Shown: positions 1-64,000 of the stretch, piece after piece | Layout: each line of letters begins with the position of its first letter | Position numbering within the stretch: position 1 is the first letter of the stretch | From: Alkalispirochaeta sp. | GTDB lineage: Bacteria; Spirochaetota; Spirochaetia; DSM-27196; Alkalispirochaetaceae | Length of the DNA stretch: 64,000 bases | Reading direction: 5' to 3' | Assembly (NCBI GenBank): GCA_965601925.1 | Contig: OZ271854.1 | Coordinates: 2,912,001-2,976,000, forward strand | The notes under the pieces: generated by a model | Database searches by the model: none | Seen by the model: the letters and a program-made list of their open reading frames with translations, nothing else | Told to the model about the DNA's origin: nothing | Program-made: the position numbers and the translations under genes

Positions 1-133
1 AGGCGGGGCATAGCGGATCGGGATCCAAGGTTACGATGGATATTTGAAGGGGTACAGCGGCGAGGGCCAGCATGCGACCGAGCTGGCCGCCACCGACGAC
101 GCCTACCGTTTCGATTCGCCCGTGCGTATTCAC
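1..133 (-). CDS. purK: N5-carboxyaminoimidazole ribonucleotide synthase, 5' part (runs off window)
   Basis: Manual translation from GTG at 133: MNTHGRIETVGVVGGGQLGRMLALAAVPLQISIVTLDPDPLCPA; the GGGQLGRM...LDP...CPA N-terminus is typical of PurK. Confidence 0.85.
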   Translation of the reverse strand, partial: MNTHGRIETVGVVGGGQLGRMLALAAVPLQISIVTLDPDPLCPA

Positions 134-264
134 GTGCGGTGAGGATACGGCGTGCTCGGCGTCGCGGTCAAGTTGAGGCGGGTCGGTTCGGTCCCGTTAC
201 TCGTTACCGCCCGCCCGTGCTTAAGCCTTCGACGAAAGGGTGCGCGGAGTACGTATGTGCTCTC

Positions 265-1260
265 TCAGTCCCAGCTGAGACCGCCGGTTTGATACTCCGT
301 GACGCGGGTCTCGAAGAAGTTCTTCTCCTTGGCCAGATCGGTGCTCTGACTCATCCACGGAAAGGGGTTCTGCGTCTCGAAATACTTGCCGAGTCCGATG
401 CGCTCCAGACGCCGGTCGGCGATGTACTCCACGTACTCGCCGAAGGAGTCCGAGTTGATGCCGACAATGCCCTCCGGGCACGCATCGCGGGCGTAGTTTT
501 TCTCCAGCTCGACCGCCTTCACGATTAAGCCTCGGAGCTCATCGGCAAACGCATCGGTCCATATCTCGGGGTTTTCAGCCTTGACGGTGTTGATGAGATC
601 GGCACCGAAGGCGAGGTGGAGGCTCTCGTCGCGCATGATGTATTCGAACTGTTCGCCGATACCTACCATCTTTCCCTTGCGCTTGAGCGCGAGCATCATC
701 GCGAAACCGGCGTAAAAGAAGATACCCTCCATGATAATGTAGTACCCCACAAGATCGTGGACGAAACGCTGAATGTTCGCCGTGCCTTCGGTCGTGAACG
801 CAGAGTCGAAGACGCTCTTCGTAAGGTCGATGACGAAATCGTCTTTTTCCTTGATCGAGGGAATGGTCTCATACATCCCGTAGATCTCGTCCGGATCGAG
901 GCCCAGGGAGTCGCACGCGTAGATGAAGGTGTCGGTGTGTACCGCCTCCTCAAACGCTTGACGGAGCATGTACTGTCGCGACTCGGGGTTGGTGACGTGG
1001 TTGTACACCGCGAGTACGATGTTGTTCGCCGTAAGACTCTCGGCGGTGGAAAAGAAACCCAGATTCCAGAGGATCAGGCGACGCTCGGTCGGGCTCAGGA
1101 CGTCCGAATTCTTCCACTGCTCGATGTCGTCCTGCATCGGTATCTCCTCGGGAACCCACGTGTTGGCGATCGCGTTGCGGTAGTGTTCCCGCGCCCACGG
1201 ATAGCGCATGGGGAGGATCTTGTTGGGATCGGTCTTCGAGTTGTTAATAATGCTCATCAC
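265..1260 (-). CDS. nrdB: Ribonucleotide reductase beta subunit, class Ic (R2c, Mn/Fe)-type signature
   Basis: Ferritin-like ligand motifs FFSTAE, EEAVH, IMEGIFF, RDESLH; C-terminus KNFFETRVTEYQ; Phe at the radical-Tyr position (EEAVHTDTF). Confidence 0.95.
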   Translation of the reverse strand: MMSIINNSKTDPNKILPMRYPWAREHYRNAIANTWVPEEIPMQDDIEQWKNSDVLSPTERRLILWNLGFFSTAESLTANNIVLAVYNHVTNPESRQYMLRQAFEEAVHTDTFIYACDSLGLDPDEIYGMYETIPSIKEKDDFVIDLTKSVFDSAFTTEGTANIQRFVHDLVGYYIIMEGIFFYAGFAMMLALKRKGKMVGIGEQFEYIMRDESLHLAFGADLINTVKAENPEIWTDAFADELRGLIVKAVELEKNYARDACPEGIVGINSDSFGEYVEYIADRRLERIGLGKYFETQNPFPWMSQSTDLAKEKNFFETRVTEYQTGGLSWD

Positions 1261-1275
1261 GGTCTCCTTTGTTCG

Positions 1276-4170
1276 TTACTGGCAACTCTCACAATCGGGG
1301 TCGGTCAGGCTACAGATATTGGTTACCTCGGTCGCCGGAGTCATGGTCGCCGTATCGATACGGGCCGGTATCGGGCGCCCCTCGGCCCCTACCGCATCGC
1401 GAAGCGCGACACGGTTGCTTCCGGCATCGACCGCCGCGTCTCGATCCGCCGCCGCCGACGCGCGCTCTCCCGTCGCATGCGAAGAGCCGGCGGGGGAGGT
1501 GTCGCGCCGTTGGGTGAAACCGTACTTGGCGGCGTCCAGGGTGCTCTTCTCGATCTGGCTCGCCCCGAGACTTCGGAGGTAGTACGTCGTCTTGAGACCC
1601 ATCCTCCACGCCTCCGTGTATACCTCGTGAAGTTTCTTGCCGCTTGTGCCGCGGATGAAGACGTTGTGGCTCTGGCTCTGGTCGATCCACTTGCCGCGGC
1701 GCGCGGTAAGCTCGAGCAGTGCCGTCGGATCGATATCGAACGCCTCGCGATGGAGCTCCTTGAGCTCGACGGGGATACCGGCGATGTGCGCGATGTTTCC
1801 GTCGTGATACTTCAGTTGCTCGAGCATCTCCTCGTTCCAGAGTCCGTGGCGCTTGAGGTCGCGTACCAGATACTCGTTAATAACGGTAAACTCACCGCTC
1901 ATGTTCGCTTTGACATAGAGATTCTTGTAGATCGGCTCGATCGACGGATACACGCCGGCGATATTAGAGATCGTCGCCGTGGGGGCTATCGCCATCGTGT
2001 TGGAGTTGCGCATCCCCTGTCGAGCGACGGTCGCCTTCAGCGCGTCCCAATCGAGGCGGCGCGTCCGGTCTACCGGGACCGGTACCCCACGCTCGGATTC
2101 CAAAAGATCGAGGGTATCGATCGGAAAGAGTTCGCGATCCCACTTGCTTCCCGCGAAGGTCGAGTACGAACCGCGCTCGGCTGCGAGGTTGCTGGAACCG
2201 AGAATTGCGTGATAGCTGATAAACTCCATGCTCTCGTCGACAAATGTACCCGCTTCCTCGCCGTCGATCGGAAGCCCGAGGGTGAACAGCGCGTCCTGTA
2301 ACCCCATGAGCCCGAGACCCACCGGGCGATGTCGAAGGTTCGCGGTGCGCGCCTCGACGGTCGGATAGAAGTTGATATCGACGACGTTGTCGAGCATACG
2401 CATTGCCGTCTGTACGGTCTCTTCGAGGAGAAAGTGGTTGAGTCCATCCTCCTCGACGTGGCGCGCGAGATTGACGGAGCCCAGATTGCACACCGCCGTC
2501 TCCTCCGCGGAGTTGTTGAGCGTGATCTCGGTGCACAAGTTGGAGTTGTGCACGACCCCGACGTGATCTTGCGGGCTGCGGATGTTCGACGGGTCCTTGA
2601 AGGTGATCCACGGATGTCCGGTTTCGAAAAGGCGCGTGAGCATTTTGCGCCATAACTTCACCGCCTCGACGCGACGCCATTGTCGAATGTTCCCTTCCTC
2701 CGCCGCCCGCTCGTACTCGATGTACCGTTCTTCGAAGGCGCGTCCATACAAGTCGTGCAGATCCGCCACCTCCTCGGGGCTGAAGAGCGTCCAGTACGAC
2801 TCCTCGCTTACCCGCTTCATAAATAAGTCCGGGATCCAGTTGGCGGTGTTCATATCGTGCGTGCGGCGCCGATCGTCGCCGGTGTTCCGCCGGAGGTCGA
2901 GAAAGTCCTCGATGTCGAGGTGCCACGTCTCCAGGTACGCACACGTCGCACCGCGGCGCTTTCCGCTGCGGTTGATCGCGACGGTCGTGTCGTTGGCGAT
3001 TTTGAGAAACGGTATCACCCCCTGACTCTCGACCTTGGTGCTCTTGATCGCCGCGCCCGTAGCACGGATGTAGCTCCAGTCGTTGCCGATACCGCCGGAC
3101 CACTTGCTCATTTGCGCGTTATCGCCGATGCACTTGAAGATGTGCTCCAAGTCGTCCTCGACGGTGCTGAGGTAACAGCTGGAGAGTTGCGGATGCGGTG
3201 TACCGGCGTGAAACAGGGTCGGCGTGGAGCTGACGAACCGCAGACCGGACAGCAGATCGTAGAACTCGCGCGCTCTCGCGGTAGGTTCGGCCTCCTCAAC
3301 CGCGAGCCCCATGGCGACGCGCATCCAGAAGTGCTGTGGCGTTTCGATCGGTCTCCCGCCAAGCCTGAGAAAGTATCGCTCGTAGAGCGTTTGGGTACCC
3401 AGGTAGAGCAGGTCGTCGTCGCGGCCGAGCTGAAGATATGCCGCAAGCTCCTCCAAATCGAATCGCTCAGCCAACGCGGGTGCGTACAGTCCGACCTCGA
3501 CGCCTCGGCGAATGTTCTCTTGGAAGGCCGATCGATACATCTCGTCGAACGAGGTCGCGTCGACGGATTGCCCGAAGACTTCGCGGTAGAGCTTTTGTCG
3601 CACGAGGCGCGAGGCGAGACGGTTGTACTGCGGATCGCGTTCGATGAATGCCGTGACCGAGAGAATCAACGCCTCCTCGAGCTCCGAGGTCGCGACGCCG
3701 TCGTAGATGTTTCGTTTGAGTTCGGTCAGAATGAGGTCGTAGTCCACCTCTCCCAGATCCCCGGCGTGGCGCGCCAGAGTCTCTTCGATTCTGGTGAGGT
3801 CGAAGGGAGCCGCGGCACGATTGCGCTTTTGTACCGTCAGGTCGCCGCTGAACACTTTTCGCGCGGAATCGCTCGCTCGACGCTCTCTGGCATCGGCGCG
3901 GCGTTGGCGATATATGATGTAACGACGACTCACGGTGAACAGCTGATTGCTCATGAGCGTCTCTTCGACGGCATCCTGTATCGTTTCGATGTCGACCGGT
4001 CCCTCCGATCCTCGAAAGCGCCGTCCGATCTCTTCGCCGATACGATCGAGTCTCTCTTCGTCGGCATCCTCGCCGGCGGCATCGAATGCGCGCTCGACGG
4101 CGCCGATAACACGATCGAGGTCGAACGCTACCAGTTCCCCGTTGCGCTTCCTAACACGCGGATATGCCAT
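1276..4170 (-). CDS. nrdA: Ribonucleotide reductase alpha subunit with two N-terminal ATP cones
   Basis: Start MAYPRVRKRNG with G-rich RBS; second cone VQKRNR; STPTLFHAG, SSCY, SNLCTEI, IAPTATIS, KTTYYLRS; C-terminal CESC. Confidence 0.96.
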   Translation of the reverse strand: MAYPRVRKRNGELVAFDLDRVIGAVERAFDAAGEDADEERLDRIGEEIGRRFRGSEGPVDIETIQDAVEETLMSNQLFTVSRRYIIYRQRRADARERRASDSARKVFSGDLTVQKRNRAAAPFDLTRIEETLARHAGDLGEVDYDLILTELKRNIYDGVATSELEEALILSVTAFIERDPQYNRLASRLVRQKLYREVFGQSVDATSFDEMYRSAFQENIRRGVEVGLYAPALAERFDLEELAAYLQLGRDDDLLYLGTQTLYERYFLRLGGRPIETPQHFWMRVAMGLAVEEAEPTARAREFYDLLSGLRFVSSTPTLFHAGTPHPQLSSCYLSTVEDDLEHIFKCIGDNAQMSKWSGGIGNDWSYIRATGAAIKSTKVESQGVIPFLKIANDTTVAINRSGKRRGATCAYLETWHLDIEDFLDLRRNTGDDRRRTHDMNTANWIPDLFMKRVSEESYWTLFSPEEVADLHDLYGRAFEERYIEYERAAEEGNIRQWRRVEAVKLWRKMLTRLFETGHPWITFKDPSNIRSPQDHVGVVHNSNLCTEITLNNSAEETAVCNLGSVNLARHVEEDGLNHFLLEETVQTAMRMLDNVVDINFYPTVEARTANLRHRPVGLGLMGLQDALFTLGLPIDGEEAGTFVDESMEFISYHAILGSSNLAAERGSYSTFAGSKWDRELFPIDTLDLLESERGVPVPVDRTRRLDWDALKATVARQGMRNSNTMAIAPTATISNIAGVYPSIEPIYKNLYVKANMSGEFTVINEYLVRDLKRHGLWNEEMLEQLKYHDGNIAHIAGIPVELKELHREAFDIDPTALLELTARRGKWIDQSQSHNVFIRGTSGKKLHEVYTEAWRMGLKTTYYLRSLGASQIEKSTLDAAKYGFTQRRDTSPAGSSHATGERASAAADRDAAVDAGSNRVALRDAVGAEGRPIPARIDTATMTPATEVTNICSLTDPDCESCQ

Positions 4171-4304
4171 GCAAGCCCCCCTACGGTGGTTCTGTGAGTC
4201 TATCGTGACGCGGTCACGACGGCTGGATTCCCCTCCCGGAAACCCGGTTCCTCTCGCAATATAGTCGCACTGGTTGTGTATATCAAGGTGTTTGGTGAAA
4301 GAAG

Positions 4305-4320
4305 GCGCTATATATGGTGT
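4305..4320 (-). promoter_or_regulatory. Putative NrdR box upstream of nrdA
   Basis: Minus strand ACACCATATATAGCGC matches the acaCwAtATaTwGtg consensus; lies ~135 bp upstream of nrdA. Confidence 0.65.
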
Positions 4321-4518
4321 AATGATAAAAACAATCATAAATGACGGCCGTAACCTCGCACATTCGACGTATATGCGTGGGTTGTCAGGATCGGGCGGGG
4401 CGCCGATACTACAACGGTTCTCGGTTTCAAGGCTTGTGCATCGGAGGTGTCGTTGAGACGTTACTATCCGCCCGGTGAGAAAGGGCAACCGCGGCAGTCT
4501 TCGCCGGGGGTTACGAGA

Positions 4519-5838
4519 ATGAGTCTCGACCGGTGGCGTACGCTCTGGCGTGAAGATACCGGGGCGTGGGCTTCGGCGTTGCGGGATCGTCCCTATCGTT
4601 TCGATCCCGAGGCCGCACCTCGGGCGATCGCCGCGTGGTGGAACTCGTTGTACCCCGCCGACCGGGAGGATTCGGCGAGTGCCGAGAGCGATGCATTGCG
4701 AGGAGTCCCTTTTCTCGTGAAAGACCTCTTCGATATTCCCGGCGAGGTCACTTCGTGTAGCTCGCATCTGTTTACCGACCCCACCGGACCCGGCGGCGAG
4801 CCCGCACGCAGCACCTCATGGCTTGCGGAGCGGTTCGTGCAACTCGGCGCCCATTGCGAGGGGCGAACGCACATGAATGAGTTTGCCTACGGCCTCGACG
4901 GGCGCAACGCGCACTTCGGCGATTGCCCGCACCCCCTCGACGGACGGCGCATAAGCGGCGGCTCCTCGAGCGGTTCGGCGTGGGCCGTGGCCGCCGGAGT
5001 CGTGCCCGTTGCTTTGGGTACGGATACCGGCGGTTCAATCAGGTTGCCCGCCGCCCTGTGCGGTATTTACGGCTATCGTATGGCCTACGACGCGGCGCGC
5101 CTTCACGGAGTCTTTCCTTTGGCACGCAGCATGGATACCGTCGGTTGGTTCACGGCGCATGCCGACGATATGGCGGAGCTTATGGCCCTCGTCTCCGGTA
5201 TGGAAGACGCCCCGACCGAGGACGGAAGCGAAGATGACGCCGGGGATCTCTCGGTCGGTGTGACCGTGCCTCCGGGTGTGGAACCGGATGAGGAGGTCGC
5301 GACTCGTTGGGAGGCCGTCTTGGAGGCTATCGCCGTCGTTCGCGGTATCAAGGAGGTCGTCGCGCTCCCTTCCTCCGCGGTACTCGGCGATTCCGCGTGG
5401 AAGGCGTACAACGTGATCGGATCTTACGAGGCGTGGAGCGCTCACGAGAAGTGGGTCGACCGATATCGGTCCCTGTACGATCCGACGGTGTGGGCTCTCA
5501 TCGACCGCGGTCGACACTGGAGCGAAGAGCGTCTGAGCGAAGCGCGTGCGATACGGGAGAAGGTTCGCGAGTGCACCATCGAATGGTTTCGAGAGGTGGA
5601 TCTCGTCCTCGTTCCTGCGACCCCGTCGGTATCTCCCCTCGCCGACCGGGCGGGCGGACGCTTTCGCGAGGGAGTCATTCGCCTGAACGCTCCCGCCTCC
5701 CTTTCGGGTTTGGCGGCTCTCTCAATACCCGTCGCTCACGACGCAGTGCGAAGCAGCGGGTTTCAGGTTCTCGTGCCGTCGGGGTGCGAGAAGCGATTGA
5801 TTCGGTTTCTAAAAATGTGGGCGACCGTCGTACAGTAG
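4519..5838 (+). CDS. Amidase signature family protein (AtzE/GatA-like)
   Basis: VKDLFD, GGSSSGSA, GTDTGGSIRLPAALCG motifs. Confidence 0.88.
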   Translation: MSLDRWRTLWREDTGAWASALRDRPYRFDPEAAPRAIAAWWNSLYPADREDSASAESDALRGVPFLVKDLFDIPGEVTSCSSHLFTDPTGPGGEPARSTSWLAERFVQLGAHCEGRTHMNEFAYGLDGRNAHFGDCPHPLDGRRISGGSSSGSAWAVAAGVVPVALGTDTGGSIRLPAALCGIYGYRMAYDAARLHGVFPLARSMDTVGWFTAHADDMAELMALVSGMEDAPTEDGSEDDAGDLSVGVTVPPGVEPDEEVATRWEAVLEAIAVVRGIKEVVALPSSAVLGDSAWKAYNVIGSYEAWSAHEKWVDRYRSLYDPTVWALIDRGRHWSEERLSEARAIREKVRECTIEWFREVDLVLVPATPSVSPLADRAGGRFREGVIRLNAPASLSGLAALSIPVAHDAVRSSGFQVLVPSGCEKRLIRFLKMWATVVQ

Positions 5839-5860
5839 GCACGCTACGGAGGATTGTCCG

Positions 5861-6427
5861 CTACGCGTCGACCTCGAGGCGACGCAGCGCTCGCTGAGAG
5901 GCCGCCGCGAGACGGTAGGCGTCCGCCGCGACTCGCATGTCGGCGGCCGACGGATCGCCCGGCGCAAGGGCGGCATTGAGCACCGTTCGCGCCTTCTTGA
6001 GCGATGCGCGGGGATCGCCGGGAACGGGATCGAGATCGACGGCGATCCGTCCGCCGGTGACGACTCTCTCACCCGCCGGGCCGCGCGCAGTCGAGTAATG
6101 GATGGCCGACTCGGCGTAGGGGCCGAGCGACGCCGCGTGCGCGCGCTCGTGGAGCCGAACTTCAGCGTCTCTACGCAGCGCATCGTCGGAAATCTGCAAG
6201 ACATAGTCGGTTCCCGGAACCGGAGTGCCGGTGTCCCGGGGTCGAGAAGATGCGCGTTGTGCGGATTGACCCGTCTCGGAGCCGATGCCTTCCCGTTGTT
6301 GAGTGATGACGATGACCGGCGTCCGGCGTGTATCGATATCGCCTCCTCCGTCCGCCGAATGTCGAGAGGAGATGTGCCGGGCCGCGCCGGGGAGTGTCAC
6401 GCCGCCGAGGTCGTATACCACCCGCAT
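5861..6427 (-). CDS. SprA-related / putative metalloprotease family protein
   Basis: EVRLHERAH...GGRIAVD..PVPGDP...AALAPGDPSAADMRVA pattern; start uncertain. Confidence 0.7.
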   Translation of the reverse strand: MRVVYDLGGVTLPGAARHISSRHSADGGGDIDTRRTPVIVITQQREGIGSETGQSAQRASSRPRDTGTPVPGTDYVLQISDDALRRDAEVRLHERAHAASLGPYAESAIHYSTARGPAGERVVTGGRIAVDLDPVPGDPRASLKKARTVLNAALAPGDPSAADMRVAADAYRLAAASQRALRRLEVDA

Positions 6428-6492
6428 AGGAAAAGAGTATATACAAACGTGCCGATACGTCGATGGGGGCCGCAAAAAAAGGGGGAGTGAGC

Positions 6493-6948
6493 ATGAAGGT
6501 TGTTGTAGAGCCGCTATCGGAGGCGGATCTGACGCAGGTCGTCGAACTCTGGGAACGGACCGAGCATCTCGGCATGTCCAGCGCCGATAGCCCGGACGCG
6601 CTACGTCGTTTCTTGCGACGTAACGAAGGCTTGAGCGTCGTCGCGCGCGTCGCGGCGTCCGACGACCAGACGACGGCGCAGAGTACGATTGTCGGAGCGG
6701 TTCTTGTGGGACACGACGGCCGTCGCGGATATCTCTACCATTTGGCGGTCGATCCCGCCGTGCGCCGTCGAGGTGTTGCGGCGCGCATAGTTGCGGAAGC
6801 GCGACGGACGCTCGCCTCGGAGGGGATCGAGCGCTGCCATATCATGGTATACGCCGAGAATCGTACCGGACGGGCGATCTGGCGGCGCCTCGGATGGCGG
6901 GACCGGCATGACATATCAATAATGACTGTCGATATCCCCATAACCTGA
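6493..6948 (+). CDS. GNAT acetyltransferase (YpeA-like)
   Basis: GHDGRRGYLYHLAVDP..RRRGVA motif; GGGGAG RBS. Confidence 0.85.
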   Translation: MKVVVEPLSEADLTQVVELWERTEHLGMSSADSPDALRRFLRRNEGLSVVARVAASDDQTTAQSTIVGAVLVGHDGRRGYLYHLAVDPAVRRRGVAARIVAEARRTLASEGIERCHIMVYAENRTGRAIWRRLGWRDRHDISIMTVDIPIT

Positions 6949-6968
6949 CCCGAGCTTCGATCTCGTTC

Positions 6969-7910
6969 TCATTCGTCGTCCTCACCGCCGGAGGATTGCG
7001 ACGCCCGGCTACGGGATGAGAACAACTGTACCGCCAACCCTCCGGCACCGGCGAGTATGAGACCGACAAGCTGTCGCGGGCCCGGGGACTCACCCAAGAA
7101 GATCCACGCCAGGACGGCGATTTGGATGAGCATCGTTCCGTTTATGACGCTCGATGCCAACGCCGTCAGCGTCGCGAGCGTCCGGTTCCATATCGTGAAG
7201 GCGAAAGCGGTGTTCACGATTGATAACCACAGGAGGATCGCGACAAAGCGTGCGGAGAGAACGGGAGCCTCCTCGATCGCGATACCCGTGAACAAGAGGG
7301 TCGCTCCGCCGATGCCCATACTGACGACGGTTATCGTCACCGGTGAGGCGGGCATGGAACGGTTTGCGTGACGTCCGAGGACCGACGATACGGCATTTGC
7401 CGCCATCCCGGCCACGGCGGCCGTTAAACCGAGACCGTAGGCACCGGACACGGTGACGGGCAGAAGGAAGAGCGCCGCACCGAGAAGATATATCGACACT
7501 CCCGCTACTTGCACCGTTCGCGGTCGCTCACCGATGAATGCCGCGGACAGGAGCGCAACGGCCACCGGCGAGAAGCTCAGGATCAGACTCGCCGTCTGTG
7601 CGGGGATATGCGCCAACGCGAAAAACTGCGCCCCTTGGGTGACTGCGTAGAACACGAGTCCCAGCGCACCGAGGACGGCCCAATCGCGGCCGCGGAGCCG
7701 CGACAGCTCCATCCGCCGCGCTTTGGCCGCCGCGATCGGCACGAGACACACAAACGCTATCGAATACCGAAGGCCCGCGAAGGTGAGAGGCGGCGCATCG
7801 GGGAGACCGAACTTGATGAGTATCCACGACGACGACCATAACACCGTGACAAACAGCGCTTCGGCGATTGCCCGCACCCGCCCGCTCTTCAAAACTAAGG
7901 AATCGTTCAT
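6969..7910 (-). CDS. DMT/EamA family transporter
   Basis: ~10 hydrophobic helices; LWSSSWILIK, PLTFAGLR, FLGE motifs. Confidence 0.85.
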   Translation of the reverse strand: MNDSLVLKSGRVRAIAEALFVTVLWSSSWILIKFGLPDAPPLTFAGLRYSIAFVCLVPIAAAKARRMELSRLRGRDWAVLGALGLVFYAVTQGAQFFALAHIPAQTASLILSFSPVAVALLSAAFIGERPRTVQVAGVSIYLLGAALFLLPVTVSGAYGLGLTAAVAGMAANAVSSVLGRHANRSMPASPVTITVVSMGIGGATLLFTGIAIEEAPVLSARFVAILLWLSIVNTAFAFTIWNRTLATLTALASSVINGTMLIQIAVLAWIFLGESPGPRQLVGLILAGAGGLAVQLFSSRSRASQSSGGEDDE

Positions 7911-8068
7911 CGATACCGGCCTTTCCGTCACACCCGAAGTGAACACAGGAGGCTCCGTATCCGTCCGACACCGCAGCCTCCCGCGCTCTTCCAACGGCCA
8001 CGGCTGAGCCGGACACCCCAAGCGTAACGATTGAACATACTGCGGCGAAATCGATCCGGCAAGGATGA

Positions 8069-8311
8069 GCCCCGATACTCGTCTTTACCGCCGGTCTGGT
8101 GCGACAACCGGCGGAAACGCTCAAAGAGCACTTGAGTATCATCAATGCCTTGAAGGCACGGGACCGCGAACGCGCCCGCTCGTTGATGGTCGCCCACATT
8201 GCGGTCGCCAAGACCATGCTTCGCGAGACCGTACGAAGTTTGCGACATCTCAGGGTCGACCCGAACTCAATCCCGATCGACAAAGTGGATATGAAAGAGC
8301 TCCCGGTGTAG
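8069..8311 (+). pseudogene. Remnant of the C-terminal FCD domain of a GntR/FadR regulator
   Basis: ETLKEHLSIINALKARDRERARSLMVAHI matches the FCD end; in-frame stop at 8066 and no HTH upstream. Confidence 0.6.
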
Positions 8312-8390
8312 GCGGGACCCTTTCATCGGCCCCTCGGTTGATGGGGCCCGGCGTCGTATACCGCGTGCCGTCGGTGCGGTACAATGCACC

Positions 8391-8942
8391 ATGATCGAAG
8401 GTCGACGCATCAATCTCCGCCCCGCACGCGAGGACGAGCTCCCGCTCCTCTATGATCTCGAGCATACCGTGGCAAATCGCGGTCCGTTCGGACCGCTCGA
8501 CGTATCGTCGTTTGTACAGTACAAGCGGAGTTACGAGAAACACGGGTTCTGGTTCGACGACGGCGGTCGCTTGATCGTCACCGACAAAGAGGGGCGGGTA
8601 ATCGGCAAGATCGGATGTCGAAGAAACGGCGTCATTTTGGGGTACGAAGTCGGCTACGTGATATTTCGCGAGCAGGATCGGGGGAAGGGCTATATGGGAG
8701 AGGCCCTGGAACTCTTTACCGCGTATATGTTCGCCTGGAAGGATATCCCCCGACTCTACCTTTTTATTACGCCGGAAAACGCACCGAGCGTCCGGCTCGC
8801 CGAGAAGGTCGGATACGTCGCCGAAGGGCTCATGCGACGCGCAGTCTTCTTTCGCGGCGCGTACTACGATCTCGCGATCTACGCCATGCTTCGTGAGCAG
8901 GCGCGATCGCTTATGGACCGCTCCGGTCTAACCGATCAGTGA
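8391..8942 (+). CDS. RimJ/RimL-type GNAT acetyltransferase
   Basis: EVGYVIF...RGKGYMGEA...ENAPSVRLAEKVGYVAEG. Confidence 0.85.
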   Translation: MIEGRRINLRPAREDELPLLYDLEHTVANRGPFGPLDVSSFVQYKRSYEKHGFWFDDGGRLIVTDKEGRVIGKIGCRRNGVILGYEVGYVIFREQDRGKGYMGEALELFTAYMFAWKDIPRLYLFITPENAPSVRLAEKVGYVAEGLMRRAVFFRGAYYDLAIYAMLREQARSLMDRSGLTDQ

Positions 8943-9137
8943 CACCGCGATCATGAGAGCACCGAAGAGCCGCCGGACCGATACCCGCAACGCTTTCCAA
9001 ACCGAATGAGATCCACGATCTTCGACGTCTCGCGGCCGCGATAATCGATCCGTGCGGCCCGCCGTTTCGAGTCCGTCTATCGTCCGTTGCCGACGGTAGA
9101 GCGACGGACGATACGATGCGCAGAAATCGCTCCCCTG

Positions 9138-10115
9138 TTACACGCCCTTCATGATACGGTCGATCTCCGCGGTCTGGGCGGCGCTCAGGGGGCCCGCTTC
9201 CATCGCCTCGGCGTTCTCTTCGGCCTGCTTCACGGTGCGGATTCCGGGGATCGGCAGCGTCGTGTCCGAGCGCGCCCAGATATAGGCCAGCGCTCCCTGG
9301 GCCAACGTTCGTCCTCCGGAGGTGAGGATCTCGCGCAAGGCGCCCAGCTTGGCGCTGATCGGGCCCTGGAACATGTCCTTGACCCACGCCTCGTTCCGGA
9401 CGTCGGTCGCCGAGAACGTGGTGTCGGCGTTGTACTTGCCCGTGAGAAACCCCATCGCCAGGGGCCCACGATTGAACGCCGCCATATCGCGCTGCTCACA
9501 GACCGCAAGGATTTCCGGCTGATCGACGGCGATGCTGAAGTTGGTCTGAATCGCCGAGCAGTGCTCTCCTTCGGCAAAAACGGCGGCCGATTCGGGAGAA
9601 TCGGTACTCCACCCGTAGCTGCGGATCTTTCCCTGCTCTACGAGTCGTTCGAGCGCCTCCCTGACGTCCACCGCGAGCGTGTTGTCATAGTCCCAAACGT
9701 GAAAGAAATAGACGTCGATGTAGTCCGTTTTGAGACGCCGGAGGCTCGCTTCACACTCCTCACGGACGTGTTCGGCGACCGGCATGGTCCGCATATCGGC
9801 GCCCCGGTTGCGCGCCTCCTTTGCCTCCTCGTCCACCTCGAACCCGAACTTGGTTGATATGACACACTCTTTCCGGTTCGAGCCGAGTCCCTTGGCCACT
9901 AAACGTTCCGAGAGGCCGGCGCCGTAGTTGGCGGCGGTGTCGAAGACGCGAACTCCGTGGTCGTATGCGGCGCGTATCGCGCGTAACGACTCGGCGTCGT
10001 CGGTCTTGCCCCATCCCGCGGGATTTCCCAGGAAGTTCCACTCGCCTCCGATCGCCCAGCAACCCATTCCCAGGGCGCTCGTCTCGACCCCTATTCGTCC
10101 CAGTTTACGTTTCAT
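9138..10115 (-). CDS. Aldo/keto reductase
   Basis: LGMGCW, FDTAANYG, STKFG, SLRRLKTDYID, GPLAMGFLTGK. Confidence 0.92.
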   Translation of the reverse strand: MKRKLGRIGVETSALGMGCWAIGGEWNFLGNPAGWGKTDDAESLRAIRAAYDHGVRVFDTAANYGAGLSERLVAKGLGSNRKECVISTKFGFEVDEEAKEARNRGADMRTMPVAEHVREECEASLRRLKTDYIDVYFFHVWDYDNTLAVDVREALERLVEQGKIRSYGWSTDSPESAAVFAEGEHCSAIQTNFSIAVDQPEILAVCEQRDMAAFNRGPLAMGFLTGKYNADTTFSATDVRNEAWVKDMFQGPISAKLGALREILTSGGRTLAQGALAYIWARSDTTLPIPGIRTVKQAEENAEAMEAGPLSAAQTAEIDRIMKGV

Positions 10116-10497
10116 GCTTCTTTTCCTCCTCGGTGTAGTACGCGATCTTTGAGTCGATCTTCTCGAGATACCGACGCATTTCATGCAAGCGCTGGATAAC
10201 GGTATCGCGATGCTCCCGCAAGATACGGATACGATTCTCGATCGATCCGTCGCCTCGTCGTTGATAGTCCATGTACCGTTTCATCATACCGATCGGCATT
10301 CCCGTAGCGCGCAAACACTTTAGAAACTCGATCCAACCGACGTCGTCGTCGGAGTAGCACCGTGTACCGTTGGGCGCCCTGCTGATGGGATTCATCAACC
10401 CGATCTTCTCGTAGTATCTCAGGGTGTGGGCGCTAAGGCCCGTGCGCGCGGCGGTTTCCCGTACACTCCAGCTCGTCCGTTCTCGCTCATCCGTCAT
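10105..10497 (-). CDS. MerR family regulator (NmlR/AdhR-like)
   Basis: GLSAHTLRYYEKIGL, WIEFLKCLRATGMPI; overlaps the AKR start. Confidence 0.9.
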   Translation of the reverse strand: MTDERERTSWSVRETAARTGLSAHTLRYYEKIGLMNPISRAPNGTRCYSDDDVGWIEFLKCLRATGMPIGMMKRYMDYQRRGDGSIENRIRILREHRDTVIQRLHEMRRYLEKIDSKIAYYTEEEKKHET

Positions 10498-10506
10498 GAC
10501 ACCTAT

Positions 10507-10537
10507 AGGCTACAACTTAGAGTGCACTCTAAGTCAA
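10507..10537 (-). promoter_or_regulatory. MerR-type promoter with 19-bp spacer and perfect 20-bp operator palindrome
   Basis: Minus strand TTGACT-19nt-TAGCCT; palindrome ACTTAGAGTGCACTCTAAGT at 10515-10534. Confidence 0.85.
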
Positions 10538-10618
10538 ATACTTTCTCGCCGATCGCGCCTCTTTCGGTTCGAGACAGAGAACGGCGGCGCGATGTATGCT
10601 ATACATGGGGGTAATCAC

Positions 10619-10927
10619 ATGAAACTTGGACGCAACGAACCGTGCCATTGCGGAAGCGGCAAAAAATACAAGCATTGTCACTATGAGGAGGACCGCAAGG
10701 CGGAATCGAAGCGGCTTGCCGACGAGGCTGCGGCCCGAGCTGAGGCGGCAAAGGAAAATGCCGAATCGGCCGACGACGGGACGCAGGGCTCCAAGCACGG
10801 CAAGGGCGGGCACGACGCCGGTTCCGGACATCACATGCGTAACACGGCCAAAGGTGGACGTTCCGGCGTGGCGGGAGGCGGTGCGACGAGCTCACGCGCA
10901 ACGCGCGGTGCACAGCGAGGAGGTTGA
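10619..10927 (+). CDS. SEC-C motif small protein with low-complexity tail
   Basis: LGRNEPCHCGSGKKYKHCH. Confidence 0.8.
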   Translation: MKLGRNEPCHCGSGKKYKHCHYEEDRKAESKRLADEAAARAEAAKENAESADDGTQGSKHGKGGHDAGSGHHMRNTAKGGRSGVAGGGATSSRATRGAQRGG

Positions 10928-10999
10928 ACGGGAGGGGTAGCCCCACGACAACGGCCGCACTCCAACCCGAAGCTTCTCGCGAAGCTGAGTAGTCCGCCT

Positions 11000-11251
11000 C
11001 CCTTCTCTCCCGACAATCCGCCAAGCGAGATCGGGCGCGAGAGTTCCTGCAGGCTGGCGGATGGTCGCGACGTTAGTCGGAAGCCTCCGGTTTCCTACTA
11101 ACGCATGCATCCGACGACCGCGGCTTTTGAACCATCGGATGCGTACCGCAGGTACGAGGAACGCGTCCAGGTCTGCACGAGCGTCCGAGGTCGCCACCCG
11201 ACCGCACTCATAGTTACAACACGCACCCTCGTATAACACGCCTCGTTGCCG
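11000..11251. repeat. Intergenic repeat, copy A (with triple-hairpin insert)
   Basis: Aligns with 12005-12180; 57-bp core 11195-11251 has 2 mismatches to 12124-12180. Confidence 0.85.
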
Positions 11252-11370
11252 AGTATCCTCCGTGTCGACCTTCCGTCCCGGAGACGGCTGTCGTCTCATA
11301 TACCTTGCCTGCAGTGTTATGCGTAGCTCTATTAGTAGTTTTTCATTTATCTTTGCTATACACTAACAAA

Positions 11371-11928
11371 ATGAATAGAAATTTTTTCAAAATATTACGT
11401 AGTGTGACTCTGACGGTACTTTATGCGGGTGCGGTGGTTTCATGCGCAACGATTACGTACTTCGACGAAAGCCCGCCGATAACTAACGCCGACGAGATCT
11501 CGCCCGATCAGGCCTACTTTTACGGTGAGTTCTATCAGGTATCGTCTCGGAGTGAACCGCATTTTATCCTCTTTGAGGAGACGGAGACCGGTGAGCAGCT
11601 CCTCATTCCGTTTCAGGAGTCATTCGGTCAAGTGCTCGTTGCGGTCGCTCCCGGTACTTATAGCACCGATATGGAGGTCTACATAAGACGCCCCATGGCG
11701 CTGTTGTCCATTGGGAAGTACGGCGTTTTCACACTCATGCCGGACCATTTTGAAGAACCGTTCGTAGCGGAGCCCGGAGTCGTGTACTACGTCGGTTCAT
11801 TCAATCCCCAAACCTTCCGATTCAACTTCGAAGGGGCACGGGAGCACTTCGTCGGTCAGTTCGGCACGCCCGAGGGGACAGAGTTTCAGCCGGCATACGG
11901 TTTGCCGACGGATAGCGATATACGGTGA
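11371..11928 (+). CDS. Hypothetical lipoprotein
   Basis: Basic N-terminus, hydrophobic stretch, lipobox VVS-C; AT-rich upstream region. Confidence 0.7.
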   Translation: MNRNFFKILRSVTLTVLYAGAVVSCATITYFDESPPITNADEISPDQAYFYGEFYQVSSRSEPHFILFEETETGEQLLIPFQESFGQVLVAVAPGTYSTDMEVYIRRPMALLSIGKYGVFTLMPDHFEEPFVAEPGVVYYVGSFNPQTFRFNFEGAREHFVGQFGTPEGTEFQPAYGLPTDSDIR

Positions 11929-12004
11929 CGCGTCGGTCAATATCGCAAGTTCCGGTCTCTATATCCGGTTAGAGATTGCCCGTGCGCTTCGCGCCGCCCT
12001 GTCG

Positions 12005-12180
12005 CCCTTCTCCCCCACGATCCACTAAGCGGGATCGGGCGCGAGATATACCGTCGGCTGGCGGGTGGCGGCGACGAGCGCGACCTTCTGACCCGCAGGG
12101 TCCGCACGAGTGATCGGCGACGTCACCCGACCGCACTCAGAGTTACAACACGCACCCTCGTATGACACGCCTCGTTGCCG
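12005..12180. repeat. Intergenic repeat, copy B, upstream of valS
   Basis: Direct repeat of 11000-11251 with the hairpin insert replaced by ~20 nt. Confidence 0.85.
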
Positions 12181-12261
12181 CCGTACCGTCCGATTTGCTA
12201 CTATAGCGCTTCGTCGGGCCGGACGACTCGCGCGGGCCGGCGCAATGTTCAAGGAGTGACA

Positions 12262-14982
12262 ATGCAATCGGTGGAGCTCAGCAAAGTTTTTGACGCCAAG
12301 GATTTCGAAGACCGTATCTACGCGATGTGGAAAGAGGGAGGATACTTTGCCCCCGCAGAGGTCGGCGAGGGAGCTCCCTTCGTCATCGTCATTCCTCCTC
12401 CCAACGTAACCGGTGTCCTCCACATGGGGCACGGGCTCAACAACAGCATGCAGGATATTCTCATCCGCTACTATCGCATGCGGGGTCGTCCCACCTTGTG
12501 GGTCCCCGGAACCGATCACGCCGGTATCGCCACGCAGAACGTGGTCGAGCGCAAGCTCCGCGCCGAGGGCACGAGCCGTGAGGAACTGGGGCGGGAGAAG
12601 TTTCTGGAGCGAACCTGGGAGGTGAAGGACGACCACCACCGGGTCATCACCAAGCAGCTGGAGAAGATCGGCGCCAGCTGCGACTGGTCCCGAGAACGCT
12701 TTACCCTCGACGAAGGGCTGAGTGAGGCGGTGCGAGAGGTCTTTGTCGAGCTCTACGAGCGCGACCTCATCTACCGTGGGGAGTATCTCATAAACTGGTG
12801 TCCCAGTTGCGGCACCGCGCTGTCGGACGATGAGGTTGAGTACGCCGAGAAGCAGGGGCATCTTTGGCATCTCCGGTATCCCGTGGTCGACTCCGCGCAA
12901 CCGGATGCCGCCGAAGGAAGCCTCGGGTGGATCGAGGTGGCGACGACGCGACCGGAGACGATGCTCGGCGACACCGCAGTCGCCGTTCACCCCGAGGACG
13001 AACGGTACGAGAGCCTTATCGGCAAGAGCGTGCGGCTTCCCCTTTCCGGCCGAATCGTTCCCATCGTCGCGGACACTTACGTCGACCGCGAGTTCGGCAG
13101 CGGGGCGGTCAAGATCACGCCGGCGCACGACCCCAACGACTGGGAGATCGGCCTGCGCCACGATTTGGCGCGCATCAATATCCTCACCGCCAAGGCGACG
13201 CTTAACGAGAACGTGCCCGAAGCGTACCGGGGCATGCCGGTCGCCGATGCGCGCACGGCGGTGGTGGCCGACCTCGATAAAGGCGGCTACCTCACGGCGG
13301 TTGAGGATCACGTCCACCAGGTGGGACACTGCTATCGGTGCGGGAGCGTCGTGGAACCGTGGGTGAGTATTCAGTGGTTCGTCCGCATGAAACCGTTGGC
13401 CGAGAAGGCGCTTGCGGCGTGGAAGCGAGGAGAGATCCGCTTCTATCCCAAACGCTGGGAGAACACCTACACCCACTGGCTTGAGAACATTCGCGATTGG
13501 TGCATCAGTCGCCAGCTGTGGTGGGGACACCGCATTCCGGTATGGTACGACGACGAGTCGGGGGAGATGATCGTGAGTCGTACCGATCCCACCGAGGATC
13601 CGGCCTACGCCGGACGCACCTTGCGGCAGGACCCGGACGTCCTGGACACGTGGTTCTCCAGCTGGTTGTGGCCCTTTAGCACCTTGGGGTGGCCGGAGAA
13701 GACCGCCGACCTCGAGCGATTCTACCCCACCACGACGCTGGTGACCGCCTACGACATCATCTTCTTCTGGGTGGCGCGGATGATTATGGCGGGACTCGAG
13801 TTCATGGGCGAGGTGCCGTTTCGCGATGTTTACATCACCGGCTTGGTTCGGGACGCCCAGGGACGCAAAATGTCCAAGAGTCTCGGCAACGGCATCGATC
13901 CCTTGGACATCGTTGACACCTACGGTGCCGACGGCCACAAGTTCACCTTGGCCTACTTGAGCGTCCAGGGTTCCGACGTGCCCATCTCCACCGACAGCTT
14001 TCAGCTGGGAAGCAAGTTCGCCAACAAGATCTGGAACGCCACGCGCTACCTCCTCATGAACCTGGAGGGGCGTGCCTTGATTCCTTTCGGCAAGATTGAG
14101 CTGGGCGACGTCGACCGTTGGATCTTCTTTCGCCTTAACGAGGCGGTGCGCACCATCGAGTCGGCGATGGAGAACTACCGCATGGACGAGGCGTCCCGTG
14201 CCGTATACGAGTTCTTCTGGAACGAGTTTTGCGACTGGTACATCGAGGCGTCGAAGCTCAGCCTCTATTCGGAGGATGGCCGAGAGAAAGACCGCGGTGT
14301 CTCGCTGGTGCTCTACGTTCTGGAGGAGGCGCTCCGCCTGATGCACCCCTTTATGAGTTTCATCTCCGAGGAGATCTGGCAGCGACTGCCGGCGGAACTC
14401 GCGCCGGCCGACGGTTCGCCCCGGCCCGACGCCCTCATCGTCGGGCGCTATCCCCGCACTCACGAGGAACGAGGCGATGCGGCGGCCCTCGCGGCATCTA
14501 CCGGATTTGCAGCACTCCAGGAGCTCGTCCGGGGCGTGCGTACCATGCGCAGCGAGTTCACCATTCCCCCCACGAAGACCTTCGCCGCCTACGTCAACGT
14601 CTCGGAGGCGCGCGCCGAGTTGGTCGATTTTTTCACCCGGAACGGCGATCTCGTCGCAATGCTCGCATCGCTCTCGGGCGTAGAGGTCGGTACCGACGGG
14701 AGTCGGCGTGCCGCCTCGATCGCCGTAGTGGGCAGCGGCTTCGAGGCGTACCTCTACATCCGCGACCTCATCGATGTAGAAGCGCAGATCGCGCGGCTCG
14801 ACAAGAAGATCGCCAAGATGGAGAAGGGGCTCTCACAAGTCGAGCGCAAGCTCGCGAGCGAAGGCTTTGTGAGCAAAGCCAAGCCGGAAGTGGTGGAGGC
14901 GGAACGCGCCAAGGCGACCGATCTCGGCGATCAGTTGGAGCGCACGCGGGCCGTGCGGACAGAGTTGGCCGAGGGCGCATAA
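12262..14982 (+). CDS. valS: Valine--tRNA ligase
   Basis: PPPNVTGVLHMGH, DWCISRQLWWGHRIP, KMSKS, C-terminal coiled coil; AAGGAG RBS. Confidence 0.97.
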   Translation: MQSVELSKVFDAKDFEDRIYAMWKEGGYFAPAEVGEGAPFVIVIPPPNVTGVLHMGHGLNNSMQDILIRYYRMRGRPTLWVPGTDHAGIATQNVVERKLRAEGTSREELGREKFLERTWEVKDDHHRVITKQLEKIGASCDWSRERFTLDEGLSEAVREVFVELYERDLIYRGEYLINWCPSCGTALSDDEVEYAEKQGHLWHLRYPVVDSAQPDAAEGSLGWIEVATTRPETMLGDTAVAVHPEDERYESLIGKSVRLPLSGRIVPIVADTYVDREFGSGAVKITPAHDPNDWEIGLRHDLARINILTAKATLNENVPEAYRGMPVADARTAVVADLDKGGYLTAVEDHVHQVGHCYRCGSVVEPWVSIQWFVRMKPLAEKALAAWKRGEIRFYPKRWENTYTHWLENIRDWCISRQLWWGHRIPVWYDDESGEMIVSRTDPTEDPAYAGRTLRQDPDVLDTWFSSWLWPFSTLGWPEKTADLERFYPTTTLVTAYDIIFFWVARMIMAGLEFMGEVPFRDVYITGLVRDAQGRKMSKSLGNGIDPLDIVDTYGADGHKFTLAYLSVQGSDVPISTDSFQLGSKFANKIWNATRYLLMNLEGRALIPFGKIELGDVDRWIFFRLNEAVRTIESAMENYRMDEASRAVYEFFWNEFCDWYIEASKLSLYSEDGREKDRGVSLVLYVLEEALRLMHPFMSFISEEIWQRLPAELAPADGSPRPDALIVGRYPRTHEERGDAAALAASTGFAALQELVRGVRTMRSEFTIPPTKTFAAYVNVSEARAELVDFFTRNGDLVAMLASLSGVEVGTDGSRRAASIAVVGSGFEAYLYIRDLIDVEAQIARLDKKIAKMEKGLSQVERKLASEGFVSKAKPEVVEAERAKATDLGDQLERTRAVRTELAEGA

Positions 14983-15099
14983 CGGCGGGCGTGGGATTGC
15001 ACACGTCGGGCGCGGTCGCTGTCCTCGACGACGATACGGCCGAGGAGTATCGCAGCCGGCGGGCGACGTTCGCCCGTTATCGCCCCCCCGACCAACCGA

Positions 15100-15774
15100 T
15101 CACGGAATGCGAACGGTTAGTCCGGGGAGTAGGATCACATCCCAGGAACCCCCACGTTCCAAGTTGAAATCGGCATCGCGGAACGGCGCGAAATCGACGC
15201 CGCCCTGCAAGCCGAAGAAGAATCCGAAGTGTCGCCCGTCCCACACATAGAGCCTATACCGGAGATCGACACCGATTCCGCCGCCGAGGTTTGCCGTCAG
15301 AGCCTCATTCGGGATGCGGCCTTCGGTATCGTTTTGGATGGCGGCGATGCGGCCACCGACACCGAAGAACATGCTCAAGCGTCTTCTCAGCTCGAGTTGA
15401 TATCCCAATCCGGCCGTGTAGGATCTGAATCTCAGCGAGTCGAGTGCATAAAACTCAAAGTCACCATCTCGGCTGCGATCATCTATGTCGATTCGGCGGC
15501 CGCCGTACTCAAAGTATCCCACCCATGTGCGGCCGATCGTAAGCATCGCGAGTCCTCTGGCGGTTGCCGCTTCGATGAACTCTCGCTCGCCGGTGGGCCC
15601 GGTGTAGCGGTGGGAAACATCACCAAAACCTATCGCGCCGTCAAGGCGAATGACCGCGCGGGAATCCGTTTCGGATTGAGGCCATGCGCCGGGTGTGCCG
15701 ACGACGAGGAACAGTACCGCCCAGCCGTAACGAGCGACTCGGCCGGACGCGCACCGTTTTGCGGGACGGTTCAT
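15100..15774 (-). CDS. Exported protein, probable small outer-membrane beta-barrel
   Basis: Signal-like segment, alternating Gly/aromatic strands; ATGA overlap with the upstream gene. Confidence 0.55.
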   Translation of the reverse strand: MNRPAKRCASGRVARYGWAVLFLVVGTPGAWPQSETDSRAVIRLDGAIGFGDVSHRYTGPTGEREFIEAATARGLAMLTIGRTWVGYFEYGGRRIDIDDRSRDGDFEFYALDSLRFRSYTAGLGYQLELRRRLSMFFGVGGRIAAIQNDTEGRIPNEALTANLGGGIGVDLRYRLYVWDGRHFGFFFGLQGGVDFAPFRDADFNLERGGSWDVILLPGLTVRIP

Positions 15775-16376
15775 TCTATAACTCGTATTGTCGCATCCCC
15801 GGTGAACACGACGCGCCGATCCGCCGCCCAACGATCCGTAGTTGTGAACACTCCGCAATCCACGACTCCGTCCTTGCTTGAGAAGAAGATCCGCTGATCC
15901 GCGGAGAGCGTCGGCGATCCGCCGGCTATGTCGGTCAGAGCGGGACCTTGATCGATCCATATGGCAATCGTGCCTAGGCCGCTCCCGTACCAGTCGGGAT
16001 CGTGCGCTTCGATATCGACGGATGAGGACGGGAGATCGAATTGCCGTGTCGCGCCGGGCCATAGGTCCGCAATCGAGGTGCCGTCGACGCGCCAGACCTC
16101 ACCATCGAGCGCGCTCGCGCTCGGCTCGCCGTAGAACCGTTCGCGGTCACCCAGTTGGTCGGGGTCGCGCGTGCCGCTGTCGACGGCGATTGCCAACACG
16201 CCTCCCGCCGGGGTGTTCTCGACGGTTGGGGCCAGGTAGAGAGCGTCTCGAATCGGCCAGACTTGCCAGCCGATCTCGTCCTCCGGACGGGCGCGGGGAC
16301 AGCCGCATCCGATGAGAACAAGACTTGTCATGGAGAGCGCACCGAGTCGGACGAGCCGGTACATACCGCTGGACAT
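15771..16376 (-). CDS. Hypothetical lipoprotein
   Basis: Lipobox-like LVLIG-C after a hydrophobic leader. Confidence 0.55.
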   Translation of the reverse strand: MSSGMYRLVRLGALSMTSLVLIGCGCPRARPEDEIGWQVWPIRDALYLAPTVENTPAGGVLAIAVDSGTRDPDQLGDRERFYGEPSASALDGEVWRVDGTSIADLWPGATRQFDLPSSSVDIEAHDPDWYGSGLGTIAIWIDQGPALTDIAGGSPTLSADQRIFFSSKDGVVDCGVFTTTDRWAADRRVVFTGDATIRVIE

Positions 16377-16407
16377 AACGACATAGTTATCACAAATAGT
16401 TCGATCT

Positions 16408-17196
16408 TTAAAGGCGTCGTTCCGCGACTATCGGCGCATTGAGAGTAGGCTCTGCGGTGCGTACGAGAGAGACGCGATTCAGCTCCTCGTGATATCGACG
16501 CCAATCCGGTAGAAGCTCATCCATCAACCGATAGAATCGTGCATTGTGGCTGCGCTCCAAGAGGTGCACGATCTCGTGAACGAGGACGTATTCGAGACAC
16601 GGAACGGGGCGTTTCGCCAACTCAAGGTTGAGCCAAATACGCTGCTCGCCGACGTTGCACGTGCCCCAGCGCGTCTTCATCCGCTTGATGCGGACCTCGG
16701 CGACGGTCACCCCCGCCCGACGTTCCCACGTGGCGACCATGTCCGGTAGTATCGTGCGGAGCCGCCCTCGATACCACTCGTTGAGTATCGCCTCGCGCTT
16801 GTCCCGATCGGTCCCGGGCCGTATGCAAAGCTCCAACACGTCATCGTCTCGTAGCCGAATCTCAGGCGTCGCCGCCCGCTCGACCACTGCCAGCGTGTAG
16901 GCGCGCCCCCCTACGTAGTGGCGTTCGCCGTCGAGGAGAGAGTGTCGCTCTTGATATGTGAGTCCGCGGAGGCGTCGGCGGTGACGACGTATCCACGCGA
17001 TGCGCGAGGAGACGGCACGGCGAATCTCCGTCGTTGTGGTACGCAGCGGCGCCGATACTCGCACGTCGCCGTCGGGCGGATACACGCGTACGTGTACGTG
17101 TTTGATGCGTTTGCGCACGACGCTGACCGAGATGTCGTCAACCACAATGCGGTCGGATCGCGCCGCCCCGGAGTCCGTCGAAAAGAGACACCCCAT
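16408..17196 (-). CDS. YgjP/DUF45 (M48-like) zinc metalloprotease family protein
   Basis: MKTRWGTC, LEYVLVHEIVHLLERSH. Confidence 0.9.
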   Translation of the reverse strand: MGCLFSTDSGAARSDRIVVDDISVSVVRKRIKHVHVRVYPPDGDVRVSAPLRTTTTEIRRAVSSRIAWIRRHRRRLRGLTYQERHSLLDGERHYVGGRAYTLAVVERAATPEIRLRDDDVLELCIRPGTDRDKREAILNEWYRGRLRTILPDMVATWERRAGVTVAEVRIKRMKTRWGTCNVGEQRIWLNLELAKRPVPCLEYVLVHEIVHLLERSHNARFYRLMDELLPDWRRYHEELNRVSLVRTAEPTLNAPIVAERRL

Positions 17197-17282
17197 GCGC
17201 TACCGTGACGCCGTTCGCGCTCGTCGCCCCTCACGGCGAAGGGGGAGGTATTGGGGCGCGCCCTCGGGACGTCGAATCACGC

Positions 17283-18242
17283 TCAACGGTGAGAACGCGC
17301 CTGTACGGCATCCGCGACGAGGCGTCGGACGACATCCTCTCCACTCGTCGGGCGTACGCCGAAACGCGTTTCGAATCGCGTAGAGTTGAAATGATACGGG
17401 CGATCGTACTGGTAGAACATCTCCGATAACTCACGCAGGTCGGCGGAAAACAGTCCCAGCAATCGGAGCGCCCCGCGGGAGAGGGTTGCGGCCTTTCGAT
17501 TTGCCGGGATTTGGACGCCGGCCGCCGTGAGCTCACGGGCGACGAGATCGATCCAGTCGTCGAGACTACGCACGGTAGCATCGGTCGGAAGGTGCCACAC
17601 TTCGCCGAACGCGGCGGGCGTCGTGCCGATCTCTGCGGTGGCGCGCCCCGCGTCGACGACGTCTATGAAGCTATGCTCGACGTCGGTACGTCCGAGCCAC
17701 TGCGGGCGCTTGCCGGCGACGAGGCGCTCCACGACGAGGATACGCAAGACGCTGTTGGCGCCGTTGGCAAAATCGGGGGCGCGGGCAACGGCGATCGGCA
17801 CGCCGCCCTCCTTCGACAACTCGCGCTCGAGGAGGCGCCAGATCCGCTCGCGGACGCGCCCTTTTCGACTGTGCGGCCCGATCGGGCTCTCTTCGGTCAG
17901 GTTGCCGACCGCCGACGGGTTATAGAGATACACGTTATCGAAGAAAACGAGCCGGGCGCCCTCGCCGCGACACGCATCGATCGTCGACTCCATGAACGGC
18001 GTCCACAACCGTTCCCACACCTCGGCGCGGTAGGGAAATCCGACCGTCACGTATACGACCTCGGACCCCGCGACCGCCTCGGCAACCGTCCCCGGATCGC
18101 CTAAATCGGCGGGCACCAACTCCTCGGTGCCGACGACCGGTTTCGGATTGCGGCTCACTAAGCGCACGGATAGTCCCTTTTCGGCCAAGGATCGCGCCGT
18201 CTCAATCCCAATGGATCCGCCGGAACCGAGTATTGTATGCAT
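17283..18242 (-). CDS. NAD-dependent epimerase/dehydratase family protein
   Basis: ILGSGGSIG, LVFFDNVYLY, SRKGRVR. Confidence 0.88.
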   Translation of the reverse strand: MHTILGSGGSIGIETARSLAEKGLSVRLVSRNPKPVVGTEELVPADLGDPGTVAEAVAGSEVVYVTVGFPYRAEVWERLWTPFMESTIDACRGEGARLVFFDNVYLYNPSAVGNLTEESPIGPHSRKGRVRERIWRLLERELSKEGGVPIAVARAPDFANGANSVLRILVVERLVAGKRPQWLGRTDVEHSFIDVVDAGRATAEIGTTPAAFGEVWHLPTDATVRSLDDWIDLVARELTAAGVQIPANRKAATLSRGALRLLGLFSADLRELSEMFYQYDRPYHFNSTRFETRFGVRPTSGEDVVRRLVADAVQARSHR

Positions 18243-18299
18243 GACGCCTCCGTCCTATTCTGATTTCACGGCCCGTGCCGACGGCCGGTTCTCGATCGT

Positions 18300-18938
18300 C
18301 TACTCTATCACGGTCTCCAGTGACGTGTTTGTCTTCCGTCCCCGCCGCCACCAGCGAATCCATATCCCCAAGAGCGCGATATCAACGGCGAATCCGAAAA
18401 TCGTCATCGGTATTCCGTGGTGCGCCGGATCCCAGTAGCTGACCGGCGCCTGTATCCGAAGGGTCCAGTCGAAGGGGAAGAGAATGAGCGGCCCGTCGTG
18501 GTAGTGCGTCGGCACGTCGATCGCGGTATGGAGGAGGGTGCTGATACCGAACCATCGGAGCGCTACCGCCGCTCGTTGAGCTCCCGCTTCAGTGTTTAAT
18601 CGTCGCAGAAGTTCGGCCGCACCGATAAAGAGCAGCGAGATCGCAGGGGCGTGAAAGAGGCTGTGGCCCACGATCCAAAGCGGATCATTGAAGTATAGGA
18701 GATCGTACTCGGGACCGAATCCGAAACCGTAACGCACCCAGTACCAGAGCGTGAGAACAAACAACGGCAGATCCGGGGCGATCGCCCCGACAAGTGCCGC
18801 ATATGTCGCCGTGCGAGACATTCGATACCGACGGTCTCCCGCACCATCGCTCCGGTCCGTTCTATCCCGCCCGGAACGACGCAGCGACCAGGTACGCGCG
18901 ACGGTGGTATTAATCAGCGCATGCGTCCAGGTATTCAC
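18300..18938 (-). CDS. Membrane-bound metal-dependent hydrolase family protein
   Basis: MNTWTH, GAIAPDLP, LFHAP, LHTAIDVPTHYHDG. Confidence 0.75.
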   Translation of the reverse strand: MNTWTHALINTTVARTWSLRRSGRDRTDRSDGAGDRRYRMSRTATYAALVGAIAPDLPLFVLTLWYWVRYGFGFGPEYDLLYFNDPLWIVGHSLFHAPAISLLFIGAAELLRRLNTEAGAQRAAVALRWFGISTLLHTAIDVPTHYHDGPLILFPFDWTLRIQAPVSYWDPAHHGIPMTIFGFAVDIALLGIWIRWWRRGRKTNTSLETVIE

Positions 18939-19100
18939 GTTTCCTAAAATAAGGGTCGAACGCCTCCGGAGACGAGCTCCGATCGCTCATGCGTTCGTCA
19001 ATGCTCTGTTGCGATAGCTTTTTGGACAAAGTGTACCTGGACATCACAGTCCCCAACTCCGAATGTTCTTGTCTCGCTTGTTCCGGGGAAGTTCCATTCT

Positions 19101-20279
19101 TCATGTCCCGGAACCGTTCCGTGCGATTTCCGAGACGATTTCGGTGAATGCGTCGACAAAGCTCAATAGCTCATCATCGGTTATCGTCAACGGTGGGTCG
19201 ACACGGAGAAATCCTCCGCGATTCCCGACGATGAAGCCACGACCAATCAGCTCGGTGTAGATTCGATTCGCGGTCGCGGAGTCTCGGAGGTCGATCGCGA
19301 TCATCAATCCTCGACCGCGGACGTCGAGCACGGTAGAGTGATCCACCGACTCTCGGAGACGACGGAGTAGCTCCGATCCTTTTCGCGCCGCATCGGCAAC
19401 TAGCTGCCGTTTCTCGATGACGTTGATGACTTTCCGTACGATAGAAGCGCCCAGCGGATCATTTTGGTGCGACTGTGAGTAGTGAAACGCGGTATCGCGC
19501 AGCTCTGCGGCCGTGCCGGGGGCAATGACGGCGACGCTGACCGGATAGCCGTTTCCGATGCCTTTGCCCACCGCAATCATGTCCGGTTCGATCCCGTAGT
19601 GCTGATAGCCGAACCACCGGCCGGTCCTTCCGGTCCCGGTAGTGACCTCGTTCGCTATTATCTTACCACCGTTGGCCCGCACCGTATCGACGATACGCGT
19701 GACCAAGGATTCGGGAGGGAATCGCACGTAACCCGATGAGCTTCCGGGTTCGAGGATGAAGTCCGATACGGTGTCCGGAATCGACTCGACAAGCAGATCC
19801 TCCTCCGCCGAGGTGATCTCGGATCCTTCGGGTGCGGCTCCGATCCAGTCCAACGTGCACCAACCGACACGCCGATCGCTTACCGAGCTATATGCCCCGA
19901 GATACGAGTCGCGTAGCGTCAGAGATGTCTCGAATCCCGTTAGGTGCCGCGCGATCTGGCGCGAAATCTCGATGGCCTCGCTGCCGGAGCACAGAAAAAC
20001 GCATTTTCCTCCACGCATATCGACGAGGTCGAGCAATCGTTTTGCCGCCGAGTTCACGATGGGACTCGAGTAGGCGAATCCGGCGTGTACAAGCTCGCCC
20101 CATTGCCGGAATGCAGCTTCACGCACGTCGGAGTTGTTGTGGCCGACGGATGTACACCAGACACCGGACTCGAGATCCAGATAGCGCGTGCCGCGCCCGT
20201 CGACAATATACGCGCCGTCCGAACCGACGATGTCGGGCAGTCTCAACTCGTGTCCGGTACTGTTGTAAACGTGTCGCAT
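19101..20279 (-). CDS. Class III PLP aminotransferase
   Basis: SGSEAIE, NEVTTGTGRTG, PDMIAVGKGIGNG. Confidence 0.9.
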   Translation of the reverse strand: MRHVYNSTGHELRLPDIVGSDGAYIVDGRGTRYLDLESGVWCTSVGHNNSDVREAAFRQWGELVHAGFAYSSPIVNSAAKRLLDLVDMRGGKCVFLCSGSEAIEISRQIARHLTGFETSLTLRDSYLGAYSSVSDRRVGWCTLDWIGAAPEGSEITSAEEDLLVESIPDTVSDFILEPGSSSGYVRFPPESLVTRIVDTVRANGGKIIANEVTTGTGRTGRWFGYQHYGIEPDMIAVGKGIGNGYPVSVAVIAPGTAAELRDTAFHYSQSHQNDPLGASIVRKVINVIEKRQLVADAARKGSELLRRLRESVDHSTVLDVRGRGLMIAIDLRDSATANRIYTELIGRGFIVGNRGGFLRVDPPLTITDDELLSFVDAFTEIVSEIARNGSGT

Positions 20280-20430
20280 ACGTCAAAAGGTATCAGCGCG
20301 TTGCCCTCGTGGGAATCGTTACATACGAGCAAGGCGGCCCATGTAGCGTGAAGCGATCCCACACTGCACCGAATCGTGCCGGTGCGGTACCTCCATTCCG
20401 AGAACTAAACACTCTCACGGATACGCGAAA

Positions 20431-20656
20431 GGGATTGAAGGGGGCGCGCGGCGCGTCTCGCGAAGCGAGACCGGAGCGAAGCGGAGCCCCGAAAAGCCCG
20501 ATCCCCGCCACCAACCCATTCTCCGGGGAGGGCTCTCCTCTCTTTTCACGCTGCGGCGGTGGGAGCGTGAAGGGCGTCGACTTCGGGCGTTCGGCCTGCT
20601 GAGCCGGCACACACGCGGCCTCCGCCGCCCGATGAAACGGAGGCGGGGATTCGCCC
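20431..20656 (+). ncRNA. Structured non-coding element resembling the Flavo-1 RNA motif / REP-like repeat
   Basis: GGGATTGAAG...GAAAAGCCCG, long-range stem ATCCCCGCC(20501)/GGCGGGGAT(20642) followed by TCGCCC; internal GCGAAGC hairpins. Confidence 0.45.
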
Positions 20657-20711
20657 ATGCCGCTGCGACCCTCGATCCGCCGTTTCTTTCTTTATTTAAA
20701 TTCGTTTTTGT

Positions 20712-20737
20712 ATTAAAATACAATATTGTATTTTAAT
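20712..20737. promoter_or_regulatory. Perfect 26-bp palindrome, probable TetR operator
   Basis: ATTAAAATACAATATTGTATTTTAAT; related TACAATAGTGAAT at 21541 before the tetR gene. Confidence 0.75.
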
Positions 20738-20773
20738 TTTATTGCGTATATATTAATGGCAAGGAGTATGATG

Positions 20774-21490
20774 ATGCAAGCACTACGAGAGCGACTCGGG
20801 GCAAGACCCGTGGGAACGGTCCTAATCGTTGAGAGTCTATTACTATTCGTGCCCGTGGCTATCCTCGGCGCTGCAATCGACTGGCCCGCAAGTCTCTCCC
20901 GACCTGCGGGCGTCGTACTGCCGCTGATCGCGACGCGTGCGGGGGCGGTTACCGCGGGCTACTTCAGCTATTTGGTATACTCAATCCTCTTTTTCCCCAT
21001 GGCGTATCTATTAAGCGCCTACGTCGAAGGTGGGCGCATCGAGAGCGCCGCAGGAAGGATCGCCGTCGGCTTTGCCGCGTTGTCGACCCTCGCGCGTTCA
21101 ATCGGCATCGTACGCTGGCTGACGGCGATGCCCATACTCGCCGGGCGGTGGGTGGAGAGCCCCGGTCGCGACATCGAGATCGCCTACGAAACGCTCAACT
21201 CATTTGCCGGCGGCCTCGGGGAATCAGTAGGCGTGGGACTTTTTGCGGGGATGTGGGCCGCCGTTGCCGCCGTCACCATCCTGCGGCGGCGCACGCTCCC
21301 CACCTGGATCGGGTGGTTCGGTGTCGTAAGCGCGGTTGCGGTCGCCGTACCGATCATCGAGTTTTTCGGCGTGGAGCTCGGTGGTCTGATCAGCGTCACC
21401 ACGTCGGTCGTGCACGTGTGGTGGCTATGCACCGGCGTGACCCTTATCGTGATACGCGACCCGTCGGAGGCTGCGAAGGCGACGGCGTGA
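20774..21490 (+). CDS. DUF4386-like membrane protein
   Basis: Multi-TM; DWPASL, GIVRW, LGESVG, LPTWIGWFG; AAGGAG RBS. Confidence 0.7.
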   Translation: MQALRERLGARPVGTVLIVESLLLFVPVAILGAAIDWPASLSRPAGVVLPLIATRAGAVTAGYFSYLVYSILFFPMAYLLSAYVEGGRIESAAGRIAVGFAALSTLARSIGIVRWLTAMPILAGRWVESPGRDIEIAYETLNSFAGGLGESVGVGLFAGMWAAVAAVTILRRRTLPTWIGWFGVVSAVAVAVPIIEFFGVELGGLISVTTSVVHVWWLCTGVTLIVIRDPSEAAKATA

Positions 21491-21562
21491 ACCGTCGTGT
21501 GCGGGGCGGCTCGGAGTCGCCCACGCCTTTGCCTTCCGGCTACAATAGTGAATACTCATGCG

Positions 21563-22210
21563 ATGGAACCTCTCCCCAAACGCCCGCGGCGCCTGTCGCG
21601 AGAGGAAAAAAAAGCGCAGACGCGGGAACGGTTGATAGCGGCCGCCCAAGAACTCTTCGCCCGCAAAGGATTCGACGGTACCGCCGTGGATGAGATCGCC
21701 GAACTCGCGGGGTACTCCCGCGGCGCGTTTTACTCCAACTTCGCCAACAAGATCGAACTCATGCTGGCTCTGATCGAGGAAGGGTTTGACTCCGACCTCG
21801 AAGGTATCCGGCGGCTGGAGGCGCTCCGGGGAACCGATACGCTTGCGGCGGGCTATCAAGAGGCGGGCCGCGCCTTCTATGAGCGGCCCACCAACCTGCT
21901 TTGGATGCTCGAGTTCCAGTTGTCGGTTGTGCGCCACCCCGAGCTCCGGCCCGCGTACGCAGACCAACACCGCAAGCTGCGCGACGGCGTTAAGCGGCTG
22001 GTGGTGCAGCACCTTACCCGCCAAGGGCATCACGATCCCGAACGATACGGCGAGTATGCCGATCTGCTTTTGACAACTCTCACCGGGTTGAGCCTCATGA
22101 AGTTGGTCTACGGCGACGAGATCGATCCGGATCTGTTCGGCCGTGTATTCAAGACGGTCATTCGCGGTATCGAGGCCGAGGGCGACGGAGGGCCGGATGG
22201 GCGCACGTGA
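21563..22210 (+). CDS. TetR/AcrR family regulator
   Basis: TRERLIAAAQELFARKGF...AGYSRGAFYSNFANK. Confidence 0.92.
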   Translation: MEPLPKRPRRLSREEKKAQTRERLIAAAQELFARKGFDGTAVDEIAELAGYSRGAFYSNFANKIELMLALIEEGFDSDLEGIRRLEALRGTDTLAAGYQEAGRAFYERPTNLLWMLEFQLSVVRHPELRPAYADQHRKLRDGVKRLVVQHLTRQGHHDPERYGEYADLLLTTLTGLSLMKLVYGDEIDPDLFGRVFKTVIRGIEAEGDGGPDGRT

Positions 22211-23762
22211 GGATCGATTTCGCGGCTCGTGGTGTAAGGCGTTCGGTATCTACTACGTCGTGCTCCTTCTCGGTATCGGCGCCGGTACACTCTTCGACGG
22301 CGCGTTCGTGTTGCCGCTTGTCGAGATCGATGCCGCGCTGACGATTCGACAGCTCGATCGCCCCGTCCTGATCCTGCTTCGGAGCGCCGGGTTTATGGTC
22401 GTTCCAATCCTCGCCGTTCTGGGATTCTTCGTCGCCTACCTGCGTCCGATCTTCGCCTTCTTGGCACGTCCCCGCGACCCGATACCGCGCCGTGTCCTTT
22501 CGCGCGTCATCCGTGCGCCGCAGGCCTCCGGGATCGCAGCGTTTGTCGGATGGATGGCTGCGTTTGCCTTCATCACCGTCATCGACATGTTTAAGCTCGC
22601 ATTTCCCGTACCCGGAGAGCGGATCGCATACGTGCTCACGACATTCGTCGCCATGCTGGCCACGGCGATCATGAGTTTCATGACGATCTACCTAAGCTGC
22701 GACTACCTCAACCGACGGGTGATGATTCCGCTCTTCTTTCCCGAGGGACGGGTCGCGAGCCTCGGACTGGTTCGCCCGATGACCTTCGCCGCCAAGCTCT
22801 TCATCCTCTGGCTCGCGGTGAGTGTGTATCCCCTCGTCGTCCTCGGCGCCGGCTATTACCCGCGTGGAGCGGCGACAGGCATCGAGGGACGCGCATGGAT
22901 ATTCATTCTGTGGATGATTCCGATCGGCGCCCTTCTGGTGCGATCGACGGCGCAGAGTTTTCAACGACCCGTTCGCGCGCTGTTGGCCGCTACCGGTGCC
23001 ATCGAGCGCGGACACTACGACATCGACATACGCTCCGACCACAACGACGAGTTAGGCCACCTCATCGATCGTACCCTCCAGGTCGCGCGCAGCTTGGAAG
23101 AAAAGCGCATCATGACCGAGACGTTCGGAAAAGTCGTGGACCCTCGCGTTCGCGATCACCTCTTGAGCGGCAACATCGCTCTGGGCGGCGCACGGCACCA
23201 CGCAGCGGTGCTCTTTTGCGACATCAGAGGATTCACCAGCTATTCGGAGAAGCGGAGCGAAGAGGCGGTCGTCTCGGCGCTGAACGAGCACCTCGCGGCG
23301 ATGGAGCGCTGCGTCCAGGCACACGACGGCATGATTAACAAGTTCTTCGGCGACGGCTTGTTGGCGCTCTTCGGCGTGCCGGTCGCCTCGCGCAACCCCG
23401 CCGGCGAGGCGTACGACGCGGCGATTGAGATGCTGGCCGTAAACAAGCGGTTGAACGCGGCGCGGATCGGTCGCGGCGAGGCGCCGTGGCGTCTGGGGAT
23501 CGGCTTGCACTACGGGCCGGTTTTAGCGGGCAACGTCGGCTCGCCCACGCGCATGGAGTACACGGTAATCGGCGATACGGTCAATCTTGCCGCACGAATC
23601 CAGGAGTACTCCAAACGTGTGCCGGGTCAGCTGTTTTTTACCCGGGCGATACACGAGAAACTCGAAGACGCGTCTCGCCTTGCCGCCTTGATCGGGTCGG
23701 TGACGGTGCGCGGTCGCGACGAGGCGGTGGAACTGTACGCCTACCGCGACGGCGAGAACTGA
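22197..23762 (+). CDS. Membrane adenylate/guanylate cyclase (TM-HAMP-class III cyclase)
   Basis: LFCDIRGFT, KFFGDG, YTVIGDTVNLAARIQ; HAMP-like DELGHL. Confidence 0.92.
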   Translation: MGAREDRFRGSWCKAFGIYYVVLLLGIGAGTLFDGAFVLPLVEIDAALTIRQLDRPVLILLRSAGFMVVPILAVLGFFVAYLRPIFAFLARPRDPIPRRVLSRVIRAPQASGIAAFVGWMAAFAFITVIDMFKLAFPVPGERIAYVLTTFVAMLATAIMSFMTIYLSCDYLNRRVMIPLFFPEGRVASLGLVRPMTFAAKLFILWLAVSVYPLVVLGAGYYPRGAATGIEGRAWIFILWMIPIGALLVRSTAQSFQRPVRALLAATGAIERGHYDIDIRSDHNDELGHLIDRTLQVARSLEEKRIMTETFGKVVDPRVRDHLLSGNIALGGARHHAAVLFCDIRGFTSYSEKRSEEAVVSALNEHLAAMERCVQAHDGMINKFFGDGLLALFGVPVASRNPAGEAYDAAIEMLAVNKRLNAARIGRGEAPWRLGIGLHYGPVLAGNVGSPTRMEYTVIGDTVNLAARIQEYSKRVPGQLFFTRAIHEKLEDASRLAALIGSVTVRGRDEAVELYAYRDGEN

Positions 23763-23863
23763 ACCGGGCGACGGGGATACCGCGCCGACGCTTCAGTAGT
23801 CGTTACCACCGTACCTCTTAGTATCTTGTAACGACATCCATCCATATACATAGGAGCGCGACG

Positions 23864-24904
23864 ATGGAATACAGACAGCTCGGACGGTCCGGCTTCAAGG
23901 TGCCGGCACTTACCTTCGGAACCGGTACATTCGGCGGCAACAACGAGTTTTTTAAAGCGTGGGGCGGCAACGGAGTCGAGGCGGCCACGCGGCAGGTAGA
24001 CCTCTGCCTCGACGCGGGAGTGAACATGTTCGACTCCGCCGACATCTACTCCGCCGGAATGGCCGAGGAGATCTTGGGACAAGCGATCAGGGGGCGACGC
24101 GACAAAGTGCTCATTAGCACCAAGGCCACCTTCCGCCTCGGTGACGGACCCAACGACGTCGGTTCCTCGCGCTTCCACCTGATCCGGGCGGTCGAAGGCT
24201 CCTTGAAGCGCCTCGACACCGATTACATCGACCTCTTCCAGCTCCACGCCTTCGACGGCGTTACCCCGGTAGAGGAGGTGCTTTCGACATTGGACGATTT
24301 AGTCAGGGCCGGTAAGATCCGCTACATCGGGGTATCGAACTTTTCCGGCTGGCACCTCATGAAGTCCCTCTCCGTCTCGGAACGCTACGGCTGGAACCGC
24401 TACGTCGCGCACCAAGCCTACTACTCCCTGATCGGGCGCGACTACGAGTGGGAACTGATGCCCTTGGGCCTAGACCAAGGTGTCGGTTGCGTGGTGTGGA
24501 GCCCATTGGGATGGGGTCGTCTGACCGGCAAAATTCGTCGCGGCCAACCACTACCGGAGACCAGCCGTTTGCACAAAACCGCTTCGGCCGGCCCGCCGGT
24601 GGACGACGAGTATCTCTACCGCGTGGTGGATGCATTGGACGCCGTCGCCGAAGAGACCGGCAAAAGCGTGCCGCAAGTTGCGATCAACTGGTTGCTGCAG
24701 CGTCCCGGCGTGTCGACCGTCATTATCGGCGCGCGCAATGAGGCCCAGTTACGGGAAAATCTGGGTGCAATCGGGTGGAACTTGACCGCCGAACACGTTA
24801 CCGGGCTTGATCGTGCGAGCATGCCGACCATGCCGTACCCGTACTGGCACCAGTCGAGTTTCGGCGAGCGCAACCCCTTTCCGACCCTGGCGCGTGCGAC
24901 GTAA
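23864..24904 (+). CDS. Aldo/keto reductase
   Basis: MEYRQLGRSG, FDSADIYS, WSPLGWGRLTGK. Confidence 0.93.
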   Translation: MEYRQLGRSGFKVPALTFGTGTFGGNNEFFKAWGGNGVEAATRQVDLCLDAGVNMFDSADIYSAGMAEEILGQAIRGRRDKVLISTKATFRLGDGPNDVGSSRFHLIRAVEGSLKRLDTDYIDLFQLHAFDGVTPVEEVLSTLDDLVRAGKIRYIGVSNFSGWHLMKSLSVSERYGWNRYVAHQAYYSLIGRDYEWELMPLGLDQGVGCVVWSPLGWGRLTGKIRRGQPLPETSRLHKTASAGPPVDDEYLYRVVDALDAVAEETGKSVPQVAINWLLQRPGVSTVIIGARNEAQLRENLGAIGWNLTAEHVTGLDRASMPTMPYPYWHQSSFGERNPFPTLARAT

Positions 24905-24927
24905 GAGGCGACCGGCGTCGCCGACCG

Positions 24928-25713
24928 TCAGTCGACCTCCTGCATTCGCCGAACCTGTCTCAACAACGCGCGCTTCGGCATGATCGGGAGGGTGGCCATC
25001 ATCGCACGTTGCATAAACGTGACGCCGGAGACTACGTTCAGTGTTCCGCGCAACATCGCACTGTATCCGTCCTCCGCGACCGTCCGCGCCCCTGCGGTCT
25101 TGGCAAACAGGCCCGTCCGGTCCATACCGGAGGTCGCGGCGAACTCCGACTCGGTCGCTCCGGGCAACAGCGCGGTTACCGTCACCTCGGTGTCATGCAA
25201 CTCCTCGGCAATTGCGTTGCTGAACGATGTGACGTACGCCTTGGTCGCGTAGTACACCGCCTGCAACGGGCCCGGTAACAAGCCGGCGGTGGATGAGACG
25301 TTTAGGATCCGGCCCGCGTCACGCTCGACAAAGTCCGGCAGGAACAAGCGAGTGAGGGCGGTCAGTGCAACGACGTTCACGTTGAGCATCGCCAGATCAT
25401 CCTCCCACGCCCGCTCGTGAAACTTGCCGCGTCCGCCGAATCCGGCGTTATTTATCAAGTAGTCGACTTGTATACCTGCGTCGGTCACGGCGGCATGGAT
25501 CTCGGCAGCCGCCTCGACCGCGCCCAAGTCTTTGGTGATTACCGTCGCGTGGACGCCATGGGCACGCTCAAGCTCCGTCTTTAGCGCTTGGAGTTTCTCC
25601 TCACGTCGCGCGACGATCACCACGTCGCCGCCGCGTTCCGCGTGGATGCGGGCAAACTCCTTGCCGATACCGCTCGACGCGCCGGTAATCAGTGCTGTTG
25701 TCTTGGTATTCAT
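24928..25713 (-). CDS. Short-chain dehydrogenase (SDR)
   Basis: TGASSGIG, NNAG, YYATK. Confidence 0.93.
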   Translation of the reverse strand: MNTKTTALITGASSGIGKEFARIHAERGGDVVIVARREEKLQALKTELERAHGVHATVITKDLGAVEAAAEIHAAVTDAGIQVDYLINNAGFGGRGKFHERAWEDDLAMLNVNVVALTALTRLFLPDFVERDAGRILNVSSTAGLLPGPLQAVYYATKAYVTSFSNAIAEELHDTEVTVTALLPGATESEFAATSGMDRTGLFAKTAGARTVAEDGYSAMLRGTLNVVSGVTFMQRAMMATLPIMPKRALLRQVRRMQEVD

Positions 25714-25868
25714 TGCCTACTCCTCCGTTTGCATGAGACCGTACGCTCGATCTCTTGTCGTTAAATGTAGTACATGGTGGGGCGTCGGGCGCTAACCAAG
25801 CGTGCCAATCGATATGCCGATGGTGCCAGACTGTAGTCTGCGCTTCATGCCCACGCGAATGGTATGGG

Positions 25869-27158
25869 CTAAGGGACCGTCGTGAATCGTGACTGGGGGC
25901 TGGAATGAGTCATTGCCGTTCCTTGATTGTTCCAAGCCCAAACGGCCCAGAAGTACGACTGTCCGCTTTGAAGTGGCTCAGGCGGTTCGCTACTGTCGTA
26001 GTTGCGGACGCCCTGACTAAAAGAAACGCTGCCCTCGATACCGGCCGGTAATCCGGTGTGCCAAACCCATACAATATCCGACTCGTTAACTATGCGACCG
26101 TCGGACACACGTATCGGTTCGGCAAAGATTCCAGCGAATACGAGGTTCGAGTTAGTCGGTGTCCAAGAAAAGGTGGGATTTGTCGTAGATAAGACTGCAT
26201 TCTCAGCGGGCGCGGCAAGAGCAATCCGAGTTTCTCCTTCAAAAACAAGCTCGTTTGGATTGGGAATAGGTTCGTACAACACAGTCCCGAGCGGACTGAC
26301 AATGTCGTTCCCCCCTGCACAGGTACCCGTAATGGACAGTTGCTCAATCGGTACGTCCCACTCGTTGCCGACAGCAGCAATTGTACTCGATGTATCATTC
26401 AGTAGATCGCAGTCGGTATTTTCGGCTATCGTGTTCATGCCATAACTGTCGAATACGCCGAGCCACGGCGAAGATGTCGCGTAGACGCTGATACCAATGC
26501 CGTTCATTACAATTTCGTTGTTGGTAATTGTCGGCTGTGATCCAGAGGTTACGAGAACGCCATCACCATTATTGGAGATGGTATTGTTGTCCACTACCGC
26601 CTCGGCGCGGCTGCTAATCACGATTCCAAAGTCCGAGTCTTCAATCGTGCTGTTCTCAATTCGAGTCTCGGACCCAGCCTCCAAGAATACCGCCGCCCCT
26701 CCTGGACTAGACAAACTGAAGCCAGAGACTACATTGGCGCCTAGAGATACGACGGCTGCATCTAAGGGCACTCCACCGTCTGGAAAGGTGTATGTTCCCA
26801 CGCCTCGAATGGTGGCCGCTCCGTCGGACGTGCTTACGAGTCTGATGTTTTCGTCCAGAATGATAGGAAATACTTCGCCATTTGCGTCGTCATACAACCC
26901 GGGCAGAACATACACCGGACGGTTACTGCCTGCGCTGTCAACGCCGGCGCTAATCGATCTCAGTGGGAAATCCCGAGATCCGTCTCCTCTGCTGTCACTA
27001 CCTGATGTTGCCGACACGTAGATTCCCACTGGATCGTTGGGGCTTAGTGGGGCGGAACAAGAGGTCACCAATGCGAGCCCAATGACAAAGAGAAGCGACA
27101 CCGTGGTGTTGGAGACCGTTACGGATTGTCGCTTGGCAAGACGTTGGTCAGATTTCAT
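25869..27158 (-). CDS. Lipoprotein with DUF1565 / right-handed beta-helix domain
   Basis: Lipobox LVTS-C; YVSATSGSD..GDGS..FP, GEVFPI; N(T/N)I..N..G(I/V) repeats. Confidence 0.75.
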   Translation of the reverse strand: MKSDQRLAKRQSVTVSNTTVSLLFVIGLALVTSCSAPLSPNDPVGIYVSATSGSDSRGDGSRDFPLRSISAGVDSAGSNRPVYVLPGLYDDANGEVFPIILDENIRLVSTSDGAATIRGVGTYTFPDGGVPLDAAVVSLGANVVSGFSLSSPGGAAVFLEAGSETRIENSTIEDSDFGIVISSRAEAVVDNNTISNNGDGVLVTSGSQPTITNNEIVMNGIGISVYATSSPWLGVFDSYGMNTIAENTDCDLLNDTSSTIAAVGNEWDVPIEQLSITGTCAGGNDIVSPLGTVLYEPIPNPNELVFEGETRIALAAPAENAVLSTTNPTFSWTPTNSNLVFAGIFAEPIRVSDGRIVNESDIVWVWHTGLPAGIEGSVSFSQGVRNYDSSEPPEPLQSGQSYFWAVWAWNNQGTAMTHSSPQSRFTTVP

Positions 27159-28425
27159 AGCGTACTCCAAGAACGCTGATCACTGAGTTTCGGTTGTCGA
27201 TGTTGGCGCCCGGCTCGCCAAGATGTGTAAAAGCGGTATCTTCGTAGTGCCAAAAAACTAGAGAATTGCTAATTTCAACAAAAATTCCTCTTGAAATTTC
27301 CACCCCAAGATGTACGGAAGAATGAAATCCTATCTCGTTGCTATCGTTGACTTGAACGGAGGGGCCAAAAACAAAATTCAGATACGCCTCTGGTCGTACC
27401 CTGAACAGGTTGATCCCCACTTCAAACCCCGCATCAACAGTCCATTCTCTATCGCTGTTAACTACCGACGGGACCCCACTAAGTACCTGATACTCTTGCG
27501 AATGGCCGAACGTATTAAGCCTCGATTGCACGCCGTAGACAACAGAGCGTAAGTGATTCTGGCGTAGCCACGAGACGCCGACAGTGGCGGCCGGCAAAAA
27601 CTGCCATGTCGATCCTCCTGCAATCCGGACGGCGAAGCGGCTTCTGGTCGGGAGTGGACGGGGACGGTCCTCAGAAACAAAGCTTCGGTACGTCTCTGGA
27701 TTCATTAAGTTGAAGCGAGGCCATCTGCGCACTCTTCCGGGATGCTGGCCTCTTGGGGTTCTGGCAGGTTGCGTGTTCAGTAGGTATGTGAGGGGTATGG
27801 CCCAAGCTAAACCACGACCCTCATGTAGACTAGCGGATATTACACCGAGAAGTCTTCCTTGATAAAAGACTGGTGCCCCGCTGATTCCAGTATAAACCGT
27901 TATATCCATTGAAATTATCTGGATATTCTGATTAAAAATTCTTCGGCTGTCAGGACCTCTAGGCCCTCTCGAACTCCGTATTTCATCACTTGTTAGTCTG
28001 CCGTGAATCACCTCATAGTTTTCTGAGTTATATGGAACACCAATTGTAGTGACCTCAACTCCGTCGTCGTATGATGAACTATCATGGATTTCTACGTATA
28101 GATCCATCCCGTCTCTCGATAGGATCGGTTCGTCTACCTGTAGTAGTGCAAGATCATAGTCAGGATATACTGCAAGTATATCCGCGTCGTAGGTTCGCCT
28201 ACGACCTGACATGTTGAGAATGGTGATTTCTCTGGCTCCATGAATGACGTGATATGCAGTAAGTATTTGGCGATCGTTCTCGTATAGGTAGCCCGTACCA
28301 TGGTGAGTTCCATCGCCGGGTATGCGAGCTTGTACTTTGACTATTCGGTCTCGTTGAGACTGGCTACTTAGATCAGCAGTTGCAATTAAGAGTATTATAT
28401 GAAACAAAAAAAAGAATAATTTCAA
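27148..28425 (-). CDS. Exported trypsin-like serine protease with C-terminal beta-strand-rich domain
   Basis: Signal peptide; triad motifs TAYHVI, DLALL, GISGAP. Confidence 0.8.
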   Translation of the reverse strand: MKLFFFLFHIILLIATADLSSQSQRDRIVKVQARIPGDGTHHGTGYLYENDRQILTAYHVIHGAREITILNMSGRRRTYDADILAVYPDYDLALLQVDEPILSRDGMDLYVEIHDSSSYDDGVEVTTIGVPYNSENYEVIHGRLTSDEIRSSRGPRGPDSRRIFNQNIQIISMDITVYTGISGAPVFYQGRLLGVISASLHEGRGLAWAIPLTYLLNTQPARTPRGQHPGRVRRWPRFNLMNPETYRSFVSEDRPRPLPTRSRFAVRIAGGSTWQFLPAATVGVSWLRQNHLRSVVYGVQSRLNTFGHSQEYQVLSGVPSVVNSDREWTVDAGFEVGINLFRVRPEAYLNFVFGPSVQVNDSNEIGFHSSVHLGVEISRGIFVEISNSLVFWHYEDTAFTHLGEPGANIDNRNSVISVLGVRYEI

Positions 28426-28862
28426 TTTCTTTTCAAGATATTAACAATAGTATCGAGCCCGCTTTGCGGGTCCTCATCGTAGTAGCCTTGATCATAGTTG
28501 GCTAAGAAAGTCTCCACAGAGTCAGACCGTGCAGAACGCAGGTATATGCTTCGAGCGATTGAACTTTCGTCATCATCGGATGTCATGCGTAGTTCGGGGC
28601 TTGCGCTGACTATCATCGAGACAATCAGAATTACGCCAAAAAATGAGAAGAAGATTCCCGGAGCTGTCGACCTTAAAGCTAGTTGTACCTTGTCTGTCCG
28701 TACGACTAATTCGGATTGTTCAGACTTTTCGGGTTTAGCTGATGCCACACTTGCTCCAGTCCGGACTGTGAAGAGTCTGTATCCGAGATACATCGACATG
28801 GCACCAACAAATAAAACCGACGTCCTGAAAAAAGACGCGTATAACATAAAATCTCTAAACAT
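28422..28862 (-). CDS. Hypothetical two-TM membrane protein
   Basis: YLGYRLF...TAPGIFFSFFGVILIV; 4-bp overlap with the protease gene. Confidence 0.65.
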   Translation of the reverse strand: MFRDFMLYASFFRTSVLFVGAMSMYLGYRLFTVRTGASVASAKPEKSEQSELVVRTDKVQLALRSTAPGIFFSFFGVILIVSMIVSASPELRMTSDDDESSIARSIYLRSARSDSVETFLANYDQGYYDEDPQSGLDTIVNILKRN

Positions 28863-29402
28863 TTTTTACCCCCAAGCCTATAGTTAATAAACCGTATTAG
28901 ATATATTATAAGCGGTTATAATGCATAAAAAAAGGAAAAATTTACTTTTCTTGTCCAGTTGTTTCATGATTGAAACTAAGAAGATGCGCGTGTATCAGGA
29001 AGGTCTGCGACGCTGGATGGACGTAAGCCCCCGGCTGCTCGCACCGGCACTATCGGGTGCGATTCGCTTCGAGATCTTCGGTTCGGCTCGATTTTCGAGA
29101 CCGCGGGACCGACGACGGAGTGGTGCGTGTCACACTGAGCCCCTCGGTCCCGACACCGGTACCCGATTCGGTTTTGGAGTCCGCGTGGGCGACGGAAAGT
29201 GAGCCCAAGCCGTCGCCTCGACCGATATCATCCGCCGAAATCACCGCAATGGCCCCGAGGTCGACGAGTGCGCCTCCGCAACGGGAGTCGGGGAAGTGTC
29301 GCGGTGGAGCCGCCTGCGGGCGAGAAGTACTTACTGACGATGAACTCGAAGCGTATCGTTAAGGCGTTTGATTGCGGATCGACACACCTCGATACCGGCC
29401 GG

Positions 29403-30638
29403 TCACGCGTCGGGTGCAAGGGGCGTGCGAACGGTCCACATAGTAAAGGGATCGCGGCGCAGCGAAAGCTCCGCATCGATCTGGTCGGCCAGGGCTCTCA
29501 CAATACGCAGCCCTCCGGACTTTGGATCGTCGATTCCCACCGACTCGGGAATGCCGATCCCGTGGTCCTCGATGTCGACGGTAAGAACGCCCTTTCGATG
29601 GTTTAGAAAGACCCACGCCGGGCGATCGGGCAGGTCCTGGGCATAGGCGTGCTTGACGATATTGGAGAAGAGCTCATTGATAATCAGCCCGAGGGGAATC
29701 GCCGTCTCCATCTTGACCGCGACACGCTCGACACCGTCGGTCGAGATGTGGAGCGACGTGATGAGGCCGCTCCTGAGATATCCTTCGATGATCGCTTTCA
29801 CAAACGCCTCGATCTCTACAACCGAGACGCCGGCGGTTTGGTGAAACATCTCGTGCGTCTTCGCCATGGTCTGTACCCTGCGCTCCGCCTCGCCCAGAAT
29901 CTCAACGATCGACGCGTGTGATTCCCGCTGTTCTTCCTGTTGTATTGAGAGGAGACTGGCCACGATCTGTAGGCTGTTTTTGGTACGATGATGGAGCTCC
30001 CGGAGGAGGGTGGCGTTGCGGTCCCTCAGGGATTCGGCCTTTTCCAGCGCCTCGGTTCGAAGACGAACCTGTTCTTCAAAGTCAGCCTCGCGACGTTTGA
30101 TCTCATGCCACGCCGCGCGGGAAACTCCCCAAAACATCATGCATACCATTCCGGCCCCTGTGAACCATAGAATGATGAAAATCGTCGGCTGATCGGTCCA
30201 ACGAGTGACACTAATGATGACACCGGCAACGTACAACGGTATAACCGGTCCGAGCGTCAGGAGCGGACGACGAGTCAATACGTTGTACGCGAGGCCGATT
30301 GACAGCCCCACACCGAAAAAAACTAAGCTCGTTAAATCGTTCGGCTCAGAGTTGGCTGCGCTGGCACACGCATAGAAGAAGCACGAGTAAACCTGCATCC
30401 ATTGTACTATCCTGCGCCTCGAAAAGGCGGTATAGAGACCGACGGGAATCCAGATTGCGGTGAACCAAACGTCGAAATAACTCAGCGATGCGCGTAAGGA
30501 TTCATCGTAAACGGCTGTACGAGAGATGAGCGTAAGGGAAGCAGAGCCGATGGAACCGAATGCTATCGCAAGCCCGATTGTCCGCTGAAGGCGACGCATG
30601 GTCGAGTTTGCCAGCTTATGCGATGTATTCTCGTTCAT
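29403..30638 (-). CDS. Sensor histidine kinase (~6 TM + HisKA_2 + HATPase), paralog 1
   Basis: ELHHRTKNSLQ, NELFSNIVKHAY, DHGIG, GLRIV. Confidence 0.9.
   Translation of the reverse strand: MNENTSHKLANSTMRRLQRTIGLAIAFGSIGSASLTLISRTAVYDESLRASLSYFDVWFTAIWIPVGLYTAFSRRRIVQWMQVYSCFFYACASAANSEPNDLTSLVFFGVGLSIGLAYNVLTRRPLLTLGPVIPLYVAGVIISVTRWTDQPTIFIILWFTGAGMVCMMFWGVSRAAWHEIKRREADFEEQVRLRTEALEKAESLRDRNATLLRELHHRTKNSLQIVASLLSIQQEEQRESHASIVEILGEAERRVQTMAKTHEMFHQTAGVSVVEIEAFVKAIIEGYLRSGLITSLHISTDGVERVAVKMETAIPLGLIINELFSNIVKHAYAQDLPDRPAWVFLNHRKGVLTVDIEDHGIGIPESVGIDDPKSGGLRIVRALADQIDAELSLRRDPFTMWTVRTPLAPDA
29421..30055. repeat. 635-bp direct repeat, copy 1 (kinase core)
   Basis: Appears identical to 31004-31638 (offset 1583); internal ORF translations identical in several frames. 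Confidence 0.9.
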
Positions 30639-30964
30639 AGTGTGTCGTTTCAATTCCTCTGCTACCAGTTGGGCGGAGCCTACTCCTGCCGCAACTCGTT
30701 CTTGTGGGTTCATGCAAATTAAAAACCAAATATGGCAGGCCGGGCCGTCCGGCAACCTCGTTTCTACGGCTCGAATCCAGTTTCACCCTACTATAGTTGA
30801 ACGTTTGTGAGAGTGCACCATTGACGTTCTTCCGTCGCGGTCCGGTATCGCGCACCGAGAAGGACGTCACTGAGATAGGTGAATGCGTACGGGCCCCGAT
30901 AACAATACTGGGAATGAGGCGAACGCACGGTGTTGTCCATGGTGATTCCGCATACAGCTACGCG

Positions 30965-32221
30965 CTACGCCTCAATCTCGTTCGAGCCCCTGGCGGCGGC
31001 GAAGGGCGTGCGAACGGTCCACATAGTAAAGGGATCGCGGCGCAGCGAAAGCTCCGCATCGATCTGGTCGGCCAGGGCTCTCACAATACGCAGCCCTCCG
31101 GACTTTGGATCGTCGATTCCCACCGACTCGGGAATGCCGATCCCGTGGTCCTCGATGTCGACGGTAAGAACGCCCTTTCGATGGTTTAGAAAGACCCACG
31201 CCGGGCGATCGGGCAGGTCCTGGGCATAGGCGTGCTTGACGATATTGGAGAAGAGCTCATTGATAATCAGCCCGAGGGGAATCGCCGTCTCCATCTTGAC
31301 CGCGACACGCTCGACACCGTCGGTCGAGATGTGGAGCGACGTGATGAGGCCGCTCCTGAGATATCCTTCGATGATCGCTTTCACAAACGCCTCGATCTCT
31401 ACAACCGAGACGCCGGCGGTTTGGTGAAACATCTCGTGCGTCTTCGCCATGGTCTGTACCCTGCGCTCCGCCTCGCCCAGAATCTCAACGATCGACGCGT
31501 GTGATTCCCGCTGTTCTTCCTGTTGTATTGAGAGGAGACTGGCCACGATCTGTAGGCTGTTTTTGGTACGATGATGGAGCTCCCGGAGGAGGGTGGCGTT
31601 GCGGTCCCTCAGGGATTCGGCCTTTTCCAGCGCCTCGGCACTGAGGTGAATTTGCTCTTCCAAGTGTGCTTTGCGACGGTTCACCTCTTGCCACGCCGCT
31701 TTGCCGATGGCCCAATACATCACGCAAACCATACCTACCCCGGTAATCCAAAGCATGATGAATACCGCCGCTCGATCCGTCCACGCGTAGACACTCGCTA
31801 CCAGGCCGACGACATAGATTAGTGCTGCGGGACCCAATCTAATGAAGGGTTTCTCCCCGAATATCTCATAGGCGATTCCCAGTGCGACTCCGACACCGAA
31901 GTAGACCAGACTTGTCAATTCATTCTGATCTGCGGAGAACGCCCCGACGCACGCGAAGAACAGGCACGCGTATGTTTGAATCCACTGAGCCACTCTTTTC
32001 TTGGAAAAGGCGGTGTAGAATCCGACCGGTATCCATATTGCCGTGAACCAAACATTGCTGTGGCTTGCCGCGTCGAGCATTGAATAGTCAAAGACCGTCA
32101 TGCGATATGTAAACGTGAGTCCGGCCGAGAATATGGAGCCTATACCAATAGCGAGTCCAATGGTTCGCTGGAGGCGTAGCGGTATCACGTTTGCAGATTT
32201 ACTCGAAGTGCTGTTGTTCAT
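30965..32221 (-). CDS. Sensor histidine kinase (~6 TM + HisKA_2 + HATPase), paralog 2
   Basis: Same motifs as paralog 1; divergent TM domain. Confidence 0.92.
   Translation of the reverse strand: MNNSTSSKSANVIPLRLQRTIGLAIGIGSIFSAGLTFTYRMTVFDYSMLDAASHSNVWFTAIWIPVGFYTAFSKKRVAQWIQTYACLFFACVGAFSADQNELTSLVYFGVGVALGIAYEIFGEKPFIRLGPAALIYVVGLVASVYAWTDRAAVFIMLWITGVGMVCVMYWAIGKAAWQEVNRRKAHLEEQIHLSAEALEKAESLRDRNATLLRELHHRTKNSLQIVASLLSIQQEEQRESHASIVEILGEAERRVQTMAKTHEMFHQTAGVSVVEIEAFVKAIIEGYLRSGLITSLHISTDGVERVAVKMETAIPLGLIINELFSNIVKHAYAQDLPDRPAWVFLNHRKGVLTVDIEDHGIGIPESVGIDDPKSGGLRIVRALADQIDAELSLRRDPFTMWTVRTPFAAARGSNEIEA
31004..31638. repeat. 635-bp direct repeat, copy 2 (kinase core)
   Basis: Appears identical to 29421-30055. 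Confidence 0.9.
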
Positions 32222-32338
32222 AGTATGCCGGCCGACCCTCCGCTACCGTCTCACACGGCGACGGTCGTCCGCATGCTCGAATGGTGCGGGCTTTGCGACG
32301 CGCGGTCACCCTCATGGGTCGACTCGCGAAACTGCGTT

Positions 32339-33634
32339 CTATGCCTCGACATCATCCGCGTCGGTATCGGCGCCGGCGATTAAAGGGGTCCGAATAATCC
32401 ACGTGGTAAAGGGATTACGGCGCAGCGAAAGCTCGGCGTCGATCTGGCCCGCCAGGGCCTTCACAATGCGCAACCCACCGGATTTGGGATTATCCACTCC
32501 AACCGAGTCGGGAATGCCTATACCGTGATCTTCGATCGTGACGGTCAGGGCTTTCTCTTGATAGTTCAAAAAGACCCATACGGGACGGTCGGTCAAGTCC
32601 TGGGCGTAGGCATGTTGGACGACGTTGGAAAAGAGCTCGTTGATGATGAGTCCGAGGGGAATCGCCGTATCCATCTCCACCGCGACGTGCTCGACTTCGT
32701 CGGTTTCCACAAAGAGAGAGGTTATCAGGCCGCTCCGGAGATACCCCTCGATGATCGCCCGGACGAACAGCTCGATCCCGACCACCGATACGCCGTCGTG
32801 CTGATGAAACATCTCGTGCGTTTTGGCCATCGTCCGCACCCGTCTTTCCGCCTCGTTGAGAATGTCGCCGACCGATTTACGCGAGTCGTGTGTCTCCCCC
32901 TGTTGGATTGAAAGGAGGCTGGCCACGATTTGTAAGCTGTTTTTCGTACGGTGGTGAAGCTCTTTGAGGAGCATCGCGTTGCGATCCCGTAGTGACTCGG
33001 CTTCTTTGAGAGACGTTTCCAACGCCTCGGTACGGAGACGGATCTGTTCTTCAAGATGTGCTCTACGGCGCTTTATCTCCTGCCACGCCGCTTCTCCTAT
33101 AGCCCAGTACATCACGCAGACCATGGTGATACCGGTAAACCATAAGATGAGAAAAATGGTAACTCGATCGGTCCACCGATATACGCTTACGATCACGCCC
33201 ACTGCGTAAAAGAGAATAGGTGGACCCAGCGTAAGAACCGGACGCCGTGTGAATAGATCATACGCAATGCCAAGTGCCAATCCGACGCCGAAAAACACCA
33301 TGCTGGTCAGCTCATTTTGACGAGCACTGATGGCTCCTATGCACGCCACACAAAAGCATGCATAAGCTTGGACCCAACGGGCCAGTTTTCGTTTTGAAAA
33401 AGCGGTATAGAAACCGGCGGGGATCCAAAGGGCGACGAACCACACCCCAAGATCCGAAACGGCAACTCGAAATGGGAGGCCGACGACCGTAACGAGAGAG
33501 ACTAATGTCAATATTGACGTACTAATCGAACCAAATGCTATAGCTAACCCGATGATTCGCTGAAGGCGAAGTACAATCGGGTTAGGAGCAGGCCAGATCG
33601 TATCATTGTACTCGGACGTCTGCCTCAGTTTCAT
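32339..33634 (-). CDS. Sensor histidine kinase (~6 TM + HisKA_2 + HATPase), paralog 3
   Basis: KELHHRTKNSLQ, NELFSNVVQHAY, DHGIG; start could be TTG at 33652. Confidence 0.9.
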   Translation of the reverse strand: MKLRQTSEYNDTIWPAPNPIVLRLQRIIGLAIAFGSISTSILTLVSLVTVVGLPFRVAVSDLGVWFVALWIPAGFYTAFSKRKLARWVQAYACFCVACIGAISARQNELTSMVFFGVGLALGIAYDLFTRRPVLTLGPPILFYAVGVIVSVYRWTDRVTIFLILWFTGITMVCVMYWAIGEAAWQEIKRRRAHLEEQIRLRTEALETSLKEAESLRDRNAMLLKELHHRTKNSLQIVASLLSIQQGETHDSRKSVGDILNEAERRVRTMAKTHEMFHQHDGVSVVGIELFVRAIIEGYLRSGLITSLFVETDEVEHVAVEMDTAIPLGLIINELFSNVVQHAYAQDLTDRPVWVFLNYQEKALTVTIEDHGIGIPDSVGVDNPKSGGLRIVKALAGQIDAELSLRRNPFTTWIIRTPLIAGADTDADDVEA

Positions 33635-33661
33635 GAACGATACCAACGGCAATGAGTTGTT

Positions 33662-34216
33662 CTACCACACCTCTCTAATACTCGCAGTAGAATTATAAAT
33701 CTCATCCATCGCCGGACAATCAACCGCCTTGATGCGACGCACCAAATCATCGTGTATTATATCATAATCGAACGCGCCTGAAGCGACGGGATTGTATTTT
33801 CCCATAGCCGCGTCGATCTGAGTGTCGCGCTTGTAGTCGACGATCATGGTTAGGGCCAAGAGCGCCATACCCCGATCGATAATCGCCGCGTCACCACCGC
33901 GAAAGTTCATGATCAGCCGGAGACGGTCGAGGATATCGCCGTCGTCGCTGGGATCGGCGTTGAAGAACGGCTTGGTTTCGCGCACCGATAGAATGTAGGT
34001 GCCGAGGTGGGCAACGGCGGTACGCGTCGGTTGATCGCACCCTGCGAGAAAGGGGATCGCTGCGATCAATCTGGCGACCGGCTTGTCGTGGAACCGTGCA
34101 CGCTCTTCCTCATCCATACGGAACGAACGACCAACCGCCTCGGCGATCTCCGGCCATTGTGCGGAGAACACGCGCGAGAAATCGAGGGCGTTATTGACGG
34201 ACATGTCACGTAACAT
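33662..34216 (-). CDS. Hypothetical 184-aa protein with isoprenoid-synthase-like Asp motif and C-terminal Trp
   Basis: GGAGGT RBS; DPSDDGD and DYKRDTQIDAAMGKYNP motifs; ends STASIREVW. Confidence 0.7.
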   Translation of the reverse strand: MLRDMSVNNALDFSRVFSAQWPEIAEAVGRSFRMDEEERARFHDKPVARLIAAIPFLAGCDQPTRTAVAHLGTYILSVRETKPFFNADPSDDGDILDRLRLIMNFRGGDAAIIDRGMALLALTMIVDYKRDTQIDAAMGKYNPVASGAFDYDIIHDDLVRRIKAVDCPAMDEIYNSTASIREVW

Positions 34217-34802
34217 GGGCAGATACCTCCGGAAACGTTATTGGATGTGGTGAAAGGCAATGCTGATGTGCTGTCTTTACCGTATCAAGATTTGCGCATT
34301 TCGGTCAATGAGAAATGGTTTCTATTGACATTTGACCATAGCGCCGCCGGCAGAATCCGCCAACCGCGTTCCGTCATCGCTACAAGCGAGCGGCGGAGGC
34401 GAGTACGTCCCGAGTCGTCTCTGCATTCGCCTCGCCGGACACCGCAGCGGCGGCCCGCACTCCAACCGTACGGGTGCGTATCTGCCTGCTCATCGGCGTT
34501 CTATCCCTTAACCTAACTACCATAAGGTAGTTGGAGCGTGCCCGCCGCGGCACATAGTGGAAGACTCGCACAGGGAGAGGCGTTCGACCACGGACGGTAG
34601 GTGGTATCGTGACCACGACGAACGGTGTAAGAACCGGGCGGAACCGACACATCGCACTGCGCGCCTCGTGATGCTCTTGAACCGTCTTATCGCACAGCCG
34701 GCCGGTTTTATTCGGCGCGGGGCGGTATAATAACTATATTGCATATACACGAACCGAAGGGGGGAACGGTGCGTGGAGAGCCCGGTCGAAGGAGGAGCTT
34801 GT

Positions 34803-35807
34803 ATGACCGACCACGGGACACCGTTTGTCACCGTGCGGAAGATCCATTCCTCGAGGAGCGTTGTCTGCGGTTCATCGGGTGAGGCGGCGGTCGCGGAACT
34901 GCAAAGCGATCACAGCGGTCCGTTGCACGGTGCCTCCGAAAGTATCGGATCGAACGCGAAAGACGGAGATCCGGCGGTCTATCGACACGCCGACATCGAC
35001 GGCGCAAAGACGGCCTATCTGCGCATGGGGCGGGGCGAGCCGGTCCTCCTTCTCCACGGCATCGGAAGCTACTCCTACATTTGGCGCAATGTGGTACCGC
35101 TTCTCACGGATCGATTCGAGGTGATTGTGCCGGATCTGTTGGGCTGCGGTTACTCGACCGCCGCGCCGAACAAGCCGCTCGACCTCCGTGCACAGTACGA
35201 GCAAATCCTACGCTTCATACAAACGCTCGGTATACCGTCTCTGCACGTCGTCGGGCACGACTTCGGCGGCGCGATAGCGCAACTCTTGGCGATACACTCA
35301 CCCGAGGTGGTCAAGACCTTGATGCTGGTGAACTCGATCGGATACGACTACTGGCCCGTTACCGCCGTCAAAGCGGCTCGTTTTCCCATCGTGCGTCAGT
35401 TGGTCATAGGGCTCTTGGACAAGACCGTCTTTGCGTCGATGTTGCGTCGCGCGGTCTATTTCCCGGAACGCCTCACAAAAGGGGTCGTCGATCAGTATAG
35501 ATTGCCGTACCGAGCGGCGGCCGCTCGTCGAACGTTGATGCGTCTCCTGCGTTCTCTCGAACACGGGTATCTCGTCTCCGAGGCGCCCGGACTCAAACAC
35601 CTGACGATGCCCGCCTGCGTCGTCAGGGCCGCCAACGACGTCTATCTCAGCCGAGCGATCGCCGTCCGTCTGGCCGCAGACATCCCGACGGCGCGCTTGG
35701 TCGAAATAGACGAGGCGGGTCACTTCGTTCAGGAGGACAAGCCCGAACGGGTCGCAGAGCTCTTCCTCGAACTTGCCGGAGCCGACGGCGAACGACGTAC
35801 GCGGTGA
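34803..35807 (+). CDS. Alpha/beta hydrolase (epoxide hydrolase/dehalogenase-like, Asp nucleophile)
   Basis: LLHGIG, PDLLGCG, GHDFGG, AGHFVQED; GGAGGAG RBS. Confidence 0.88.
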   Translation: MTDHGTPFVTVRKIHSSRSVVCGSSGEAAVAELQSDHSGPLHGASESIGSNAKDGDPAVYRHADIDGAKTAYLRMGRGEPVLLLHGIGSYSYIWRNVVPLLTDRFEVIVPDLLGCGYSTAAPNKPLDLRAQYEQILRFIQTLGIPSLHVVGHDFGGAIAQLLAIHSPEVVKTLMLVNSIGYDYWPVTAVKAARFPIVRQLVIGLLDKTVFASMLRRAVYFPERLTKGVVDQYRLPYRAAAARRTLMRLLRSLEHGYLVSEAPGLKHLTMPACVVRAANDVYLSRAIAVRLAADIPTARLVEIDEAGHFVQEDKPERVAELFLELAGADGERRTR

Positions 35808-37764
35808 TGCACCCTTGGAAGATCTCCGTAACGAACTGAAGCTTCTGAGGGAGGAGAACGAGTTCCTCACCCACGCCGCCGAAAACATTCACCTCCTCAA
35901 CGCCGTTGCGGAGTATATGGCGCTTCGGCCGGAGTCGGAGGGCGTTTTTTCGACGTTAATGGAGAGTCTTGCCGCCGTCAAAGAGTGCGATCACCTCGCC
36001 CTGCTCGCCGTCGATGGCGGTTTTCGGTTGGTCGAGGAGTATCCCCACCGAGACGCGTCGACCCGACCATGGCGCTCTCATCCCCTGCCGACGAACTATC
36101 GCGACATCAACACGCGGGAGATCTCCCTGATACGCGTTTTGGATGAGGCGGGATTCTGGCACGACGTCGCGCGCGATCTATGGGCTCCTCGGGAGATAGA
36201 TCGCATGCTGGTACTGCCTTTTTTTCGGCAAAGTCGTCCTTATCGCATCTTGATACTGACGTTGCCGACCGATGAGACCGACGACCTATCCGGGTTTCTC
36301 TCCATACTGGAGCGGATTCGCGACTTGGTCGAATCTCGCGTCCGCATGAACGAGATGATTGCGGAGATCAACACGTTGAACGACCAGCTGCGACGGAAGC
36401 TGGCACGCGAGCTGGCGATCAACGCCGACCTTCGTGAGCAGGTCGCGACGGAGGTGACCTTCGACTCCAAGACGGGACTGTTAAGTCGCTACGGATTCTT
36501 TGAGAAGTTCGCGGAGATCATCGGCACGGGGGACCATCGCCATTTCGCCGTCATGAAGGTGAATATCAACCGCTTTGCCACGGTAAATCACACGATGGGA
36601 ACCGACGCCGGCGACGTGATCATTCGCGTCACCGCCCAGCGGATTCAACGTGCGCTTCGTTATACCGACCTCTTGGCGCGGGTCGGGAGCGACCATTTTT
36701 TGATTCTTCTGGTGCAGGAGCGGGACGAAGAGCGAGGTTCACGAGAGATTCAAATAGCTCACCACATCTTCGACGAGATGGACACACCGTTTGCGTTGCA
36801 CGGGAAGGAGGTGCTTCTCTCCATCAGCATCGGCATTACCTATCCCGCACCGGACCGGGAGATCGTGCCGGAAAAGCTCGTCGACGAGGCCCACGAGGCG
36901 ATGGTTATCGCCAAAGAGAAAAACGAGAGCAAGTTCGAGATTTACTCCGGGAGCGTCGCGGCGGGCAGTAGAACGGAGAAGCTCCTGGAAATTGATCTCT
37001 GGAAAGGCATCAAGGACGACGCCTTTTTCATGCTGTTTCAGCCGATCGTCAGCCTCGAGACGGGACGCGTTGCCAAGTTGGAGTCTCTGGTGAGATGGGA
37101 CCATCCGACTCTGGGGCAGGTTGCGCCGAGTCGGTTCATTCCGATCGCCGACAAGACCGGTCTTATCGTCGAGCTCGGGAACTGGATTTTGCACGACGTG
37201 GCCCGGACGCTCCGCGTACTCGACGAGCGGTATCCACAGAATCCGGAGGTGCCGGTTTCGGTAAACGTATCGGTCAAGCAACTCATCGCGCGAGGATTCG
37301 TAGAGAGTATCCGCGAGCTCAACTCCACGCTCTCCCGAACGTCGTGGAAGCTGGGAATAGAGATAACCGAAAGCGAACTGATTCGATATTTCGACAAGAC
37401 GAAAGAGGTGTTGGAGAACATATCGTCCACCGGCATCGCCATCAGTCTCGACGATTTTGGAACGGGCTACTCCTCGCTCAGCTATCTTCCGAACTTGCAG
37501 TACGACAGTATCAAGATTCCGCGAGAGTTCATTAAGGCTATCACCGAGAACCGCAGTCACAGAAACATCGTCAAGGCGGTCATCGACTTGGCCCATACCC
37601 TGGACAAAGAGGTCATCATAGAGGGAGTGGAGACCAAAGAGCAGCTGACCCTGGTCAAGGGCCTGGAAGCCGATTACGTCCAAGGCTATTACTTCCTGAA
37701 ACCGGCGACCGAGGCGGAGATCATCGACCGGCTTCGACACGACACCTTTCGGTTTGCGTTGTAG
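35773..37764 (+). CDS. GGDEF(degenerate)-EAL protein, probable c-di-GMP phosphodiesterase
   Basis: RVGSDHF; FQPIV, ESLVRW, EITES, DDFGTGYSSL, EGVET, QGYY. Confidence 0.9.
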   Translation: MPEPTANDVRGDAPLEDLRNELKLLREENEFLTHAAENIHLLNAVAEYMALRPESEGVFSTLMESLAAVKECDHLALLAVDGGFRLVEEYPHRDASTRPWRSHPLPTNYRDINTREISLIRVLDEAGFWHDVARDLWAPREIDRMLVLPFFRQSRPYRILILTLPTDETDDLSGFLSILERIRDLVESRVRMNEMIAEINTLNDQLRRKLARELAINADLREQVATEVTFDSKTGLLSRYGFFEKFAEIIGTGDHRHFAVMKVNINRFATVNHTMGTDAGDVIIRVTAQRIQRALRYTDLLARVGSDHFLILLVQERDEERGSREIQIAHHIFDEMDTPFALHGKEVLLSISIGITYPAPDREIVPEKLVDEAHEAMVIAKEKNESKFEIYSGSVAAGSRTEKLLEIDLWKGIKDDAFFMLFQPIVSLETGRVAKLESLVRWDHPTLGQVAPSRFIPIADKTGLIVELGNWILHDVARTLRVLDERYPQNPEVPVSVNVSVKQLIARGFVESIRELNSTLSRTSWKLGIEITESELIRYFDKTKEVLENISSTGIAISLDDFGTGYSSLSYLPNLQYDSIKIPREFIKAITENRSHRNIVKAVIDLAHTLDKEVIIEGVETKEQLTLVKGLEADYVQGYYFLKPATEAEIIDRLRHDTFRFAL

Positions 37765-37919
37765 GCGGTCGCACCCCTGCCGATCCGTCCGGCGATAGGC
37801 CGTCTCGGTGAAGACGACGATACACCGACGTACGCCGTACCGTTTCGGCCGGTGTCGGTACGAGGAGTGCGACGCTCATAGACCGGATGTCGGAATCATT
37901 CCGCGTATGGTGCTTGATC

Positions 37920-38270
37920 TCAGCCGGGAGACGACGCAAACAGCCGCTCCAGCTCGGCCCGATCCGGTGCGATCGCCGTTCCGCGGTCGGTACGCACGAT
38001 CGGCAGGCGCGCCAAAGAGGGTGTTTCGGCGATTTCCTCGATCGGATCGTAATCCATGTAGTCGAGACCGCGCTTTTTGTAGGCCGCTCCGTCGCGATCG
38101 ATTAGACGGTCCGCCCCGCCGACCGCCGCGGCGAAACGCTCCAGCTCACCGGCGGAGAGCGGCCGCTTGCGAACTTCGCGCACCGCGAATCGAATGCCTC
38201 GCTCGCTGCAAAAGCGCTCGACGGTCCGCACGGCGTTGGTGCGCTTATCGCAAATGATCTCGGGAACCAT
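37920..38270 (-). CDS. ArsC/Spx family protein
   Basis: PLSAGEL...LIDRDG..YKKRGL...PSLARLPIVR. Confidence 0.75.
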   Translation of the reverse strand: MVPEIICDKRTNAVRTVERFCSERGIRFAVREVRKRPLSAGELERFAAAVGGADRLIDRDGAAYKKRGLDYMDYDPIEEIAETPSLARLPIVRTDRGTAIAPDRAELERLFASSPG

Positions 38271-38398
38271 GCGCGCATTCTAACGGCGTCGCCGACGTCC
38301 GCCAAGAGAGCGAGACTGCGACGCGAAGGTATCCGCGACCGTCGTGTATTACGACCGTGTCGATCGAGCCCGTGTGCGAGTCGTGATATAGTCTTGTC

Positions 38399-38974
38399 GT
38401 GGTGATTCCGTCCGCGCTTCGCGACCATATCGACTCCATTTCACCCCTTAGGAACGCGACGTGGGAGGCGCTCCGAGCATTGTTCGCGCCGCGGAAGCTG
38501 AGTCGGCGGGAGATCTTCGTGAAATCGGGACGGGTGGCGACGGAGGTGGGACTCCTCGAATCGGGATACGTGCGATCGTTTTTCGTGACCGAGGACGGCG
38601 CGGAGTACAACAAGCATATGTTTGTGGCGCCCTCCGTTATCGGCGACTACGCCTCGTTACTGTCCGGTCGACCGGTGCGTCTTCCCCAACAGGCGCTCAC
38701 GCCGTGCGCGGTCTGGGTCGCCGATTACCGTCGTATCCTGGAGCTGGAGCGCCGGTTCGACGATCTGAGGCGGTTGGCGCGTCGCTTTGCGGAGGCGATG
38801 TATCTTGAGAAGGAGGAGCGTGAACTCGAAATGGCCACGATGTCGGCGAAAGAGCGCTACCTCAAGCTTCGGCAACGATATCCCGAAATGGAGCGGGAGA
38901 TACCGCAGTACGAAATTGCCTCCTATTTGGGCGTCACCGCCACGCAACTGAGCCGCGTTCGTGCCCGTCTGTAG
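38399..38974 (+). CDS. Crp/Fnr family regulator
   Basis: cNMP-domain GYVRSFF; SAKERY...IPQYEIASYLGVTATQLSRVR. Confidence 0.9.
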   Translation: MVIPSALRDHIDSISPLRNATWEALRALFAPRKLSRREIFVKSGRVATEVGLLESGYVRSFFVTEDGAEYNKHMFVAPSVIGDYASLLSGRPVRLPQQALTPCAVWVADYRRILELERRFDDLRRLARRFAEAMYLEKEERELEMATMSAKERYLKLRQRYPEMEREIPQYEIASYLGVTATQLSRVRARL

Positions 38975-39028
38975 CGCCATCAACATAGGTACATGACCAA
39001 CCTCATACACCGTGCGTATCATGCACGT

Positions 39029-39466
39029 ATGACAAAGCATGACACGACATACCCCGGCAGGATGTGGCGCATTGTGTTCGCGGCGGCGGCGGGTTGGACT
39101 GCGTTGGGTGCGATCCCCGCCCTGACAGACACGGTGCGTACCTTTCAGCGATTCTACGGATTCGCACCGGAATCGACGCTGGTGGTAGAGCTCTTTCGCG
39201 GGGCCTGGGGGCAGTCGCTGCTCTTCGCCCTGGGGTACCTCTTGGCCGCTATCGACCCATGGCGTCACGCCGGGCTCGTCGCTCTCGGAGGCGTCGGAAA
39301 GGCGGTCTACGCGTTCAGGCTCCTCGGCGATGTAATCTCCGGTGAGGGTGGGCCGCTTGCGATCGTCGCGCTTGTCGGCGATCTCATCTTTGTGCTGCTC
39401 TTCGCGCTCTTTCTCGCGAATACCGGCGCGTTGAGGTCGTTGCTGCACCCGTCGCGGTCGGATTAA
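39029..39466 (+). CDS. Hypothetical 4-TM membrane protein
   Basis: Four hydrophobic helices; directly downstream of the Crp/Fnr gene. Confidence 0.65.
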   Translation: MTKHDTTYPGRMWRIVFAAAAGWTALGAIPALTDTVRTFQRFYGFAPESTLVVELFRGAWGQSLLFALGYLLAAIDPWRHAGLVALGGVGKAVYAFRLLGDVISGEGGPLAIVALVGDLIFVLLFALFLANTGALRSLLHPSRSD

Positions 39467-39523
39467 GAACGGGCTACCGAGTCTGGGCGAAGTCACGCGG
39501 AAACGGCGCGGCGGTCGTCCTTG

Positions 39524-40897
39524 CTACTCGATTGCGCTCAGCATCGCCTCGACGTGGAGTTCGACCGAGTCGGTATCGACGATCTCGTCGATCCGTTGGT
39601 GAATCCACGCCGCGGATAGTTCGTGTCTGCTGTGGTTATACAGAAACCAGAACCAATCCATCACACGATAGATCGTCGACTCCCGATGGAAGGCGGCCTC
39701 GCGTAGCGCGGCGACTTCCGCCACGAGGCGCCGCGGCAGCGGACGCGGGATCAGCGCCGTGCCGACGAGCTCGTACGCGGAGTATCGGTGTGCCTCGCTG
39801 TGTAACGACGCATAATCGCCGGTGGGACGTCCGACGAGAAGTCTCGCTCGATCCGTACGAAAGAGCCCCTCGAACCCTTCGATCTCGCCGATCTCCTGGA
39901 GTCGTCCGGCTACGACGTCAAGCACCTTCCCGGCGCTGTACGACAGCCCGCTCGACGGGACGATGAGCTCGTGACCGGGTGTCCCGTCGACCTCGGCGAC
40001 GATGAACGAGTCGACCCTCCGCCCGCGATCCGCGAGTCGTATCCGGTTGAACAACCACCTTTCCGTGCGCTCGCCGCTCGGCGGTACCGACGACACGCCG
40101 CCGGACGCCGAATTGATGAATCGCCATCCGGCGTCGGCGGCGTCGTAGAACGCAAAATAGTAAGCGCCCAGTTCACTATCGGGATCGTTGGGAAAGACGA
40201 AGGTAACCACGAGCTCTTCGTCGGTATCTTCGTCGAGATTCGCAGTGACGTACGACGTGGCGTAGGGAGTCATACCTCCAATCTCCGCTTCCGGTGATGC
40301 GATGCTCGGGGGAGGAAGATGGCGAAGCACGACGCGATCGAAGGCGTCCAATGACCGCAAATAGGCGATATCTCGATCGGTTCGAAGGTGGTTGTAGTAC
40401 CGATATCCGCTGCGTAACGCATTCGAGAGATGAGAAAACCCGGCGACGGCATCCTCGCGCATGGACGCCGCGCAGGCTGCATTGTACCAGGCGAAGTCGA
40501 TGTGGTCGTAGCCGAGCAGCGCCGCCATGACGAACGACCGTTCGCTGAGAACGAAGTCGCGTTGCAAAAACGCGACACTTCCCAACTCATAGTACCAGTC
40601 GCCCTCGGAGGACCATGCGAGCGCCTGAATGTATAACTCGCGCGCGGCAGCCAAATCCCCACCGAGCCGCGCCGCCTCAGCCGACTCGGCGAGGGGCCGA
40701 CCGCCCGCTCTATCCCGGCGGTTTGCATTCAAGACCACGTCGCTGTCAAATAGATCGATGGTCTCTTCCCCGACGGCCTCGGCCGCCGGCAACGCGATCC
40801 CGATCAGCAGTGCGACCATCAGCCTCACAACAGTGGACGAGGTTATCATACGTCTGCATTGTTGCTCGATTTTTAACCGTGGATCACGTTCCGACAT
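39524..40897 (-). CDS. Exported TPR-containing protein
   Basis: Signal-like segment; AWYNAACAAS...ALRSGY....LRTDRDI..LR TPR-end motif; NLDEDTDEEL and DGTPGHEL FG-GAP-like motifs. Confidence 0.65.
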   Translation of the reverse strand: MSERDPRLKIEQQCRRMITSSTVVRLMVALLIGIALPAAEAVGEETIDLFDSDVVLNANRRDRAGGRPLAESAEAARLGGDLAAARELYIQALAWSSEGDWYYELGSVAFLQRDFVLSERSFVMAALLGYDHIDFAWYNAACAASMREDAVAGFSHLSNALRSGYRYYNHLRTDRDIAYLRSLDAFDRVVLRHLPPPSIASPEAEIGGMTPYATSYVTANLDEDTDEELVVTFVFPNDPDSELGAYYFAFYDAADAGWRFINSASGGVSSVPPSGERTERWLFNRIRLADRGRRVDSFIVAEVDGTPGHELIVPSSGLSYSAGKVLDVVAGRLQEIGEIEGFEGLFRTDRARLLVGRPTGDYASLHSEAHRYSAYELVGTALIPRPLPRRLVAEVAALREAAFHRESTIYRVMDWFWFLYNHSRHELSAAWIHQRIDEIVDTDSVELHVEAMLSAIE

Positions 40898-40916
40898 GGG
40901 GAGCCGACCGAGGTAC

Positions 40917-41894
40917 CTACGGATATTCGACGCCGATTTGACGACGGATCTCGTCCATCGTTTCCATGATTTCGATCGACTCGTCCAGCGGCATGGTCGG
41001 GCTTTCCGGGACACCTTCGCCGATGCACCGTTCGACCTCATACGCTTGATACTGCATGCCGCGTCCTTCGATCGGTTCGCGGTATCGCTCCACGGCCGCT
41101 CCCGACCGATCGTAGCGCGTGAAACTCGTGTGAGTGTACCAGACCGCGTCGATATCGATTCGCCCCTCGGTTCCCACGATTGATGCGACGTTCGGTCCCG
41201 GTGTGAGAAAGCCCGTGTTCAACGAAGCGTGCGCTCCCGATTCATACTCCAGGATGATTGAGGTCAACTCGTCCACTCCGAGATCGGTGAGCGTCCCGCG
41301 CGCGGTGATCGTCGCAGGCGTCCCGAAGATGCGAGACGCGAAGGAGAGGGGGTAGATTCCCAGATCGAGAAGCGCGCCGCCGCCTAATGCCGGCTCGTGG
41401 AGGCGTACGGCGCGAGAGCGCGGGATGAACTGATTGTGGTCGGCCAAGAGCACACGAGGCGTTCCGATCGCGCCGCTGCCGATGCACTCCATGACGCGCA
41501 CCATACTCGGCAGAAAGCGCGTCCACATCGCCTCCATAACGAAGACGCCCTTAGCGCGCGCCGCCTGGGCGACACGACGCGCCTGCACCGCGTCGAGCGC
41601 GAACGGCTTCTCTACCAAAACGTGTTTTCCCGCCTCGATCGCCACAAGGGCGTTGTCGGCATGCATCGGGTGGGGCGTCGCAACGTATACGATGTCGACT
41701 GCGGGGTCGGCCGCCAGCGCCTCGTAGCTGCCGTGGCGCCGCGCGATCTCGAAACGATCGCCGAACTCCTCGGCCGCCTTCGCCGTGCGCGACCCCACCG
41801 CGGCGACCGAGAGGCCCGCCGTAATCAGATCTCGCGTCTGCAGCGCCGCGATACCGCCGGTACCGATAATCCCCCAGCCGTAGGCTTTGTTCAT
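40917..41894 (-). CDS. Gfo/Idh/MocA oxidoreductase
   Basis: GIIGTGGIA, KHVLVEKP, EAMWTRF, GGALLDLGIY. Confidence 0.92.
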   Translation of the reverse strand: MNKAYGWGIIGTGGIAALQTRDLITAGLSVAAVGSRTAKAAEEFGDRFEIARRHGSYEALAADPAVDIVYVATPHPMHADNALVAIEAGKHVLVEKPFALDAVQARRVAQAARAKGVFVMEAMWTRFLPSMVRVMECIGSGAIGTPRVLLADHNQFIPRSRAVRLHEPALGGGALLDLGIYPLSFASRIFGTPATITARGTLTDLGVDELTSIILEYESGAHASLNTGFLTPGPNVASIVGTEGRIDIDAVWYTHTSFTRYDRSGAAVERYREPIEGRGMQYQAYEVERCIGEGVPESPTMPLDESIEIMETMDEIRRQIGVEYP

Positions 41895-42078
41895 TGCGTT
41901 GCGATCCTCTCGATTGATTCGCCGATATCGTTCGGACCGGAGCCGTCCAACCGGCGCGCGTTCACTCACGCTTCGTATTCGTTCGATCTATGATATGGTC
42001 CAAGGGATCCGTCGCGCAACAGCGCAGCGTGTCGACCTTGTTTGATCGATGGTACCGTCACAGTTCGGGGTGCACCGC

Positions 42079-42861
42079 TCACACGTCGTCAATCGGCGGC
42101 TCGCCGTCGAGCCAGTTCAATTCGCTATCGGCGACAAATCGGTTGCCCCAGTCGAATCCGGAACGTTCGACTCCCGCGAAGGAGAGAATCGTATCGCAGT
42201 ACGACGCTACATCATCGATCGTATCGACACGAAGCAGCCGTCCTATATCCTCGATGAGCGACTGAGGCTTGTTTGCGACTCCGTCGAGAACTGTAAGGAG
42301 CCACTTGTGGTACGGGTAGAAAGTCTCATTGAGCACCAAGATAATGCGTGCTCCGAACAAGATCACCTTCCCTATCGAGAGGCCGGCCAGATACCGATTG
42401 TCATGTCGCTTTGCCTCGCCGTAGTACCATTCCCACGCCAGCAGCTGAGCGGTAAAGCGGTGGACTCTCTCAACCTTCTCTCGTACCGGATAGCGTGTGA
42501 TGTCGGTGATGAGTATCTCTATGTCGGGAATCGTCGAATACAGCACTACGGCGTCCTGAAAAGCAAACCGTGCGGGATCGCTTCCGCGTTCGGCGACCGA
42601 TTCGAGAAACTCGCGATCGACGAACTTGCCGTCGACGTATCCTTCGTATGTGCAGATGTCCCGGTTGAAGTAGTTAAGGTCACGTCGCTTCTTGCGCTGT
42701 TGGTACGAGACGGCGTCGATGAGGATCAAAACGTCTACGTCCGAATCGATACGCGCAAACCCGTGCGCGAGCGACCCACCGAGTAGCACCGCCCGAACGG
42801 TTGTGTCTTTTTTCAATACCGCTACGACGCGCTCGATGGTTTCCTTGTGGTGCGTGTACAT
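42079..42861 (-). CDS. Nucleotidyltransferase domain protein
   Basis: GGSLAHG....SDVD; PYHKW. Confidence 0.82.
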   Translation of the reverse strand: MYTHHKETIERVVAVLKKDTTVRAVLLGGSLAHGFARIDSDVDVLILIDAVSYQQRKKRRDLNYFNRDICTYEGYVDGKFVDREFLESVAERGSDPARFAFQDAVVLYSTIPDIEILITDITRYPVREKVERVHRFTAQLLAWEWYYGEAKRHDNRYLAGLSIGKVILFGARIILVLNETFYPYHKWLLTVLDGVANKPQSLIEDIGRLLRVDTIDDVASYCDTILSFAGVERSGFDWGNRFVADSELNWLDGEPPIDDV

Positions 42862-42975
42862 ATAGTCCTTTCGCGGATATCGAAGATTCAAATACTGTAC
42901 TACGCCGCCGCTCGCACGTCACACGACGGTTTGACGCGCCCTCCGTACCGGCTGCTGACGTCCACGAAGTCGTAC

Positions 42976-43977
42976 TTACGGCATTGCGTCCGCCGCCACG
43001 CGGAACCCCATGTTCCCCGTACTCGAGTCGGGGGTGTTGGAGCTGCGGGCGGCGACGCGGTAGCGGTTGCAGTAGCTGTCATGGCAGAGGTAACTGCCGC
43101 CTCGCGTGACACGAGCCGAGCCGTCCGGAGGGCCGACCGGATTCATGCGCGTCTCGCGCCGTTTCTCGCGGTGCCACGTCGGTGAAAACCAGTCGGCGCA
43201 CCACTCCCATACGTTGCCGGCCACACAGTAGAGGCCGAGGCCGTTGGGCTTGTAGCTGTCCACCGGCGCCGTACCCGCCCAGCCGTCGGCTTCGGTGTTG
43301 CGGTCGGGGAACGTCCCCTGCCATATGTTGGCCATGTGGCGACCGCCGGGTGTCAGCTCGTCGCCCCACGCGTAGCGACGCTGCTCGAGTCCGCCTCGGG
43401 CGGCGTATTCCCACTCCGCCTCGGTCGGCAAGCGGACACCGGCCCAGGCGCAATACGCCGTTGCGTCGCGATGGCTGACGTGCACGACCGGATGATTTTG
43501 CCGCGCTTTGATGTCGCTCCCGCGCCCTTCGGGACGCTTCCACGAGGCGCGGTCAACGCCCAGCCACCACGTGAGGCCCGGTAGTTCCCGAACCTCGCCG
43601 CGCTTGCGCGCGAGTTTACTCACAAAGAGATGAAAGACGTAGCTCCATCCGTACCGTTCCGCCTCCGTCACGTACCCGGTCGCCTCGACAAAGGCGGAGA
43701 AGTCACGATTGGATATCGTGTAGCGATCGATGCGAAACGGCGCGATCGTTACGGCACGGGGTGGTCCCTCGCCGTCGGCGGGAAAGCCCTCCTCGGAATC
43801 GGTTCCCATCACGAACGTTCCCTCCGCGAGGTCGATGAGGCGCTCATGAACGGGTCGCGCGCCGTCGGGGACGGCGCGGTCACCGGACCGGTTTGGAGAC
43901 GCGGCCGAGCGAGTCGCCGCGTGCGAGTCGCCGCGTTGCGGTGTGCAACAGCTGCCGCCTGAGTCGTTGTCGCCCAT
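42976..43977 (-). CDS. Formylglycine-generating enzyme (FGE/SUMF1)
   Basis: RLPTEAEWEYAARGG, GNVWEW, RGGSYLCHDSYCNRYR with both catalytic Cys. Confidence 0.92.
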   Translation of the reverse strand: MGDNDSGGSCCTPQRGDSHAATRSAASPNRSGDRAVPDGARPVHERLIDLAEGTFVMGTDSEEGFPADGEGPPRAVTIAPFRIDRYTISNRDFSAFVEATGYVTEAERYGWSYVFHLFVSKLARKRGEVRELPGLTWWLGVDRASWKRPEGRGSDIKARQNHPVVHVSHRDATAYCAWAGVRLPTEAEWEYAARGGLEQRRYAWGDELTPGGRHMANIWQGTFPDRNTEADGWAGTAPVDSYKPNGLGLYCVAGNVWEWCADWFSPTWHREKRRETRMNPVGPPDGSARVTRGGSYLCHDSYCNRYRVAARSSNTPDSSTGNMGFRVAADAMP

Positions 43978-44152
43978 TCAAACCCTCCCCGATACGTCGG
44001 TGTCGCAGCCGGCTCGCATCGCCGACATCGCGGTATCGTCGCCGCAGCGACACCTACCCTTCAATATACTATCCTCGATGTGCCGGCGCGCTGCGGCAGT
44101 ATTGTCGGTTGAGGCGCGGATGTACGACCTTTACGGCGTAGGAGGGCATACC

Positions 44153-44866
44153 ATGGACACGGCCGACCAATTATCGATTCCATCTATTGAAGGGGCACGA
44201 TCGTTTTCGTTTTTTTTCGAGGGGCAGTTTCAACACGCTCTCTTTGCGATCGCGCTCGGCGCGGGCGCGCTCGTTATCGCCCAACCGGCGATCGACGGGA
44301 GCCTCTGGCTCGGTCGATCGGATCAGACGTGGTTCATGTGGGGTCTCGCAGTCGCCCTCGTACACCAGATCGCGGCGTGGTTTCTATTGCGGGTACAGGT
44401 CCGGTTTCGACTGCTGACGCGCCTATTCAGGCGGGCCGATCTGGCGGTCTGGGGCCTCATTCACATTACGTTTCTGGTGCTGCGACTCGCAGCGACGATC
44501 GGCGTAGCGGCGGCGGACTCGGGCTCTATGGCGCTATCTCTTCCCGCCACCGCCGGGATAGGGGCGCTCTTTTTGGTGCTCGGTCTGTGGGGCACGTGGT
44601 CGGCGGTCAGACACGCCGCCGATAGGATCGTCACGGCCGGGCACTTTCGAGAACGGTACCGTAATGTGGACGTACCGGCAAAAGGCGCGTACCGGCTCTC
44701 CCGACAGCCCTTCTACACGTACGGATGTCTCCTTTTTTGGGGAGTCGCCGTCGTTGGAGGCTCGCGGATCGCGTTGGCGGTAGCGCTCTTTCAGTACACC
44801 TACATATGGGTGTACCACTACTGTATCGAGGCGCCGAATGAGCGTGTGTTGGCAGCACAGCAATGA
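44153..44866 (+). CDS. PEMT/isoprenylcysteine methyltransferase-like membrane protein
   Basis: Multi-TM; HF..RY, KGAYRLSRQPFYTYG, YIWVYHYCIE. Confidence 0.65.
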   Translation: MDTADQLSIPSIEGARSFSFFFEGQFQHALFAIALGAGALVIAQPAIDGSLWLGRSDQTWFMWGLAVALVHQIAAWFLLRVQVRFRLLTRLFRRADLAVWGLIHITFLVLRLAATIGVAAADSGSMALSLPATAGIGALFLVLGLWGTWSAVRHAADRIVTAGHFRERYRNVDVPAKGAYRLSRQPFYTYGCLLFWGVAVVGGSRIALAVALFQYTYIWVYHYCIEAPNERVLAAQQ

Positions 44867-44894
44867 CGAGAGCTTCCGCGCGTAGGCGTGCGCG

Positions 44895-45266
44895 CTACAT
44901 GAAGGCGAGCGCGGCGATGAGAAAGACGACGAGTTGCAAGAGGGTCATTACCGCGTAGGGCGCATCGCCACGCGTTATGTAGGCGAGCGCGAGCGCCGTG
45001 TACCCGATGAAGGAGATGGCCACGAAGAGCGCCACACCGATGGAGGCGAGGACCGTCGGTTCGTCGATAAAAGACCCCTGAGACTCTCCGGGACGCTCGC
45101 GGTCGAACGAGGCGGTGTCTGCCGGTTCGCGCCACGCCGAAAGCTCCTCGCCGACCGCGTCTCCGAGGGATGCCGTCAACAGGATCGTCGGAATCACCGT
45201 AGCGACCGCCGCAACGATGAGCCCGACCGTCAGTACGTACCCGAAGAGTCGCGACGGCGTCGTCAC
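44895..45266 (-). CDS. DUF1634-like membrane partner of TSUP
   Basis: 3 TM; GTGA overlap with the TSUP stop. Confidence 0.55.
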   Translation of the reverse strand: MTTPSRLFGYVLTVGLIVAAVATVIPTILLTASLGDAVGEELSAWREPADTASFDRERPGESQGSFIDEPTVLASIGVALFVAISFIGYTALALAYITRGDAPYAVMTLLQLVVFLIAALAFM

Positions 45267-46201
45267 GAGAGAACTCCGATGAGTGTCTGCACGGCCGCCG
45301 CGGTGAGCACTACGACCACCACGATGCGTACCGATCGGGGACGCGCCCTGCCGAGCAGCCGCGCTCCCAACCGCGTTCCGGCGATCATTCCCACCAGAGC
45401 GGGCACGACGACCAGCGGTCTGATTGCTCCCCGATGCAGATAGACCCACGCCGCCGCACTACTGTTGGCGATAATCACCAGGCCGCTGGTAGCCGCCGCA
45501 AGTTTGATCGGGAGTCCCATCATCGACGAAAGGATCGGTACGTTGGCCCATCCGGCACCGATCCCGAGCATCCCGCCGACGCCTCCGACACCGATAAAGG
45601 TCGTCATGGCCGGAACGATACTCCGGACTCGCCACCGAATCGTCTCATCGGTCGCCGGGTCGCGATAGGCGCCGCGTAGGCTCCATAGCGATGCGATGCG
45701 GTCGGAGAGGCCGCGCCTACCGGAGGGACGCGCGGTCGCGGTCTCGGAATGCGAATCGGTCCTCCCCGACGGAGGCGCTATCACCTGTCGTGCCGTATGT
45801 CCCGCCACGAAGAACATGAAGACCGCGAGCAGACCCAATACGACGTCGGGCGCGATCGAGAGTCCCAACCGGGCGCCGAGGATCGATCCCACCGATCCGC
45901 ACAATGCGAGGGGGATAGAGATGCGCACGTCGGAAAACCCGCGGCGCATGAGCGACGGCGCCGCCGATATCGCGCCTACCAAAGCGACCATGAGCCCGGC
46001 GCCCCGTACATAATCGATGTGAATCGGGAAGATGGCGCTCACCAGCGGCACAAAGAGTACGCCGCCGCCGACGCCCGCCGCGACGGCGACGATCCCGATG
46101 AGAAAGCACGTTGCGGTCAACACCGCCATCGTGAGATAGAGCCCCAACCCCGGCGTACCGTGTAGCGCCGAGACGATAGTGTCGACGATCATCGTGTCCA
46201 A
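45263..46201 (-). CDS. Sulfite exporter TauE/SafE (TSUP)
   Basis: GVGGGVLFVP and GIGAGWANVP repeats. Confidence 0.88.
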   Translation of the reverse strand: MDTMIVDTIVSALHGTPGLGLYLTMAVLTATCFLIGIVAVAAGVGGGVLFVPLVSAIFPIHIDYVRGAGLMVALVGAISAAPSLMRRGFSDVRISIPLALCGSVGSILGARLGLSIAPDVVLGLLAVFMFFVAGHTARQVIAPPSGRTDSHSETATARPSGRRGLSDRIASLWSLRGAYRDPATDETIRWRVRSIVPAMTTFIGVGGVGGMLGIGAGWANVPILSSMMGLPIKLAAATSGLVIIANSSAAAWVYLHRGAIRPLVVVPALVGMIAGTRLGARLLGRARPRSVRIVVVVVLTAAAVQTLIGVLS

Positions 46202-46266
46202 CTGCGAAAGGCCGGTGGTGTGCGGAGCATGTCGTCACGATAAGTTGCGGCCCGCCCGCTGTCAAG

Positions 46267-47607
46267 TTAGCCGCGACCGGCAAGGTGACACTTCCCGGCG
46301 GGGCGGCCGGACCCGCAGAAACATTCCCGCCCGGAATCCCAGCGCTCCATGAGCGCCGGCATTGCGGGCGGACGCCCCGTAATCTGCGGTGCGATACTAC
46401 GGGCCAAATTTTCGAATCTCGAAAGGCTGTGTCGATAAAATGATTTCCAGCCCTCGCATAGGGCCGATACGTCGTCGCGAGTCGGCGTCGTGTCGGTCGC
46501 GTAACGCCGCCGGGGGAGGCGTAGCTTGGGACAATCACCACCGCACAACCACAGATACTCGCACGCCGTACACGTCTCGTTCCAGTGCGCCTTTGCGGCG
46601 ACAAAGGCGTGGTGCCGCGGATCTTGTAACGCGTTGAGGAAGGGATTGACCGCCCCCTCTCCGTGCTCGGACGATGCCGGAGCCGGATCGTCGCGGACAT
46701 TTCCGAGCCGCGTCGACGCCTCCACAAAGAAATCGCACGGATAGATATCTCCGGTGTGCTCCACCACGAAGTGTCCGCCGCACCGCCCGGAAGTAGTACA
46801 GACGTTGTATCGCCCGTTAACCAATAATTCCATTATTGAATCGTGGTGGCGAATCGAGACGCGCCGTACATCTTTGGGAAACCAGCGCTCGAGGATCGCC
46901 GTAAGGAAGCGTGCCCACCCCTCACCGGTCACCGAAAACGGAGAGAGACGTAGCGGCGTCTCCGGAGGCTCGTACAGGTCGGCGCCGGATACGTTTTCCC
47001 ATTCGACCAACGGAATGAACTGCATGTGACGAATTTTGAGCGCGCGTAAGTACTCGTATACTTCGACGGCGCGTTCCTGATTATGACGGCCCACCACCGT
47101 GAGGGCGTTGAAGGCGACCTTCTCTTCCCGGAGCATGCGTGCGGTAGCCTCTACGTACCGGTGAGTGCCGGCCGACGGCCCGTCGCGGTCCGCCCACACG
47201 CGATAGCGGTCGTGAATGTGACGCGACCCGTCGATGCTGAGGCCGACAAGCACGTCGTGTTCCCGCAACGTCTGCGCCCATTCGGCGCTTAGTAGCGTCC
47301 CGTTGGTTTGCAGTCCGTTGGATATGCGCGCGCCCGGCGGTGCAAGGCGGCGCTGCATCGCGAACACCTCGCGGAAAAAATCGAGCCCCATGAGCGTGGG
47401 CTCGCCGCCCTGCCACCCGAAGGCGTATACCTCCTGCGGCGTCGCGAAGTAAGCGCGGAGCATCGCCTCCACGGTGTGGAGGGACATGCGCGAGCGCTCG
47501 TCGCCGGGATACAACGACGCCTTGGGGAGGTAGAAACAGTAGTCGCAGCGCATGTTGCAGTCCGCGCCGGCCGGTTTGACCAAGAGTGAAAAGGGTGTAG
47601 CGCTCAT
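46267..47607 (-). CDS. Anaerobic sulfatase maturase (radical SAM/SPASM)
   Basis: KPAGADCNMRCDYCFY, WQGGEPTL, YPCDFF, C..C.....C.GDCPK, SEC-C-like tail. Confidence 0.93.
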   Translation of the reverse strand: MSATPFSLLVKPAGADCNMRCDYCFYLPKASLYPGDERSRMSLHTVEAMLRAYFATPQEVYAFGWQGGEPTLMGLDFFREVFAMQRRLAPPGARISNGLQTNGTLLSAEWAQTLREHDVLVGLSIDGSRHIHDRYRVWADRDGPSAGTHRYVEATARMLREEKVAFNALTVVGRHNQERAVEVYEYLRALKIRHMQFIPLVEWENVSGADLYEPPETPLRLSPFSVTGEGWARFLTAILERWFPKDVRRVSIRHHDSIMELLVNGRYNVCTTSGRCGGHFVVEHTGDIYPCDFFVEASTRLGNVRDDPAPASSEHGEGAVNPFLNALQDPRHHAFVAAKAHWNETCTACEYLWLCGGDCPKLRLPRRRYATDTTPTRDDVSALCEGWKSFYRHSLSRFENLARSIAPQITGRPPAMPALMERWDSGRECFCGSGRPAGKCHLAGRG

Positions 47608-47738
47608 AACGGTACCGACGAAACCATAGCATAGCGCTCCCAGGATCGCCACGGTACCGGCGTCCCATGTCCGGCGGGCCGCTTGCCGGACGTCCGACAT
47701 AGAGGCTACGTTTGGTGAAAAGAGCGAGGGAGGTCGCC

Positions 47739-48041
47739 ATGATTGCACACGTCGTTTGTTGGAAGCTGAAGGATAGTGCCCTCGGCAAAGATGCCGGTAC
47801 AAATCGCGCCGAGATGGAGGCGCAGTTGAAGGCGCTTCTCGGAGTCGTTCCCCAACTCCGCCGTCTGGACGTATCGACGACTATCGTAAACACGACCGGA
47901 GACTTCGATGTCGTCCTCTACACCGAGTTCGACGATGTGGCGGCACTGGACGCCTACCGGGTACATCCCGACCACCAAAAGGTTGCCGAATTTATCGGCG
48001 CGGTGACCGAGTCGCGCTTTGCGGTGGACTACGAGGTATAG
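47739..48041 (+). CDS. Dabb stress-responsive alpha/beta barrel protein
   Basis: MIAHVVCWKLK...LDAYRVHPDH...VDY. Confidence 0.88.
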   Translation: MIAHVVCWKLKDSALGKDAGTNRAEMEAQLKALLGVVPQLRRLDVSTTIVNTTGDFDVVLYTEFDDVAALDAYRVHPDHQKVAEFIGAVTESRFAVDYEV

Positions 48042-48073
48042 TACCTCGGGCGCGTCTCCCCGACGACTCAGCA

Positions 48074-48300
48074 CGGGGAGTGAGCGGCGGTGCGTTTGTC
48101 GTCGACCGCCGCCGCGATGTGCCGGTACAACGACTCGACCAACAGAGACCGGGCCGGCTCGGCGCGTTTACACGCAGGATGGCGGATGAGGGGGTGAGCA
48201 TTGCGGTGCTTTACAGCGACCACGCCAACCCGTTGATCCTGGTGGTCGACGATATCGAGGTGGGACGTCGCGTTTCCGAGGAGTGGAGGCGCGCGCGCGT
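48074..48300 (+). pseudogene. Internally deleted ACT-domain protein remnant
   Basis: GVSGGAFVVD fused directly to DVPVQRLDQQRPGRLGAFTRRMADEGVSIAVLYSDHANPLILVVDD; N-terminus and middle missing. Confidence 0.5.
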
Positions 48301-48357
48301 AGGGGCGCCTCGTGTGCGCACCGTTCGATCGGCGATCGATCGGTGTGGTGCGATCCG

Positions 48358-48852
48358 TTACGTCCCGTCCCTGAGGATACGCTCCCAATAGCCTACGTCG
48401 ATCCAGCGGTCGAACTTACGGCCCACCTCGTGAAAGTGGGCCACTTTGTGAAAGCCGAACTTCTCGTGCAGCGCTACGCTCGCGTCGTTGGGAAGCGCAA
48501 TCCCACCGATGACGCTGTGGACGGGACGGGCTTGGAGTCGTGTGATAAGCTCGCCGTATAGGGAGCTTCCGGCGCCGCGCCCCGTCGCCTCCGGAGCTAT
48601 ATAGACGGTGCTTTCGACCGAGAACCGATACGCCGAGCGGCTTCGCCACGCCGTTGCATACGCGTAGCCGACCAGCTCACCGTCTTCCTCGGCTACGATC
48701 CATGGGAATGCGGTGGCTACCTCACGAATACGCCTACGCATCTCCTCCGTAGGGACGGCGTGCTCCTCGAAGGTGACCGCGGTGTGCTCTACGTAGTGGT
48801 TATAGATGCGGGAGACGGCGTGCGCATCCCGCTCCCTCGCGTCACGAATCAT
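48358..48852 (-). CDS. GNAT, phosphinothricin/ArsN1-like acetyltransferase
   Basis: IYNHYV...TFEE, RSAYRFSVESTVY, NDASVALHEKFGF, GRKFDRWIDVGYW. Confidence 0.9.
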   Translation of the reverse strand: MIRDARERDAHAVSRIYNHYVEHTAVTFEEHAVPTEEMRRRIREVATAFPWIVAEEDGELVGYAYATAWRSRSAYRFSVESTVYIAPEATGRGAGSSLYGELITRLQARPVHSVIGGIALPNDASVALHEKFGFHKVAHFHEVGRKFDRWIDVGYWERILRDGT

Positions 48853-49122
48853 GCTTCCTCTCTACCTCCAAACGGCACGCCACCGACATCGATACCATCG
48901 TTCACGGAAAAACACAACACGCTTCGATTGGCGGCGCCGCGGTCCTCGATGCGGCCTCATTTGACCTTCGCGTCGCGGAGGCGTAGTGTATAGGCGGCGT
49001 ATCGAGACGCCTCCGGGTCCGCGGGAAGGGCCGAGCCCACTCGACGACCGACGGCACCGGTATCGCGCAAACCTTTATGCAGCCCGATTGCGGACCGCGG
49101 GCGACGAGCATGGAGGTATGCT

Positions 49123-50646
49123 ATGCACCGGTCCCTACCTTCGCGTCCCAACGCGGAACATCTTCGAAAGCAGGCCAAGGAACTTCTCAGGGCGCTACGT
49201 ATCGATGACGGTGATGCGCTTCATCGCGCGCGAGAGACGCTCCTCCATCTCCCGGAGCGTCCTATGCTCCGCGATGCACAGTCGGTCATCGCGCGGGAGT
49301 ACGGCTTTCCGAGCTGGAAACGACTCATCAGCCACGTAGAACGGGTCACGCTTACCGGCCTCACCGTAGCGCAGAAGGCCGAGCTCTTCTTGAAGCGGCT
49401 CACGGCCGGGGCGCACACACTCGCGCGGCGCATCCTCGATATGGAGCCGCGCGTGGCGACCGCCAACCTCTTTGCCGCTGCGGCCGCCGGTGAGGCAGCG
49501 GTCGTCACGCAATTTCTGATGCGCGATCCGACCGCCGTCCGCGCAACGGCGGGGCCGTGGCGTTGGACGCCTCTCCTCTTTGCGTGTTCCTCACCGTTTC
49601 ATCGGACGGACGCCGTCCGCGCCCGCGGTCTTCTCGAATCGGCACGGCTCCTATTGGCATCGGGCGCCGATCCCAACGCGTCCTACGTTGACCCCGACTG
49701 GCCGGACAGTCCCTTGTCCGCGCTCTTCTGCGCGATACGCATTGGGCGGAATAACGACCTTGTGCGCCTCCTGCTCGATTCGGGCGCTCTGGCGGACGAC
49801 GACGAGTCGTTGTATCACGCCGCGGAGCTCTCCGATCGTACCGCCCTCGCTCTGCTGTTGGATCGCGGTGCGGCGTGGCGCGGAACGAACGTCCTGTTAC
49901 GCGCCCTCGATTTCGAGGACTACGAGCGGGCGAAGCTCCTGTTGGAGCGCGGCGTCGACCCGAACGAGACGACGCCCAACGCTCTCCATCACGCGGTGCT
50001 GCGCGGGCGGCAACCGGCGATCCTGCAGTTATTGATTGACTACGGCGCCGATGTGACAGGACTCGACTCGCAGGGGCGTTCGCTCTATCGAGCCGCCATA
50101 CGATACGGCTCGCGCGATACGCGCCGTTTTCTGAAGGAGCTCGGCCCGGAGGTCTCTCCGCGAGAGGAGGATCTCTTTCTTGCCGCGTGCACGTCCGGGG
50201 ATACCGCCGAGGCGCTGCTCTGGAACGATCGCCGGCCCGGCATCGTCCGTCTCCTGCCGCCCGAGGATGTGGGCCTCATCGCACACGCCGCGTGGGAAGG
50301 GAACGTCGAGGCGGTGCGCACGATGGTTGCGGTGGGCTTTCCCCTCGACGCTCGCGGGGTCGACGGCGGTACGCCGCTGCACTGCGCGAGCCATCGCGGC
50401 CACCACGAGGTGGTGCGGATGCTTCTCGAGCACGGCGCTTCGGTCCTCGATCGAGGCGATGTGCATCGCAATACGCCGCTGGAGTGGGCCGTACACGGCT
50501 CGCTCAACGCCGATACACCGGGCGGCGACTATGCGGGGGTGGTCCGGGCGCTACTGGACGCCGGTTCCCCGGTTCCGAAGCGTGTATACGCCTCACCCGA
50601 CGTCGTCGAGCTCCTTGTGCAGCGCGGCGCTGAGGAGGTGGTGTAG
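49123..50646 (+). CDS. Ankyrin repeat protein
   Basis: WTPLLFA, GTPLHCA, NTPLEWA repeats; N-terminal EHLRKQAK...AREYGFPSW domain. Confidence 0.88.
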   Translation: MHRSLPSRPNAEHLRKQAKELLRALRIDDGDALHRARETLLHLPERPMLRDAQSVIAREYGFPSWKRLISHVERVTLTGLTVAQKAELFLKRLTAGAHTLARRILDMEPRVATANLFAAAAAGEAAVVTQFLMRDPTAVRATAGPWRWTPLLFACSSPFHRTDAVRARGLLESARLLLASGADPNASYVDPDWPDSPLSALFCAIRIGRNNDLVRLLLDSGALADDDESLYHAAELSDRTALALLLDRGAAWRGTNVLLRALDFEDYERAKLLLERGVDPNETTPNALHHAVLRGRQPAILQLLIDYGADVTGLDSQGRSLYRAAIRYGSRDTRRFLKELGPEVSPREEDLFLAACTSGDTAEALLWNDRRPGIVRLLPPEDVGLIAHAAWEGNVEAVRTMVAVGFPLDARGVDGGTPLHCASHRGHHEVVRMLLEHGASVLDRGDVHRNTPLEWAVHGSLNADTPGGDYAGVVRALLDAGSPVPKRVYASPDVVELLVQRGAEEVV

Positions 50647-50680
50647 CGACGATGTTGCGTCGTAGCCGGTGGTGTATTCT

Positions 50681-51025
50681 ATGGGTATGAAGCAATGGCG
50701 ATTCGGTGCGGCCGTATACGATTGTCCCTGCGTATTGACTATCGACCGTCTCCGCGGCCGATGGAAAACCAACATTCTCTGGCATATTTGGACCGGAAAC
50801 AATCGGTTCAACGCCATATGCCGGGCGTTGCCGCACGTCAATCGCGGCGTCATTGCGCGACAGATTCGTTCCATGGAACGCGATGGACTTATCCGCCGCA
50901 CGGTACTGCGGGAAAGGCCGCTGCACGTCGAATACGACCTGACCGCCCTGGGGTGCTCGTTGTCGCCGATCGTCGCGTCTCTCGCCGAATGGGGCGTCTC
51001 TCACGGCGAAACGGTCGCGCGGTGA
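50681..51025 (+). CDS. HxlR family winged-helix regulator
   Basis: CP......GRWKTNILW...MERDGLIRR...VEYDLT. Confidence 0.88.
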   Translation: MGMKQWRFGAAVYDCPCVLTIDRLRGRWKTNILWHIWTGNNRFNAICRALPHVNRGVIARQIRSMERDGLIRRTVLRERPLHVEYDLTALGCSLSPIVASLAEWGVSHGETVAR

Positions 51026-51044
51026 GGCAGACAGGCCACCGATA

Positions 51045-51314
51045 TCAGGACAACGGCGACGTACGCCGCGGCCTCCAGGCCATGTTCATATACACATCCC
51101 CCATGCGCAACTCGTCGAGCATCTGCGCGAGACGCTTCTGCTTCGTCTCAAGTCGCTTGGCGCGACGGATCCAGCTCAAATAGTCGTTTTGTTGATACGC
51201 AGGGCGACGCCGGTACGTGTCCAGGAGCTCCGCCTCGGTAAGGGCATCCCTCACAAACGGCGGCATCGCTTCGACGACTCGTTCTAAACGCGAAAAATCG
51301 GGTTGCGGCATCAT
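51045..51314 (-). CDS. YdeI/OmpD-associated family protein
   Basis: RPAYQQNDYLSWIRRAKRLETKQKRLAQMLDEL. Confidence 0.85.
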   Translation of the reverse strand: MMPQPDFSRLERVVEAMPPFVRDALTEAELLDTYRRRPAYQQNDYLSWIRRAKRLETKQKRLAQMLDELRMGDVYMNMAWRPRRTSPLS

Positions 51315-51455
51315 ATCCCCCTCAACGGTACACGATAGTTTCGTTTGTGCCGCTTGTACAGAAGTCACATTTCGACAACCGGCGTCGGCATCCCCTCGTC
51401 GGAGCCGAGACGGACGGATCGCGTATCGGTCATCGAGGAGGAGAGAAAAATGGCC

Positions 51456-51490
51456 TTGACAATATTTGCTTAAGCAATTATTAATTATGT
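51456..51490 (+). promoter_or_regulatory. Promoter (TTGACA) with MarR-type palindrome
   Basis: TTGACA at 51456; perfect TTGCTTAAGCAA at 51466-51477 just before marR. Confidence 0.75.
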
Positions 51491-51491
51491 A

Positions 51492-51983
51492 ATGAACCAT
51501 GAGCGTGTCTTTTACGAGACCGACGATTTGGAAAAGGCGCTGGCGTATCGTATTCATCGCTCGGCGCGCGTGTTGCGACTGCATCTCAGCCGTTTTTTGG
51601 CTCTTCACGGGCTCGATATCAGTCAGGAGCAGTACTTCGTTCTGTTCAAGGTGCGGGCAAAGCCGGGGAGCAGTCAGGTCGATCTGGCCGATGAGGTGCT
51701 CTCCGATCACCCCAACGTGACACGGCTCGTCGATTCTCTGGTGATGCGAGGATATCTCGAGCGAAGAGCCGACCCACGGGACCGGCGACGCCACGCCGTG
51801 TTCCTCACCGACCGCGGCGTCGAGCTGATGAATCGGCTCATACCGGCCGTGGTCGAGGCGCGTCGCGCGCTCTATGACGGAATACCTCCCGCCGACCTCC
51901 GCGTCTTCGTTCGCGTTCTATCGACTATCGAGCGCCACGCGACCAAAAACACCTCCTCTGATAATGGAAAGGAGCGGTCATGA
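51492..51983 (+). CDS. MarR family regulator
   Basis: VTRLVDSLVMRGYLER..DPRDRR....LTDRG. Confidence 0.92.
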   Translation: MNHERVFYETDDLEKALAYRIHRSARVLRLHLSRFLALHGLDISQEQYFVLFKVRAKPGSSQVDLADEVLSDHPNVTRLVDSLVMRGYLERRADPRDRRRHAVFLTDRGVELMNRLIPAVVEARRALYDGIPPADLRVFVRVLSTIERHATKNTSSDNGKERS

Positions 51984-52675
51984 ACACGAGCATCGGAATG
52001 GTACGATTTGACGCACCGGCGACGATTCCGGTAGAGCGTCTTCGTATTCGATACGACCGCGAGGCGGTCAGTTGGGACCGCACGCTGGAGCGAATCGGCT
52101 TCCACGAGACGTATCGCCGACTCCTCGCCGGCCAGCGGTGGCCGACGGTTATCGGCCGCGACGTGCGCGTCCTGGATGTGGGGATCGGCACCGGCTCCGC
52201 GTCGGCGGCCCTTGTCGAGGCGATCCGCCGCACGGGAGGAGCCGTCTGGCGCGTCACCGGCGTCGATATCTCGCCGGAAATGTTACGCGTTGCCGCGCGC
52301 AACCTCGCCCGGGAGGACACCCATTTGGACGGCGTCGACGGCTCGGCGGAGTGTCTACCGTTTCCCGACGCGACCTTTGATATCGTCGTTGCCGCCCACG
52401 TCATCGAGCACGTGGCGCGTCCGCTCAGGGCATTGGCCGAGATCGAGCGCGTCTTGCGTCCCGGCGGATGCGCGGTCCTGATGTTGACTCGATGCGGCCC
52501 GGCGACCGTCGGCATCGAGAGACGATGGTCTATTCAGTGTGCGCGGTCGCGTAAGCTGGAGGCGGTGTTGCGCGACTTCGGTATGGGGCCGATACGTACC
52601 GCTTCGTACCCCGGTACATTCATCGGTAATCTTATCAGTTTCTGTCGGATCGCCGAGAAGCCGCCGCGGAGGTAA
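51980..52675 (+). CDS. Class I SAM-dependent methyltransferase
   Basis: VLDVGIGTG, GVDISPEML, LPFPDATFD, LRPGG. Confidence 0.9.
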   Translation: MNTSIGMVRFDAPATIPVERLRIRYDREAVSWDRTLERIGFHETYRRLLAGQRWPTVIGRDVRVLDVGIGTGSASAALVEAIRRTGGAVWRVTGVDISPEMLRVAARNLAREDTHLDGVDGSAECLPFPDATFDIVVAAHVIEHVARPLRALAEIERVLRPGGCAVLMLTRCGPATVGIERRWSIQCARSRKLEAVLRDFGMGPIRTASYPGTFIGNLISFCRIAEKPPRR

Positions 52676-52679
52676 CGGC

Positions 52680-53198
52680 ATGAAGATGAATCGTCGTACG
52701 CGCCCGCGCTTAGCGATTGCGCTGGCGGTGGGACTCTTCGGAGCGGGGCACGAGGCCGTGGGCGCCAACCCGATCGATGTCGGCGGAATGCACATCGCCT
52801 GGAGCCACGGCAACGGCGCGATCACATTCGACGTAAACGCCCCAACGACCGGCTGGGTCGCCGTCGGGTTTAACGAAACCGACTCGATCGTCGGAGCCGA
52901 CTTGGTATTGATGCGTATCGTCGATGGTAAGGTCGAGGTACAGAATAGCTTCGTCGTCGCTGCGGGCGATTACAGACCGGTGGGTGAGGTTGGGGGCGTC
53001 TCAATCGTCTTGAGTACTGAGGGTGGGCTGTCGGACGGGCGTATCGCGATGCGCGTGGTTCTCGATACGCGCGGCGCGGCGCCGCACCACTACGCGTTGG
53101 GTCCCGGGAGCGAGATCGTTCTGATCGCCGCCTACAGCGTTTCGCCCGATTTCCGGCACCATTCCCGGATGCGACGCCACGTCAGAGTACGGTTGTAA
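52680..53198 (+). CDS. Exported DOMON-domain protein
   Basis: Signal peptide; APTTGWVAVGFN...GAD; HHS. Confidence 0.75.
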   Translation: MKMNRRTRPRLAIALAVGLFGAGHEAVGANPIDVGGMHIAWSHGNGAITFDVNAPTTGWVAVGFNETDSIVGADLVLMRIVDGKVEVQNSFVVAAGDYRPVGEVGGVSIVLSTEGGLSDGRIAMRVVLDTRGAAPHHYALGPGSEIVLIAAYSVSPDFRHHSRMRRHVRVRL

Positions 53199-53222
53199 GG
53201 CCGTCCCGACTCCCCGTTCAGT

Positions 53223-53819
53223 CTACAGCACGACAAACGCGCCCGATGCCGCGGTCACGAGTCCAAGTGTCCACCGCAGCGGCCGTGCAAAGGGTCCTGA
53301 GTTCAACAACCGGCCCAACGCCGATCCGAACATTGCCCACAACGATACGGATATCGGCATGATGATGAGGAATACCGCGGAAACCGTCGCCGCCGTCTCG
53401 ATGTATTGGTCTCCTTCCGCCGTGTACACACTCATCGCCGTGAGTGTCGCGATCCACGCTTTCGGATTCAGATATTGAAACAGGGCACCTTCGATCCAGG
53501 AGATCGGTTTCGTCGGCCCGCCGTCGTCGCCGACCGCCCGTCCTCCAAAGGCGATTCGGTAGGCGAGATAGAGGAGATACGTCACACCGACAACCCGCAG
53601 GACCGTCTGAAGCACCGGGATACCGGTAAATAGGACGCCCAAACCGGCGGCGCTCAAAAAGAGTTGTGTTTGGATTCCGAGAACCATGCCGACGATAGTC
53701 TGTCTCGTACGGTTGAAGCCGAACGTCGCTCCCGACGCCGTAAGGAGCATGTTATTGGGGCCGGGCGTTGCGGTCATAGACAGCGCGAACAAAACGACGG
53801 GAAACACGGTGTTGAGCAT
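53223..53819 (-). CDS. LysE family translocator
   Basis: TPGPNN, LNPKAW. Confidence 0.92.
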   Translation of the reverse strand: MLNTVFPVVLFALSMTATPGPNNMLLTASGATFGFNRTRQTIVGMVLGIQTQLFLSAAGLGVLFTGIPVLQTVLRVVGVTYLLYLAYRIAFGGRAVGDDGGPTKPISWIEGALFQYLNPKAWIATLTAMSVYTAEGDQYIETAATVSAVFLIIMPISVSLWAMFGSALGRLLNSGPFARPLRWTLGLVTAASGAFVVL

Positions 53820-53859
53820 ATCTCCTCCTCCGTCAAGAGCGTATCAAAGACGAAACATG

Positions 53860-53910
53860 CATAACAGATACAAAAATATACGCGCTTGACCATAACAGTT
53901 TTATACTGTC
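53860..53910. promoter_or_regulatory. Putative MocR-family binding repeats
   Basis: CATAACAG at 53860 and 53891 plus inverted ACTGT at 53905, between divergent lysE and mocR. Confidence 0.6.
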
Positions 53911-53914
53911 TCGC

Positions 53915-55351
53915 ATGAGCGAAGCACACCGCGGTCCGATGTACCGACGAATTGCGATGCATATCGAACGCGCTATCGAGGATGGGCGGCTTTCACCGGG
54001 CGATCGTATGCCGTCGTTGCGCCGCATGAGCCTACAGTTCAACTGTTCGGTGTCGACGGTCATCCAAGCGTACGAAGTACTCGAGATGTCGGGCCGGATC
54101 TATCCGGTCGAGCGGTCGGGGTTCTTTGTCGGTACGGTGCGGAAACCGCATGCGGTGGAACATCCGTCGCCGAGAACGACGCCGCCCGGCTCCGAGGTCG
54201 TTCCGCTCTCCACCATCGGCCGGATCGTCGAAGCGAGTAACGATCGATCGATCGTCTCTCTCGGTGCCGGCCTCCCGGCCCCGTCGATGCTACCTCTGAA
54301 GGATATCGTGCGACATACGACTCGTGTCGCAAAGGAGAGACCGTCCGTGCTCCACTCCTACGGCAAGGTAGCCGGTAGCGAAGCTCTACGAACCGAGGTC
54401 GCCAGGCTTCTATCGGAGCGAAACGTCTTTCTTCGCGCCGACGATTTAATCGTTACGAACGGTTGTATCGAAGCGTTGAGTATCGCAATTCAGATCACGA
54501 CACGACCGAGCGACGCGATTGCCGTCGAGGAGCCGGTGTTCCTCGGCATCCTGCAACTCCTTCGCGAGTTGGGGCGGCGCGCCGTTACCATACCCACATC
54601 GCCGTACGACGGCATCAATCTCGATCGGTTGGAGGAGATCGTCCACGGTCGTTCCGTGAAGGCGGTTATCCTGACGGCGATTTTTCAGAATCCGACCGGT
54701 TTCGTCGTGCCGGTACGGAATCGAAAAAGGGCCGTTGAGATATGCGAACAAAGCGGCGTCCCGCTCATCGAGGACGACGTATACGGGGAACTCTCCTTCG
54801 ACGGAGATACCGAGTATCCCCTGAAGAGCTTTGACGGTGCGGGCAATGTGCTCTTCTGTTCCTCCGTGTCCAAGACGCTCGGTCCCGGGAACCGACTCGG
54901 GTGGCTTGCGGCGGGGCGTTATACCGGTGCCGCGCGAGCCCTGAAAGTCGCCACGAGCCTCGGTGAGAGCTCACTCCTGCAGGAGGGACTCGCCGCCTAC
55001 TTTGCGACGGCAAAGTATCGGAAACACATCGCGTCGGTCGGTCGCGTATTGCAACGGCACGCATTTCGGCTGATCGACGCGGTCGAGCGCCATTTCCCGG
55101 AGCCGACGAAGACGACGCGGCCGACCGGCGGCTACTATCTCTGGGTTCAACTTCCCGGTCATGTCGACTCCGTTCGCCTTTTTGAAGATGCGCTGCGCCA
55201 CCGAATCGGCATCGTCCCGGGACCCGCCTTCAGTCGCGACGGCGCTTTTAGAAACTATGTTCGTCTCTCTTTCGGAATGCCCATCGATGAGCGCGTGACC
55301 GAGGCAGTTGCTCAACTGGGTCATCTGTGCGAGCGGCAACTATCGCCGTGA
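53915..55351 (+). CDS. MocR/GntR PLP-dependent regulator
   Basis: wHTH PSLRRMS; FQNPTG, IEDDVY, SVSKTL..GNRLGW. Confidence 0.93.
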   Translation: MSEAHRGPMYRRIAMHIERAIEDGRLSPGDRMPSLRRMSLQFNCSVSTVIQAYEVLEMSGRIYPVERSGFFVGTVRKPHAVEHPSPRTTPPGSEVVPLSTIGRIVEASNDRSIVSLGAGLPAPSMLPLKDIVRHTTRVAKERPSVLHSYGKVAGSEALRTEVARLLSERNVFLRADDLIVTNGCIEALSIAIQITTRPSDAIAVEEPVFLGILQLLRELGRRAVTIPTSPYDGINLDRLEEIVHGRSVKAVILTAIFQNPTGFVVPVRNRKRAVEICEQSGVPLIEDDVYGELSFDGDTEYPLKSFDGAGNVLFCSSVSKTLGPGNRLGWLAAGRYTGAARALKVATSLGESSLLQEGLAAYFATAKYRKHIASVGRVLQRHAFRLIDAVERHFPEPTKTTRPTGGYYLWVQLPGHVDSVRLFEDALRHRIGIVPGPAFSRDGAFRNYVRLSFGMPIDERVTEAVAQLGHLCERQLSP

Positions 55352-55365
55352 ATCGGTCCCGCGCC

Positions 55366-56019
55366 TTATGTCGATGAATCCTCTTCGAGGTCGACCGCGC
55401 CTTCGTAGGATCCGACGATCGACTCGCCGTCCTCAGTCAGGAGTGTCCACGAGAAGGTATAGCGTCCGGCGGACTCCGCGACCGTTACCGTTCCGCCGGT
55501 GATACGTTGGTACTCCCCGATGTCGGGCGTCCGGACTTCGTCGTACAGTGAGTTGAGTTGCGGGCGAGAGAGATTGGTTCCGACGTAGTCGAACCTGAGC
55601 TCCTGAACCGTAGCGCCGTCAAGCGTTACCGATATTCCTCGAATAATCCGAACCGTGAGGACGTTGCCCGGTGAAGCCGCGCCCGCGGCCGCCGCATCCG
55701 CGGCCACCTCGTACGTTCCCGCCTCAATGGCGGCGTCAGCGGTCGTGTCGTAGAACTCCGCGAGAAAAACCGGGCTAAGCCCACTCTCGTAGCTCGCCGC
55801 ATCGGCGGCGAGCGTCAGATCCGTCTGATAACCCGTGCCGCTTGCACCGAAATAGCCGAACACCATGTATCCGTACACCGCACCGGTGCCCGCACTCCCG
55901 GCTCCCCCCGTCGACTCATCGTCATCGTCCCCGAATAGTGAGCAACCCGCCGCCATTATCACGATCAGGAGCCCGAGCACCGCCGTGCTACGGTTTCGCT
56001 TCATTATGCTTTTCCTCAT
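55366..56019 (-). CDS. Hypothetical lipoprotein
   Basis: Lipobox MAAG-C followed by an acidic/Gly linker. Confidence 0.72.
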   Translation of the reverse strand: MRKSIMKRNRSTAVLGLLIVIMAAGCSLFGDDDDESTGGAGSAGTGAVYGYMVFGYFGASGTGYQTDLTLAADAASYESGLSPVFLAEFYDTTADAAIEAGTYEVAADAAAAGAASPGNVLTVRIIRGISVTLDGATVQELRFDYVGTNLSRPQLNSLYDEVRTPDIGEYQRITGGTVTVAESAGRYTFSWTLLTEDGESIVGSYEGAVDLEEDSST

Positions 56020-56098
56020 GTAACGTTGGATAACGTACCGGCAAGAATAGCAAAATATGGATGATTATGTCTATGAAAACCGGTTCTCGGCGATGTTT

Positions 56099-57058
56099 CT
56101 ATGAACTCATCGAGGCGTAGTCGATATCGACCCAATCGTCTCGGGCGCCGGCCGCGTTAACGTATTCGAGTATGACGGTCGATTTGCGTCCCTCTCGGCC
56201 GTCACACAGCAGAGTCGCACCGCGCAAAAGATGAGCAACCATGTTTTCGACTAAGCCCCAATGGGTCCACGGCAGGGACGACACTCGTATGTGCTTCACC
56301 TCGCCGTCGCGAGTTATCGCGATTCTACCGCCCTTTAGGTCGTCGACGTCCGCAGTGCCCGACGCACCTTCGATCCGTATCGTCTCGGGGAGGCCCGTCT
56401 CCGTCCATTGCTCGCTCATGGTGACCGTCGCACCCTCGGCGGTCTGCAGGTAGAGACGCGGCATCATTTGCTCAAAGCGGTATCCCCCGTCGTCGCGCTT
56501 CGCCTCGCACTTCAGCCGCGCGATGTCTCCCACGAGGAAGTGTACGAGATCGATACGATGGCTCGTGGGAAACTCCGAGTTTACGGACATCGAGCGCACG
56601 GCACCGATCTCACCGGTTTCGATGATCTCCTTTAGCTTTGTTACGGCCGGGTAGCCGCGCCGGTAGTAAGCGACCGCCAGCGTGCGGTGTGCCGTCCTTG
56701 CCGCCTCAATCATGCGGTCGCAATCGACGACCGAGAGAGCCATGGGCTTCTCTACCAAGACGTGTTTTCCCGCCTCAAGGGCGCGGATCGCGTGTTCGGC
56801 GTGTAGGGCGTGGGGAGATGCGACGTATATCGCATCGAGCGAGGGATCTTCGAGCATTGCGTCCAGGTCCGCGACGTAGCGGCCGTGTCCGTGGCGACGC
56901 ACGAAATCCTCGCCGGCGACGCGATCTCTGCGATGGATCGCTCGGAGTGCCGAGCCCGCAACGCGATAGAGCGGGGGGCCGCTCTTGCGCTCACATACGT
57001 CTCCGGCGCCGATCACGCCCCACGATACGATGCCTATCTCATGCGTCCGCGTGTTCAT
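56099..57058 (-). CDS. Gfo/Idh/MocA oxidoreductase
   Basis: WGVIGAGDVCERKSGP, KHVLVEKPMA, VAYYRR. Confidence 0.9.
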   Translation of the reverse strand: MNTRTHEIGIVSWGVIGAGDVCERKSGPPLYRVAGSALRAIHRRDRVAGEDFVRRHGHGRYVADLDAMLEDPSLDAIYVASPHALHAEHAIRALEAGKHVLVEKPMALSVVDCDRMIEAARTAHRTLAVAYYRRGYPAVTKLKEIIETGEIGAVRSMSVNSEFPTSHRIDLVHFLVGDIARLKCEAKRDDGGYRFEQMMPRLYLQTAEGATVTMSEQWTETGLPETIRIEGASGTADVDDLKGGRIAITRDGEVKHIRVSSLPWTHWGLVENMVAHLLRGATLLCDGREGRKSTVILEYVNAAGARDDWVDIDYASMSS

Positions 57059-57135
57059 GCCGTATTGTAGCACAGTTCGGCGTTCTCTATCGATATTGAC
57101 CTATTTCAGAATGGAAATGTAGTATAGTTCAGGTA

Positions 57136-58518
57136 ATGGCGGTCTTTGCATTCATTCAACATCGGCTGGGTCGAACCGACGGCGTCTCCCTCGAGGTAGA
57201 CAAATGGCGCGTCGTTTTGGAGCGTCGCGGGCATACGGTGCATTATATCGCCGGGAACGATGATGTACCGGGCGGACACTGTATCCCTGAGCTGTATCCC
57301 TTTCATCCGGTTACTCAGAAGATCATATACAACGCGACGCGCGCGTTGACCGACTATGAGACGCCGGCGGACCTGATCGTCGAGGTCGAGGAGCACAGCG
57401 CGCGAATACGTCCCCAAATCGAGGAGGCGTTGGACCGCCTATCGGTCGATGTCGTCATTCCCAACAATCTTTTGAGCGTCGGATACAACCTTCCCGGGAT
57501 GCTGGCCCTCTCGCGGGTGATCGACGAGCGCAAGATCCCCACCATTTGCCATAACCACGACTTCTGGTGGGAGGACTCCGGCGAGGTCTATCCCACCTGT
57601 GACGAGGTCATACAGCTGTACCGTCGGCACGCGCCGCCCGACTATCCGTGGATACGTCACGTAACGATCAACCGTATCGGGCAACGAGCGCTCCTGGAGG
57701 AGCGCGGTATATCCTCAACAGTCGTGCCGAACGTCTTCGACTTTTCACAGGCGTCGTGGGAGCGCGACGGATACAACGAGGACTTTCGCGCGCAACTCGG
57801 GATCGGCTCCAACGATATCGTGGCGCTGCAAGCGACGAGGGTGCTCGACCGCAAAGCGATCGAGCTCGCCATCGACGTCGTTGCGACGCTCTCGAAGCCG
57901 GCGTTCCGCGCGCGGCTGGAGGGGAAGCTCTACGACGGTCGAACCTTCGGGCCCGAGGACGATATCGTGCTGATATGCGCCGGCTACGTCGAGGGAATCG
58001 GACTGACCTCCTCGTATCCGTCGCACTTGGCCGCGTACGCCGCCGAATGCGGCGTCCGATTGGTATGGGCGGGCGAACGGGTAAAACACTCCCGCGGGAC
58101 TGCGGACGACGGAGCCAAGATTTACTCCCTGTGGGACAGCTACGTCGCGGCCGATTTCGTAACGTATCCCAGCGTTTGGGAAGGGTGGGGCAATCAGTTC
58201 ATCGAGGCGGTCTTCGCTCGGTTACCGGTGGTGCTGTTCGAGTATCCGGTGTGGCGGAGCGACCTCGCGAACGTCGGGTTCGACGTCGCTTCGTTGGGAG
58301 ATCGAATCGTGGGCCGCGACGCGCGCGGTTTGGTTCGGTGTGATCCCCGTCGACTGGATGAGGCGGCCCGACTGATCGTCGAGTATCTGCGCGATTCCCA
58401 CCGGCGTCGACGCGCGGTAGACACGAACTTCGCACTCGCCCGCGCCGCGTTCTCCTACGAGGCGCTGGCTCGCATGGTTCCGCCGTTGGTCGAGGCCGTC
58501 GGGGTTATCGATGGATAG
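57136..58518 (+). CDS. GT4 glycosyltransferase, mannosylglucosylglycerate-synthase-like
   Basis: TDGVSLEVDKW, HHDF-like HNHDFWWE, QATRVLDRKAIE, TYPSVWEGWGNQFIEA. Confidence 0.85.
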   Translation: MAVFAFIQHRLGRTDGVSLEVDKWRVVLERRGHTVHYIAGNDDVPGGHCIPELYPFHPVTQKIIYNATRALTDYETPADLIVEVEEHSARIRPQIEEALDRLSVDVVIPNNLLSVGYNLPGMLALSRVIDERKIPTICHNHDFWWEDSGEVYPTCDEVIQLYRRHAPPDYPWIRHVTINRIGQRALLEERGISSTVVPNVFDFSQASWERDGYNEDFRAQLGIGSNDIVALQATRVLDRKAIELAIDVVATLSKPAFRARLEGKLYDGRTFGPEDDIVLICAGYVEGIGLTSSYPSHLAAYAAECGVRLVWAGERVKHSRGTADDGAKIYSLWDSYVAADFVTYPSVWEGWGNQFIEAVFARLPVVLFEYPVWRSDLANVGFDVASLGDRIVGRDARGLVRCDPRRLDEAARLIVEYLRDSHRRRRAVDTNFALARAAFSYEALARMVPPLVEAVGVIDG

Positions 58519-58945
58519 AGAGGCGATCGCGAGTGTGCGAGTGCTCGACCCGGTCGAGCCGACCGAGCGATCCTTCGCCCCCTTCGGGCGCGTCCTGGAG
58601 TCGCTCACCCCGGGATTCGTCTCGCTGTTCACCGTATCGAACGCGACCGGTTGGCAGGTGGCCGTCAACACGGTGGTGGAGGACATCGTCGCGTCGGTCC
58701 ATCGCCATCCCGCCACGCACGAATGCTTCGCGCCCCTGACCGGGCGTGTCGTAATGCTTGTCGCACCTGCCGACGATCCCGAGGCGCTCCAGGCGTTCCT
58801 CCTCACCAAGGCGGTGTGTATCTTCCCGGGGGTGTGGCACTCCGCCGTAGCCCCCGTCGGTACCGGGCAGCTGTTTATCTGCGAAGACGCGATTGTTGCC
58901 GGCGAGGAGATTCAGCTCGCGCGTCCGGTGCGGGTGCGGCGGTAG
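58511..58945 (+). CDS. Ureidoglycolate-lyase-like cupin
   Basis: FAPFG, HRHP...ECF.P, PGVWH. Confidence 0.7.
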   Translation: MDREAIASVRVLDPVEPTERSFAPFGRVLESLTPGFVSLFTVSNATGWQVAVNTVVEDIVASVHRHPATHECFAPLTGRVVMLVAPADDPEALQAFLLTKAVCIFPGVWHSAVAPVGTGQLFICEDAIVAGEEIQLARPVRVRR

Positions 58946-60687
58946 ACGATGCTCAGAAAGACGGCGGCCGTCCACGTGTAGGCGGGGTCGACCAAGGGTT
59001 CTCCCGTCTCGGGGTGAAAGTTTTCGGCAAAGCCGCTCGTCTCGACCAGCCGCAGAAACTTTTCTTCGATGCGATCCGCCGCGTCGGCATCGCCCAATGC
59101 GCGTAGCCCCATCACCGCGAGTAAGGTCGACGGAGCCCAGATCGGTCCGCGCCAATAGTTTTCCGCCTCGTAGTAAGGACTCTCGGGGGCCTCGGTGGCC
59201 AACCCCCATTCGGTCTCGCACGCCGCAAATCGTCGGAGCACCGCACCTTGCATCTCCCGGGGCAGCTCGTCACCGAGCAGCGCCGGTAACGCGGCGGAGA
59301 GGCTGCCGGAGTCGATCGTCTCGCCGGTGGGCACGTGGAGGGCGACGAAGCGGTCTCCCCGCCACAGCTCGCCGACCAGAGCGGCGCGGACACGGTCCGC
59401 AGCGGCGTCCCAGTACCGACTTTCCTCCTCGGCGAGCCCCAACCGTTTCGCCCATCGGCCGAGTACGCGGCACTGTATAACGAGGTACGCGTTAAGATCG
59501 GGTGGCACGATCGGAACCCCGGCGCGTAAAAGTGTGGAGTTGTCCCACCCCGAATCGTTGCCGTGGAGATAATGACAGAGATCGTGACCTCCAATGCGCC
59601 GGTGCGCAAGCCACCATTGCGTAAACGCCGCAATCGACGGATACGCCTCGCGTATGCGCTCCTCCGTCCAGAACTCCGGGACGGCATCCTCCAAGTAGTG
59701 GACGATCACCCCCTGAATCGGCGGTTTGCTGAAGTTGTAGTGTATGAATCCGTCGTCGACGGCATCGGGATATGCGCCGTACTCGTCCTGATGGTCGGCA
59801 ATAACGCGATACTGATCGAAGGCGAGCTCTGCGTGAGCGTGGGCGATGCCGGTCATGTTGATCCAGTTGTCCCAGCTCCACACCGCGTCCATCCAGTTGA
59901 GGGACATGAAAACAGCCTCGCGCCGCAGCAGCCCGCCGGGCGACTGGGTGCACATCCAGATGAGAGCGGTCGCCCGCTCGGCGGTGACGCGATGGCGCTC
60001 CTCGACGGAAGGGAACGCCGACAGATAATCCCGCCACTCGTCTTCCAACGATTGTCGCGCACTCTCGGCCGACCGACGAATCGGCGGAACCCACGTGCTC
60101 CAGAACTCATCGATTGCAACCTCGACGGTGTGGTCGGCAGAGGGATGTATCGCGATATCTGCTCGCGGCGTGACTTCACCGTCCCACGTAGCATCGAGGT
60201 CGATCGAGCCGGAGAGGACCTCGACACCGTAGCGTCGCAACCACGATCGGGCATTGACGACGACCCGACTTCGGTCCCGGCGATAGGCAACGGCGTGACT
60301 GGTGTTCTCGCGCCGGCTGCTGCTTACGAAGGCCGACTCCAACCGAAACGCGACCGTACCGACGATACGGAGTGTCGCGTTCCCCTCGAAGAAGAGAACG
60401 AGTGCGTTACGTCGACTCCCGATATCGATTGCGACCGAGCCGGGTGCGCCGCGATAGGCGATTTCCGCCTCGCTCTCCACCACGAGGCGGAACACGGTAC
60501 GGGAGACGATCGGGCGCGATCTGTTGGTCCTCAGATACAGACCCGGACCTCGTGGGGCTCGGTCGCCGTCATCGAGTACGGCGAGGTTCATCCATGAGCC
60601 TCGGCGGCTTATTGGTGTGCGCCGCGGATCGAGCCGCACCGGCGTATTCGTCCCGTCGACGGAACGGGGTTCATCCACGAGCGGCAC
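58912..60687 (-). CDS. GH63/MGH1-like (alpha/alpha)6 glycoside hydrolase
   Basis: WSWD, KPP, HGNDSGWDNS, YWRGPIW, GFAENF, YTWTAA. Confidence 0.85.
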   Translation of the reverse strand: MPLVDEPRSVDGTNTPVRLDPRRTPISRRGSWMNLAVLDDGDRAPRGPGLYLRTNRSRPIVSRTVFRLVVESEAEIAYRGAPGSVAIDIGSRRNALVLFFEGNATLRIVGTVAFRLESAFVSSSRRENTSHAVAYRRDRSRVVVNARSWLRRYGVEVLSGSIDLDATWDGEVTPRADIAIHPSADHTVEVAIDEFWSTWVPPIRRSAESARQSLEDEWRDYLSAFPSVEERHRVTAERATALIWMCTQSPGGLLRREAVFMSLNWMDAVWSWDNWINMTGIAHAHAELAFDQYRVIADHQDEYGAYPDAVDDGFIHYNFSKPPIQGVIVHYLEDAVPEFWTEERIREAYPSIAAFTQWWLAHRRIGGHDLCHYLHGNDSGWDNSTLLRAGVPIVPPDLNAYLVIQCRVLGRWAKRLGLAEEESRYWDAAADRVRAALVGELWRGDRFVALHVPTGETIDSGSLSAALPALLGDELPREMQGAVLRRFAACETEWGLATEAPESPYYEAENYWRGPIWAPSTLLAVMGLRALGDADAADRIEEKFLRLVETSGFAENFHPETGEPLVDPAYTWTAAVFLSIVYRRTRTGRAS

Positions 60688-60828
60688 CCTCCTGAGAATC
60701 TACGATTTCGATGCGATCCTCGCACGCCTCGCGAACGAGAATCCGCGGATAGGAACGTATCGACCACTCCCCGTAACCCACGCAGAACGCACAAACGACG
60801 CAGGTCTCCCGCGCGACGCGGCGGAACG

Positions 60829-61683
60829 TCACGACTCGCCTCCACGGCGCGGCGGTTTGGACGAGGGTGTCCGATGGGCGTCGTCCCGGCCGATCTCATC
60901 GAAGAATGCGAGGGTACGCCTGATCTCGCGTGAGTCTCCCGGCGGCATCGCGTGGGCACCGCCGGGTAGGCGCAGATACTCTGCGCGCACACCCGACTCG
61001 CGAAGGGCCCGGTACATCGTCTCGCTCTGGGACGGTGGAACGAGGCCGTCTTCATCGCCGTGGACGAACAGGTGCGGCACGCTATCCGGCCCGGCGTACA
61101 TAATCGGACTGAGCGCGCGCGCCGCTTCATCATCGCCGTCGGTCAGTTGACCAACGATGCGGCGCACCATTTCCCTCTCCCGTTCGTCGACGTCGGTGAG
61201 CCGTCCGTACGCGCCGATGTCCATAGGACCGCACCACGATGCGACCGCGCATATGGCGGGATCGTTCGAGCGCGGGTGCAGCGCCATGCGGTGGGCTGTA
61301 AGCGAGGCGAGGTGGCCGCCCGCCGATACGCCCCAGAGGTACCATCGTTCCGCCGGAACGCCCTCGAGCTCGGTGAGGTCCTGCGTCGCGGCGAGCGCAT
61401 CGCGGATGTCTTCCGCGAGCGTCGCTCCGGCGACCTCGGTCGCAAAGCGGTACTGTATCGCCGATAGTGCATAGCCGTGACGCAGAACGGTACGAAAACC
61501 GGGGGGACGATCGTTGGTGCCCGTCTCCCAGCCGCCGCCGTGGATGTATACGATGACGCCTCGGCGTTCGGTCTCCGGGATATACAGATCGAGTGTCAGA
61601 TCGCGCGTCGCCGAGCGCGTCGGGGCGGCACGATGCACGGGCCACTGTGCGACGAGGCGCGCTCGCCAGTATGTATCGTCCAT
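60829..61683 (-). CDS. Alpha/beta hydrolase (esterase/lipase)
   Basis: HGGGW, GVSAGG, HGDEDGLVP, H near the C-terminus. Confidence 0.88.
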   Translation of the reverse strand: MDDTYWRARLVAQWPVHRAAPTRSATRDLTLDLYIPETERRGVIVYIHGGGWETGTNDRPPGFRTVLRHGYALSAIQYRFATEVAGATLAEDIRDALAATQDLTELEGVPAERWYLWGVSAGGHLASLTAHRMALHPRSNDPAICAVASWCGPMDIGAYGRLTDVDEREREMVRRIVGQLTDGDDEAARALSPIMYAGPDSVPHLFVHGDEDGLVPPSQSETMYRALRESGVRAEYLRLPGGAHAMPPGDSREIRRTLAFFDEIGRDDAHRTPSSKPPRRGGES

Positions 61684-61692
61684 AAGCAATCC

Positions 61693-61810
61693 TGATATAT
61701 TTCAGAAGAGAGGGTATCACGTCGTCCGATACCGCGCTAAGTGCCTAAAGGGCCAAAAAATGAAAAATGTTTGACAGAATCGGCGTTTGGAGGTAGTCTG
61801 ATATATATCA
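61693..61810. promoter_or_regulatory. Divergent promoter region with two TGATATATxTCA palindromes (GntR/FadR-type operators)
   Basis: TGATATATTTCA at 61693; TTGACA(61771)-17-TAGTCT(61794); perfect TGATATATATCA at 61799-61810. Confidence 0.7.
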
Positions 61811-61837
61811 ATTGAGATGAATGGTATGTCAAACTGA

Positions 61838-62809
61838 ATGAGTAGTAGCGCTGTAGATATCACATCGAACACCGATATAACCGGTCGTCGCAGGGGGCTC
61901 GGCGAGCAAATCTTCGCAAATATGCGAAATCGGTATCAACTATACATCCTCGCTCTGCCGGGGTTTCTCTTTCTGATTTTCTTTCGCGTCATACCGGGTG
62001 CGGGCTCGATCATCGCGTGGCAGGATTACAATATCTTCGCCGGATTTGCCGACAGCGAGTGGGTGGGCTGGCAGAACTTCCGCGATATGTTTCAATACAA
62101 CTTTTTCGGGCGCATCTTTCGCAATAGTCTCATTATCGGCTTTCAACGGGTACTTTTCTCCTTTCCCGTGCCGATCATCCTGGCGCTCCTGCTCAACGAG
62201 GTCCGCAATCGACGCTTCCGTCGGACGGCCCAAACGTTGGCCTACTTTCCCCACTTCTTGAGTTGGGTCATCGTAAGTCAGATCTTCTTAAACCTTCTCA
62301 ACCCCGACGGAGGCCTCGTCAACGTCATGCGCGAACGCCTGTTCGGCCTGGATGCGCGTTTTTTCATGATCGAACCGATCTTTTTCCGGCCCGTGGTCGT
62401 GATCTCCTACATCTGGAAGCAGGCGGGCTTCGATTCGATCATCTACCTCGCCGCTCTCACGGCGATCGATCCGCAGTTGTACGAGGCGGCCTCCATCGAC
62501 GGCGCCTCGCGGTGGAAGCAGTTGTGGCGTATCACGCTCCCCTCGCTTCTACCCACGATCGTTACGCTCTTTCTCATCAACATCGGGCGCTTTCTCGAGA
62601 TCGGATTCGACCAGATCTGGACGCTCTCCAACCCTCTCGTGTGGGAGGTCGCCGACATCTTCGATACGTACGTGTATCGTGTCGGACTATTGGAGGGGGC
62701 GTACAGTCTCACCACGGCGGTCAACTTGTTTAAGGCCGCGCTCAGTTTTGTGTTGCTCTTCGGCGCCAATGCGGTGGCCAAGCGAGTGACCGACACGAGC
62801 ATTTTTTGA
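61838..62809 (+). CDS. Carbohydrate ABC transporter permease (LplB-like)
   Basis: PHFLSWV, LYEAASIDGASRW EAA motif. Confidence 0.93.
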   Translation: MSSSAVDITSNTDITGRRRGLGEQIFANMRNRYQLYILALPGFLFLIFFRVIPGAGSIIAWQDYNIFAGFADSEWVGWQNFRDMFQYNFFGRIFRNSLIIGFQRVLFSFPVPIILALLLNEVRNRRFRRTAQTLAYFPHFLSWVIVSQIFLNLLNPDGGLVNVMRERLFGLDARFFMIEPIFFRPVVVISYIWKQAGFDSIIYLAALTAIDPQLYEAASIDGASRWKQLWRITLPSLLPTIVTLFLINIGRFLEIGFDQIWTLSNPLVWEVADIFDTYVYRVGLLEGAYSLTTAVNLFKAALSFVLLFGANAVAKRVTDTSIF

Positions 62810-62816
62810 GGGTTGT

Positions 62817-63728
62817 ATGGCTCTTCGTTTCGGCACCGGACTGAGGGATGCGCAAAAGATGGGAGCGTCCATTCCGGGACAAATTACGATTATCGTCGCC
62901 TTGAGCCTCTTCTCGTTGACGATGCTCCTCCCCTTCGTGAACGAGATCGCGAAAAGCTTGAGCGATCCGGAGCTGGTTACACGAGGGCTGGTGGGCCTTT
63001 GGCCGCGCGGGCTCACCCTCGGTAACTACGCCTATTACTTGGATCCGGAGTTCAACGGACTATGGCGCGCCTTTTACAACTCGTTCTATATCACCTCGAT
63101 CGGGACGGTATGGAGCGTCTTCTTCACCGCCTGTATGGCCTACCCGCTCTCCAAAGCGCGCAGCGACTTTCGCGCCGGTCCCTTCTTGTCCGCTCTCTTA
63201 GTCTTTGCGATCGTCTTTTTTCCACCGATGATTCCCTATTTTCTCGCCGTGCGTAGTTACGGGCTCATGAATACGCGCTGGGTGATTATCCTCGCCCACA
63301 CGATCGGGCCGTTTTTTCTCATTATCGTGCGTACCTATTTTCGGAGCTTGCCCCGCGACCTGTTCGACGCCGCCGAGATCGACGGGGCCGGAGACTTTCG
63401 TCAGGCGTTTCAAATCGCCTTTCCCCTCGCCAAGCCCGCATTGGCCACCATCGGAATCTACACGGCGGTCCTGTTGTGGAACATTTATCTGCACTCGTTG
63501 CTCTTTATTCGCGATCCGAGTTTGATGCCGCTCCAGCCGGTCGTCCGCTCGTTGGTCGCCACCGCCGAGGACGTCGGTGCGGTGACGCTTGAGTACAACC
63601 CGTTTCGCAACTCCGAGTCGGCGAAGAGCGCGCTGGTCATCATCTCGACCGCGCCGATACTCTTCGTCTATCCACTTATGCAGAGACACTTCACCAAGGG
63701 AGCGTTGCTCGGCTCGGTGAAGAGTTAG
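62817..63728 (+). CDS. Carbohydrate ABC transporter permease
   Basis: DAAEIDGA, YPLMQRHFTKGALLGSVK. Confidence 0.93.
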   Translation: MALRFGTGLRDAQKMGASIPGQITIIVALSLFSLTMLLPFVNEIAKSLSDPELVTRGLVGLWPRGLTLGNYAYYLDPEFNGLWRAFYNSFYITSIGTVWSVFFTACMAYPLSKARSDFRAGPFLSALLVFAIVFFPPMIPYFLAVRSYGLMNTRWVIILAHTIGPFFLIIVRTYFRSLPRDLFDAAEIDGAGDFRQAFQIAFPLAKPALATIGIYTAVLLWNIYLHSLLFIRDPSLMPLQPVVRSLVATAEDVGAVTLEYNPFRNSESAKSALVIISTAPILFVYPLMQRHFTKGALLGSVKS

Positions 63729-63755
63729 ATCACACGTATGAAGGAGGGATCTTCT

Positions 63756-64000
63756 ATGGAACAGATACGACGAACCGTTATGACTCTCACCGCGGCGGTG
63801 CTGCTCGTCGCCGTTGCCGGCTTCGCCGTTGCCGGCGGAACGGAGGAGGCGACGGACGCCGGAGAGACCTATCGTTTCTCGTTCGCCACCGGCCCCTGGG
63901 ATGTCGGGCAGGGGCGGATCGACGTCAGCGAGCAGCCGGAACATCCGTGGTTTCAGTACGTCGAGAACCGTCTCGGTATTGCGCCTTTGACGCAGTCGTG
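63756..64000 (+). CDS. Extracellular solute-binding protein, 5' part
   Basis: AAGGAGG RBS; MEQIRRTVMTLTAAVLLVAVAGFAVAGGTEEA...; open to the window end, after two permeases. Confidence 0.8.
   Translation, partial: MEQIRRTVMTLTAAVLLVAVAGFAVAGGTEEATDAGETYRFSFATGPWDVGQGRIDVSEQPEHPWFQYVENRLGIAPLTQS

Follow-up and report, generated by a model that had tools for sequence, protein, structure and literature searches.

A small protein of predicted isoprenoid-synthase-like fold with a variable Trp tail and its adjacent membrane sensor form a candidate lipopeptide signalling module in spirochaetes

The locus described here is a member of a widespread, unannotated two-gene module. We think it probable that its 184-aa protein is a fusion of enzyme and precursor, which prenylates the Trp of its own tail or of its dimer partner's, and that the released lipopeptide is a strain-specific signal for the adjacent 6-TM receptor. 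With slightly less confidence, though still on balance, we favor a wider reading: a half-size prenyltransferase without the DDxxD motif (FARM) would be its own pheromone precursor, encoded by a single gene of 170-190 aa, in a pherotype lipopeptide system carried by about one in four of the Spirochaetia genomes sampled, with a new 6-TM sensor family on kinases or DNA-binding domains and with dedicated eavesdropping receptors.

The locus and its relatives

The features in and just upstream of 29403-34216 of the 64-kb window (the whole stretch of DNA analysed) are listed in Table 1. As had been noticed, a 184-aa gene with a strong ribosome-binding site precedes three co-oriented, paralogous kinases, here assigned to HisKA_2/HWE, and its stop lies 9 nt (TTG start) or 27 nt (ATG start) from the first of them. 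All three match the PF07568 H-box and HATPase_c above the Pfam cut-offs, at E values of about 1e-16 and 1e-7. Their sensors diverge as claimed (53-58% identity to one another, with all three quoted loop sequences found). Conservation of the kinase cores, also claimed, is unequal: the second and third are 100% identical over 192 aa through an exact 635-bp repeat, and the first is only 78% identical to both. Read depth over this repeat is ~2x that of the flanks in two runs of one sample (X1 and X2), so the duplication is genuine, and an assembly artefact was rejected.

Table 1 Features of the locus (positions within the window)
Feature	Position	Strand	Basis and remarks
184-aa predicted enzyme-precursor fusion, minimal isoprenoid-synthase-like fold and C-terminal Trp tail	33662..34216	-	ORF, family, conservation, models, fold searches
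Asp motif, residues 127-143 (D127, D131, D135, G139, K140, Y141, N142, P143)	33788..33838	-	Predicted Mg/prenyl-diphosphate site; column conservation 0.77-0.99, 248 proteins
Variable tail, residues 174-184, W184 invariant	33665..33697	-	Predicted signal peptide; W column 0.99
Shine-Dalgarno GGAGG, 9 nt upstream of the ATG of the 184-aa ORF	34226..34230	-	Sequence
Promoter-like site TTGACC ... 18 nt ... TACGGT	34279..34308	-	Putative function
First kinase, 6-TM sensor ~33068-33634 and HisKA_2/HATPase	32339..33634	-	Alternative TTG start 33652; likely cognate receptor
Second kinase, divergent sensor ~31682-32221	30965..32221	-	Likely extra-specificity receptor
Third kinase, divergent sensor ~30099-30638	29403..30638	-	Likely ATG 30638, open frame to 30755; likely extra-specificity receptor
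Exact 635-bp repeat copy 1, cytoplasmic core of second kinase	31004..31638	.	Sequence; double read depth
Exact 635-bp repeat copy 2, cytoplasmic core of third kinase	29421..30055	.	Sequence; double read depth

No second enzyme gene or tail remnant was found before the second and third kinases. None of the 78 receiver-domain matches of the genome falls in the window, in agreement with the earlier observation that the cluster holds no response regulator. The genome encodes three PF00348 polyprenyl synthases, possible sources of a prenyl donor, and the 184-aa protein is not among these matches. A 14-mer around the -35 of the promoter-like site recurs with one mismatch upstream of a paralogous module; of its three matches at <=1 mismatch in 5.05 Mb, two lie at the two module loci. 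The tail and sensor-coding DNA are AT-richer at the locus, as had been noticed (tail GC 0.42 vs 0.59 and GC3 0.46 vs 0.72 in the 184-aa gene; sensors GC 0.50-0.53 vs 0.57-0.59 in the three kinases). Family-wide, the shifts are small (tail GC3 -0.024, lower in 72/125; sensor versus output GC3 -0.044, lower in 76/118) and AT-richness is a weak family marker.

Of 401 genomes sampled from its class, 92 encode relatives of the 184-aa protein, and the relatives with names come from spirochaetes without exception. Searches of IMG/VR and of plasmid and phage collections returned no relatives, the ESM Atlas gave no usable match, and a weak search among 8000 candidates found no longer fused form. A gene for a homologous 5-6 TM sensor adjoins the enzyme gene in 131 of 140 informative loci, and in 36 of the 37 left out of sensor-profile building. 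Relative to the stop of the enzyme gene, the sensor domain starts at -39 to +255 nt (<100 nt in 125/129 pairs), and the first kinase here occupies the place that the adjacent receptor has in 129 loci. Sensors are fused to a kinase or to a LuxR-type HTH, and about half of the receptors are one-component TM-LuxR proteins; that the same sensor also drives such regulators had been overlooked. Kinase- and HTH-linked sensors are homologous (hhalign 99.7%; 48/62 and 22/22 above 20 bits, reversed controls 0). On the enzyme tree, eight output switches are needed, of which two are forced by well-supported branches; this tree was made by a quick method from 109 of 125 rows, with output class assigned by length and a few truncated kinases mislabelled. 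Recurring neighbours are shadow frames, generic families or clade synteny, and no conserved third gene was found among them. The sensor loosely resembles MASE6/7/11/2 clusters in the ESM Atlas, which we treat as a lead only.

Predicted fold and the Asp motif

Sequence searches of Pfam, NCBIfam and PDB with the 184-aa protein gave no match beyond chance PDB hits. Based on two AlphaFold models, 49 of the 50 top chains out of 48,161 have an isoprenoid-synthase or UbiA fold in each case, as labelled from entry titles. The best matches reach Z 7.7 (rmsd 4.5, 160 aligned) and Z 8.4 (rmsd 4.4, 154 aligned); the structure-search tool cautions that Z under about 13 may be chance for helical bundles, and true fold members score about Z 30 in the relevant passage of PMC12510300. 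Top matches include the prenyltransferases MoeN5, Ord1 (Z 6.0-6.1), DabA and UBIAD1, and for UbiA chains the N-terminal half can be aligned to residues 88-186 (Z 5.0-5.5). Foldseek found no match at E<=0.001 for the two models. In the profile comparison, one motif matches phytoene synthases weakly (E 0.01-0.08), at the second squalene/phytoene synthase motif, and polyprenyl synthases give no match.

The motif DxxxDxxxDxxxGKYNP is kept across the family, with D131, D135, R98 and N142 near-invariant and the Asp triad and NP at 0.77-0.99. D127, D131 and D135 sit on predicted helices 110-130 and 132-137, a single Asp-rich motif on a helix for which metal binding is predicted. Both motifs originally quoted are present in the ORF. 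DPSDDGD is not a family motif (D91 0.89, D92 0.58, D94 0.37, position 88 variable, 248 proteins) and was rejected as a first Asp motif, only D91 being conserved; D91-D92, in a loop, may substitute for FARM. DDxxD occurs anywhere in just 14 of 248 members, and no Gln is conserved ahead of the Asp motif at positions 119-126 (Q at 124 in 4/248). These two absences, and the Gly that part of the family has at D127, count against the prenyltransferase reading; both absent features matter in ComQ, PalQ and Ord1. UbiA enzymes and squalene/phytoene synthases share with the present family Asp/Asn at 0, +4 and +8 followed by G-K/R-Y-x-P, whereas the protein here is soluble, has 184 aa and carries a single motif.

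The original interpretation is supported where it could be computed: of the two Asp motifs homologues retain the second, though mostly not DPSDDGD, and they also have the Trp close to the C-terminus, they adjoin multi-TM membrane receptors, and the predicted fold resembles isoprenoid synthases, if remotely.

Variation of the tail and the sensor

The protein ends in EIYNSTASIREVW. Of 248 full-length members, 231 have a Trp among their last five residues, usually at the third or fourth position counted from the C-terminus, compared with a background of 4.7% (169/3606 long ORFs of the genome analysed here). Ending in Trp, as described for this protein, is atypical: among 120 relatives all have the Trp within the last six residues and 11 have it as the final one. 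Hypervariability of the tail is evident among close relatives, with a mean identity of 21% vs 86% for the core (the 184-aa protein and its six closest relatives). Across the whole family, variability in the tail does not exceed that of surface helix 151-163, which counts against the signal reading.

Loci L156 and L158 differ at 132 of 285 bases in one block, which begins two codons ahead of the Trp and ends within TM3 of the sensor, with one difference in the preceding 617 bp and none in the following 1031 bp. This block is the signature of a pherotype cassette, and in this pair of loci the tail and the sensor N-terminus have been exchanged together. A third allele occurs in L159/L160, and a weaker dip in L078/L083. 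The polymorphic signal-receptor block that had been proposed is seen in L156/L158. Across 34 disjoint pairs, covariation of tail and sensor is no more than suggestive: partial rho is 0.35, against 0.17 in a control helix, with p=0.10 by permutation. The tail and sensor are adjacent in the DNA, so the tail could hitch-hike, and L122/L126, with the same tail and sensors just 61% identical, count against covariation. Complex prediction for the L159 sensor and the C-terminal 30-residue segment of its enzyme scored 0.00 with unfolded controls, and is not evidence either way.

An active-site Trp or His lies at the C-terminal end of the class I terpene cyclase catalytic domain. Such cyclases are also among the fold matches, several of whose alignments reach model residue 183-184, that same end, and they favor a reading of the protein as a minimal synthase whose product, a small diffusible isoprenoid or a prenyl-indole, is the signal; the Trp would be a wall or lid of the active site and the tail would tune the product read by the receptor. 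The module is also without a linked protease or exporter, as far as neighbours were searched, and nine enzymes without an adjacent sensor still retain the Trp; both facts also tell against our own reading. We nevertheless judge this reading unlikely: the stretch that follows the Trp differs among members in both length and sequence and changes together with the sensor, the peptide-like diversity of the tail is far above the needs of product tuning, and the best fold matches are prenyltransferases, not cyclases. Just as improbable is a non-catalytic scaffold or cytoplasmic partner, with the intact protein or the unmodified tail binding the receptor, possibly as a prenyl-diphosphate sensor. The near-invariant residues look catalytic, variability of the sensor between close pairs peaks in the TM1-TM2 loop (0.45), predicted from hydrophobicity and charge to face outward, and allele cassettes together with 32 genomes that carry the sensor without the enzyme suit signalling between cells. 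These points weigh against such a partner more than the absent FARM, the replacement of D127 by Gly in 42/248, the lack of a signal peptide and of a linked exporter, and a strict 1:1 gene pairing that suits a partner subunit weigh for it.

A little less probable still is a self-modifying precursor of a peptide signal whose Trp chemistry is other than prenylation, the likeness in fold being a coincidence of helical bundles. The genetic evidence for tail and receptor is stronger than that for the fold, Z stays under 9, and the conserved C60, H70 and Y74 have no counterpart that we could assign. Coincidence would, however, have to account for the almost exclusive recovery of a single superfamily with each of two independent models, and for an Asp triad spaced like the NDXXDXXXD of UbiA, as that motif is given in the part of PMC12510300 concerned with it.

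If the protein does prenylate its own tail, its body would bind Mg and prenyl diphosphate via D127/D131/D135, R98 and K140, as fold and conservation suggest. The tail, ordered in one of the two models (pLDDT 87/79 in the canonical-member model, 42 in that of the 184-aa protein itself), would fold back for its Trp to be prenylated, and about 5-8 residues would be freed by a protease and an exporter encoded elsewhere. The place where alleles differ points to the TM1-TM2 region, predicted to be outward, as the probable source of signal specificity. Here an unlinked regulator would be phosphorylated, and LuxR-HTH versions, given their domains, would bind DNA directly. The two extra kinases, like the sensors of enzyme-less genomes, may listen to the signals of other strains.

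Known systems and significance

In agrBDC of staphylococci a variable block with conserved sequence on either side extends from the signal gene to the N-terminal part of the receptor, and the system uses thiolactone chemistry, a membrane peptidase and a separate precursor. The layout is like that of L156/L158; the chemistry, peptidase and separate precursor differ. As described in the sections cited, ComQ-ComX-ComP(-ComA) of Bacillus has an isoprenoid-synthase-like enzyme, as is predicted for the present module, and likewise a Trp near the end of a variable peptide, an adjacent multi-TM kinase and allelic polymorphism (PMC4008528, PMC4408185). There ComQ (286-309 aa) and ComX (52-73 aa) are separate, the comX gene lying between enzyme and kinase (PMC4008528, PMC4408185), whereas here enzyme and peptide are one 184-aa chain directly followed by the sensor. 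ComQ, going by those papers, has PF00348 and FARM; FARM is absent here, as is PF00348, which Pfam found in none of 112 relatives. The ComP kinase is HisKA_3 with a ComA regulator, in contrast to HisKA_2/HWE or HTH outputs and no linked response regulator. On our reading, the module would work like ComQX-ComP, and the 184-aa protein is not a member of the ComQ family.

In the portion cited, the 2014 comQXPA census records none beyond Firmicutes (PMC4008528); the host here is diderm. Characterised trans-IDS-like peptide prenyltransferases all target Trp, according to the cited text of PMC13290415, and in palP-palX-palQ of Paenibacillus an enzyme of this kind stands together with a kinase and a peptide that ends in Trp (PMC10853753, in the lines on this cluster). 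PalQ, ChrPC and Ord1 share with the present family an aromatic Trp C-terminus beside a kinase and, as predicted here, an all-helical fold. In these three and in ComQ, prenyl transfer to Trp depends on Mg/Mn. In the passages on them (PMC10853753, PMC13290415, PMC12510300), they have a separate NHLP precursor, about 300 aa, and FARM and a Gln before a pseudo-SARM, two motifs absent here; PalQ requires a terminal Trp, whereas one to four residues usually follow it here. Fused borosins (OphMA) also carry a modifying enzyme and a C-terminal core peptide on one chain and are autocatalytic, but the section cited describes SAM methyltransferases of unrelated fold that make fungal toxins and have no receptor (PMC9811515). 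Neither Pfam nor the fold search gave a methyltransferase match for the 184-aa protein, and only its architecture is borosin-like.

In the openly licensed literature searched, we found no description of the module, no native peptide signal system in spirochaetes and no earlier prenyltransferase fused to its own substrate. If our reading is true, the module would be a means of communication between bacterial cells that has not been described, and would extend to a diderm phylum the Trp-prenylated peptide signalling so far reported, in the text cited, only in Firmicutes (PMC4008528). Among proteins of the isoprenoid-synthase fold the enzyme would be unusually small, and of use in studying fold evolution and peptide lipidation. 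In the TM-LuxR versions, a lipopeptide would be read by a one-component membrane receptor. The module offers a two-gene, directly testable signal-receptor pair, whose natural alleles differ in few residues.

Layout of the locus and its copies in the genome

An ORF check confirmed the four genes of the cluster, a small gene encoding a 184-aa protein followed by three sensor kinases, together with the strong ribosome-binding site of the small gene (GGAGG, 9 nt upstream) and the spacing of 9 or 27 nt between its stop and the first kinase start. HisKA_2 and HATPase_c domains were identified by Pfam in all three kinases. Their sensors are divergent (53–58% identical), as in the original prediction. 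The conservation claimed for the kinase cores holds for the second and third kinases, which share an exact 635-bp core, but the first is only 78% identical to both. Because read depth over the 635-bp repeat is ~2x that of its flanks (two runs, one sample), we consider it a true duplication. None of the 78 receiver-domain matches of the genome falls in the window, consistent with the reported lack of a response regulator in the cluster.

Elsewhere the same genome carries the module again (enzyme gene plus adjoining receptor gene), as well as a solo fifth sensor, a distant member of the sensor family. Weak solo matches similar to the latter occur in four related genomes (G526, G541, G622 and G578). 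The overlap of tail-end codons with the start region of the next gene suggests translational coupling. The divergent hydrolase and GGDEF-EAL genes could serve signal processing or response at this locus; across loci the pair is no conserved neighbour of the module.

Location of the module and of associated features
Feature	Location	Strand	Description
Small enzyme gene	window 33662-34216	-	184-aa protein; variable tail at residues 174-184, with W184
Tail-end codons	window 33662-33680	-	Double as Shine-Dalgarno-like GAGGTG for the TTG start of the next gene
Alpha/beta hydrolase and GGDEF-EAL genes	window 34773-37764	+	Overlapping; hydrolase divergently transcribed
Lower-GC run	window 25869-28862	-	Downstream of kinases; DUF1565/beta-helix protein, trypsin-like peptidase (C-terminal beta-rich region), small membrane protein
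Second module copy (L002)	G000:C1:3603400-3605300		68% identity to the window enzyme, but tail differs; followed immediately by a single HisKA_2 receptor; 14-nt promoter-like element in common with window copy
Fifth sensor	G000:C1:2881041-2882357	+	438-aa frame, no enzyme adjoining
Transposase-like frame	L104:5535-6440		Directly behind enzyme gene, at usual receptor place

The small protein family and its predicted fold

The 184-aa protein matches no Pfam or NCBIfam family. It has 147 relatives among 339 candidates, and a search at the level of 50%-identity clusters gave 340 clusters, of which the best 150 were examined. Named relatives, a minority that leaves other phyla possible, are spirochaetes without exception. 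In a sample of 401 Spirochaetia genomes, 92 carry the family. Across the 248 near-full-length sequences out of 269 family proteins, column conservation is highest for G108 (1.00), W184, D135, N142 and R98 (0.99 each) and P143 (0.98), followed by D131 (0.94), R65 (0.91), D91 (0.89) and D127 (0.77). The near-terminal Trp is kept in homologues: 231 of the 248 have their last Trp among the five C-terminal residues, against a background of 169 of 3606 long ORFs in the source genome. This Trp is mostly third or fourth from last, and in the 125 paired loci Gly/Ser and an aromatic residue usually come before it. Hypervariability of the tail is seen among the small protein and its six closest relatives (21% identity over the last 11 residues, 57% in surface helix 151-163, 86% in the core), but family-wide the tail is only about as variable as that helix. 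In a longer-tail subgroup (P0033, P0035-P0040, P0042, P0044), WW ~10 residues from the end is joined by a second W third from last; such tails possibly encode a double signal.

The AlphaFold model of the 184-aa protein is all-helical (pLDDT 91) with a disordered tail (42), and that of the canonical member P0053, based on a wider alignment, is all-helical (93) with an ordered tail (87, 79). Foldseek gave no significant match with either. In a search of 48,161 chains, isoprenoid-synthase/UbiA structures filled 49 of the top 50 rows for each model, as the proposed fold predicts, but the best Z was only 7.7 and 8.4 (rmsd 4.4–4.5 over 154–160 residues), values that, taken alone, could arise by chance for a helical bundle. 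A second structural ranking agrees, but merely re-orders Foldseek's list. It is the superfamily enrichment and the Asp triad (D127/D131/D135), not the Z values, that carry the weight for this predicted fold. In class I terpene cyclases an active-site Trp/His sits near the C-terminus of the catalytic domain. Against profiles of 28 spirochaete phytoene synthases the motif alone aligns (E 0.01–0.08; with A3, a score of 17.8, the best of 30 shuffles reaching 16.4), and 33 polyprenyl synthases gave no alignment. The first Asp-rich motif (FARM, DDxxD) and the Gln described as defining the Trp prenyltransferases ComQ, PalQ and Ord1 (PMC13290415; PMC12510300) are both absent from the small protein. 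Based on the middling fold match, the motif-only profile alignment and these two absences, it probably belongs to the isoprenoid-synthase superfamily as a remote and reduced representative, not as a ComQ.

Receptor linkage and cassette exchange

Of 180 enzyme matches in fetched loci, 140 were analysed; partial matches (21), duplicates (9) and matches at the end of a contig (10) were left out. A sensor gene adjoins the enzyme in 131 of the 140 (129 directly downstream, 2 divergently upstream) and is absent in the other 9, with a sensor profile built from part of these loci; in later-fetched loci adjacency is 36 of 37 (7 at contig ends left out). Linkage to multi-TM receptors is thus upheld, but not to kinases exclusively: among 69 receptor sequences, in which a few proteins appear two times, Pfam identified 32 kinases, 29 LuxR-type HTH outputs and 8 with neither. 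By sequence comparison the sensors of these two output types are homologous. Within the same 401 genomes the sensor is present in 118, including 86 of the 92 with enzyme (lists compared by hand). A wider profile found no enzyme in the 32 sensor-only genomes, 20 of which are at least 90% complete. Extra receptors in tandem also occur at L053, L060, L084 and L145. No conserved neighbour gene for a protease, exporter or regulator was found across module loci.

Several loci depart from the usual arrangement. The receptor gene is divergently upstream at L064 and L071 and convergent at L125, as is the extra receptor of L060. At one genomic site a TM-LuxR receptor is absent (L117, L128, L129) or present (L122, L126, L131), and the receptor-less copies retain enzyme and Trp tail. 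The enzyme gene is split across 2.4 kb at L125, and it is likewise broken, beside intact receptors, at L138, L133 and L076, which makes for possible non-producers.

The expected joint variable block of signal tail and receptor N-terminus was found as one clean cassette swap between metagenome loci L156 and L158. Here 132 of 285 bases differ in a single block running from two codons before the Trp to TM3 of the receptor. The preceding 617 bp contain 1 difference and the following 1031 bp none; the tails end in SFWGT and SYWGL. A third allele (L159/L160) has enzyme cores 94%, kinase cores 93–95% and sensors 59–61% identical. These are assembled sequences; their reading frames are all intact, which makes a chimeric assembly less likely. 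The pattern resembles that of agr. A weaker identity dip occurs at the same place in L078/L083, and 50 of 58 close (not independent) pairs show lower conservation in the sensor than in the output. Over 34 disjoint pairs, the tail covaries with the N-terminal half of the sensor more than relatedness accounts for, as predicted (partial rho 0.35 versus 0.17 for a control helix), but this reaches only p=0.10, and the pair L122/L126 runs counter to it. Alternatively, the tail may hitch-hike on a receptor under selection. We regard the module as very probably a signal with its cognate receptor.

Relation to known systems and proposed mechanism

The module is a real, widespread system and apparently undescribed: no published description of the small-protein family was found in the open-access literature, the scope of the search. 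The full Com pathway is reported in bacilli and clostridia only (PMC8895600). Compared with comQXP (PMC4008528; PMC4408185) and palPXQ (PMC10853753), the module works alike, yet without the defining features of either. By analogy, and on the chemistry that we infer, it would extend Trp-prenyl peptide signalling by a new architecture in which enzyme and precursor are fused.

In the proposed mechanism, the tail Trp would be prenylated in cis or across a dimer, and the tail would then be cleaved and exported. The signal would bind the outward TM1-TM2 region of the sensor, and the extra kinases may eavesdrop. We hold this full self-prenylation scheme to be somewhat favoured. If its chemistry is right, one whole protein would be spent per signal molecule, as is likewise the case for fused borosins (PMC9811515).
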